Of a DNA stretch of 64,000 nucleotides, positions 1 to 64,000 are shown piece after piece. Below the pieces are notes generated by a model. That model had not been told where the DNA came from, made no database searches, and saw only the letters and a program-made list of their open reading frames with translations. The stretch covers positions 10,416,001 to 10,480,000 of the forward strand of contig CM035350.1 of NCBI GenBank assembly GCA_020137815.1. The letters are read 5' to 3'. The stretch is from Hormiphora californensis (Eukaryota > Animalia > Ctenophora). The number at the start of each line of letters is the position of its first letter. Position 1 is the first letter of the stretch. The position numbers were made by a program, and so were the translations under genes.

Positions 1-365
1 GAGAGAGAGAGAGGGAGGTAACATGGTAACCATGGTAAAACAAGGCAGACAAGAAACCTGACAGAGAGAGAGAGAGGTGATGTAACATGGTAACCATGGT
101 AAAACAAGGCAGACAAGAAACCTGACAGAGAGAGGGAGGTAATATAACATGGTAACCATGGTAACACAAGGCAGACAGAAAACCTGACAGAGAGAGGGAG
201 GTAATGTAACATGGTAACCATGGTAACACAAGCCAGACAGAAAACCTGACAGAGAGGGAGGGAGGTAATGTAACATGGTAACCATGGTAACACAAGGCAG
301 ACAAGAAACCTGACAGAGAGAGAGAGGTAATGTAACATGGTAACCATGGTAACACAACATGGTAA
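1..365 (-). repeat. ~60-65 bp tandem repeat (5 copies) made of the ADK splice acceptor plus the first ~17 nt of the next exon
   Basis: Minus strand reads ctctctgtcag|GTTTCTTGTCTGCCTTG = (G)FLSAL, the direct continuation of GDAFAG-G in ADK. Each copy then runs into a tgttaccatggttacc filler. Confidence 0.8.
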
Positions 366-404
366 CAGAGAGAGAGAGAGAGGGAGGTGAGGTTGTGTGT
401 GTGT

Positions 405-6326
<5,922 letters not shown>

Positions 6327-6775
6327 GGTTGCGAGGGGAGAGAGGAGCCCTGGCTAAAACAGAAAAAGTAGATGAGAATACACACATTTACTCAGAGATT
6401 GTGAGAGAGTCTTTCTAACTCAAGTGTTTAGTAAACAAGAGTTAGAAATCATCAGATGTCAGAGTAACAACAAAGTAGCACTGCTACTAGCAGAGAGGTA
6501 ATAACACTAACTGGAATGAAATGTCTACAAGAATTGTGAATTGTGCTCACTGAAGTAGTGCTGTAACAATGTGTTGCGTGACAAGTAGGGAGGGGACGAT
6601 AATCTAAACTTGAGTACTGCACTAGGCGTGATCTAGGGGGGCAGAGAGGGGCCCACTGCACTTGAGGAGCTAGGTGGGGGGGGGGGGGGCAGAGGGTGAG
6701 AGGGGTGGGAAATGGGAAACTACATTCTGAGTAAGTAACAAGCAGAGATTGACATTGTAAGTTAGAAACTGGAGA

Positions 6776-6780
<5 letters not shown>

Positions 6781-6861
<81 letters not shown>

Positions 6862-6910
6862 TCGTAAACATCGACTGACTGCTGCCGTATGGCCGGACGC
6901 TACTCTGAGA

Positions 6911-6996
<86 letters not shown>
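6781..6996. repeat. Inverted (GA)n / (TC)n microsatellite pair with ~55-bp spacer
   Basis: GA tract 6781-6857, TC tract ~6913-6996. Confidence 0.9.
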
Positions 6997-6999
<3 letters not shown>

Positions 7000-7479
7000 G
7001 TACTCGCTAGACGTAAACGTGTTACGAGCAAAGTGAAATGATAGAAGGGGTGAAGGGTAGTGAAGAGGAGAGGGGTGAAGAAGAGATAAGGCAATTTGAT
7101 TGTAAGACACGCAGAATCAGACACACACAGAGTAGTAGGAGAAAACTTGAAAACGATATTTATTTAAGCAAATCTCTTGTTTATGTAAGAGGAGCATAGT
7201 GCTACCCTCTAGTAACGTATAACTATCCTCTAGAGGCCGGTAATACAGAGATCAATAACCAGAATAACCGGTTCTCAGTCTGGATAAAATATTCAATACC
7301 CCCCCCCCCGCTCATCGGTATAATATAACACCTTACATCAAACATCCCCCCTAATTAATTCCATATTGTCTCACACAGAAGGTGGGTACATGCCCCCTCC
7401 CTCGGGTACATTTTATCAGAGTGTAGGTCTTCTCTTATATCGCCCCTTGCCTAAATCTCTTGACTTCCTCGGGTACATT

Positions 7480-7697
7480 TACGCTCCAGTTGCAGATTGG
7501 AAACTGGCACCAGGATTGGAAACTGGCACCAGGAGTTAGCTGGGAGAATCCTTATGAACCATGCTGCGTGCGACATCTTCGATGACTAGCAGGGATTTCG
7601 ATGTGAATTGCATTGAAAGTAGCGCCACACGCAGTGTCAGCAGCAGAGTGAATCTCTGGCATCAAGAACCTGGCTCCAGTAGTAAAATCTCTAACTG
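7480..7697. mobile_element. ~215-bp dispersed repeat (unclassified, SINE/MITE-like), copy 1
   Basis: Closely similar to 28604-28824 (acgctccagttgcagattggaaactg ... gaatctctggcatcaagaa ... tctctaactg). Confidence 0.7.
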
Positions 7698-10600
7698 GGC
7701 CCTAATCGGGGGGTAGGCCTTCTCTTATATCGACCCTGCCTGAATCTCTTGACCCCCATCTCAGATTTAACAAAGTTCCTGTAGGATTGTTCGTTATCCT
7801 CTCTTATCTTTCTTCTCAGTGCGTTGAAGTACCCATCCCAATCCGTTACATTCTTGTTTCTGTGGGTGTGCCTGTACACAGACACACTCGCTCCACTAAT
7901 GCAGTGGTCAGAGAGATAGCGTTTCACTGAGGACTCGGCCTGCCATGCCTCCATGGGAGTAGAGAACCACATACAATATAACCTGCATGGAGGAAGGAGT
8001 GAAGAGAGGAATCAATAAATTGGAGTGAAGAGAGGAATCAATAAATTGGAGTGAAGAGAGGAATCAATAAATTGGAGTGAAGAGAGGAATCAATAAATTG
8101 GAGTGAAGAGAGGAATCAATAAATTGGAGAGAGGAATCAATAAATTGGAGAGAGGAATCAATAAATTGGAGTGAAGAGAGGAATCAATAAATTGGAGTAA
8201 AGAGAGGAATCAATAAATTGGAGTGAAGAGAGGAGTCAATAAATTGGAGTGAAGAGAGGAATCAATAAATTGGAGAGAGGAATCAATAAATTGGAGAGAG
8301 GAATTAATAAATTGGAGTGAAGAGAGGAATCAATAAATTGGAGTGAAGAGAGGAATCAATTTAGGATGGAGGAAGGGGTGAAGAGAGGAATCAATTTAGG
8401 ATGGAGGAAGGGGTGAAGAGAGGAATCAATTTAGGATGGAGGAAGGAGTGAAGAGAGGAATCAATCACCATGTAGCTTCACTAGACCTAAATAAAATACA
8501 GATGCGGGTCAATATTGTATTTACCTTTTCTTTGAAATAACTTCAGCTGAGATAGGTTTCAGAGAGAGGTCTGCTATCATTGTATTGTAGAATGAGGGAG
8601 GGTTAGTCAGTGAGATATCTACTGAGAATGAAACTTCTTGGTTCACTTGGTGTAGAGACAACTCCAGTGCAGAGTTTACCACATCACCACCTTCTTCAGC
8701 TGTAACATTTGACTTGTTAATTATCTCTGTGGGTTAAATACATTGTTGTCCTGGAGATGTGATACTGTGGAGATGATACATTAGTCCTGCAACTAAAAAC
8801 AAGGTACTGTGGAGATGATACATGTGTGAGATTATAATACTCACACAAGAAGGATGTGGCCTGAACAACATCAACACTAACACTGTCCTCCACTAGCTTC
8901 AGCAGCTCCCTATCACTTTTATCTGCCACTATTACTTGACACTTGCCCTCCCTCCCAGCCCTCCCTGCACGACCCGCCCTGTGCATGTAGCTCTCCAAAT
9001 CAGGTGCTGGTTGAACCTGGATCACCTGTATAACAAGATGGGGGTATCAAGACGGGGGCGGGGGTTCTATTCTGCAGAACAAGATGGAGGTATCAAGACG
9101 GGGGGCGGGGGGTTCTATTCTGTATAACAAGATGGGGTTATATCAAGAGAGGGGCTGAACCTGGATCACCTGTATAACAAGATGGGGGTATCAAGACGGG
9201 GGGTGGGGGGGGGGGTTCTATTCTGCAGAACAAGATGTAGGTATCAAGAGAGGGGCTGAACCTGGATCACCTGCATAACAAGATGGGGGTATATCAAGAC
9301 GGGGGGCGGGGGGTTCTATTCTTCAGAACAAGATGGAGGTATCAAGAGAGGGGCTGAACCTGGATCACCTGCATAACAAGATGGGGGTATATCAAGACGG
9401 GGGGGGGGGGGGGTTCTATTCTGCAGAAAGGAACTGATATAATGATCGGCATCAGGAATATCTAGACCACGTGCCCCACGTACCTGTCTACAGTCAGGAA
9501 TATCTAGACCACGTGCCACGTACCTGTCTACAGTCAGGAATATCTAGACCACGTGCCACGTACCTGTCTACAGTCAGGAATATCTAGACCACGTGCCCCA
9601 CGTACCTGTCTACAGTCAGGAATATCTAGACCACGTGCCACGTACCTGTCTACAGTCAGGAATATCTAGACCACGTGCCACGTACCTGTCTACAGTCAGG
9701 AATATCTAGACCACGTGCCCCACGTACCTGTCTACAGTCAGGAATATCTAGACCACGTGCCACGTACCTGTCTACAGTCAGGAATATCTAGACCACGTGC
9801 CACGTACCTGTCTACAGTCAGGAATATCTAGACCACGTGCCACGTACCTGTCTACAGTCAGGAATATCTAGACCACGTGCCACGTACCTGTCTACAGTCA
9901 GGAATATCTAGACCACGTGCCACGTACCTGTCTACAGTCAGGAATATCTAGACCACGTGCCACGTACCTGTCTACAGTCAGGAATATCTAGACCACGTGC
10001 CACGTACCTGTCTACAGTCAGGAATATCTAGACCACGTGCCACGTACCTGTCTACAGTCAGGAATATCTAGACCACGTGCCACGTACCTGTCTACAGTCA
10101 GGAATATCTAGACCACGTGCCACGTACCTGTCTACAGTCAGGAATATCTAGACCACGTGCCACGTACCTGTCTACAGTCAGGAATATCTAGACCACGTGC
10201 CCACGTACCTGTCTACAGTCAGGAATATCTAGACCACGTGCCACGTACCTGTCTACAGTCAGGAATATCTAGACCACGTGCCCACGTACCTGTCTACAGT
10301 CAGGAATATCTAGACCACGTGCCCACGTACCTGTCTACAGTCAGGAATATCTAGACCACGTGCCACGTACCTGTCTACAGTCAGGAATATCTAGACCACG
10401 TGCCACGTACCTGTCTACAGTCAGGAATATCTAGACCACGTGCCACGTACCTGTCTACAGTCAGGAATATCTAGACCACGTGCCACGTACCTGTCTACAG
10501 TCAGGAATATCTAGACCACGTGCCACGTACCTGTCTACAGTCAGGAATATCTAGACCACGTGCCACGTACCTGTCTACAGTCAGGAATATCTAGACCACG

Positions 10601-13600
10601 TGCCCCACGTACCTGTCTACAGTCAGGAATATCTAGACCACGTGCCACGTACCTGTCTACAGTCAGGAATATCTAGACCACGTGCCACGTACCTGTCTAC
10701 AGTCAGGAATATCTAGACCACGTGCCACGTACCTGTCTACAGTCAGGAATATCTAGACCACGTGCCACGTACCTGTCTACAGTCAGGAATATCTAGACCA
10801 CGTGCCACGTACCTGTCTACAGTCAGGAATATCTAGACCACGTGCCACGTACCTGTCTACAGTCAGGAATATCTAGACCACGTGCCACGTACCTGTCTAC
10901 AGTCAGGAATATCTAGACCACGTGCCACGTACCTGTCTACAGTCAGGAATATCTAGACCACGTGCCACGTACCTGTCTACAGTCAGGAATATCTAGACCA
11001 CGTGCCACGTACCTGTCTACAGTCAGGAATATCTAGACCACGTGCCACGTACCTGTCTACAGTCAGGAATATCTAGACCACGTGCCACGTACCTGTCTAC
11101 AGTCAGGAATATCTAGACCACGTGCCACGTACCTGTCTACAGTCAGGAATATCTAGACCACGTGCCCCACGTACCTGTCTACAGTCAGGAATATCTAGAC
11201 CACGTGCCACGTACCTGTCTACAGTCAGGAATATCTAGACCACGTGCCACGTACCTGTCTACAGTCAGGAATATCTAGACCACGTGCCACGTACCTGTCT
11301 ACAGTCAGGAATATCTAGACCACGTGCCACGTACCTGTCTACAGTCAGGAATATCTAGACCACGTGCCACGTACCTGTCTACAGTCAGGAATATCTAGAC
11401 CACGTGCCACGTACCTGTCTACAGTCAGGAATATCTAGACCACGTGCCCCACGTACCTGTCTACAGTCAGGAATATCTAGACCACGTGCCACGTACCTGT
11501 CTACAGTCAGGAATATCTAGACCACGTGCCACGTACCTGTCTACAGTCAGGAATATCTAGACCACGTGCCACGTACCTGTCTACAGTCAGGAATATCTAG
11601 ACCACGTGCCACGTACCTGTCTACAGTCAGGAATATCTAGACCACGTGCCACGTACCTGTCTACAGTCAGGAATATCTAGACCACGTGCCACGTACCTGT
11701 CTACAGTCAGGAATATCTAGACCACGTGCCACGTACCTGTCTACAGTCAGGAATATCTAGACCACGTGCCACGTACCTGTCTACAGTCAGGAATATCTAG
11801 ACCACGTGCCACGTACCTGTCTACAGTCAGGAATATCTAGACCACGTGCCACGTACCTGTCTACAGTCAGGAATATCTAGACCACGTGCCACGTACCTGT
11901 CTACAGTCAGGAATATCTAGACCACGTGCCACGTACCTGTCTACAGTCAGGAATATCTAGACCACGTGCCACGTACCTGTCTACAGTCAGGAATATCTAG
12001 ACCACGTGCCACGTACCTGTCTACAGTCAGGAATATCTAGACCACGTGCCACGTACCTGTCTACAGTCAGGAATATCTAGACCACGTGCCACGTACCTGT
12101 CTACAGTCAGGAATATCTAGACCACGTGCCACGTACCTGTCTACAGTCAGGAATATCTAGACCACGTGCCACGTACCTGTCTACAGTCAGGAATATCTAG
12201 ACCACGTGCCACGTACCTGTCTACAGTCAGGAATATCTAGACCACGTGCCACGTACCTGTCTACAGTCAGGAATATCTAGACCACGTGCCACGTACCTGT
12301 CTACAGTCAGGAATATCTAGACCACGTGCCACGTACCTGTCTACAGTCAGGAATATCTAGACCACGTGCCACGTACCTGTCTACAGTCAGGAATATCTAG
12401 ACCACGTGCCACGTACCTGTCTACAGTCAGGAATATCTAGACCACGTGCCACGTACCTGTCTACAGTCAGGAATATCTAGACCACGTGCCACGTACCTGT
12501 CTACAGTCAGGAATATCTAGACCACGTGCCACGTACCTGTCTACAGTCAGGAATATCTAGACCACGTGCCACGTACCTGTCTACAGTCAGGAATATCTAG
12601 ACCACGTGCCACGTACCTGTCTACAGTCAGGAATATCTAGACCACGTGCCACGTACCTGTCTACAGTCAGGAATATCTAGACCACGTGCCACGTACCTGT
12701 CTACAGTCAGGAATATCTAGACCACGTGCCACGTACCTGTCTACAGTCAGGAATATCTAGACCACGTGCCACGTACCTGTCTACAGTCAGGAATATCTAG
12801 ACCACGTGCCACGTACCTGTCTACAGTCAGGAATATCTAGACCACGTGCCACGTACCTGTCTACAGTCAGGAATATCTAGACCACGTGCCACGTACCTGT
12901 CTACAGTCAGGAATATCTAGACCACGTGCCACGTACCTGTCTACAGTCAGGAATATCTAGACCACGTGCCACGTACCTGTCTACAGTCAGGAATATCTAG
13001 ACCACGTGCCACGTACCTGTCTACAGTCAGGAATATCTAGACCACGTGCCACGTACCTGTCTACAGTCAGGAATATCTAGACCACGTGCCACGTACCTGT
13101 CTACAGTCAGGAATATCTAGACCACGTGCCACGTACCTGTCTACAGTCAGGAATATCTAGACCACGTGCCACGTACCTGTCTACAGTCAGGAATATCTAG
13201 ACCACGTGCCACGTACCTGTCTACAGTCAGGAATATCTAGACCACGTGCCACGTACCTGTCTACAGTCAGGAATATCTAGACCACGTGCCACGGACCTGT
13301 CTACAGTCAGGAATATCTAGACCACGTGCCACGTACCTGTCTACAGTCAGGAATATCTAGACCACGTCCACGTACCTGTCTACAAGTCAGATATCTAGAA
13401 CACGTGCCACGTAACCTGTCTACAGTCAGGAATATCTAGACCACGTGCCACTACCTGGTTTTAACCCCGAGTTTTTAGAATATCAGCCACGTGCCCCATA
13501 CCCGTCACTCAGGAATTCTAGCCAGGCCCCCACCTTCTCATCAAATTCAGACCCCCCTGCCACTATTCAGTGCGCTAGGATGGAAAAAAATCCTTCCAAA

Positions 13601-15597
13601 AACAGATATTGATTCTTCTTTCAGAGGGGTGAGGGGCCCCGCATAGAGGGGGGAGAGCCCAGATTTACACCTGGGGTTTTAAAAGGGGGTTTATAGGTGA
13701 CCCTAGACAGGGTTTAACAGGGTGACCCCATAACAGGTGTTAAAAGGGTGGGTGTTAACAGGTGGGTGTTAAACATGGTGCCCTGACAGGGTTATCAGGG
13801 GACCCTTACGGTGTTAACAGGGTGGGTTTATCATGGTGACCCTAGGACGGGTTAACGGGGGGGTTAATTTGGGGGGGTTATCATGTACCCTAGTGACGGG
13901 TTAACATGGTACCCCTTGACAGGGGTTCAGGGGGGGTGTTATCATGGGGGCCCAGGGCAGGGGGTTTAAAAGGGGGGGTTATCAGGTGCCCCCATGACGG
14001 TGTTTAAAATGGTGACCCTATGACGGGGGTGTTAACAGGGTGGGTGTTATCATGGTGACCCTAGTGACAGGGTGTTAACAGGGTGACCCTAGTAACAGGG
14101 TGTTAACAGGGTGGGTGTTATCATGGTGGGTGTTATCATGGTGACCCTAGTGACAGGGTGTTATCATGGTGACCCTAGTGACAGGGTGTTAACAGGGTGG
14201 GTGTTATCATGGTGACCCTAGTGACAGGGTGTTAACAGGGTGGGTGTTATCATGGTGGGTGTTATCATGGTGACCCTAGTGACAGGGTGTTAACATGGTG
14301 ACCCTAGTGACAGGGTGTTAACAGGGTGGGTGTTATCATGGTGACCCTAGTGACAGGGTGTTATCATGGTGGGTGTTATCATGGTGACCCTAGTGACAGG
14401 GTGTTAACATGGTGACCCTAGTGACAGGGTGTTAACAGGGTGGGTGTTATCATGGTGACCCTAGTGACAGGGTGTTAACAGGGTGGGTGTTATCATGGTG
14501 ACCCTAGTGACAGGGTGTTAACAGGGTGGGTGTTATCATGGTGGGTGTTATCATGGTGACCCTAGTGACAGGGTGTTAACATGGTGACCCTAGTGACAGG
14601 GTGTTAACAGGGTGGGTGTTATCATGGTGGGTGTTAACAGGGTGGGTGTTATCATGGTGACCCTAGTGACAGGGTGTTAACATGGTGACCCTAGTGACAG
14701 GGTGTTATCATGGTGACCCCAGTGACAGGGTGTTAACATGGTGGGTGTTATCATGGTGACCCTAGTGACAGGGTGTTAACATGGTGACCCTAGTGACAGG
14801 GTGTTAACAGGGTGACCCTAGTGACAGGGTGTTAACAGGGTGACCCTAGTGACAGGGTGTTAACAGGGTGGGTGTTAACATGGTGACCCTAGTGACAGGG
14901 TGTTAACATGGTGACCCTAGTGACAGGGTGGGTGTTAACAGGGTGGGTGTTAACAGGGTGGGTGTTAACATGGTGACCCTAGTGACAGGGTGTTAACATG
15001 GTGACCCTAGTGACAGGGTGTTGTAGTTGTGACCACTGGTTACTTGGGGCTTACTTCTATGCTGTGTTCCTATGTTCACCCTTGTTATATACCTCTTGAA
15101 GACTCTCTGCTATCTCCTTCCTTTGTACAAACACCATGACTGCCTCAGGGTTCTCTCCCAACAGGTGCAGCAGGGTGTCAGTACGGCGGTGAGGTGGGGA
15201 CACAACCCACTGGTGGGAGAGGGTGGATGGGACAACCTGACCACTAGATATCACTTCTACATCACATTTCATCATGGACTTGAGATGGTCCAGATCGGGC
15301 AGAGTGGCAGAGGTAACTATCCATTGGGCCTGGAATTAGTTGGAATAGTTTATACAACAAGTAATGTTTCACATACTACTACCACACACAATACCTTTCT
15401 GAAGTTTCTTAGATACACCAATTAGTAATGTTACACATTTTAGTACCACTACTTCGTAGTTTACCTTTCTGTTTCGACCGATGGTCCGGATAATATGCTC
15501 CGTTTGGTTGCTAAAGTCTGGTCCAAGCAGCCGGTCATATTCGTCCATGACACACATGGATACATTGTGCAACCTGCAGGCGAGAGAGAGAGAGAGA

Positions 15598-15642
<45 letters not shown>

Positions 15643-18055
15643 CCGAGAGAGAGCAGAGAGAGGCGAGAGAGAGAGAGAGACTAGAGACTCGCTGCTCAAG
15701 ATGAGTTCTGTCGCGCGCGATCTCGAGATCTAGCGACTCTCTCGACACGTTTCTGACGCGACTCTCTCTCGCGAGCTCATGACTCGCTCTCCCAGGCAGC
15801 AGGTCTCTACTGAGCCGGTCCCGCCTCTCGATCTCATCTTACTCCCGCGCGAGTCTCGTGCGCAACCGTCTCGTCTCGCGCGAGTAGCCGCGTGTGTTCC
15901 TTTATTAAATTTGCAAGAGATCCATTATGTGCATGTCACGATGAATAGGAGAGAGAGAGAGGAAGATTAAAGGAGTCGGTATACTGGCTGCAGATCTCTC
16001 TGTACAACTAAAACAGGAGCGTGTGTAGTACACACTGTGTACTTACTTGAAGAGACCCTGTTTGATGACTTTATTGACGGTGGCAGGTGTACCTATAACC
16101 ACGGGAGCTGGGGTGAACCGGCCCTTTCCAGTCAACAGAGAGATAGGGGAGGAGTAGGGTAACAAGCTAACTAACCGCCTGAAAGGTGGAGGTATTAGTC
16201 AACAGAGAGACAGGGGAGGAGTAGGGTAACAAGCTAACTAATCGCCTGAAAGGTGGAGGTATTAGACAACAGAGAGATAGGGGAGGAGTAGGGTAACAGG
16301 CTTACTAATCGCCTGAAACATGACGGCATGGTGTTATATTGATTCCCTAGCAGCTAACCTCTATCCCCTAAGAAGTCAAGGTATACCTCCATCACCCCCA
16401 CCCACGGCCCATCCACCCAAGAAGTCAAGATATACCTCCATCACCCCCAACCGCGGCCCACCCCCCCCCCATATGTCAAGATATAACACCTCCTCCCATA
16501 TCTTACGAGTATATTTGCTCAGAGAGCTCCTTGGTAGGTGTTACAACTAGACAGATATACCTCCTCCCCCACCCCACCCACACCCCCACCCCCACCCCAC
16601 CCACCTCTTCCCATTGCTTACGAGTATATTTGCTCAGAGAGCTCCTTGGTAGGTGTTAGAACTAGACAGATATACCTCCTCCAACACCCCACCCACACCC
16701 CCACCCCACCCACCTCCTCCCATATCTTACGAGTATATTTGCTCAGAGAGCTCCTTGGTAGGTGTTAGAACTAGACAGATATACCTCCTCCCCCACCCCA
16801 CCCACACCCCCACCCCCACCCCACCCACCTCCTCCCATATCTTACGAGTATATTTGCTCAGAGAGCTCCTTGGTAGGTGTTAGAACTAGACAGATATACC
16901 TCCGTCCTCCTCCCCCACCCACCTCCTCCCATATCTTACGAGTATATTTGCTCAGAGAGCTCCTTGGTAGGTGTTAGAACTAGACAGATATACCTCCGTC
17001 CTCCTCCCCCACCCACCTCCTCCCATATCTTACGAGTATATTTGCTCAGAGAGCTCCTTGGTAGGTGTTAGAACTAGACAGATATACCTCCTCCAACACC
17101 CCACCCACACCCCCACCCCCACCCCACCCACCTCCTCCCATTGCTTACGAGTATATTTGCTCAGAGAGCTCCTTGGTAGGTGTTAGAACTAGACAGGGAT
17201 TCTCAAGACTCAGCTCCCCTTTCAGAACCCTGTTGATAACTGGGATTGCAAATGTCAGGGTCTTCCCACTTCCAGTCTCAGCCTGAACCACAACACTCCT
17301 GTAGTAGTAGAAAGGTACTTTTATTAAGTAGGGAAGATAAAGGGGGCTGAGAGAGGAGGCAGACTCCTGTTATAGTAAGAAGGTACTTTTATTATTGAGG
17401 CAATAAAGGGGGCTGAGGTACCACACTAGCAGGGGGGAGGGGGTGCTGTCCAAGCTTCCTGTTTACACGCTGCATATTATGACAAATATGTTTCAACACT
17501 CTCTCACGGCCCACTTGTCTGTCGCGGCTATGTGTTTCTAAATAACCAGAGTATGATCATGTTTACACTTCTAAGGTAGATAGATCTCTATAGAGTTAAT
17601 TCAATGAATGTATCACTGCCCCTACCTGTTATCAAGTGTAGCAGGTAGAACATCATTCTGGACCCCCAGGGTGTCCTGGAACTCTGAATTCAGTCTGGTT
17701 ACCTAGTTACTTAGTAACCTAGTTACCTGTTAGCTAGTGTAGCAGGTAGAACATCATTCTGGACCCCCAGGGTGTCCTGGAACTCTGAATTAAGTCGGGC
17801 ACACAAACTGGATTCTAGTTGAGGGAACCCTGAGAATGCGGCTGAGGTGACAGGCTGTAAGACACTTCCCTGAACCTTCCTGACCCTCCTTCTCTTATCC
17901 TGACGTTTCAATAAAGCAGGGGCTTCCAACCAATTGGGGGGTTTTCTAGCAGCAGCCTTTTTCAGTTTGTTCTGAGCGAGAGTCTCAGCCAAAAGGTCAA
18001 CAATTGGATCTTGAGTTGTTGAGAGATAGCGGGCTGAGATTCGCCTCAGAAACAT
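7691..18055 (-). CDS. DEAD-box RNA helicase with N-terminal mitochondrial-type presequence; motif II reads DEYD
   Basis: Exons 18055-17727, 17298-17149 (AETGSGKT, PTKELSEQ), 16178-16047 (IGTP), 15573-15465 (DEYDRLL), 15329-15093 (SAT, VMVFVQRK), a corrupted exon at ~13680-13530 (motif V ARGLDIP), 9025-~8845 (YMHRAGRAGRAG), ~8725-8525, 7982-7691. Junction near 8725-8845 is uncertain. Confidence 0.9.
7995..8465. repeat. ~26-bp tandem repeat made of the pyrimidine tract of the last helicase acceptor
   Basis: ggagtgaagagaggaatcaataaatt; minus strand attgattcctctcttcactcc leads into ...ttcctccatgcag|G at 7983. Confidence 0.85.
9028..9425 (-). repeat. ~100-bp repeats containing copies of the helicase acceptor and exon start (cag|GTGATCCAGGTTCA)
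   Basis: Extra copies near 9160-9175, 9260-9275, 9357-9372; the real acceptor is at 9026. Confidence 0.8.
9451..13540 (-). repeat. 40-bp satellite (~100 copies) = helicase motif V codons plus donor (ARGLDIPDCRQ|gtacgtg)
   Basis: Unit on minus GCACGTGGTCTAGATATTCCTGACTGTAGACAG|GTACGTG; occasional 41-42 bp variants. Confidence 0.95.
13700..15020. repeat. Compound minisatellite (gtgaccctagtgacagggtgttaaca / tgggtgttatca), garbled at its left end
   Basis: Directly visible. Confidence 0.9.
16129..16320 (-). repeat. Triplicated helicase exon-3 acceptor plus ~45 nt of exon
   Basis: tttcag|GCG(G/A)TTAGT..TTGTTACCCTACTCCTCCCC at ~16179, ~16247 and ~16314. Confidence 0.85.
16490..17195 (-). repeat. 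7 copies (95-115 bp) of the helicase exon-2 3' end (motif Ia) plus donor
   Basis: TGTCTAGTTCTAACACCTACCAAGGAGCTCTCTGAGCAAATATACTC|gtaag = CLVLTPTKELSEQIY; the real copy ends at 17149. Confidence 0.9.
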
Positions 18056-18336
18056 GCCTTTAACAGAGAAAACGCTAATTAATCACTTGCTAACTAATAA
18101 CAACCCACTAGAATAACATATTCCAGTCATGACACATTCTCAAATTGCAATATCAAATTGTAATATCAAATTGTAATATCAAATTGTAATATTAAATTGT
18201 AATAATATCAAACAAACATCATACAACAGCTGATATACTGTTCATTTCACAAAAAACTCAAATATAAATTATAATAGTCAAAAACTCAACAAGAAGTGTT
18301 GTTAGTAGAGGGGGTTGCTCAATTTGTGCTTACTAA

Positions 18337-21300
18337 TCAATTATTAAACTGGAACATTTCTATAAAGAAGCTAGTTTGTTCGTTAAGTGCTTGTCTGATG
18401 TTCCTTCTGTTTGTTTCTTGTTTCTCCTGGAACACTGTGAGAAGTACAATACCAAAACACGCCAGACAAAGCAGTATCACTATCATTGAACCAATCACAT
18501 TCGCAGCTGTCAGGTCCGCTAGAGGGAGAGGTGGTGGGGTTACTAGGGGGTTACTAGGAGGTTACTAGGGGGTTACTAGGAGGTTACTAGGGGGTTACTA
18601 GGGGAGGGGAGGTGCCAGACAAAGCAGTATCACTATCATTGAACCAATCACATTCGCAGCTGTCAGGTCCGCTAGAGGGAGAGGTGGGGTTACTAGGGGG
18701 TTACTAGGGGGTTACTAGGGGGTTACTAGGAGGTTACTAAGGGTTACTAGGGGAGGGGGAGGTGCCAGACAAAGCAGTATCACTATCATTGAACCAATCA
18801 CATTCGCAGCTGTCAGGTCCGCTAGAGGGAGAGGTGGGGTTACTAGGGGGTTACTAGGGGGTTACTAGGAGGTTACTAGGGGTTACTAGGGGGTTACTAG
18901 GAGGTTACTAGGGGGTTACTAGGGGAGGGGGTGGTGCCAGACAAAGCAGTATCACTATCATTGAACCAATCACATTCGCAGCTGTCAGGTCCGCTAGAGG
19001 GAGAGGTGGTGGGGTTACTAGGGGGTTACTAGGGGGTTACTAGGAGGTTACTAGGAGGTTACTAGGGGGTTACTAGGGGAGGGGGAGGGGTGCCAGACAA
19101 AGCAGTATCACTATCATTGAACCAATCACATTCGCAGCTGTCAGGTCCGCTAGAGGGAGAGGTGGGGTTACTAGGGGGTTACTAGGGGGTTACTAGGGGG
19201 TTACTAGGGGAGGGGGAGGTGCCAGACAAAGCAGTATCACTATCATTGAACCAATCACATTCGCAGCTGTCAGGTCCGCTAGAGGGAGAGGCGGTGGGGT
19301 TACTAGGGGGTTACTAGGGGGTTACTAGGGGGTTACTAGGGGAGGGGGAGGTGCCAGACAAAGCAGTATCACTATCATTGAACCAATCACATTCGCAGCT
19401 GTCAGGTCCGCTAGAGGGAGAGGTGGGGTTACTAGGGGGTTACTAGGGGGTTACTAGGGGAGGGGAGGTGCCAGACAAAGCAGTATCACTATCATTGAAC
19501 CAATCACATTCGCAGCTGTCAGGTCCGCTAGAGGGAGAGGTGGGGTTACTAGGGGGTTACTAGGGGGTTGCTAGGGGGTTACTAGGGGGTTACTAGGGGA
19601 GGGGAGGTGCCAGACAAAGCAGTATCACTATCATTGAACCAATCACATTCGCAGCTGTCAGGTCCGCTAGAGGGAGAGGTGGTGGTGGCATGGAGGGAGG
19701 GGAGTATAATGGGAGCCTAGGTGGGGTTATAACGGAGAGTGGAACAGAGCAAGGAGAAACCTACTTCTTTGAGCACAACATAGAGCAAGGAGATATAGAA
19801 ACCTACTTCTTTGAGCACAACATAGAGCAAGGAGATATAGAAACCTACTTCTTTGAGCACAACATAGAGCAAGGAGATATAGAAACCTACTTCTTTGAGC
19901 ACAACATAGAGCAAGGAGAAACCTACTTCTTTGAGCACAACATAGAGCAAGGAGATATAGAAACCTACTTCTTTGAGCACAACATAGAGCAAGGAGATAT
20001 AGAAACCTACTTCTTTGAGCACAACATAGAGCAAGGAGATATAGAAACCTACTTCTTTGAGCACAACATAGAGCAAGGAGATATAGAAACCTACTTCTTT
20101 GAGCACAACATAGAGCAAGGAGATATAGAAACCTACTTCTTTGAGCACAACATAGAGCAAGGAGATATAGAAACCTACTTCTTTGAGCACAACATAGAGC
20201 AAGGAGATATAGAAACCTACTTCTTTGAGCACAACATAGAGCAAGGAGATATAGAAACCTACTTCTTTGAGCACAACATAGAGCAAGGAGATATAGAAAC
20301 CTACTTCTTTGAGCACAACATAGAGCAAGGAGATATAGAAACCTACTTCTTTGAGCACAACATAGAGCAAGGAGATAGAAACCTACTTCTTTGAGCACAA
20401 CATAGAGCAAGGAGATATAGAAACCTACTTCTTTGAGCACAACATAGAGCAAGGAGATATAGAAACCTACTTCTTTGAGCACAACATAGAGCAAGGAGAT
20501 ATAGAAACCTACTTCTTTGAGCACAACATAGAGCAAGGAGATATAGAAACCTACTTCTTTGAGCACAACATAGAGCAAGGAGATATAGAAACCTACTTCT
20601 TTGAGCACAACATAGAGCAAGGAGATATAGAAACCTACTTCTTTGAGCACAACATAGAGCAAGGAGATAAACCTACTTCTTTGAGCACAACATAGAGCAA
20701 GGAGATATAGAAACCTACTTCTTTGAGCACAACATAGAACAAGGAGATATAGAAACCTACTTCTTTGAGCACAACATAGAGCAAGGAGAAACCTACTTCT
20801 TTGAGCACAACATAGAGCAAGGAGAAACCTACTTCTTTGAGCACAACATAGAGCAAGGAGATATAGAAACCTACTTCTTTGAGCACAACATAGAGCAAGG
20901 AGAAACCTACTTCTTTGAGCACAACACTCTCCTGCATACCCTGGTCTACATTCACAGGTCCAGTTCCTTAACACTCCTCCGTTATAACAGCTCTCTCCCC
21001 TACACTCCTGAAAGGGGGTGGGTTAATGAATCATTTTAACTGTGTTCTATAGTTGTTAGATGTCCCTTACAACAAATGCCAAGGACTCACCGTCTCTTGT
21101 ATCATATCAATAGTTGGACTGCAGATAGATCCCCCACACTTGTGGTGCTGGGCTATGATTCTATATCTCTCCTTTACAGACCACCTCCCCCCACACACAC
21201 CATAACACTCGCTCCAAGGGGACCAGGGACCCAGCTTACAATCCTGAACATCATCACAATCACTGTGATTGTCCACTACTGACACCTTACCAGCCTCAAC

Positions 21301-21689
21301 CACCGCAATCACTGACAACTGAAACTAGAATTAAATAATAATCAATCCAATACTAGTGTGTATTAGAATTAAATAATAACCAGAATCAATACACTACTAG
21401 TGTGTACTAGAATTAAATAATAATCAATCCACTACTAGTGTGTATTAGAATTAAATAATAACCAGAATCAATACACTACTAGTGTGTACTAGAATTAAAT
21501 AATAATCAATCCACTACTAGTGTGTATTAGAATTAAATAATAACCAGAATCAATACACTACTAGTGTGTACTAGCGGAATAAAAGAGCCGTTATAGATAG
21601 TGTATAAAATGTATACAACATGTATATATAACATGTATAAAGGCCGGGATTCTTACCAATAGCAACATCAGTATAGTATTATTATACAT
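18337..21689 (-). CDS. Small type I membrane protein: signal peptide, thrombospondin type-1 repeat, EGF-like domain, TM helix, short tail
   Basis: Exons 21689-21657 (MYNNTILMLLL), 21324/21318-21091 (DCKLGPWSPWSECYGVCGG..KERYR), 21007-20911 (CYNGG..CECRPGYAGECC; needs one indel near 20995), 18518-18337 (VIGSMIVILLCLACFGIVLLTVF..stop). Confidence 0.8.
18461..19685 (-). repeat. 9 copies of a ~70-bp unit (acceptor + 58 nt of the TM exon) separated by variable (GGGGGTTACTA)n spacers
   Basis: Units start ~18461 (real), 18614, 18764, 18916, 19092, 19221, 19353, 19470, 19609; minus strand cctctccctctag|CGGACCTGACAGCTGCG... Confidence 0.9.
19745..20925 (-). repeat. 42/36-bp tandem repeat (~28 copies) = end of the EGF exon plus donor
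   Basis: TGTTGTGCTCAAAGAA|gtaggtttc in every unit; the real donor is at 20910. Confidence 0.92.
21325..21575. repeat. AT-rich tandem repeat containing the TSP1-exon acceptor segment (ttatttaattctag on minus)
   Basis: tagaattaaataata recurs ~6 times from the acceptor at 21325. Confidence 0.75.
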
Positions 21690-22474
21690 CAGCAACAACA
21701 GGATAGTATAATAGGAGCAGCAGCAGGAGGAGGAGGAGGATGGAGGGTAATGGGAGAGCAGTATAGTATAATACTATCCTGATGTTGCTGCTCTTATTAT
21801 AGCAGGAGGTGCAGTAGGGTGGAGGATAATGGGAGAGCAGGGGGACACAATGCCTGATTATATCCATTGCAACCCTCTCCTGTATGTAGGGGGGTATCTC
21901 CAATGACCAGGGTCTATTTACTGTCCATTTCTAAAGATTATCAAAACCCATACCTACACCCATACCGACCATTTGTGTAACGTCCCGAACAAAACATATT
22001 TGGTTCAACTTGTTGATTGGCTGAAGGAAACGGTGCAAAGGTCTCCTGGAAGCATTACTTCATTTGAGGGAAGGAGGTGGTGGAAGCACGAGGGACCACT
22101 GAGAATTGAAATTAAATTTGTTGAGTTTAGAAGTGATGAGCAAGGAAAGGACAGTTGAGTTGAAAGGTGGTCATTTGTTTGATAGCCTCAATTATTTTTC
22201 AAGTTTCAACTAAAACTGGAAACCCAACCTAAACAACAACCGACCGAAGGGACCCAGCACTCAGCAGCTGGGCTGGCGGAGCCTCACTTCAGCCAAGACC
22301 CCGCGGGGATACCTTACTAGAAGAAAAAGCCATTATCTTCTAAAACACTGAAGTCTGAATTATGGCTGGGTCGAAGAAACATCAAATTAATGAACCCCAA
22401 CATCCGAATTTTAACATTTGCATTGGAAAAAAAACATTTGCATTTCTAAAAATAATTTCCTGGCAGCACAAATG

Positions 22475-27872
<5,398 letters not shown>

Positions 27873-28603
27873 CACAAATGAGTGTAAAGTGAAGACGCGC
27901 GCACGCGCTTATTACTTTAGCAGTGTACTTAAAGAAATTCTGCGCCAGATTGAAGTGTGGCTCTGTTACAATCGAACCCGCTATGTATTATAGAGTGGGA
28001 TAATAAAATATTACTTCAAATAGTAAAATGAGCATTGTTCAAGGATCGATTAATTATCCCGCAGGTCTAGTAGAGCTGAGTGGGGTCCGACCACAAATGT
28101 AAGAGAATTCAAAGAAAAAACTCAAAATTAAATATTAAAATGATCAATCAAAGGATCATTGCGTAAATTCATTTAACATAACAAACAATTTGAATCCTTT
28201 TTAAAAACTAAGTTTAATACTAATGAATTTGAAACACGGGATTAAACCCAGAATAATTTAAAATTAAACTAAAAAATTATCTTTTAATTATCATAAAATG
28301 TTTATTCACTTTTCTGTTTTCATGAGTTTCTCACAATAACACGTCACGAGGGCCATTCTTCATTGATTGGTGTATTAGGGCCAGTTGGGGTGGCATTGTT
28401 AAACCAATCCTGGTTACACGGGGCTGAGGGTGAGGATACAATTTCCAATAAACTAGCTAAATCCTCCTGGTCTGCTGCTGCCACGTCCTCTCTATCTGAT
28501 GTGCTGGCCTCACTCTCCTGAAAGATGATAACTAGATTAATGAGAACCCTGGGAATTCCAGATCATTACCCAGCTGGGTTACCATGGTAACAATATTACA
28601 GGT

Positions 28604-28824
28604 AACGCTCCAGTTGCAGATTGGAAACTGACACCAGGCTGCAGGAAACGGACACCAAGTAGTTAGCTGGGAGAATCCTGATGAACCATGCTGCGCGCGA
28701 CATCTTCGATCACTAGCAGGAATTTCGATGTGAATTGCATTGAAAGTAGCGCCACACGCAGTGTCAGCAGCAGAGTGAATCTCTGGCATCAAGAAACTGG
28801 CTCCAGTAGTCGAATCTCTAACTG
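28604..28824. mobile_element. ~220-bp dispersed repeat, copy 2 (intronic)
   Basis: Matches 7480-7697 in the same orientation. Confidence 0.7.
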
Positions 28825-29100
28825 ATCCCCCAGATCATACCGAGAAATCGGTGTCAGCAACGAGAGAGTCTAAACAAGATTTTACCGGGGCGGGAGGTGG
28901 ATGCAGGGGGGTTGTTACCTGAGTATTCATCTTGGAGAGTTGTAGTTCAACAGAGTCAAATACACCAACGTCTTGAAGTTGGCCTTGCTCGGGCCGGTGG
29001 TAACCGTCAATTACCAAACCCTGAAAATGTGGTGAGGGGATTGAAATATAACACATTATCACATGAGGCAGAGTGAACAAGTTGACTGGCAAACACACGC

Positions 29101-29260
29101 AGTTGGCTAAATACCAGTGAAGTTGGCTAAATGCCAGTGAAGTTGGCTAAATACCAGTGAAGTTGGCTAAATGCCAGTGAAGTTGGCTAAATGCCAGTGA
29201 AGTTGGCTAAATACCAGTGAAGTTGGCTAAATGCCAGTGAAGTTGGCTAAATGCCAGTGG
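29101..29260. repeat. 20-bp tandem repeat x8
   Basis: agttggctaaat(a/g)ccagtga. Confidence 0.95.
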
Positions 29261-30117
29261 AATTGAATAAGAGAGATATGTTCTAGGGGACAACTCCCCT
29301 GAACAACAAACAGCAAAGCATGTTGCCCCACAAACAGCAAGTAGAGAATCATGATGCCATGCCACCCACCTCATTATTATAGAAGTTGTATCCTCTGAAC
29401 CCTCCCTCTCTACACTTCATCCCCTCCAATATAAACACCCTGTTCTGCCACACATCAGCCCCTAACACCTCAGGTGTCTCCTGCTGTGAGTTGGCACAAT
29501 GTAGAGAGTGAAGGTGTCCCAACCCCGGGTCATGCACCCTCCATCATCCCTCTCCTACAATGGGGCAGCACCCCCTCCCCTGCTTCTGCAACTTGGAATC
29601 TAACAGTCTTCTTCAGGTTTCTCCTCACTGTTGCGTCAAAGTAGGGGTTGTTTTGGGTGAGGTCCCTGCCGAATGTTCTGAATGTAGGAGGGCCCAAAAT
29701 CTATCCTTGGCACGGGAGATGCTGGGAGGGTGGTCCTCTTGAAGTACTGTCTCTTTTTGGGGAACTTGAGGTCCAGATCAAAATACACATTGCCCCCCTT
29801 GTGTGGGGGATCCAGATCTACCACTGGAGAGTCAGGTATCTGCATTACAATTGGTAGTAATGCTGGTGTTCAGGGTTACGATGTAATGCTGATTGAGATG
29901 ACAAGGATTGATGTTGAGGTTGAGGAGTGGGTTACTACTGGTCCAGATCACAAGGATGTTGAGGTTGATGTTCCGTTGCTGTTTTTTGAACAAAACACAC
30001 ACCGCTACACACCGCTAAAAATAGAAAAGGCAATTAGAGGAATAGTTCACTGCCAACCCGCCGCTAAAAACACAAAATATCACACAGCACTACAGAAAGA
30101 GAGAGAGAGAGGGAGAG

Positions 30118-30221
<104 letters not shown>

Positions 30222-30774
30222 AGAGAGAGCAGATAGGAAATTAATAATCGCGACATAGAATCACCACAAATAATTAGTAACGGCAGAGAGATGATATAAA
30301 GAGTTATTAATAAAAGAGCTCATCTCATGGTACGAATGTGGGGTAGAACAAAGAGGCTTATATATATATATACCATCCCATCTAGAAACTACTGCGTGAC
30401 GTAATAGGTCACGCATTAGATCATACCAGGCCACGTGATGTCCACATACCTCCTCTCCATGTTATATATGCCATATATGCGAGTATTATATCGAATAAAA
30501 TACTTCCTAGAAGGGAGGCAGAGAGATATATATGCAGTCTTTGTCTCTTGCATGTTACTATATCTCTGGGACACTTCATATATTAGTGTGAGATATCTCA
30601 CAAGATACTTGGCAGTGAGATATATGTGCCATATCTCTCACATGAGATAGTGAAATGTGATTTGTCAAGAAATAGAATCAAGTCACCTGCTGTAATTTAA
30701 TTAAAAGGTATGCGTCAGAGACATGCTTGTACAAAAAGATACTGCAGCAGAGTAGCAGCCACGCAAGCAAGTTC

Positions 30775-30957
<183 letters not shown>

Positions 30958-31789
30958 GGGAAATTAAGAGGACGAAGGACTGGTGTAACTTGACATTCTA
31001 AACTCACAGCATCTTAGTTCTACAATTTAGCCTGCCCAGGTGTGACAGGCTCTCTATCACACGTTGATATGAATTTTTATAGATATACCGGCCCAAATGA
31101 TGAAGTTTACAGTTCTAATGCTAGTACTAATGTAATGTAGTACTTAGAGGAGTGCAGCTGAACACGTCACACCAACACACGGCATACTCATGGGACGATT
31201 GAGTGAATGGGATTGCAATTTGATACCATCTACCTAGCCTAGCACACACCCTCTCTCACACACAAGTTACATCCCTTATAAAAAGATGTACATTTAATTG
31301 GCAGCTCGTTTAAAGGACTTTATAGAGGGTTGAACATGGGACATGTAGGACCCATCTGTCAGGCCAAATCTGACAGTGACTCATTCAAATTACAAGCTCT
31401 CTCTCATGATTCAAATCGCAAAAGAAAGAAGCACACAAACACTCACAGACAAAACTAACCTGTTAGGTCATCCCTAATTAGAGTACTGTATCATATAATT
31501 GATCCATTATTATAGCGTTGTTCTGTCTCTCTTCTGTCAGTCTGTCTCCTCTCTCAGCCAGCCATTTAGGAGCTAGGAGGGAGTGAAGGGCGGTGAGTTT
31601 TGCGCGCATCTAGCACTTTACAGAGTAGCAAAACACGGCGCGTTACGCTAAAAACAAATTGGGTAAAAAATACTGGGTGATGGGTAAATTATTGGGGTGC
31701 AAAAATAGATAAAATTTCAACAACGTTGTTGTAAAAAACACCATCTTCCCTCACAGGAAGGATTGTTAAACCAATCTCTCAGTGTCTCA

Positions 31790-34700
31790 CTACACAGGTA
31801 GGGCAGTAGGATCATTCAGCCTTATAACTTGAACCTGTACAGTGCAATTCTCCAGCTCTGTATGTCGTGTTGCTAGGTTGATCTCCTGTCTTATCCCTAA
31901 CATCTCCTCCCTCCCATACCTCATTACCTCACCAACCTCCTTTATCTCCTCCTCCTCCTCCTCTACCTCCCCTGTAACTCCTCCATCAGCCTCCTCCAAC
32001 CTCTTCACTAGCACATTCAGATGTTTCTGCAGTTTAGCATGGGTCTCCTGCCCCATATACCCAGGCACAAACAGGTACTTGCATATATCCGGTGCATTGC
32101 TGTCAAAAGACCACACCTTGCCCTTCGTTAGCTTCTCAGAAGTATTGATTAACCTAGCTAGTAGATCGGGGGAGGAGGTGAGGCGAGAGTGCAGTTTAAA
32201 CAGAATTCCAAACTTCTTATCAGGAAGGGATGACATGAACTTGAGAAATGTTATAGCATTACCAACTATCTCACTAGCCCCACTCAACCTGTATATCAAA
32301 CTGTCTCCATCTTTACTGACTGTCATTCCAACCTGTTTAAATAATTGTCTAAGAAGGGAGGGTACATAACCAAACTCTCTCAAATCAGTAAGGTCTGGGA
32401 CAGTGAACTCTGTACAAGTGTAGGTGGTAGAATCCGAGATTAGAGACTTCTTGAGAGTGATATACCCCGCTGCAACCGCATCTTTCTCCCCTGAAATTAA
32501 GGGAAGTAGAGCAGGGGGAAATAGGGAGAACTAGGGACATAGGGAGGGGAGTGGGAAAACTGGGGATTGTATTTAGGGAGTAGGGGTGTGATGTGGGGAT
32601 ATGAATAGTAGAGGGAGGGAATTGAGGAGTGGAATAAAGGGAAATATAGGGAATACTGGAGACATGGGGAATAGGGAACTGGGGAGGGGGAAAAGGGGAT
32701 GGGAGTGGAATAAAGTGAAAGGAAGATTTGTTAGCCGGGGAGAAACAAGTTAAAAACCAATTTACAAAGTTTTAGAACGGGTTATAGAAAGGGTACAATA
32801 TTCGTGGATAGTACCAATATATAATGATATTATAAAAAACAAGGCAAACATAAAAACCTATTGGCTGTTTTTCTCTAACTAGACATTCTACTAGACACAC
32901 TACATTATTATGGAATTCTACACACACGATTCTTTAAAAAAATAGAAGCATATCATTACAAACACTGTCAATAATTTCTCCCCACCCTCTACCTATAACT
33001 GGAGTTCTTTTCTCGGCCAGACAACAACAAGCTTATAATAATAATATTTCACCAGGACGATGGAAGCACACTTCCCCTCTCTCAGTTATAAGGCATGAAC
33101 ACACTGGATCTCTTAGTGATTGGTTCAGTAGATGCCACTATTGCAGCCCCACTAGTTCCAGTTCTAGTCCCAGTTCTGGTAGAACTAGTAGTTGGCTCTC
33201 CATTTATCAGCTTGTTCATGTATGTGTTTATGTCATAGTGTTCCCAGGGTACCCCTGGAGCAAAGAACGCCCTATACCCTCCCTCTTTCTCGAGGGATAT
33301 GTAGGCACTTTTGGAGAACCTTCCCCAATTGGCTGCTATCTCGCCCCTAATAACACTCAAATCCTCTGTTATCTTATCAGGAACTTTGAATAACACCCCC
33401 ACCTTTTTGCGAGGCGATTCTAACATCATTTCAACAAGTGCACCCACTCTGTAAACTGAGTCTCTGGGCCCAGAGAGCTGAATAAACCCTCGTTCCTTGA
33501 TATTGTGTTTGCTAATCACAATATTGACATCTTTGAATGCTGCACAGAGGAGGCTCTGGAAGTATCTGTCCTTCCCCACTGCAAGACTGATACTACCCGG
33601 CTCCTCTCTGTCCTCTGTTATCTTGATAGTGATGTGCTCTTTAGATCCGGGGGTGGCCTGTCGCAGGAACTCATCCCAGATTGTCAGAGCCCTCTCTCCG
33701 GCCTCCTGAGGTCCTGAAATACAACACTCCGTCTCTTGGGGGACGGGGTGGGGGCTGGGGACGCGGGGTACAGTAGGGGTGGGCGGGGTGGGGGTGGGGT
33801 ACAGTAGGGGTGGGCGGGGGCAGGGTAGGTAGCAGAGTCAAGGTAGAGAGGGGAAAGGGGGCAGGGTAGGTAGCAGAGTCCTGAGTCAAGGCAGAGAGGG
33901 GAAAGGGGACAGGGTAGGTAACAGAGTCAAGGCAGAGAGGGGAAAGGGGGCAGGGTAGGTAGCAGAGTCCTGAGTCAAGGCAGAGAGGGGAAAGGGGGCA
34001 GGGTAGGTAACAGAGTCAAGGTAGAGAGGGGAAGGGGGCAGGGTAGGTAACAGAGTCAAGGCAGAGAGGGAGGGGTGACATATATTTCATTATAGTAGAG
34101 AGACTGTGTTGCACTATATTAGGCAGTGCTGCAGAGGGTGCTAAATAAGGAATTTGTAATTACTCAGCAGTATATTAGTGAGTGTAGTAGCTTTGTGTAG
34201 TAAGCTGGTAATGAAACACGGTGCAGTACATCCAACAGAGGGGGTAACGAACAAGAGTCACACAGGGGTGTAACACAACCTGATAGTGTGATCTAGCGGA
34301 GGGGGTAACGAGTCACAAGACACACAGGGGCACACCAGTAAAGACAGGGGCACACACAACACAAACACAACACACACACACAACACAACACACTACCTGA
34401 TAGAGAGATGTTGTAATGGTTGGGATCTTCAGTGCCACTAATTAGGTAACTCGCCCCCAAGGTCCGTAGTTCTGTTTGAGTATTGACGTCCCCTACAAAT
34501 GCCTCTAGTTGCATCCTAGTAATCTTGATACTCCTATACACCGTGGAGCCTCTATGCTTCTCCGGATCTGTTAGCTCTGTGACACTGTCCCCACTGCTGC
34601 TGCGAGAAGAGGACCTCTGAGGTGTTTCACCATTAGCAACACTGTTCCTCTCCCCATTAGCAACACTGTTCCTGTCCCCATTAGCAACACTGTTCCTGTG

Positions 34701-35497
34701 AAGTGAAGATGCAGAACTAATCCTCTGTATCCTCCCTCCCGCTGACTCATTTGACATGGCCCTCTGTCTCTCTGGCTCATATGAAACAGTCCTAGTGAGA
34801 CGTGATGGAGGGGGCGCCATCTCGGTGAAGTCTCCCGTTGGTGCTTTATAATCCATTACAGGGGGTCGGGGTGCCTCATAATCTTGTCGAGGGGGTCGAG
34901 GTACCTCAAAGTCTTGTCGAGGGGGTCGGGGTGCCTCCGGTTGACTGACAGATCGTGCTAGCTGCGGGGTGGGTTGGATGGGTTGTACAGGTATCATTAC
35001 TGGCTCAGGACTGTCACTAATCTCAAAGTGACAGTGAAACTCCTCCTCTGCAGCCTCCTCCTCTTTGTCAACAGCAGCACCGTCAGCATTGTTACTAGCA
35101 GCACTATCAGTAGCAATATCTTCAAGAACTAGCCTTCCAATATCCACCCCACCCTCCACCCCATCCTCCACCCTGCCCTCCACCCCACCATCCACCCCAC
35201 CCTCATCATCATCCTGAACCAGGTTATCCAGAAAGTTTTCCATTTCCTCTCTATGGGGCCTGTTCTTTGCAACCTCTATCTCGGACAGTAGCAGGGACAG
35301 TATGTGCCCATAATTAACAGAGGTCAAGTCGTTGTAGTAACTAGAGAGGGGAGTCTGGCAGCCTGTTCTCTGTTGGATACTACTCTCCAGTAACCATCAA
35401 CAGAGTCTTCCTATCAGCAGGATTGTCACATGAGAGAAGACATGCTGCTACCTGCCTCACTTAGTGTGGCTGGATCTTCGTCAGTCAGTAATGGCAT
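31790..35497 (-). CDS. Uncharacterised protein with acidic/proline-rich linker and several degenerate KH-like repeats; contains apparent frameshifts
   Basis: Exons ~35497-34397, 33713-32993, 32490-31790 joined by phase-1 GT-AG introns. Recurrent motif: ISLSGPQEAGERAL, IQLSGPRDSVYRVG, VIGEKDAVAAG, YRLSGASEIVGNAI. The KH-like call is an inference. Confidence 0.6.
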
Positions 35498-35649
35498 TCT
35501 GAAGGGGATTAGTGGTTTAGTACATTTCTTGGATTACTGATTAGTAAAACGCAGAATTAAATGTGAGTGATAAATTATGTATATCTTTACAAAACATATA
35601 TAAAAACTGTATCATTAAATGGTTAAATATTTGTTATATCGTGTTACTC

Positions 35650-36974
35650 TCAGTCTCCCTCATCTAACACCTCTTGTTTCAACACTACATTGTCCCCCAC
35701 TACACTGTCCCCCACTACATCCCCCACTACTGCTGTACTATCTCCCACCTCACAACCCACTGCACTACCTCCTACATTGCACTCTTCAGAGTGCTGCCTC
35801 GCCCAGTGTTCGTTCTGACAGATTTTAGAGCAATATTGCACCAACCTACACGCCCCACAACTAAACAGAGCAGATGCAGTACACACTGAACACCTGGGTC
35901 CCGTTATGTTGTTGTTGTTGTTATTGTTATTGTTGTTGTTATTTTTGTTGCTGCTGCAGTACATCTTGTGGACATTACGGAACTTGCTGAAGCACTCTGT
36001 GGAACAATACTGAACCCTGGAACACTGTTTGCAGGTGAACTGGGCCTCTTTTTCAAACACACCGAACACTTTTTACTGTTGTACTGCTGCTTGGGAGAGG
36101 GTGATGTTGTGTAGGCAGGAGGTAAAACAGGAACATTGAACCCTAGATGATCGTAGCGCTTCCGTTTCAGTCTGTCGACACACGTGCTAGAGTGTTCTAG
36201 AGAACTGCTGAGTCTCTCATAGCACTCATCTGAACAGTACTGCACTTTGAAGCAGCCAATACACCGGAATTGCCCTTCTTTTTTCAAGCACACTGAACAT
36301 AGTCTTATTTTTCGTATTTTAGAGGGAGTCAGTTTGATACGAGGGGGTCTACCCTCTACCGGTTGCGCAAGGAGAGAGGGTTGAGTAAGGAGAGAGGGTT
36401 GAGCGAGGGGAGAGGGTTGAGTAAGGGGAGAGGGTTGAGAAACTAGGACCGATGGTTGAGTAACTAGGAGAGAGGGTTGAGTAAGGAGAGAGGGTTGAGA
36501 ATCATCCACTGATGTAGGTGTTGAAGGTGGGTTGGAAAACTTGTTACAGGTCGATGACAGTGTTTTTATTTCTGATTTTAGTGCCTGGATTTCTGAATTA
36601 AGTTCATAATTTTTACCCTTCAATTCTGATACTTCACCATTCAATTCTGATACTTCATTCTTCATTTCTGATATTTCTGCGACTATAGTTCTCCCGAGTT
36701 CAACTATTAGACCCATCAGCCTGGAAACTTTCTCCTCCAGTTGATTGGTGGGTTTCTCAGTATCTCCGTTAGTAGGATGACCCTCCCTGACACGTGATGC
36801 CCATATACGGTATTGATCCTCCCTGGCACTGTTAGTATTGTTAGAATGATCCTCTCCATTGTGAGCAGTCAGTCTGGCACTGGTAGGAGCGGGGTTCAAT
36901 CTGGCACTATTAGGAGCGGGATTCAATCTGGCACTGGTAGGAGCGGGATTCAATCTGGCCCGTTTACCAGACAT
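35650..36974 (-). CDS. Coiled-coil protein with three zf-MYND fingers; one frameshift at 36049-36053
   Basis: CSVC..FRCIGCFKVQYCSDEC..HSSTC; CSVC/FTCKQCSRVQYCSTEC..HKMYC; CSVC..FSCGACRLVQYCSKICQNEHW..HSEEC. Heptad EVSEL repeats; N-terminal ARLNPAPxS repeats. Confidence 0.85.
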
Positions 36975-37002
36975 TCTACTAGAGAGTCAAATCACATGTA
37001 TT

Positions 37003-40000
37003 AACTAGAGAGTTAGAGGGGGGATGAGAATCTCACCATGAGATGGTGTGCATTCTACTAGAGAGTTAGAGAGAGGGGATGAGAATCTCATCATGAGATG
37101 GTGACACAGAGAGTTAGAGAGGGGATGAGAATCTCATCATGAGATGGTGACACAGAGAGTTAGAGAGGGGATGAGAATCTCATTCTCTACTAGAGAGTTA
37201 GAGAGGGGATGAGAATCTCATTCTCTACTAGAGAGTTAGAGGGGGGATGAGAATCTCACCATGAGATGGTGTGCATTCTACTAGAGAGTTAGAGAGAGGG
37301 GATGAGAATCTCATCATGAGATGGTGACACAGAGAGTTAGAGAGGGGATGAGAATCTCATCATGAGATGGTGACACAGAGAGTTAGAGAGGGGATGAGAA
37401 TCTCATTCTCTACTAGAGAGTTAGAGAGGGGATGAGAATCTCATTCTCTACTAGAGAGTTAGAGAGGGGATGAGAATCTCATTCTCTACTAGAGAGTTAG
37501 AGAGGGGATGAGAATCTCATTCTCTACTAGAGAGTTAGAGAGGGGATGAGAATCTCATTCTCTACTAGAGAGTTAGAGAGGGGATGAGAATCTCATTCTC
37601 TACTAGAGAGTTAGAGAGGGGATGAGAATCTCATTCTCTACTAGAGAGTTAGAGAGGGGATGAGAATCTCATTCTCTACTAGAGAGTTAGAGAGGGGATG
37701 AGAATCTCATTCTCTACTAGAGAGTTAGAGAGGGGATGAGAATCTCATTCTCTACTAGAGAGTTAGAGAGGGGATGAGAATCTCATTCTCTACTAGAGAG
37801 TTAGAGAGGGGATGAGAATCTCATTCTCTACTAGAGAGTTAGAGAGGGGATGAGAATCTCATTCTCTACTAGAGAGTTAGAGAGGGGATGAGAATCTCAT
37901 TCTCTACTAGAGAGTTAGAGAGGGGATGAGAATCTCATTCTCTACTAGAGAGTTAGAGAGGGGATGAGAATCTCATTCTCTACTAGAGAGTTAGAGAGGG
38001 GATGAGAATCTCATTCTCTACTAGAGAGTTAGAGAGGGGATGAGAATCTCATTCTCTACTAGAGAGTTAGAGAGGGGATGAGAATCTCATTCTCTACTAG
38101 AGAGTTAGAGAGGGGATGAGAATCTCATTCTCTACTAGAGAGTTAGAGAGGGGATGAGAATCTCATTCTCTACTAGAGAGTTAGAGAGGGGATGAGAATC
38201 TCATTCTCTACTAGAGAGTTAGAGAGGGGATGAGAATCTCATTCTCTACTAGAGAGTTAGAGAGGGGATGAGAATCTCATTCTCTACTAGAGAGTTAGAG
38301 AGGGGATGAGAATCTCATTCTCTACTAGAGAGTTAGAGAGGGGATGAGAATCTCATTCTCTACTAGAGAGTTAGAGAGGGGATGAGAATCTCATTCTCTA
38401 CTAGAGAGTTAGAGAGGGGATGAGAATCTCATTCTCTACTAGAGAGTTAGAGAGGGGATGAGAATCTCATTCTCTACTAGAGAGTTAGAGAGGGGATGAG
38501 AATCTCATTCTCTACTAGAGAGTTAGAGAGGGGATGAGAATCTCATTCTCTACTAGAGAGTTAGAGAGGGGATGAGAATCTCATTCTCTACTAGAGAGTT
38601 AGAGAGGGGATGAGAATCTCATTCTCTACTAGAGAGTTAGAGAGGGGATGAGAATCTCATTCTCTACTAGAGAGTTAGAGAGGGGATGAGAATCTCATTC
38701 TCTACTAGAGAGTTAGAGAGGGGATGAGAATCTCATTCTCTACTAGAGAGTTAGAGAGGGGATGAGAATCTCATTCTCTACTAGAGAGTTAGAGAGGGGA
38801 TGAGAATCTCATTCTCTACTAGAGAGTTAGAGAGGGGATGAGAATCTCATTCTCTACTAGAGAGTTAGAGAGGGGATGAGAATCTCATTCTCTACTAGAG
38901 AGTTAGAGAGGGGATGAGAATCTCATTCTCTACTAGAGAGTTAGAGAGGGGATGAGAATCTCATTCTCTACTAGAGAGTTAGAGAGGGGATGAGAATCTC
39001 ATTCTCTACTAGAGAGTTAGAGAGGGGATGAGAATCTCATTCTCTACTAGAGAGTTAGAGAGGGGATGAGAATCTCATTCTCTACTAGAGAGTTAGAGAG
39101 GGGATGAGAATCTCATTCTCTACTAGAGAGTTAGAGAGGGGATGAGAATCTCATTCTCTACTAGAGAGTTAGAGAGGGGATGAGAATCTCATTCTCTACT
39201 AGAGAGTTAGAGAGGGGATGAGAATCTCATTCTCTACTAGAGAGTTAGAGAGGGGATGAGAATCTCATTCTCTACTAGAGAGTTAGAGAGGGGATGAGAA
39301 TCTCATTCTCTACTAGAGAGTTAGAGAGGGGATGAGAATCTCATTCTCTACTAGAGAGTTAGAGAGGGGATGAGAATCTCATTCTCTACTAGAGAGTTAG
39401 AGAGGGGATGAGAATCTCATTCTCTACTAGAGAGTTAGAGAGGGGATGAGAATCTCATTCTCTACTAGAGAGTTAGAGAGGGGATGAGAATCTCATTCTC
39501 TACTAGAGAGTTAGAGAGGGGATGAGAATCTCATTCTCTACTAGAGAGTTAGAGAGGGGATGAGAATCTCATTCTCTACTAGAGAGTTAGAGAGGGGATG
39601 AGAATCTCATTCTCTACTAGAGAGTTAGAGAGGGGATGAGAATCTCATTCTCTACTAGAGAGTTAGAGAGGGGATGAGAATCTCATTCTCTACTAGAGAG
39701 TTAGAGAGGGGATGAGAATCTCATTCTCTACTAGAGAGTTAGAGAGGGGATGAGAATCTCATTCTCTACTAGAGAGTTAGAGAGGGGATGAGAATCTCAT
39801 TCTCTACTAGAGAGTTAGAGAGGGGATGAGAATCTCATTCTCTACTAGAGAGTTAGAGAGGGGATGAGAATCTCATTCTCTACTAGAGAGTTAGAGAGGG
39901 GATGAGAATCTCATTCTCTACTAGAGAGTTAGAGAGGGGATGAGAATCTCATTCTCTACTAGAGAGTTAGAGAGGGGATGAGAATCTCATTCTCTACTAG

Positions 40001-43000
40001 AGAGTTAGAGAGGGGATGAGAATCTCATTCTCTACTAGAGAGTTAGAGAGGGGATGAGAATCTCATTCTCTACTAGAGAGTTAGAGAGGGGATGAGAATC
40101 TCATTCTCTACTAGAGAGTTAGAGAGGGGATGAGAATCTCATTCTCTACTAGAGAGTTAGAGAGGGGATGAGAATCTCATTCTCTACTAGAGAGTTAGAG
40201 AGGGGATGAGAATCTCATTCTCTACTAGAGAGTTAGAGAGGGGATGAGAATCTCATTCTCTACTAGAGAGTTAGAGAGGGGATGAGAATCTCATTCTCTA
40301 CTAGAGAGTTAGAGAGGGGATGAGAATCTCATTCTCTACTAGAGAGTTAGAGAGGGGATGAGAATCTCATTCTCTACTAGAGAGTTAGAGAGGGGATGAG
40401 AATCTCATTCTCTACTAGAGAGTTAGAGAGGGGATGAGAATCTCATTCTCTACTAGAGAGTTAGAGAGGGGATGAGAATCTCATTCTCTACTAGAGAGTT
40501 AGAGAGGGGATGAGAATCTCATTCTCTACTAGAGAGTTAGAGAGGGGATGAGAATCTCATTCTCTACTAGAGAGTTAGAGAGGGGATGAGAATCTCATTC
40601 TCTACTAGAGAGTTAGAGAGGGGATGAGAATCTCATTCTCTACTAGAGAGTTAGAGAGGGGATGAGAATCTCATTCTCTACTAGAGAGTTAGAGAGGGGA
40701 TGAGAATCTCATTCTCTACTAGAGAGTTAGAGAGGGGATGAGAATCTCATTCTCTACTAGAGAGTTAGAGAGGGGATGAGAATCTCATTCTCTACTAGAG
40801 AGTTAGAGAGGGGATGAGAATCTCATTCTCTACTAGAGAGTTAGAGAGGGGATGAGAATCTCATTCTCTACTAGAGAGTTAGAGAGGGGATGAGAATCTC
40901 ATTCTCTACTAGAGAGTTAGAGAGGGGATGAGAATCTCATTCTCTACTAGAGAGTTAGAGAGGGGATGAGAATCTCATTCTCTACTAGAGAGTTAGAGAG
41001 GGGATGAGAATCTCATTCTCTACTAGAGAGTTAGAGAGGGGATGAGAATCTCATTCTCTACTAGAGAGTTAGAGAGGGGATGAGAATCTCATTCTCTACT
41101 AGAGAGTTAGAGAGGGGATGAGAATCTCATTCTCTACTAGAGAGTTAGAGAGGGGATGAGAATCTCATTCTCTACTAGAGAGTTAGAGAGGGGATGAGAA
41201 TCTCATTCTCTACTAGAGAGTTAGAGAGGGGATGAGAATCTCATTCTCTACTAGAGAGTTAGAGAGGGGATGAGAATCTCATTCTCTACTAGAGAGTTAG
41301 AGAGGGGATGAGAATCTCATTCTCTACTAGAGAGTTAGAGAGGGGATGAGAATCTCATTCTCTACTAGAGAGTTAGAGAGGGGATGAGAATCTCATTCTC
41401 TACTAGAGAGTTAGAGAGGGGATGAGAATCTCATTCTCTACTAGAGAGTTAGAGAGGGGATGAGAATCTCATTCTCTACTAGAGAGTTAGAGAGGGGATG
41501 AGAATCTCATTCTCTACTAGAGAGTTAGAGAGGGGATGAGAATCTCATTCTCTACTAGAGAGTTAGAGAGGGGATGAGAATCTCATTCTCTACTAGAGAG
41601 TTAGAGAGGGGATGAGAATCTCATTCTCTACTAGAGAGTTAGAGAGGGGATGAGAATCTCATTCTCTACTAGAGAGTTAGAGAGGGGATGAGAATCTCAT
41701 TCTCTACTAGAGAGTTAGAGAGGGGATGAGAATCTCATTCTCTACTAGAGAGTTAGAGAGGGGATGAGAATCTCATTCTCTACTAGAGAGTTAGAGAGGG
41801 GATGAGAATCTCATTCTCTACTAGAGAGTTAGAGAGGGGATGAGAATCTCATTCTCTACTAGAGAGTTAGAGAGGGGATGAGAATCTCATTCTCTACTAG
41901 AGAGTTAGAGAGGGGATGAGAATCTCATTCTCTACTAGAGAGTTAGAGAGGGGATGAGAATCTCATTCTCTACTAGAGAGTTAGAGAGGGGATGAGAATC
42001 TCATTCTCTACTAGAGAGTTAGAGAGGGGATGAGAATCTCATTCTCTACTAGAGAGTTAGAGAGGGGATGAGAATCTCATTCTCTACTAGAGAGTTAGAG
42101 AGGGGATGAGAATCTCATTCTCTACTAGAGAGTTAGAGAGGGGATGAGAATCTCATTCTCTACTAGAGAGTTAGAGAGGGGATGAGAATCTCATTCTCTA
42201 CTAGAGAGTTAGAGAGGGGATGAGAATCTCATTCTCTACTAGAGAGTTAGAGAGGGGATGAGAATCTCATTCTCTACTAGAGAGTTAGAGAGGGGATGAG
42301 AATCTCATTCTCTACTAGAGAGTTAGAGAGGGGATGAGAATCTCATTCTCTACTAGAGAGTTAGAGAGGGGATGAGAATCTCATTCTCTACTAGAGAGTT
42401 AGAGAGGGGATGAGAATCTCATTCTCTACTAGAGAGTTAGAGAGGGGATGAGAATCTCATTCTCTACTAGAGAGTTAGAGAGGGGATGAGAATCTCATTC
42501 TCTACTAGAGAGTTAGAGAGGGGATGAGAATCTCATTCTCTACTAGAGAGTTAGAGAGGGGAGAGAACAGATGAAGGAGAGTTAGAGAGGGGAGAGAACT
42601 ATTCCTACTAGAGAGTTAGAGGGAGAAATCTATTCACTAGAGGTTAGGAGAGGGGATGAGAATCATTCTTACTAGAAGAGAAGGGGATGAGAATATCATC
42701 TACTAGAGAGTAGAGAGGGGAATAGAATCCATTAAGAGAGTAGGAGGGGATGAATAATCTCCAGAAGTAGAGGGATGAAACTCAGTAAGAGTTAGAAGAG
42801 GATGAAACTCATTCTCTACAGAGAGTTAGAGAGGGGATGGAAGTCTAATAGAGAGGTTAGAAGAGGGAGAAAATAAGAGGTTAAGAGGGGAGGAAAAAAT
42901 GAAGGGGACAAAAGGGAAAGGGGAGAAAAAAAGAGTTAGAGAGGGGTGAGAATCTCTTCTCCTAAAGTTGAGGGGATGGAAATTTTTTAAGAGATTTAAA

Positions 43001-44030
43001 AGGGGGAGAAACTTTCTTAAAGAGTTAGGGGGGTAATAAACTTCTCTCTACTAGAGATTAAAAAGGGATGAGTTCTTCTCCCATAGAGAGTTGAGAGGGG
43101 TGGAATCCATTTCCCAAAAAGGGGGGGGAAAAAACCCATTTTAAAGAGAGTTTAAGAGAGGGGATAAGATCTCATTCTCTACTAGAGAGTTAGAGAGGGG
43201 AATGAGAATCATCATTCTCTACTAGAGAGTTAGAGAGGGGATGAGAATCTTTCCCTACTAAGAGTTAGAGAGGGGATGAGAATCTCATTCTCTACTAGAG
43301 AGTTAGAGAGAGGGGATGAGAATCTCATTCTCTATAGAGAGTTGAGAGAGGGGGGATGGAAGGGGGAAATCTCATTCTCTACTAGAGAGTTAGAGAGGGG
43401 ATGAGAAGGTCTCATTCTTACTAGAGAGTTAGAGAGAGGGGATGAGAATCTCTTCTCTACTAGAGAGTTAGAGAGGGGATGAGAATCTCATTCTCTACTA
43501 GAGAGTTTAGAGCAGGGGAGAGAATCTCATTCTTACTAGGAGAGTTAGAGAGGGGATGAGAACTCATTCTCTACTATAGAGTTAGAGAGGGGATGAGAAT
43601 CATCTTCTCTACTAAGAGTTAGAGAGGGGTGAGAATCTCATTCTCTACTAGAGAGTCTAGAGAGGGGATGAGATCTCATTCTCTAACTAGAGGAGTTAGA
43701 GAGGGGATGAGAATCTCATTCCTACTAGAAGAGTTGAGAGGGGATGAGAATCTCATTCTCTACTAGAGAGTTAGAGAGGGGATGAGAATCTCATTCTCTA
43801 CTAGAGAGTTAGAGAGAGGGGATGAGAATCTCATTCTCTACTAGAGAGTTAGAGAGGGGAATGAGGAATCTCATTTCACAGAGAAGTAGAGAGGGTATGA
43901 GAATCTCGTATCGCTACTGAGAGTTAGAGGAGGGGGAGAGAATCTCATTCTCTACTAGAGAGTTAGAGAGGGATGAGAATCTCATTCTCTACTAGAGAGT
44001 TAGAGTGGACTTGAAATCTATTCTCTACTA
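37003..44030. repeat. 38-bp satellite, left part (garbled from ~42560)
   Basis: attctctactagagagttagagaggggatgagaatctc. Confidence 0.97.
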
Positions 44031-44031
44031 G

Positions 44032-47000
44032 AGTGAGACAGAATTGATTATATATCTCTTGATTTCGTGCTTACAAACACTCACTAATTGTAGGACCATT
44101 AGTATATTCTATGTATCGGATATGCACATTATTCATCTGGTTCTGTTGCAGTTGGTGGAGGAGATTAGGAGAGAATGAGTTAGACTCGTTAGGCCTTACA
44201 ACACGTGAGGCCTTGGGTGCTAGAAACATTAATTTATTTTAGTCTTTATCTCGTTATCGGTAACTCGCTTTCACGCTTTGACGCATGGTGTGTCTTGTGA
44301 GAGAGAACGTGAGACACACTGGCTTGCGAGTCTCAGATTCTCGGGAATGAAGTGAGAATTAGGTCCGTTCTCCTGGACGGAGATTAAGAGGAGAACTAGC
44401 TTCTTCGGGGTCGAAGTGCGAGTTCTTGGGCTGATTATATCGGAGGTCTTTATTTAATCTTTGATGATACACAATTTATAATAGTATATTTCACATTTGA
44501 TAGTTCACATTTGGTTAAATGCTGTTGTTTACTAGTTGCATCTAAGCTCGGTGTTGCCTTGCTACAAAAGGGAACATCGTGCTGCAACACAAGTGTCATG
44601 GATCTGGATCACCGTCAAACCTAAGGACCCTAATTTCATCCTGTCCGGGCTAGGACAGATTGGGCATTGGGACACGCATGGAGGGGTGGTGCCCGTAGAG
44701 ACGTCGCACGTGGGCTGCAATGGCAGCCCACACTGAGTGTTTTTACAGTCCCGCTCAGGCCACGTAAGGGAAGTTTAGGGGATGGAACTTCATCCCCTAG
44801 CTAGACAGGCTCGCACTAGCAATAGCAAAAGACACTTTTCCTTCTCTACAAAATGGTCCGACGAACCAGATAATTAACTAGTCAATTAAAATTTTATGAC
44901 CAGATCCTTGTATACAGCATATTTTTGTGTAACATTAGGCCGAAGTTGAAAGCTTGAAGTGCTTTTAGTTTTATTGACTGCCTTATTTTACTGCCTGATT
45001 GTAATACATTTGTTGGCATGGTTTTTAGAAGTTTTCTACTGCCAGGTTTGTGCAGTTCAAAACTCGTTACTATGTTTGAACCCCATTTGCTCCCATTTGC
45101 TTGAAGGTCTAGGTAAAGGTTAGGGAAAACCAGCCAGTTTTTCAGGAGACGGCGAACGGAGCAATATTGAGGTACTGCCTGTATGTGGTGATGATTTCCA
45201 TTCGAGATAGTTTGGGCTACTGCAGCGTGGTTTTTCTTTTCCCACCCTGATAGTGTTCGTGCTGGAGTTATATGATAATCGATAGCCATGTGGTGTTGGA
45301 GTCTGGACTTGGCTACATGATAGTGGGGTTTTGGTCTAATTCTCGCCCGTTACCCATTTCTGGATCATACTGGTGAGATGCTCTCCAATGGTAAGTTACA
45401 GGGTGCAGTCAATCAAAATCAATCTAGTTAAGGTTTCAAAAAGGTGATACCAACTAGAGGTTCTCGATTTATTGATTTCGACAGGTTTGCCCCTTATGTA
45501 AAAACCCCCCTAAATTGTAACAGGTTTAAAATATTGTGTGTAACAGGTTGCATAGAGGTGAAGGATTCGCTATAAGATTAGCTGATTACTAGAGCAGGTC
45601 TTTTGGTGGGTTGATTTGGAGAATCAAGTGCCCTGGTTAGGTTGCACTCAAGTCTCAATATAATATTTATAATGGACCTGCTTGGTTAATAGATCCCTCT
45701 GCATACACCACTAGTATACACGCTAGTATCGATTGCTTTTAATAGGTTTGAATAATGGCCTGTCTATTCTCAAGGAAGGTGGTAGCTATGAGGTAAGGCT
45801 CGGTCATTCTTTCGGTGTGAGTAATGGGTAAACAGCGCCATTTATTTGGTCTCCAACACTTTCACGTATTTCTTTAAGCGGTCATTGGCCTCCATCTAAA
45901 CATTTATGATATTTGTTAACAGGCCAGGACAAGGAGCATTAAATAGGAGACTTATACGCCCAAAATATATTAAGCCAGAAGGTCGGACTGGCTAGGTCTA
46001 GAGCGTATAAATAATTTCTATTGCTCCCGAATGAGTCTCTATACATTTTATGATCCAATTGGTCTGACTATTTAGTTGCAGTTCGGGGCTAACTTCAGGT
46101 TCCGGAGGTTTGAACCTACGGGAGGTAGGATAGGGTTTCCTCGCCTCCTAACTAGCCCAATTACTACGATTATTGTAGCCGGCTGTTTTTTTTTTGCGAG
46201 CCCACTGCACGTAATACTAGAGTGCTCCCAGGAAGGTTTGGTGAGCTCCAGGTAGTCAGATCATTCATAAATGCAAAAGAGCTAATGAGCTCTGCCCTCT
46301 TAGCTCTTCGAAGAGTATTTTGAAAAGGCTCGATCGCTTAGGCTGTGCCAGGGGGTTCTAGCATGTGTATGCATTGATTTCCTGTGAATTGGATCCCATT
46401 TAAAAATATAGGTAGGCATATTATAAGGAACAATTCATCTACAATGAGCTCTTAGATGAGTTCATTGTTTTTCAGGTTTGAGAACCCCGGCATTGTTTTT
46501 CAGGTTTGAGAACCCCGGCAGTGTTCCCCTATTTAGGTTTGAGAACCCCGGCAGTGTTCTTCAGGTTTTAGAACCCCGGCAGTATTCCCCTATTCAGGTT
46601 TTATAGTCCCGGCAGTGTTCCCCTATTTAGGTTTGAGAACCCCGGCAGTGTTTTTCAGGTTTGAGAACCCCGGCAGTGTTCCCCTATTTAGGTTTGAGAA
46701 CCCCAGCAGTGTTCTTCAGGTTTTAGAACCCCGGCAGTATTCCCCTATTCAGGTTTTATAGTCCCGGCAGTGTTCCCCTATTTAGGTTTGAGAACCCCGG
46801 CAGTGTTTTCAGGTTTGAGAACCCCGGCAGTGTTCCCCTATTTAGGTTTGAGAACCCCAGCAGTGTTCTTCAGGTTTTAGAACCCCGGCAGTATTCCCCT
46901 ATTCAGGTTTTATAGTCCCGGCAGTGTTCCCCTATTTAGGTTTGAGAACCCCGGCAGTGTTTTTCAGGTTTGAGACCCCCGGCAGTGTTCCCCTATTTAG

Positions 47001-50000
47001 GTTTGAGAACCCCGGCAGTGTTTTTCAGGTTTGAGAACCCCGGCAGTGTTCCCCTATTCAGGTTTTAGGAGCCCGGCAGTGTTCCTTTAATCAAATCATA
47101 ATGATTGTATACATATCAGGTCTAGTTTTACGTAGCTAGGTCTAAATGCAAGCAAGTTCATAATCTGATCACGTGCGTTGAACTATGTCACATGTCAGTT
47201 GGAGGGTGGCTGCAGAGTAGGCATAGTTTATTTATCATTACATAGCTCATGAATCTGTTCCGTATTCCCTACTACGTAGTAGCAGGTCATAGAGCATAGT
47301 AACAGATGGTACTGACATTAAAAATTCTTCTGAAATTGGTTAACCAATGTGAGGCCTTGCACTGTAGGGGTAGTTGGATTTTTGCGGTCTGGTTTGTGAG
47401 TTTTGTACCTCTCATTTCCCGGACGTACAAACGCAAAGATCTTAACAACTACATGTCGAGTCTTTAGCTGTCTGACCCCGTTGATTGGGGTATGGCCCCT
47501 CTAGACAGGTCTGTACTAGACTCTTACGTACCATCTGCAAAACATGCACTGCATGTATAACTTATTGGATATTATATATACACAATCGGAGTACAGAGCC
47601 GGTCGTACTCGCATGAATTTTGCGGTCAAAAGGTCGGCGGGGGGGGGGGGGGGGGGCATGGGATGGTCCAAGGTACCCACGTTAAATAAATGGACGGAAA
47701 CGGAGGTGGGGGGGGGGCATGGGATGGTCCAAGGTACCCACGTTAAATAAATGGACGGAAACGGAGGGGGGGGCAGGGATTGTCCGAGGTACCCATGGTA
47801 AACAAACGGACAGAAACGGATATCTGGAGGCCGGATAAGGTATTTTATAAACGCACGTGCTCCTACATGGAGGATATTTTTAGACCTACTTGCTTGTATT
47901 TTAGACAATATATCTTAGACGCCAGGTTATTTCTAGAGGATTATTCTAGAGGTTATAAAGTTTGTTGATTAGGAGGTATCAACTAGAGAGGAGGTTGTTT
48001 ATGTGAAGGTTATCATGGAAGGTTACTTCGGTGGTTGTTAACAAGGCGGTCGTTAACAAGGCAGTTTCTCCGTTAGAAGCAATGTCGAAAGACAATGCCG
48101 ATCAGGGCAATTAATAGGAGGTGGTTATCAATTGAATGTTATTAGTTAGAATTCATTAATTGGAGGTAACTATCCGATGGTAACTACTTTAACTTATGAA
48201 ATGCTAATTAAAGGTATTAAGTTTAGTTGCTAATTGGAGATTATTATTGAAGGTTCCAATTAAAAGGTTTATTTTTTGGGGAGGGGTGGGTAGCAGGTGC
48301 TCGCTGCTCACTGACAACCCTTCATAATGACATAACAAGGTATAGTAGAACCTTGGATAATTTTTGGTGACACTTTCTGCCCTCGAGATTGAATTAGTGT
48401 ATAGTTCCACTATAAGGTACCACCGCCCATATCAAAAAGGTATTGTCATACATAGCCATGAGGTGCAGTATTTAGGCCCTTTGCACAGGTCTATCCATCG
48501 GTATAGTTAGTACAACTACAACTGGAAGAGGAATTAACGGAACGTTAATCAAGACGTGCGTGAGTGTGACTTACTGTGTGGGTGTGATAGTGTATTGAAT
48601 GTTGGTGACGCTTTAGTTTGAGCGTTGCTATGTTCTAACCCTCCCTTTACATTTCGGGGCGCCCGAAACACAGTCTAACCAGGCAATTTGACTGAGGAAT
48701 TGTTTTTGGGATGAAATTTATGTTTTTTAAATATATTTAGGACGGTTTATGTATTTTAGAAATATTTGAAGCGGTCTAATTGTAAAGCGTATTAGAATAT
48801 TATCGTGTATTAGATCGGGAATGATTGCGTGCTAGGGACTACCTCCCTTTAATAAGGTTATGAGGTATCACGACTACATCAGCTTCACCACTATTCCTGG
48901 ATACTGGAGGCGTGAATCTTCAGAACACTCGATCATCACATTGCAACTTTGCGGTTAAGCAAAGAACTGGCTACATCTTTTGATTAAACGGACCCTATAA
49001 TTATGTGTCGGGATAATACACAAATGGTCCAGAATAAGACCGGGAATTCTCTCAGGGTTATCAAAACTCTGATCAACCGTTCCCTTTATTTGCTTTACTT
49101 TGGATCTACTGAGGATCTGGATAGTGCTAACCAATTGCTTCTATTTTTGGATAACGCAAGTTTGAAGGTGGCAGTCATCAAGGAAGTGGAATGAACTGCT
49201 ACTGAAGCAGATTAGAGAATTATACTGTTCCAGTTATGAGGATTACAAAAGGTCCCCACTACAGGAAGGACACATTTCTACGATTTATTATACAGCCGGT
49301 GCACTCAGAGGTGGAGGTTACCACTAGATGATCGTGTTCAGCTGATAACCCTCCAATGGATAACAGTCCCTTATGGACTGGTGGATGCTTGATCCCATAT
49401 GGATCACAAAACGTCAAAACGATAACTGAATGGCAGAGCCCTGGTAATCCTTTAACGAGTCGTGTCAGCTAAATGCCCTTTTAATAAAGACATTTTGTGT
49501 TTGGTATTTTAATGATAAAATGTTGATATGTTTCAAGGGTCTGAGACAGAGAGTTTTTGCTGATAGTGTCAGCATACGTTTTATTGTCAGGAGGGGTGGA
49601 AATGTAGGACACGAAATTGATTATATATCTTGATTTCGTGGCTCTACAAACACTCACTAATTGTAGGACCCAATTAGTATATTCTATGTATCGGATATGC
49701 ACATTATTTCATCTGTTCTGTTGCAGTTGGTGGAGGAGATTAGGAGAGAATGAGTTAGACTCGTTAGGCCTTACAACACGTGAGGCCTTGGGCTAGAAAC
49801 AGTAATTATTTTAGTCTTATCTCGTTATCGGTAACTCGCTTTCACGGGGCTTTGACGCATGGTGTGTCTTGTGAGAGAGAACGTGAGACAACAGCTGGCT
49901 TGCGAGTCTCAGAGTTCTCGGGAATGAAGTGAGAATTAGGTCCGTTCTCCTGGACGGAGATTAAGAGAGAACTAGCTTCTTCAGGTGCGAAGTGCGAGTT

Positions 50001-50424
50001 CTTGGGCTGATTATATCGGAGGTCTTTATTTAATCCTTTGATGATACACAATTTATAATGTATATTTCACATTTGATAGTTCACATTTGGTTAAATGCTG
50101 TTGTTACTAGTTGCATCTAAGCTCGGTGTTGCCTTGCTACAAAAGGGAACATCGTGCTGCAACACAAGTGTCATGGATCTGGATCAACCGTCAAAACCTA
50201 AGGAACCTTAATTTCATCCTGTCCGGGCTAGGACAGATGTGGGCATTGGGACACGCAGGAGTGGTCCCGTAGAGACGTCGCACGTGGGCTGCAATGGCAG
50301 CCCACACTGAGTGTTTTACAGTCCCGCTCAGGCCACGTAAAGGGAAGTTTAGGGGATGGAACTTCATCCCCTAGCTAGACAGGCTCGCACTAGCAATAGC
50401 AAAAGACACTTTTCCTTCTCTACA
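44032..50424 (+). mobile_element. Non-autonomous LTR retroelement (~6.4 kb, ~820-bp LTRs) inserted in the satellite
   Basis: Direct repeats ~44032-44850 and 49603-50424 with TGTAG...CTACA ends. PBS-like TGGTCCGACGAACC at 44854; purine tract aggaggggtggaaa before 49603. No gag/pol-length ORF. Confidence 0.88.
46470..47085. repeat. Internal 27/33-bp tandem repeat of the LTR element
   Basis: aggtttgagaaccccggcagtgtt variants with higher-order periodicity. Confidence 0.9.
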
Positions 50425-51397
50425 GAGGGGATGAGAATCTCATTCTCTACTAGAGAGTTAGAGAGGGGATGAGAATCTCATTCTCTACTAGAGAGTTAGA
50501 GAGGGGATGAGAATCTCATTCTCTACTAGAGAGTTAGAGAGGGGATGAGAATCTCATTCTCTACTAGAGAGTTAGAGAGAGGATGAGAATCTCATTCTCT
50601 ACTAGAGAGTTAGAGAGGGGATGAGAATCTCATTCTCTACTAGAGAGTTAGAGAGGGGATGAGAATCTCATTCTCTACTAGAGAGTTAGAGAGGGGATGA
50701 GAATCTCATTCTCTACTAGAGAGTTAGAGAGGGGATGAGAATCTCATTCTCTACTAGAGAGTTAGAGAGGGGATGAGAATCTCATTCTCTACTAGAGAGT
50801 TAGAGAGGGGATGAGAATCTCATTCTCTACTAGAGAGTTAGAGAGGGGATGAGAATCTCATTCTCTACTAGAGAGTTAGAGAGGGGATGAGAATCTCATT
50901 CTCTACTAGAGAGTTAGAGAGGGGATGAGAATCTCATTCTCTACTAGAGAGTTAGAGAGGGGATGAGAATCTCATTCTCTACTAGAGAGTTAGAGAGGGG
51001 ATGAGAATCTCATTCTCTACTAGAGAGTTAGAGAGGGGATGGGAATCTCATTCTCTACTAGAGAGTTAGAGAGGGGATGAGAATCTCATTCTCTACTAGA
51101 GAGTTAGAGAGGGGATGAGAATCTCATTCTCTACTAGAGAGTTAGAGAGGGGATGAGAATCTCATTCTCTACTAGAGAGTTAGAGAGGGGATGAGAATCT
51201 CATTCTCTACTAGAGAGTTAGAGAGGGGATGAGAATCTCATCATGAGATGGTGACACAGAGAGTTAGAGAGGGGATGAGAATCTCATCATGAGATGGTGA
51301 CACAGAGAGTTAGAGAGGGGATGAGAATCTCATCATGAGATGGTGACACAGAGAGTTAGAGAAGGGATGAGAATCTCATCATGAGATGGTGACACAG
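50425..51397. repeat. 38-bp satellite, right part
   Basis: Same unit as 37003-44030; ends in the same catgagatggtgacacag variant units seen at the left end. Confidence 0.97.
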
Positions 51398-51571
51398 CAC
51401 AATACTAGGATATAAACAGGTAAAATTAATTATGTATTACATTATCCAATAACTATAACCAATGATAACCAACGATAACCAATACCAAAAAGAACTGTTC
51501 ACACCAGTAACTCAAGTAGTACACCTACAGTTAGGGTTCACACACACTTGCAGTGCCTACTAGGGTGATCC

Positions 51572-52461
51572 CACAGTGGGTAATTTTCCTGTGTGACCCT
51601 ACAAAATGAAATATATGCCGTAGAAATCATATTTTTGGGCCAAAGTGACCTCTCCTAGACTAAAACCGTGCCTAGAAAGCGATTTAGACACTTTTCAGAG
51701 TGCTTAGATGCCACCTTTTTGAAATATTTGAAGAAAATTAATTAGCTAATTAATAACTTGATTAAGTAAAAACGTAACTTGGCTCAGGAACCACTTAGAG
51801 ATCCAATTTTTGATGCAAATTGTCCGGAATGTGCATGTTTATATAGGACTTATGAAGCAACATATGGCCTAAATCAAACCGTTTTTGAGTTATATGCCAT
51901 TTTAGATCAGGCATTTTACACATAAAAGCCGAAAAAGCGAAAAAATCGCTTAAATTTCGCACTTTAAATGGCTATAAAATTCAAACAGGGGAAAAGTGGG
52001 GAATTCCCGCGACACTACAATGTTCCAAATTGTCCATAGAGTCAGAATATCACAATGAAAGGGGTGGCGTCGAGCGGCGAAGTAACTTTTTTTGGTCATT
52101 CATATCCTAAAAATAGCCTAAATTTGACACGCGCAACCGAGAAAAAATAGTTAGAGTAAGACATATTGAACCCTAATCACTGAAAAGAACACAAAACAAC
52201 CATCACGATACAAAAGAAATGAAAGAAAAAGAATGAAAGGTATTGCAGTAGTGTGCACATGGATCTAAGCGAATTTCACAGCCAAAATGAAAACCCACAA
52301 TTTCCCTCAACTTCAAACTAACATAAAATCTGTAAATCTCAATATTTTTCGATGCGGTTTGTTTTACGTGAAACCTTGATTATTTTTACAATCGATATCC
52401 AAATTTCAGCAAATTTAAAGACAACTTTTTTTCCCACTTTGTAGGGTCGTTACCCACTGTG
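51572..52461. mobile_element. Non-autonomous Transib/RAG-like DNA transposon (890 bp) with asymmetric bipartite TIRs
   Basis: 5-bp TSD GATCC (51567-51571, 52462-52466); both ends CACAGTGGGTAA; second block GACCCTACAAA offset by 10 bp between the ends. Confidence 0.88.
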
Positions 52462-52514
52462 GATCCATAATGATTGACAGTTAGGGTCACACACCGTCCC
52501 TAGCTCTAATCCTG

Positions 52515-53136
52515 TTAGGTTTTGTTCTGAAAGAATTCTCTGACCTTCCTCGCCGCCTCGCTCTCTTCATTACACGGCTTCTTCGCCGCCTCCTCAGGCC
52601 CACCACTCACTACAACCTCATTACCACCACCACTCACTACAACCTCATCACCACCACCACTGGGACTAACAACTATCTCCTCTTCTATAATCTGAGCGTC
52701 ATTAGAGGTATCAGACTGCCGACTATAGCAGTCTTTAGAGTGTCGGGGCCAGTGTGTTGCCTGACAGTTTGCAGAACAGTATCTGATCTTAAAACACCCT
52801 CCACATTTGAACACAGCAGCACCACTACACATTAGACATGACTGTCGTTTTCTCTTAGGGGCCGGGAGGGATGCTCGAGGGGGTGGGACACGAAGTGCAA
52901 TGTCTTTCATCGTCTGTACATCAGTCTTTAGAACTGACACAGCGTTACCCAGGTATGAAATAGTACTCTCTAACACTGTTATACTAGTTGATATAGAGTC
53001 CAAGTTATCGATAAATTCCCTCCGACAGTTCAGGAGGAAATAGATGTTGGGTTCACTGTCGTCACTTCTTGGAGGTCGATTCTATCCGCCGAGGACGAGT
53101 ACATCCTGTTCCGCTGTTGTAGGGGCATGGGGACAT
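52515..53136 (-). CDS. Single-exon coiled-coil + zf-MYND protein, same architecture as 35650-36974; 5' part needs one indel
   Basis: CLMC..FKCGGCFKIRYCSANCQATHWPRHSKDC; frame open to ~53082; likely ATG at 53136 directly after tttgtag|cc. Confidence 0.75.
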
Positions 53137-53499
53137 GGCTACAAACTATACAACTAAACGTACATTACTGGCATTAAATAGTATACAAAAGAATCATCCG
53201 ATTAGAGGGAATTATGATGTTCAAAACACTACCCCCCAATGGCCAGTACTCTAAAAGATGTTGGTATTTACTATTCGATAATATTTAATGGCTTATGGGA
53301 TATGGCTGCTACAAAGGGTATCATATAATCTAGCACTTAGTAGAGCAGGGAAATTGAAAGTTGAAACCCCAATTCAGCGTAGGTTAACCTTCTCACAGTC
53401 GGTACCAGATTTTAATGAAATTTTCATTATTTTGCCAGCAATTTCGGCTATTATCAGCTTGATAGGGGATACAGTGACCAGCACAGGACGCCGCTACGA

Positions 53500-53722
53500 T
53501 CTGGGTGTTTCGTGGCCTGTTTACAGGTGCTCGCCTCCCAAAAAAAGTTGATTCACTAAAATGGCTCTAACCGCCAAACCACTAAACCGTTTTGGCTAAT
53601 TCAAAGCTTATCTGTTATGATATGTTAAGGCCTAACCCCAACCCAAACCACAGCCCTAACCCTAACCCTACTTTAGCCCTAACCCTAAAAAACCGTTTGT
53701 CAGCACTAACGAAACACCCAGA
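53500..53722. mobile_element. Small MITE-like element containing degenerate (CCCTAA)n
   Basis: 14-bp inverted repeat tctgggtgtttcgt / acgaaacacccaga; ccctaa units at 53630-53690. Confidence 0.55.
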
Positions 53723-53770
53723 CTTTTAACGCTGGCCGGCCAGCACGGGATAAGGCAGCGCTTTCAAGTA

Positions 53771-53945
53771 GTGGAAGCTCTTACGGTATTTCCCACGCCC
53801 CGGCCCCCGTAGGAAAGTTTTTGACCGTGGGAAAATGTTCGAAACCATGGGAAAAGAGAGATACATACAATAACTAGTTAGTTATTGTATGTATCTACTA
53901 TCTCTCTTTTCCCACGGTTCGAAAACTTTCCGTAAGAGCTTCCAC
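53771..53945. mobile_element. TA-flanked MITE (Tc1/mariner-type signature)
   Basis: ta|gtggaagctcttacgg ... ccgtaagagcttccac|ta, with an internal palindrome. Confidence 0.8.
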
Positions 53946-54578
53946 TAAAGTCTTAAAACGGCCATCTTGGATTTAGACCGCTCGCGCTGTTCGTTTACCA
54001 AGCGCGCGTCGATTCGAAATGCTAAACCGCGCGGCTCGTAATGGCCTCGTAACTCAACAAAATAAGCGCGATCCATTGTTGACGCAATCTTAAAAACTCG
54101 TCACGCACTAAATAGTAAATACGATTAATGATCTTCCTTTTTCCTCCGTTTTTGTGAAACTGGGACTTATCACCCAGACGTGTAGTTGTGGGGAATGGTA
54201 ACTACTAGTTACCATGATACCTTCACCCGCATTTTCAGACAATTGCAAACTCGTGGCTAAAAGTAGAATATTAAAAACGCCGTATAAACATAAATATCCA
54301 TATCCTAACATCACTCATCAGCACCATTCACCATACCCCTTTTTGTTAGTGCCCCAATGACGGTACAGCCAGACAGTCTTGGTCTAAACTGTAATATAGG
54401 CGAAGGTAAAATAGCTCTCACTTTAGTACTTCACGCGCACCCAACGTACAATGCATTATGAGAATGATATGTATATGAGTGGTAAAATATAAACTGCTCT
54501 ATGCATGATAAAAATCACAAACACATCTGATAGACCTAGTTAATATAGCTAGTATCGTATATTATAGGGCACCCCAAT

Positions 54579-57500
54579 CTATACCAGTCTTTCAGCGTGT
54601 AGTTTCCCACTGCTAATGGTGGCCCCTTGCCCCCCTCTCCCCACCTCTACCCCCACCGCGGCGGGTAGTTAGTACCGGTGTGGAGGGTCTGGAATTATCT
54701 GTGTTGGCTGCTGTGATTTGCTGTTCCCACATCTCTCTATACACCCCATCCATAGCTAACAACTCCTCGTGCCTGGGAAGAATGGGGTCAATAGAACATG
54801 TGATATTGTATTGGGAAGAATGGGGTCAATAGAACATGTGATATTGGGAAGAATGGGGTCAATAGAACATGTGATATTGGGAAGAATGGGGTCAATAGAA
54901 CATGTCATATTGGGAAGAATGGGGTCAATAGAACATGTCATATTGGGAAGAATGGGGTCAATAGAACATGTGATATTGGAAAGAATGGGGTCAATAGAAC
55001 ATGTCATATTGGGAAGAATGGGGTCAATAGAACATGTGATATTGGGAAGAATGGGGTCAATAGAACATGTGATATTGGAAAGAATGGGGTCAATAGAACA
55101 TGTCATATTGGGAAGAATGGGGTCAATAGAACATGTCATATTGGGAAGAATGGGGTCAATAGAACATGTCATATTGGGAAGAATGGGGTCAATAGAACAT
55201 GTCATATTGTATTGGGAAACAAGGTAGGCATTAGAACATGTGATATTGTATTGGGAAGAAGGGATAATAATAGTGTGTATCACAATATATTATTGGGACG
55301 GTGTTACTCACGTTCCCCTCTCGGTTATCTCCCCATCCTTTAGCACTAAGATCTTATCACAACTTATAATGGTGGATAATCGGTGGGCAATGATAATGGA
55401 AGTTTTCCCCTCACAGGCTCGGTTCAATGAGTTCTGGATAGCCCTCTCTGTTCTAGTATCCAGTGCTGATGTTGCCTAGATAACAATGGGTTAGGGGACG
55501 TACATTCCTCGATTTATTAATCATTGGGGGGAGGGTAAATAGAGGTGGACGGTAAATAGAGGTGCAAAGTAAATCGAGGATTTAACATACCTCATCCAAT
55601 AGTACGATCTGAGGAGATTTCAGAATGGTTCGAGCAATTGCAACTCTCTGTTTCTCTCCTCCGGATAGCTTCAGTCCCCTCTCTCCTACCACTGTGTCAT
55701 AACCATCGGGGAAAGATACAACAGAGTCGTGAACCTCTGCTCCCTGTGCAGCTTCAAATACCGCATCATCACTAGCTCCTATCTTGCCGTAACGAATATT
55801 GTCTCTAGAAAGAGGGGGAGGGGTGAAGTTATAGCTTAGTAGATATAGGAAACAAAGTGTTAGATAAGCAGAAAAAGGAAGTAGTAATTTTCTAAATCAC
55901 TTACAAGATTTTGTCGTTAAATAGAACAGTGTCCTGGGGAACAACTCCAATAGCTTTTCTCAGTGATTCTTGGGTCACCTACAGATAGAGGTTATGTCAT
56001 AATAATGATAATTTCAGCAGGTTTAAATAATTGAATTAAGAAGATGCTCGATAGTTCTCGCCCCAATAACGTGTCATGGCTGTGCGCGTGGTGCTGACAA
56101 TACCAACTTCCGTTGCACAAGAGTACCGCGCGTAACAGCGCAACATGGAACTTTCCTCAGAATCCCCCATGGAACAGTGGGGCTCACAGAATTACTGCTA
56201 CCAGTTACTGGTACTTGTCTTACTGTTAAATGAGGCAATCTGAGGAAACTTTCATCAGATACTGCACAGCCCGGTATAGGTAATTGTTATCACACTGTCC
56301 CATGTCAACACAGTACAGTAATCACCTACTAGCTCGACCCTGTCCCCCTTGTTATGTTCTAACCCTCCCTTTACAGTCTAGCCCGACCCTGTCCCCCTCC
56401 CCAACCTACCTCTGCAATATCCTGGTTGTCGATGGTGATGAATCCTGAATTCACATCATAGAATCGGAACAACAGTTTCATAATAGTTGACTTGCCGTGA
56501 CCGCTGGGACCAACTATAGCGACACTTTGACCCGCCTCAACCTAGAGACAACACACATACTGGTAAATTATACTGGTAAACTATAGGTATTTGATTGACG
56601 TTTTTAACTCCCTTGGTTGTATTATCCTGCAGTGATACAGGAGAACACCAGCTCTAGCATAACATAACCCCGATATGGTTAACATAACATAGATGGTGGG
56701 CGGAATCTAGTGCTACCGGACTCTATTTTAGCACTAGAGTCCGCACACTAGCATAGATACCCCCCCTCGATATGGGTTTATAGGTACGTACAGTAAAGGA
56801 GATGTTCCTGAGAGTTAGTTTTTCCTCTCTGTAACTGAATGACACCTGATTGAACTCTATCCGTCCCACTGATACCTAACAGGGTGGCTAGAGTTAGAGT
56901 TAGGTTGAGGAGTTGAGGCTAGAAAGGAGTGGTTGTTAATTATCTCAACCCACTATATCATAGCACTGGCAAGTGCCCCGGGCCCAAAAGGGGGGTGTGG
57001 GGGCACAGCCCCCACCATAAACGGGGGTGTGGGGGCAGAGCCCCCACCTTAGAAATACCCTCTAACTCAAAAAACAAAAGAGAGAGCACACGCAACACTT
57101 CTACAGACAAGCGTGTGAAAACCTGCCAGTGCTACTATATACCATTGCAGATTTCGAGGTTTTTGATGCTTTAAAAAAGCATGTTCCAGATGAAGTAGAG
57201 AGCTGAAATTTTGTACTCTAAGGGCCCTCATATAGGAGAAGAGGCATGCAAATTTTCAGAACGATAGGATGTAAGGTAAAAATTTGCCAGAGGGGTCCCA
57301 AAATGCAAAAATGTAAGGAGGGGGAGGGGAGGGGAGGGGGAGGGGGAGGAGGACGCTTTTTTATCTTTGAGTGTTCTCCTAAACGACAAATAGTAGAGAC
57401 TTGCCGTTTGGAACAGTGGTTCCTTACATCATTGCGCTCGGTAATAGCTGTGTGAGAACTTCGAAATCGCCATAGTTCATTAATTATTCATTAAATAGTC

Positions 57501-58450
57501 ATTAAATATTCATTTTAACCATGGTTGCGATATGACACGACTGGAAGGTCATAAAGATTTGAAACCGGTCTTATTCGACGCGGAATGGTCGGTTTATGGG
57601 GGGTCTTACTCGAGACAAAAATCTCTATCTCGCACCGTTAAGCTGTCATTTGCATATTTATGCACCTATTCACGATTTTATGCATATTTTCAATATTTTC
57701 ACTTCGGCTGGTCCTAGAACGTTTTCATGGACATATTTCGACGCAAAATAGTCGATTTATGGGGGGTCGTCCCCCGGACAAAAAGTCGTATCTCGCACCG
57801 TTTAGCCGTTATTTGCATATTTATGCACCGATTCATGATTTAAGGCATATTCTGAATATTTCCAGTTCAGCTGGTCCTAAAACGTTTTCATGGACATATT
57901 TCGACGCAAAATAGTCGATTTATGGGGGGTCTTACTCGGGACAAAAATCTCCATCTCGCACCGTTAAGCCGTTATTTGCATATTTATGCACCGATTCATG
58001 ATTTAATGCATATTCTTTATATTTCCACTCCGGATGGTCCTAGAACGTTTTCATGGACATATTCCGGCGCAGAATAGTCGATTTATAGGGGGTCGTCCCC
58101 CTGACAAAAAGTCGTATCTCTCACCGTTTAGTCGTTATTCGCATATTTATGAATTATTCAAATTCGAAAATATGCAGAAATCAGAAAAAATTCCGAAAAA
58201 ATAGCTTTTTCTATTTTACACCAAAAAGAATAGAAATTAAGTCCAAAAACCAATTAAATAAATTAGTTTGGATGCCCGGGCCCATGTGGTGTCACGGGGG
58301 TAACACCTTTAGGCTATAACTGTCATAAATGACGGATATCGAGAGAGATAAAGGCAAAGGAAATTAAGATAGAAAGGGTGAGATATAATCAAGAAAGATG
58401 GAGAGATAAATAAGAGGAGAGAGAAAAAAGAGAGAGATATAGTGAAAGAA

Positions 58451-58503
<53 letters not shown>

Positions 58504-60372
58504 GAGAGAGAGAGAGAGAGAGATAGATAAAGATAGACAGATTGGAGGATAACAATTAACAATTAACGAGATATGCCGTTAATTATGGCAGTTATAGCCT
58601 AAAGGTGTTACCCCCGTGACACCACATGGGCCCGGGCATCCAAACTAATTTATTTAATTGGTTTTTGGACTTAATTTCACCCCACCCTATATTTCAGCAA
58701 CTGTTTCCTACCAGTATATCGGGGGCACCAGGCCGATCATTCACATCCACTTTCTCTTCTAACAACTCAAACATGTTCTCCATGTCAATAAAGTTGTTTT
58801 GTATCATGCGATAGTAGGTTCCAAACCAATTTAGAGGCATATAGAGTTGTCTGATGTAGGAAACAAACAGAACAAAGTCACCTGTGGGGGAGTTGTGTGT
58901 TACTAAAACAACAATTCTAACACAATTCATGGTGTTACTTGTTATATATGGGAAATATACACTATAGAACGATATGGAACTCAATAACAGTGGGTAAATT
59001 AATTGTAGTTGAGTTTCAATGAAACGTACCGACAGTGAGGCGACCAGCGTGCACATCGTTGTTGTTGTTGTTGTTGTGGTGCTGCGATTCGGACTATGCA
59101 GAGCATATCGCCTCAAACGCTCCAAGGAGTCTAACTCCCGGCCTAACCAAGTAAAACTTGGGAATTCCCTATATTAATCTGGTACCTGTACAGTGTGGAA
59201 AGGCAGATTGGTGTTGTATTTTTAGGTTTAAGGAGTATAGAAACTATAGGTAGTTCAGTTTTAGTATCAATCTGCTGAACCTCTACTCCTAAATCATTTT
59301 TGGCTAGAATCAACACACCACCACCACCACACTTTCCATACTTCTCCATATCCACTTTTGATCTGTCTTTTCGGAATATGGAGTAGTACTTATCAGAGAC
59401 AACTTCCCCATCTTGCACATGTTCATTGAGCCATGTCTCATTTAACAGTACAATATCGGGAAGGTAGGTACTTAAATATCCCCTCAGTTCCTTAATCTTT
59501 GATATTTGGAACTGGGGCTGATCTCCCTTCATTGATTGCATATGAATAAGACCATTCACATTGCAATATACTATGTTTATTTTGTTAGGTGTATCACCAG
59601 GCCCAGGATTCAGAATATTGGGCTGTGTACGAGCAATAAGGCTCCTAGCTAACGAGCATACATAAAACACACAGTTAATAAGCTTTTCTGCACACCCGGC
59701 ACAATATCTTATATGTGCAGAAAAGTATCCCTTTCTACTTAAGAATAATATAAAAACACAATTAGCATACCACTGATACATAATTGGCCACTGCATTCCG
59801 TGAGCATCCAGATTAGCAGGGGCTTTTTTAGATATACAAGAAGGTGCATACAAGAGCATTAGACCTGTAAGGAGGTAGGTTATAGCTACATGTATAGAGA
59901 ATATTAATATTTCAAATGGGGTGATAAAGCTAGAAGACGGGGGCTTGTCAGTGTATATATTAATGTCATTGTCTGTGTCATTGTCCTGTCTATTTTTACC
60001 TTCCCTGTTACCCCCCGCAAACAACCCGATAGCGATTCTGTATTGTTCTACACTGATACCCATTCAATCAAAACTTGTACTTGTGGGTAGTCAGGTAGGG
60101 GTACATAGGGGGTATAGATGTATGAATTCGACACAAAGTAAAGTAAATTAAAACTCCCAAAAACCCCCAGTGTAATTAAATAAATTAGTTTGGATGCCCG
60201 GGCCCATGTGGTGTCACGGGGGTAACACCTTTAGGCTATAACTGTCATAAATGACGGATATCGAGAGAGATAAAGGCAAAGGAAATTAAGATAGAAAGGG
60301 TGAGATATAATCAAGAAAGATGGAGAGATAAATAAGAGGAGAGAGAAAAAAGAGAGAGATATAGTGAAAGAA

Positions 60373-60423
<51 letters not shown>

Positions 60424-63400
60424 GAGAGAGAGAGAGAGAGAGATAGATAAAGATAGACAGATTGGAGGATAACAATTAACAATTAACGAGATATGCCGTT
60501 AATTATGGCAGTTATAGCCTAAAGGTGTTACCCCCGTGACACCACATGGGCCCGGGCATCCAAACTAATTTATTTAATTGGTTTTTGGACTTAATTTCAC
60601 CCCACCCTATATTTCAGCAACTGTTTCCTACCAGTATATCGGGGGCACCAGGCCGATCATTCACATCCACTTTCTCTTCTAACAACTCAAACATGTTCTC
60701 CATGTCAATAAAGTTGTTTTGTATCATGCGATAGTAGGTTCCAAACCAATTTAGAGGCATATAGAGTTGTCTGATGTAGGAAACAAACAGAACAAAGTCA
60801 CCTGTGGGGGAGTTGTGTGTTACTAAAACAACAATTCTAACACAATTCATGGTGTTACTTGTTATATATGGGAAATATACACTATAGAACGATATGGAAC
60901 TCAATAACAGTGGGTAAATTAATTGTAGTTGAGTTTCAATGAAACGTACCGACAGTGAGGCGACCAGCGTGCACATCGTATATGATAAGGATAGAGCCAC
61001 CCAGAGTGCCCATGAATATAATCACATTCTGCACCCCGTTCAGAAGGGAGAGAGAACTAACAGACAAGTACTCAGACCTCAGATAGACCTTAATCATCTT
61101 GCAAAACCTACAGAAGTTAGTTTTTAGTGCAAATACATTGTTATGTTCTAACCCCCCTTTCCGGGCGGGGCGCACGAAACACAGTCTAGCTAGGCAACAA
61201 ATACAACGATTAAAAGTAAAACAGAGGGTATATCTAACAGGGGGGATATCTCACCTGTTAGATTCGTATTTCTCTGCACCAAAGTACTTGACAGTTTCAA
61301 AGTTAAGTAGACTGTCAACAGCAAGTGCTTTAGTCGTGTTCATGGATTGGATTCATATCTCTCCTGTATTTAGTTCTCCACTCAGTTAGAACCACTGTTA
61401 TTACTGGGGGGAAGAGAGAGAGAGAGAGAGAGATGAGGAATACTTTATAGGAGACCTTGTAATGAATCTAATGGGTTAGACAATACTCATTTAACTAACC
61501 AATTAACTTCCTATTTGACTGTGTGCTGTACTAACCCATGTAGTAGGCCATAGGTAACGAATATGATCAGCCCATACCAGACGTTGAATGCAACAACAAA
61601 GTATACTATAGCAATGGTCAAATCCACCAGACAAGGAGCAATGTTGAACAAAATATAACTGCCGCGAGAGGGAGGGATGTTATATCTGTGTTATAACCCA
61701 GATTATATGATCGGTACTGGAAATATAGACTACTACTACTGTGAGACTGTTGTATAACTTGTAAACTGCACTTACTTGAGAAGGTTTGATATAGCACTAC
61801 CAGACCTATCTAGAATCTTCATTACTTCCCCTGTCTTACGAGACAAATGCCAGCCAATAGATAAACTGGGGGGGGGGGGGGTAAGGGAGAGGTGGAAATT
61901 TGTCTGATGAATCTGGAAGCATGTGAAGCATGTGAAGAAGGCACTATGATAGGAAGGCAGGACTGGTTGATGGTGGGGAGAAGGGGGGAGGGGTGGGGCT
62001 ATAACTCTGGGGGTGGGGAGAGTGGGTGGGGTAGATCACTAACTTGTGGAGATGGTCAAATAGACGGGTATTAACACGCTGGGTTGAGTACTAACTTGTG
62101 GAGATGGTCAAATAGACGGGTATTAACACGCTGGGTTGAGTACTGAGTGACACTGAGCCATAACTGGGAACGTAGGGTGCCAATCAAACCTCCAGATCCC
62201 AAACCTACAAGAAGGAGATATATCATCTATACAGATTACCAAACCTAAGAGGTAAAATAAGAGTAGTCTCTTTTGTGGTGTAACTACACAGTGCTGCGAG
62301 GGGCCAGTTTGCTTTTTGAGTATTTTAGTCAAAAAACTAACTTTTGATATTTGGTTCAGCTCGAAGACCCGGACCAGATGGACTATTCAAAAAGCGCCTT
62401 TGCCCACACCTTCCTGGAGAAAAATGAGGTTAACTTTTTGCCCAAAACTGGTGTTAACCTCAATAAATCATAGACTGCAAGTCATAAGACCATGAAGCCG
62501 GTTCTAATAGTTAAATCTCGCCAGGGGTATAGTTTGTATGTAATTTGACAATCCTAAACCAAGCCATTGGCAAAATTTTAGAGGTTAACATTATTTCCGA
62601 AAAGTTACATTTTTGCGATTATTTCGTAATAATTTCGTCAGGTCTAGCGGAATTTCCAAACGAGATATCTTAGAACTGGGCCTTGTAATTTGGTAAGAAA
62701 GGTCCTAAGTAACTGAATTAACATTTTGAAGGGAAAAATGGGGTGTGGTTTTTATTTTATTGAGGTTAACATGCTTAAAAAGTGTAAAAAAAGTGAAATA
62801 TTACACCTTTTAAGCATGTTAACCTCAATAAAATAAAAACCACACCCCATTTTTCCCTTCAAAATGTTAATTCAGTTACTTAGGACCTTTCTTACCAAAT
62901 TACAAGGCCCAGTTCTAAGATATCTCGTTTGGAAATTCCGCTAGACCTGACGAAATTATTACGAAATAATCGCAAAAATGTAACTTTTCGGAAATATTGT
63001 TAACCTCTAAAATTTTGCCAATGACTTGGTTTAGGATTGTCAAATTACATACAAACTATACCCCTGGCGAGATTTAACTATTAGAACCGGCTTCATGGTC
63101 TTATGACTTGCAGTCTATGATTTATTGAGGTTAACACCAGTTTTGGGCAAAAAGTTAACCTCATTTTTCTCCAGGAAGGTGTGGGCAAAGGCGCTTTTTG
63201 AATAGTCCATCTGGTCCGGGTCTTCGAGCTGAACCAAATATCAAAAGTTAGTTTTTTGACTAAAATACTCGATATTCTAACTGAACAAAAGTGGCATTTC
63301 GCAGCACTGTGAACTAATTGAACTGTTATCGCAGGTTGTTCTTGCTGCAATCAGTTAACACATCTTGGTGAGTGTAGTCTGTTTGTGTTATAGTCTGTTT

Positions 63401-63529
63401 TATAGTAAACACTAAACTCTATGACGTATAGTAGTGAGCCATGTGCAGTACCTGTTCCCTGTGCTAATGTTGTAACACAGTAAAGTATAATGGTACTCAG
63501 GGCCAGCTTCCCCGCTGTCAACTCGTTAA
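54579..63529 (-). CDS. ABCB6: ABC half-transporter, ABCB6/HMT1 type; 5' exons probably lie beyond the window end
   Basis: Spliced peptides [72 protein letters not shown], Walker [50 protein letters not shown]. Stop at 54579-54581. Single-base insertions near 61350 and 61553. Confidence 0.92.
54775..55260. repeat. 33-bp tandem repeat made of the branch/pyrimidine segment of the last ABCB6 acceptor
   Basis: Minus aatatcacatgttctattgaccccattcttccc; only the last copy continues as ag|GCACGAG. Confidence 0.9.
56960..58230. mobile_element. Unclassified intronic repeat-like insert with GC hairpins and ~165-bp internal tandem units
   Basis: gggggcacagccccc / gggggcagagccccc hairpins; recurring tatggggg..caaaaa..tctcgcaccgtt..gcatatttatg units at 57590-58150. 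Confidence 0.45.
58241..58670. mobile_element. TTAA-flanked MITE with ~80-bp TIRs (second, left-truncated copy at 60174-60590)
   Basis: ttaa|gtccaaaaaccaattaaat...ggctataactg / cagttatagcc...atttaattggtttttggac|ttaa. Confidence 0.85.
58252..60979. repeat. ~807-bp near-identical direct duplication (58252-59059 and 60174-60979) including one whole ABCB6 exon
   Basis: Exon copies 58712-58881 and 60632-60801 give identical translations. Confidence 0.95.
59060..60173 (-). mobile_element. Internally deleted non-LTR retrotransposon (CR1/L2-group-like): partial APE endonuclease plus (ACA)n tail
   Basis: ORF 59143-60063 with [34 protein letters not shown], truncated after LYR; no RT; (ACA)n at 59060-59077. 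Confidence 0.85.
62287..63311. mobile_element. Non-autonomous Transib-like element that is an almost perfect 1-kb palindrome, in an ABCB6 intron
   Basis: 5-bp TSD AACTA (62282-62286, 63312-63316); ends CACAGTGCTGCGA; inner inverted arms 62318-~62787 and ~62802-63270. Confidence 0.9.
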
Positions 63530-63531
63530 CT

Positions 63532-63962
<431 letters not shown>

Positions 63963-64000
63963 TAACAACATTAGTTGGGCCACCAACACACACTACACTG

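What the first reader, a model, noticed from the sequence alone, without database searches (positions are those of the whole stretch)
51567..52466. Transib/RAG-like element with RSS-like 12/22 end asymmetry
Seen: left end CACAGTG (51572-51578) + 22-bp spacer + ACAAAATGA (51601-51609); right end read inward CACAGTG (52461-52455) + 12-bp spacer + ACAAAGTGG (52442-52434); 5-bp TSD GATCC. Established: V(D)J RSSs are CACAGTG-12/23-ACAAAAACC, RAG and Transib transposition give 5-bp TSDs, and some Transib/RAG-like elements have asymmetric bipartite TIRs. Nonamer matches here are 6/9 and 5/9, and given the indel noise 22 could be 23. Inference: the genome may encode, or recently encoded, a RAG1-like transposase with a one-turn/two-turn pairing rule.
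Basis: partly seen in the sequence, partly recalled or inferred. Interest (0 to 1): 0.85.

Follow-up and report, generated by a model that had tools for sequence, protein, structure and literature searches.

The report
Active comb-jelly Transib transposon, 12/22 ends
This is a small, recently mobile, non-coding Transib-type jumping gene whose two ends mimic the short- and long-spacer recombination signals of antibody genes. It is a good new example, but this end design has been published for Transib elements, including comb-jelly ones.

Summary
Window 51572-52461 is an 890-bp element with CACAGTG termini and a GATCC duplication. The heptamer-to-ACAAA distance is 22 nt on the left and 12 nt on the right.

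- **Not a private indel.** All 10 genomic copies (97.5-100% identical) have the same long and short ends. All 9 complete copies have 5-bp duplications.
- **Other families show it too.** A related family (L015) and an unrelated one in this window (62287-63311) have exactly the same 10-bp end difference.
- **The insertion is polymorphic.** Contigs from two samples join 51566 to 52462, which is the empty site.
- **Transposases are present.** The genome, probably Hormiphora californensis, has two intact TIR-less Transib/RAG1-like ORFs. One model matches mouse RAG1 at Z 31.8. There are also decayed Transib fragments with a CCGHC tail next to homologous ends. No RAG2 was found.
- **No cognate autonomous copy was found.**

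Novelty is limited. Kapitonov and Jurka (2005) described RSS12/RSS23-like Transib ends. Tao et al. (2022) show a 13/23 pair for Mnemiopsis MleTransib_2823 and state that all Subgroup I Transibs have asymmetric ends. Another agent of this scan reached the same verdict on other DNA of this genome (s1-872972).

A pairing rule remains inferred, not shown. Verdict: a new member of a known kind, interest about 0.4.

The parts
51567..51571 (.). Left copy of the 5-bp target-site duplication, GATCC.
   Evidence: The empty-site contigs carry a single copy (joint 51566->52462, 'both' = 5).
51572..51609 (+). Long (RSS23-like) end. Heptamer 51572-51578; terminal box 51572-51583; 11 extra nt at 51584-51594; inner box GACCCTACAAAATGA at 51595-51609. 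The heptamer-to-ACAAAATGA spacer is 22 nt.
   Evidence: I4, I5. Identical in all 10 copies except one T/C site in the spacer.
51610..52433 (.). Non-coding interior. The largest ORF is 55 aa and there is no Rfam match. Segment 51823-51873 is a piece of a high-copy repeat.
   Evidence: One search gives more than 40 other loci matching query positions 248-338. One search shows 5-6-fold higher depth over 51772-51933.
52434..52461 (-). Short (RSS12-like) end, read inward on the minus strand. Heptamer 52461-52455; terminal box 52461-52450; 1 nt at 52449; inner box GACCCTACAAAGTGG at 52448-52434. The spacer to ACAAAGTGG is 12 nt.
52462..52466 (.). Right copy of the target-site duplication, GATCC.
62282..63316 (+). 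A second, sequence-unrelated Transib-type family in the same window. The element spans 62287-63311 (1025 bp) and is a near-perfect palindrome with TSD AACTA and terminal box CACAGTGCTGCGA. The right end is 10 nt longer than the left before the shared inner sequence.
   Evidence: three complete copies, all short/long; the self-alignment 19-997 onto 997-19 is offset by 10.

Best explanation
**What it is.** Window 51572-52461 is a non-autonomous (MITE-like) member of the Transib superfamily of cut-and-paste DNA transposons. The genome is most probably that of the ctenophore Hormiphora californensis. The element carries no gene and must be moved in trans by a Transib (RAG1-core-like DDE) transposase.

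**How it moves (inferred by homology).** By homology with HzTransib and RAG, the enzyme nicks at the outer edge of each CACAGTG heptamer. It forms hairpins on the flanking DNA and releases the element with 3'-OH ends. It then inserts the element with a 5-bp stagger, which produces the observed duplications.

**End structure.** Each end is bipartite: a terminal box (heptamer plus 4-6 nt) and an inner A/T-rich box. The boxes lie one helical turn (10 nt) further apart at one end than at the other. Measured heptamer-to-ACAAA, the spacers are 12-13 versus 22-23 nt.

**Why the asymmetry is probably functional.** The long/short design is conserved across at least three families here and in the published Mnemiopsis autonomous element. 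I therefore take it to be a functional requirement, with about even odds: one long and one short end are synapsed by a transposase dimer, analogous to the 12/23 rule but without RAG2.

**Shown versus inferred.** Shown: element anatomy, family-wide asymmetry, 5-bp duplications, insertion polymorphism, and presence of Transib transposase genes and remnants. Inferred: which enzyme moves it, the nick-hairpin chemistry, and the pairing rule.
For: **Anatomy and copies**
- Exact anatomy.
- Ten copies, 97.5-100% identical, in two subfamilies. The window copy matches L003 at every aligned base (L003 is 2 bp longer).
- 5-bp duplications in 9 of 9 complete copies, a different sequence at each site.
- Every copy has one long and one short end; the reversed control gave 0.

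**Mobility**
- Empty-site contigs in runs X1, X5 and X6 (two samples) skip exactly 895 bp, which is 890 bp plus one duplication copy.

**Other families**
- Family 3 (L015:780-1942, TSD CTGAG) has terminal box CACAGTGGGAA and inner box GAGGTGGACAAATTTTTT, separated by 2 versus 12 nt.
- Family 3 shares a 167-bp internal segment (79% identity) with family 1, in the same polarity relative to the long end.
- Family 2 (62287-63311) has an unrelated sequence but the same 10-nt difference.
- Genome-wide, ends with CACAGTGG...AGGTGGNCA fall only at two offsets, giving total lengths of 22-23 or 33 nt. There were 25 hits against 1 in the control.

**Link to a transposase**
- L053:4015-4641 encodes a 209-aa C-terminal fragment containing the catalytic Glu region and a CCGHC tail. 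It hits Pfam RAG1 (E 1e-5), HzTransib 6pqn (E 2e-10), RAG1 (E 1e-4) and BbRAG1L (E 2e-3).
- That fragment is followed 712 bp later by a short-type end at L053:5353.
- L055 has a long-type end 695 bp upstream of a similar fragment.

**Intact ORFs**
- Two intact Transib ORFs, an open frame of 949 aa and one of 677 aa, keep the D, D, E, CxxC and Hx4H residues.
- The AlphaFold model of the 677-aa protein has pLDDT 79. It aligns to mouse RAG1 459-1008 at Z 31.8 (rmsd 2.9 A over 490 residues) and to HzTransib at Z 29.5.

**Literature**
- PMC1131882 describes RSS12/RSS23-like 5' and 3' ends in five Transib families.
- The PMC9435367 supplement shows the MleTransib_2823 5' TIR with a 23-nt spacer and the 3' TIR with a 13-nt spacer before ACATTAAG.
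Against: - No autonomous copy with these exact ends exists in the assembly.
- The CCGHC-type lineage that is physically linked to homologous ends survives only as fragments.
- The two intact ORFs have no recognisable TIRs or duplications within 3-4 kb. They lack both the CCGHC tail and a GRPR/K motif. So the mobilising enzyme is unidentified.
- Families 1 and 3 share ancestry. The asymmetry therefore counts as about two or three independent observations, not many.
- The partner ends of two further end types (a long end with 14 copies and a short end with 7) could not be retrieved.
- Matches to the RSS nonamer itself are weak (6/9 and 5/9). '12/22' depends on where the inner box is taken to start; only the 10-nt difference is robust.
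Confidence: 0.85

Rival explanations
1. It is a Transib MITE as above, but the 10-nt end difference is a neutral legacy. An indel in an ancestral element is tolerated because the transposase reads only the terminal box, so there is no pairing rule.
For: - Families 1 and 3, and the L053/L055 ends, share homologous spacers, so they inherited the asymmetry from a common ancestor.
- All copies within a family descend from one master.
- Many published Transib families have symmetric RSS23-like ends (PMC1131882; PMC9435367 says Subgroup II has both kinds).
- I recall no published demonstration that any Transib transposase enforces a 12/23-type pairing rule. This rests on my own knowledge; the HzTransib structure paper could not be read.
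Against: - The difference is exactly 10 nt in family 2, whose terminal and inner sequences are unrelated to families 1 and 3.
- In family 2 the two arms are 97% identical over 979 bp, yet they differ precisely in the spacer.
- Mnemiopsis, a distant ctenophore, keeps 13/23 with the same 5'-long / 3'-short polarity.
- The inner boxes are conserved between the two ends of each family, which suggests that they are read.
Confidence: 0.4
2. The element derives from a RAG-like (RAG1L plus RAG2L) transposon rather than from Transib.
For: - The heptamer is the canonical CACAGTG, the duplications are 5 bp, and the TIRs are asymmetric, as in some RAGL elements.
- The transposase fragment hits Pfam RAG1 and carries a CCGHC tail like invertebrate RAG1L.
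Against: - There is no RAG2 (PF03089) match above noise in the whole genome (best E 0.2).
- The fragment is closer to HzTransib (E 2e-10) than to RAG1 or BbRAG1L.
- Its catalytic-Glu region (EGG.EACNKLLRRYRTRLSRK) is almost identical to the Mnemiopsis Transib protein printed just above the MleTransib_3931 figure legend in the supplement.
- CCGHC tails also occur in Transib (PMC9435367; 14 of 40 homologues).
Confidence: 0.03
3. It is not a Transib-type transposon at all. It could be a chance inverted repeat, a solo LTR, another TIR superfamily, or an assembly artefact.
For: The element has no coding capacity of its own.
Against: - There are ten dispersed copies with precise, site-specific 5-bp duplications.
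- An empty-site allele is seen in independent samples.
- The termini are CAC...GTG, not TG...CA.
- To my knowledge, 5-bp duplications combined with CACAGTG termini are diagnostic of Transib/RAGL among eukaryotic TIR superfamilies.
- Homologous ends lie beside Transib transposase remnants.
Confidence: 0.02

Closest known systems
MleTransib_2823 of the ctenophore Mnemiopsis leidyi (Tao et al. 2022, PMC9435367, Supplementary Data 2)
   Same: - The terminal sequence is CACAGTGGG...
- Duplications are 5 bp.
- The 5' end has a 23-nt spacer and the 3' end a 13-nt spacer before a conserved inner box (ACATTAAG), a 10-nt difference.
- The transposase has the same catalytic-Glu region and a CCGHC tail, as in the L053 and L055 fragments here.
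- The polarity is the same: 5' long, 3' short.
   Different: - The element here is non-autonomous, in another ctenophore order, and has a different inner box (GACCCTACAAA).
- It is demonstrably polymorphic, so recently mobile.
- No intact cognate transposase copy is in the assembly.
Transib5 (Drosophila melanogaster) and Transib2_AG, TransibN1-N3_AG (Anopheles gambiae) (Kapitonov and Jurka 2005, PMC1131882)
   Same: These are Transib families whose two termini resemble RSS12 and RSS23. They have 5-bp duplications, and three of them are non-autonomous.
   Different: - The published polarity is 5' = RSS12-like and 3' = RSS23-like. The ctenophore remnants suggest the opposite.
- The insect consensus heptamer is CACAATG and the nonamer is A-rich.
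- Here the heptamer is exactly CACAGTG and the inner box is family-specific.
HzTransib (Helicoverpa zea), the structurally solved Transib transposase (PDB 6pqn and related entries)
   Same: It has the same fold and catalytic residues as the two intact ORFs here. Nick-hairpin cut-and-paste with 5-bp duplications is the mechanistic model used here.
   Different: - Sequence identity is only about 17-25%.
- The ORFs here have roughly 140 extra N-terminal residues. These include three helices in the position of the RAG1 nonamer-binding domain; this is suggestive only.
V(D)J recombination signal sequences and RAG1/RAG2
   Same: The heptamer CACAGTG is identical. The ends are bipartite with about 12 versus 22-23 nt spacers. 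RAG transposition makes 5-bp duplications. The RAG1-core fold of the genome's transposase matches at Z 31.8.
   Different: - No RAG2 is present.
- The nonamer matches only 5-6 of 9 positions.
- These are transposon ends, not a domesticated recombination system.
- Enforcement of the pairing rule is untested.
ProtoRAG (amphioxus, 27/31), AanRAGL (Aureococcus, 4/13) and PflRAGL-A asymmetric TIRs
   Same: They have bipartite conserved elements separated by unequal spacers and 5-bp duplications. For ProtoRAG the asymmetry and spacer length are experimentally required (PMC8289069).
   Different: Those elements encode RAG2L. Their spacer differences are 4 nt (ProtoRAG) or 9 nt (AanRAGL) rather than 10, and their sequences are unrelated.

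Membership tests
Transib superfamily (non-autonomous member) | 5-bp target-site duplications | tested here: met
   Nine of nine complete family-1 copies have them, and so do families 2 and 3. The empty site carries a single GATCC.
Transib superfamily (non-autonomous member) | Termini starting with CAC and a heptamer resembling CACA(A/G)TG | tested here: met
   CACAGTG is at both ends of all copies of three families.
Transib superfamily (non-autonomous member) | Bipartite ends of about 38 bp: a heptamer, a variable spacer and a conserved A/T-rich inner element | tested here: met
   The terminal and inner boxes are conserved between the two ends of each family, and the spacers differ.
Transib superfamily (non-autonomous member) | A cognate RAG1-core-like DDE transposase without RAG2, found with the same ends | tested here: inconclusive
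   Transposase remnants lie 695-712 bp from homologous, but not identical, ends. Two intact Transib ORFs exist but have no TIRs. No autonomous copy carries the family-1 ends.
Subgroup I Transib (Tao et al. 2022) | CTT1 (CCGHC) C-terminal tail and asymmetric TIRs | tested here: met
   This applies to the remnant lineage only. The CCGHC motif is in the L053 and L055 fragments, and long- and short-type ends lie beside them. The alpha11-alpha12 region could not be assessed because the fragments lack it.
RAG-like (RAGL) transposon | A RAG2-like kelch gene paired with RAG1L | tested here: not met
   A PF03089 search of the whole genome gave a best E of 0.2, under the cut-off.
12/23-rule system | Two end types whose spacers differ by about one helical turn | tested here: met
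   The difference is 10 nt in families 1, 2 and 3. Offsets are bimodal genome-wide.
12/23-rule system | Cleavage or synapsis requires one end of each type | not testable with these tools
   This needs cleavage and transposition assays. The only comparative support is that every mobilised element seen has one end of each type.
12/23-rule system | A nonamer-binding domain with a GRPR/K motif in the transposase | tested here: not met
   Neither intact ORF has a GRP motif. Three helices (residues 79-135, pLDDT 55-81) precede the DDBD. They align to RAG1 402-459 only in two high-rmsd alignments, so an NBD-like module is possible but unproven.

The most novel reading that the evidence does not exclude
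In this ctenophore every mobilised Transib family obeys a strict one-helical-turn difference between its two ends. Yet the genome has no RAG2, and its only intact Transib transposases lack both the CCGHC clamp and the GRPR/K nonamer-binding motif. If the asymmetry is enforced, a 12/23-type pairing rule would be an intrinsic, ancestral property of the RAG1-like transposase alone. It would be readable from a currently active natural system in one of the earliest-branching animal lineages. The TIR-less intact ORFs might then be immobilised 'source' genes that drive the MITEs.
Probability: 0.35. Interest if true: 0.6.

Novelty: new member of a known kind. Interest (0 to 1): 0.4.

Why it matters
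The origin of the 12/23 rule of V(D)J recombination is still debated. One view is that it arose during RAG domestication. The other is that it was inherited from transposon ends (Kapitonov and Jurka 2005; Yakovenko 2021; Tao 2022; Martin 2023).

This genome adds several things:
- three Transib families with an exact 10-nt end asymmetry and the canonical CACAGTG heptamer;
- insertions that are still polymorphic between individuals;
- no RAG2.

That makes it a convenient natural substrate set for testing whether a Transib transposase alone discriminates long from short ends. It does not change the current picture, because the same design is already published for ctenophore Transibs.

Tried and rejected
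- **TIRs around the intact ORFs.** I searched for TIRs and duplications around the two intact ORFs in three ways: the repeat finder, a CAC/GTG plus duplication scan, and blastn-short of upstream against downstream. Nothing convincing was found within 3-4 kb.
- **An autonomous partner at C2.** The 4.7-kb copy with family-3 ends at C2:8824072-8828783 looked like a candidate. The 1.9 kb I hold has no ORF over 91 aa, and no transposase query hits it, so it is probably a nested insertion.
- **Pfam on the intact ORFs.** It gave no RAG1 hit at E < 0.1. PDB sequence and structure comparisons were needed instead.
- **Word-indexed protein search.** It returned a single distant hit. The exhaustive search gave 583 homologues, none above 41% identity.
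- **CCGHC downstream of the stop codons.** I looked for one, which would indicate a recent truncation. None is present.
- **Short partner of the 14-copy long end.** A search by its inner box found only long ends.
- **The Mnemiopsis TIR in this genome.** A 12-nt identity (GATCCATAATGA) links this element's right flank to the spacer of the Mnemiopsis 3' TIR. That TIR does not occur elsewhere in this genome at up to 3 mismatches. I leave this as an unexplained coincidence.
- **MAFFT alignment of all ends.** It did not place the 10-nt gap sensibly, so spacings were counted by hand.
- **The HzTransib structure paper.** PMC6872938 is not held.
- **Further loci.** I did not try to obtain further loci by another tool. 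The 'own genome' searches are also exhausted.

Full report
**1. The observation**

Reading window 51400-52650 confirms every coordinate in the finding.
- GATCC lies at 51567-51571 and again at 52462-52466.
- CACAGTG lies at 51572-51578, and its reverse complement at 52455-52461.
- ACAAAATGA lies 22 nt inside the left heptamer, and ACAAAGTGG 12 nt inside the right one.

The repeat finder gives a description that does not depend on the weak nonamer matches. A 12-13-nt terminal box (CACAGTGGGTAA) is perfectly complementary between the ends. A 14-nt inner box (GACCCTACAAARTG) is 93% complementary. The two boxes are 11 nt apart on the left and 1 nt apart on the right. The interior has no ORF longer than 55 aa and no Rfam match.

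**2. It is a family trait, not a private indel**

The window's genome (110.7 Mb, 45 contigs) holds ten copies at 97.5-100% identity.
- They fall into two subfamilies. The window copy matches the copy on contig 10 at every aligned base; that copy is 2 bp longer.
- All nine complete copies are flanked by identical 5-bp direct repeats, different at every site: GATCC, GACGT, CAGTG, GTTAG, ATCCA, TGCAG, ATCAC, GTGTT and GAGAG.
- A pattern search allowing 0-30 nt between the two boxes found 20 ends and none in the reversed control. Every element has one long and one short end.
- Two diverged solitary left ends (88% and 82% identity) are also of the long type.

**3. The insertion is polymorphic**

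A joint from 51566 to 52462 appeared in three runs from two samples. It skips 895 bp, and 5 letters fit either side. One 304-nt contig has 103 nt on its shorter side.

This is the empty site with a single GATCC. The element is therefore a recent, precise insertion that is not fixed.

Loose ends at both boundaries run into sequences that match none of the ten reference flanks. This hints at further non-reference insertions. I did not pursue it.

**4. Other families show the same 10-nt difference**

I followed a note from this scan (s1-875202) and my own scan of the window for CACNNTG termini with 5-bp duplications.

*Family 2.* The element at 62287-63311 (TSD AACTA) is a near-perfect 1-kb palindrome.
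- Its terminal box (CACAGTGCTGCGA) and inner sequence are unrelated to family 1.
- Its right end is exactly 10 nt longer.
- Three complete copies all have one short and one long end.
- A variant copy shows the same inner box (GTTTGCTTTTT) 13 or 23 nt from the heptamer.
- The arms are 97% identical over 979 bp, with the register shifted by 10. The asymmetry is therefore confined to the spacer.

*Family 3.* This family turned up among the loci already fetched (L015:780-1942, TSD CTGAG).
- Terminal box CACAGTGGGAA and inner box GAGGTGGACAAATTTTTT are separated by 2 or 12 nt. That is 13 and 23 nt from the heptamer to ACAAATTTT.
- It shares a 167-bp internal segment (79% identity) with family 1, in the same polarity relative to the long end. 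The asymmetry therefore predates their divergence.

*Genome-wide.* Ends of the type CACAGTGG...AGGTGGNCA occur 25 times, against 1 in the control. They fall at only two spacings, giving total lengths of 22-23 or 33 nt.

**5. Link to a transposase**

*Fragments.* A Pfam RAG1 search of the genome gave one marginal hit. It proved to be a 209-aa open frame (L053:4015-4641).
- It carries the catalytic-Glu region and a CCGHC tail.
- It matches HzTransib (E 2e-10), RAG1 (E 1e-4) and BbRAG1L (E 2e-3).
- A short-type end (CACAGTGG, then AGGTGGACA) lies 712 bp downstream.
- At a second remnant (L055), a long-type end lies 695 bp upstream of a similar fragment.
- So in gene orientation the 5' end is long and the 3' end is short. 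This lineage survives only as fragments.

*Intact ORFs.* Two intact, intronless, single-copy ORFs on contig 3 are also Transib-like. One is an open frame of 949 aa and the other of 677 aa, and they are 42% identical.
- They match HzTransib at E 1e-11 and keep the D, D, E, CxxC and Hx4H residues.
- An AlphaFold model of the 677-aa protein has pLDDT 79.3 and pTM 0.77.
- Its residues 141-677 align to mouse RAG1 459-1008 at Z 31.8, rmsd 2.9 A over 490 residues. HzTransib gives Z 29.5 and BbRAG1L Z 26.6.
- These ORFs have no recognisable TIRs or duplications within 3-4 kb, no CCGHC tail and no GRPR/K motif.
- Three helices at residues 79-135 sit where the RAG1 nonamer-binding domain would be. They align to it only in two loose superpositions, which I regard as suggestive only.

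*RAG2.* No RAG2 homologue was found.

**6. Organism**

The size (110.7 Mb), 45 contigs and about 13 chromosome-sized pieces fit the published Hormiphora californensis assembly, which has 110 Mb, 44 scaffolds and 13 chromosomes (PMC8527503). Holders of the sequence include marine metagenome runs. This is an inference, because run and organism names were coded.

**7. Comparison with what is known**

- Kapitonov and Jurka (2005, PMC1131882) reported that several Transib families have termini resembling RSS12 and RSS23. They said the 12/23 rule could be derived from them.
- Yakovenko et al. (2021, PMC8355894) built a hypothesis on this.
- Tao et al. (2022, PMC9435367) found Transibs in ctenophores. 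They state that all Subgroup I Transibs, which carry the CTT1/CCGHC tail, have asymmetric TIRs.
- Their supplement prints the ends of MleTransib_2823 from Mnemiopsis. Both start CACAGTGGGGAT. The inner box ACATTAAG lies 23 nt from the heptamer at the 5' end and 13 nt at the 3' end.
- A Mnemiopsis Transib protein printed beside the MleTransib_3931 figure legend has a catalytic-Glu region that almost exactly matches the fragment here.

The architecture, polarity and transposase type found here are therefore those of a published ctenophore Transib clade. Another agent of this scan reached the same verdict on a different element of this genome (s1-872972).

**8. Mechanism and its status**

*Shown:*
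- a non-coding element with conserved bipartite, length-asymmetric ends;
- precise 5-bp duplications;
- a polymorphic insertion;
- Transib transposase genes and remnants in the genome, and no RAG2.

*Inferred from HzTransib and RAG biochemistry (established knowledge):*
- nick-hairpin excision at the heptamer edge;
- 5-bp staggered integration.

*Inferred from conservation only (about even odds):*
- that one long and one short end must be paired.

The main rival is that the asymmetry is a tolerated legacy. It is weakened by family 2 and by Mnemiopsis, but it is not excluded.

The mobilising enzyme is unknown. It could be a cognate CCGHC-type copy missing from the assembly, or one of the two TIR-less ORFs acting in trans.

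**9. Limits**

- I therefore could not fetch the diverged relatives of family 2, the partner ends of the two orphan end types, or the left part of the 4.7-kb family-3 copy. I did not try to obtain them by another tool.
- No step needed referral.

**10. Verdict**

The element is a new member of a known kind. It is a clean, currently active example, useful as a test system, but it is not a new principle. Interest 0.4.

Noticed in passing
window 62282-63316: A second Transib-type family. It is a 1025-bp near-perfect palindrome with TSD AACTA and terminal box CACAGTGCTGCGA. Its right end is 10 nt longer than its left. There are at least 4 near-identical copies. Dozens of loci are 68-76% identical to its sub-terminal arms, which suggests a large palindromic MITE group.
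   Followed up: partly
L063:4197-7043 (minus strand; C3:8638196-8641042) and L064:4724-6754 (minus strand; C3:3559783-3561654): Two intact, intronless, single-copy Transib/RAG1-core-like ORFs (an open frame of 949 aa and one of 677 aa). Their catalytic and zinc ligands are complete, but they have no TIRs or duplications nearby and no CCGHC tail. They may be immobilised source genes or domesticated genes. The 949-aa protein has an N-terminal RanBP-type zinc ribbon (Pfam E 0.007, below the cut-off).
   Followed up: partly
window 51823-51873 (inside the element); L017-L030: A 50-80-bp piece of the element's interior recurs at more than 40 other loci (81-94% identity), often as clustered inverted copies about 150-170 bp apart. 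Read depth over it is 5-6 times that of the rest of the element. The element seems to have captured, or shares, part of another high-copy repeat.
   Followed up: no
window 51527-51545 and 52477-52494; also 51590-51601: The target site is flanked on both sides by ACAGTTAGGGT(T)CACACAC. The 12-mer TAGGGTCACACA in the right flank is the exact reverse complement of TGTGTGACCCTA, which spans the spacer and inner box of the left end. I estimate about 0.06 such 12-mer matches by chance in this 1.45-kb region. Possible target preference or coincidence.
   Followed up: no
window 52455-52473: The right junction (CACTGTG followed by GATCCATAATGA) shares a 12-nt string with the spacer of the published Mnemiopsis MleTransib_2823 3' TIR. 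That TIR occurs nowhere else in this genome at up to 3 mismatches. Unexplained and probably coincidental.
   Followed up: partly
G000 C2, C3, C5-C8, C10, C13, C16; L055:2389-2438: An orphan long-type end (CACAGTGGCCTTTTTCATGGGAGTAGGTGGTCA) occurs in 14 copies. An orphan short-type end (CACAGTGGTTTTTAGGTGGACA) occurs in 7 copies. No partner was found within a few kb by the patterns tried. If they are the two ends of one family, the spacers would be exactly 23 and 12.
   Followed up: partly
L057:2140-2987 (C4, about 6.553 Mb): An 848-bp element with identical inverted ends of at least 70 bp containing CACAGTGGAGGGTTTTCC. Its flanks are also inverted, so the repeat extends beyond the heptamer. 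It is a different kind of foldback element lying near a Transib transposase fragment.
   Followed up: no
L010 (C4:7355938-7357851) and C2:8824072-8828783: One family-1 copy carries an insertion of about 1 kb at position 669. One family-3 copy is 4.7 kb instead of 1.16 kb. These are probably nested insertions.
   Followed up: partly
window 52627-52885: Contigs from a marine oligo-dT metatranscriptome (run X7) match this stretch at 95-99% identity. It lies about 170 bp to the right of the insertion, in a region of 27-bp coding-like repeats. The element therefore sits close to an expressed exon.
   Followed up: no
L064 (reverse-complement coordinates 6204-9224): A 1007-aa open frame of a LINE-type endonuclease/reverse transcriptase lies about 930 bp downstream of the 677-aa Transib ORF. 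A 40-bp palindromic satellite (TGGATCAGATCACAT...) lies upstream of that ORF.
   Followed up: no
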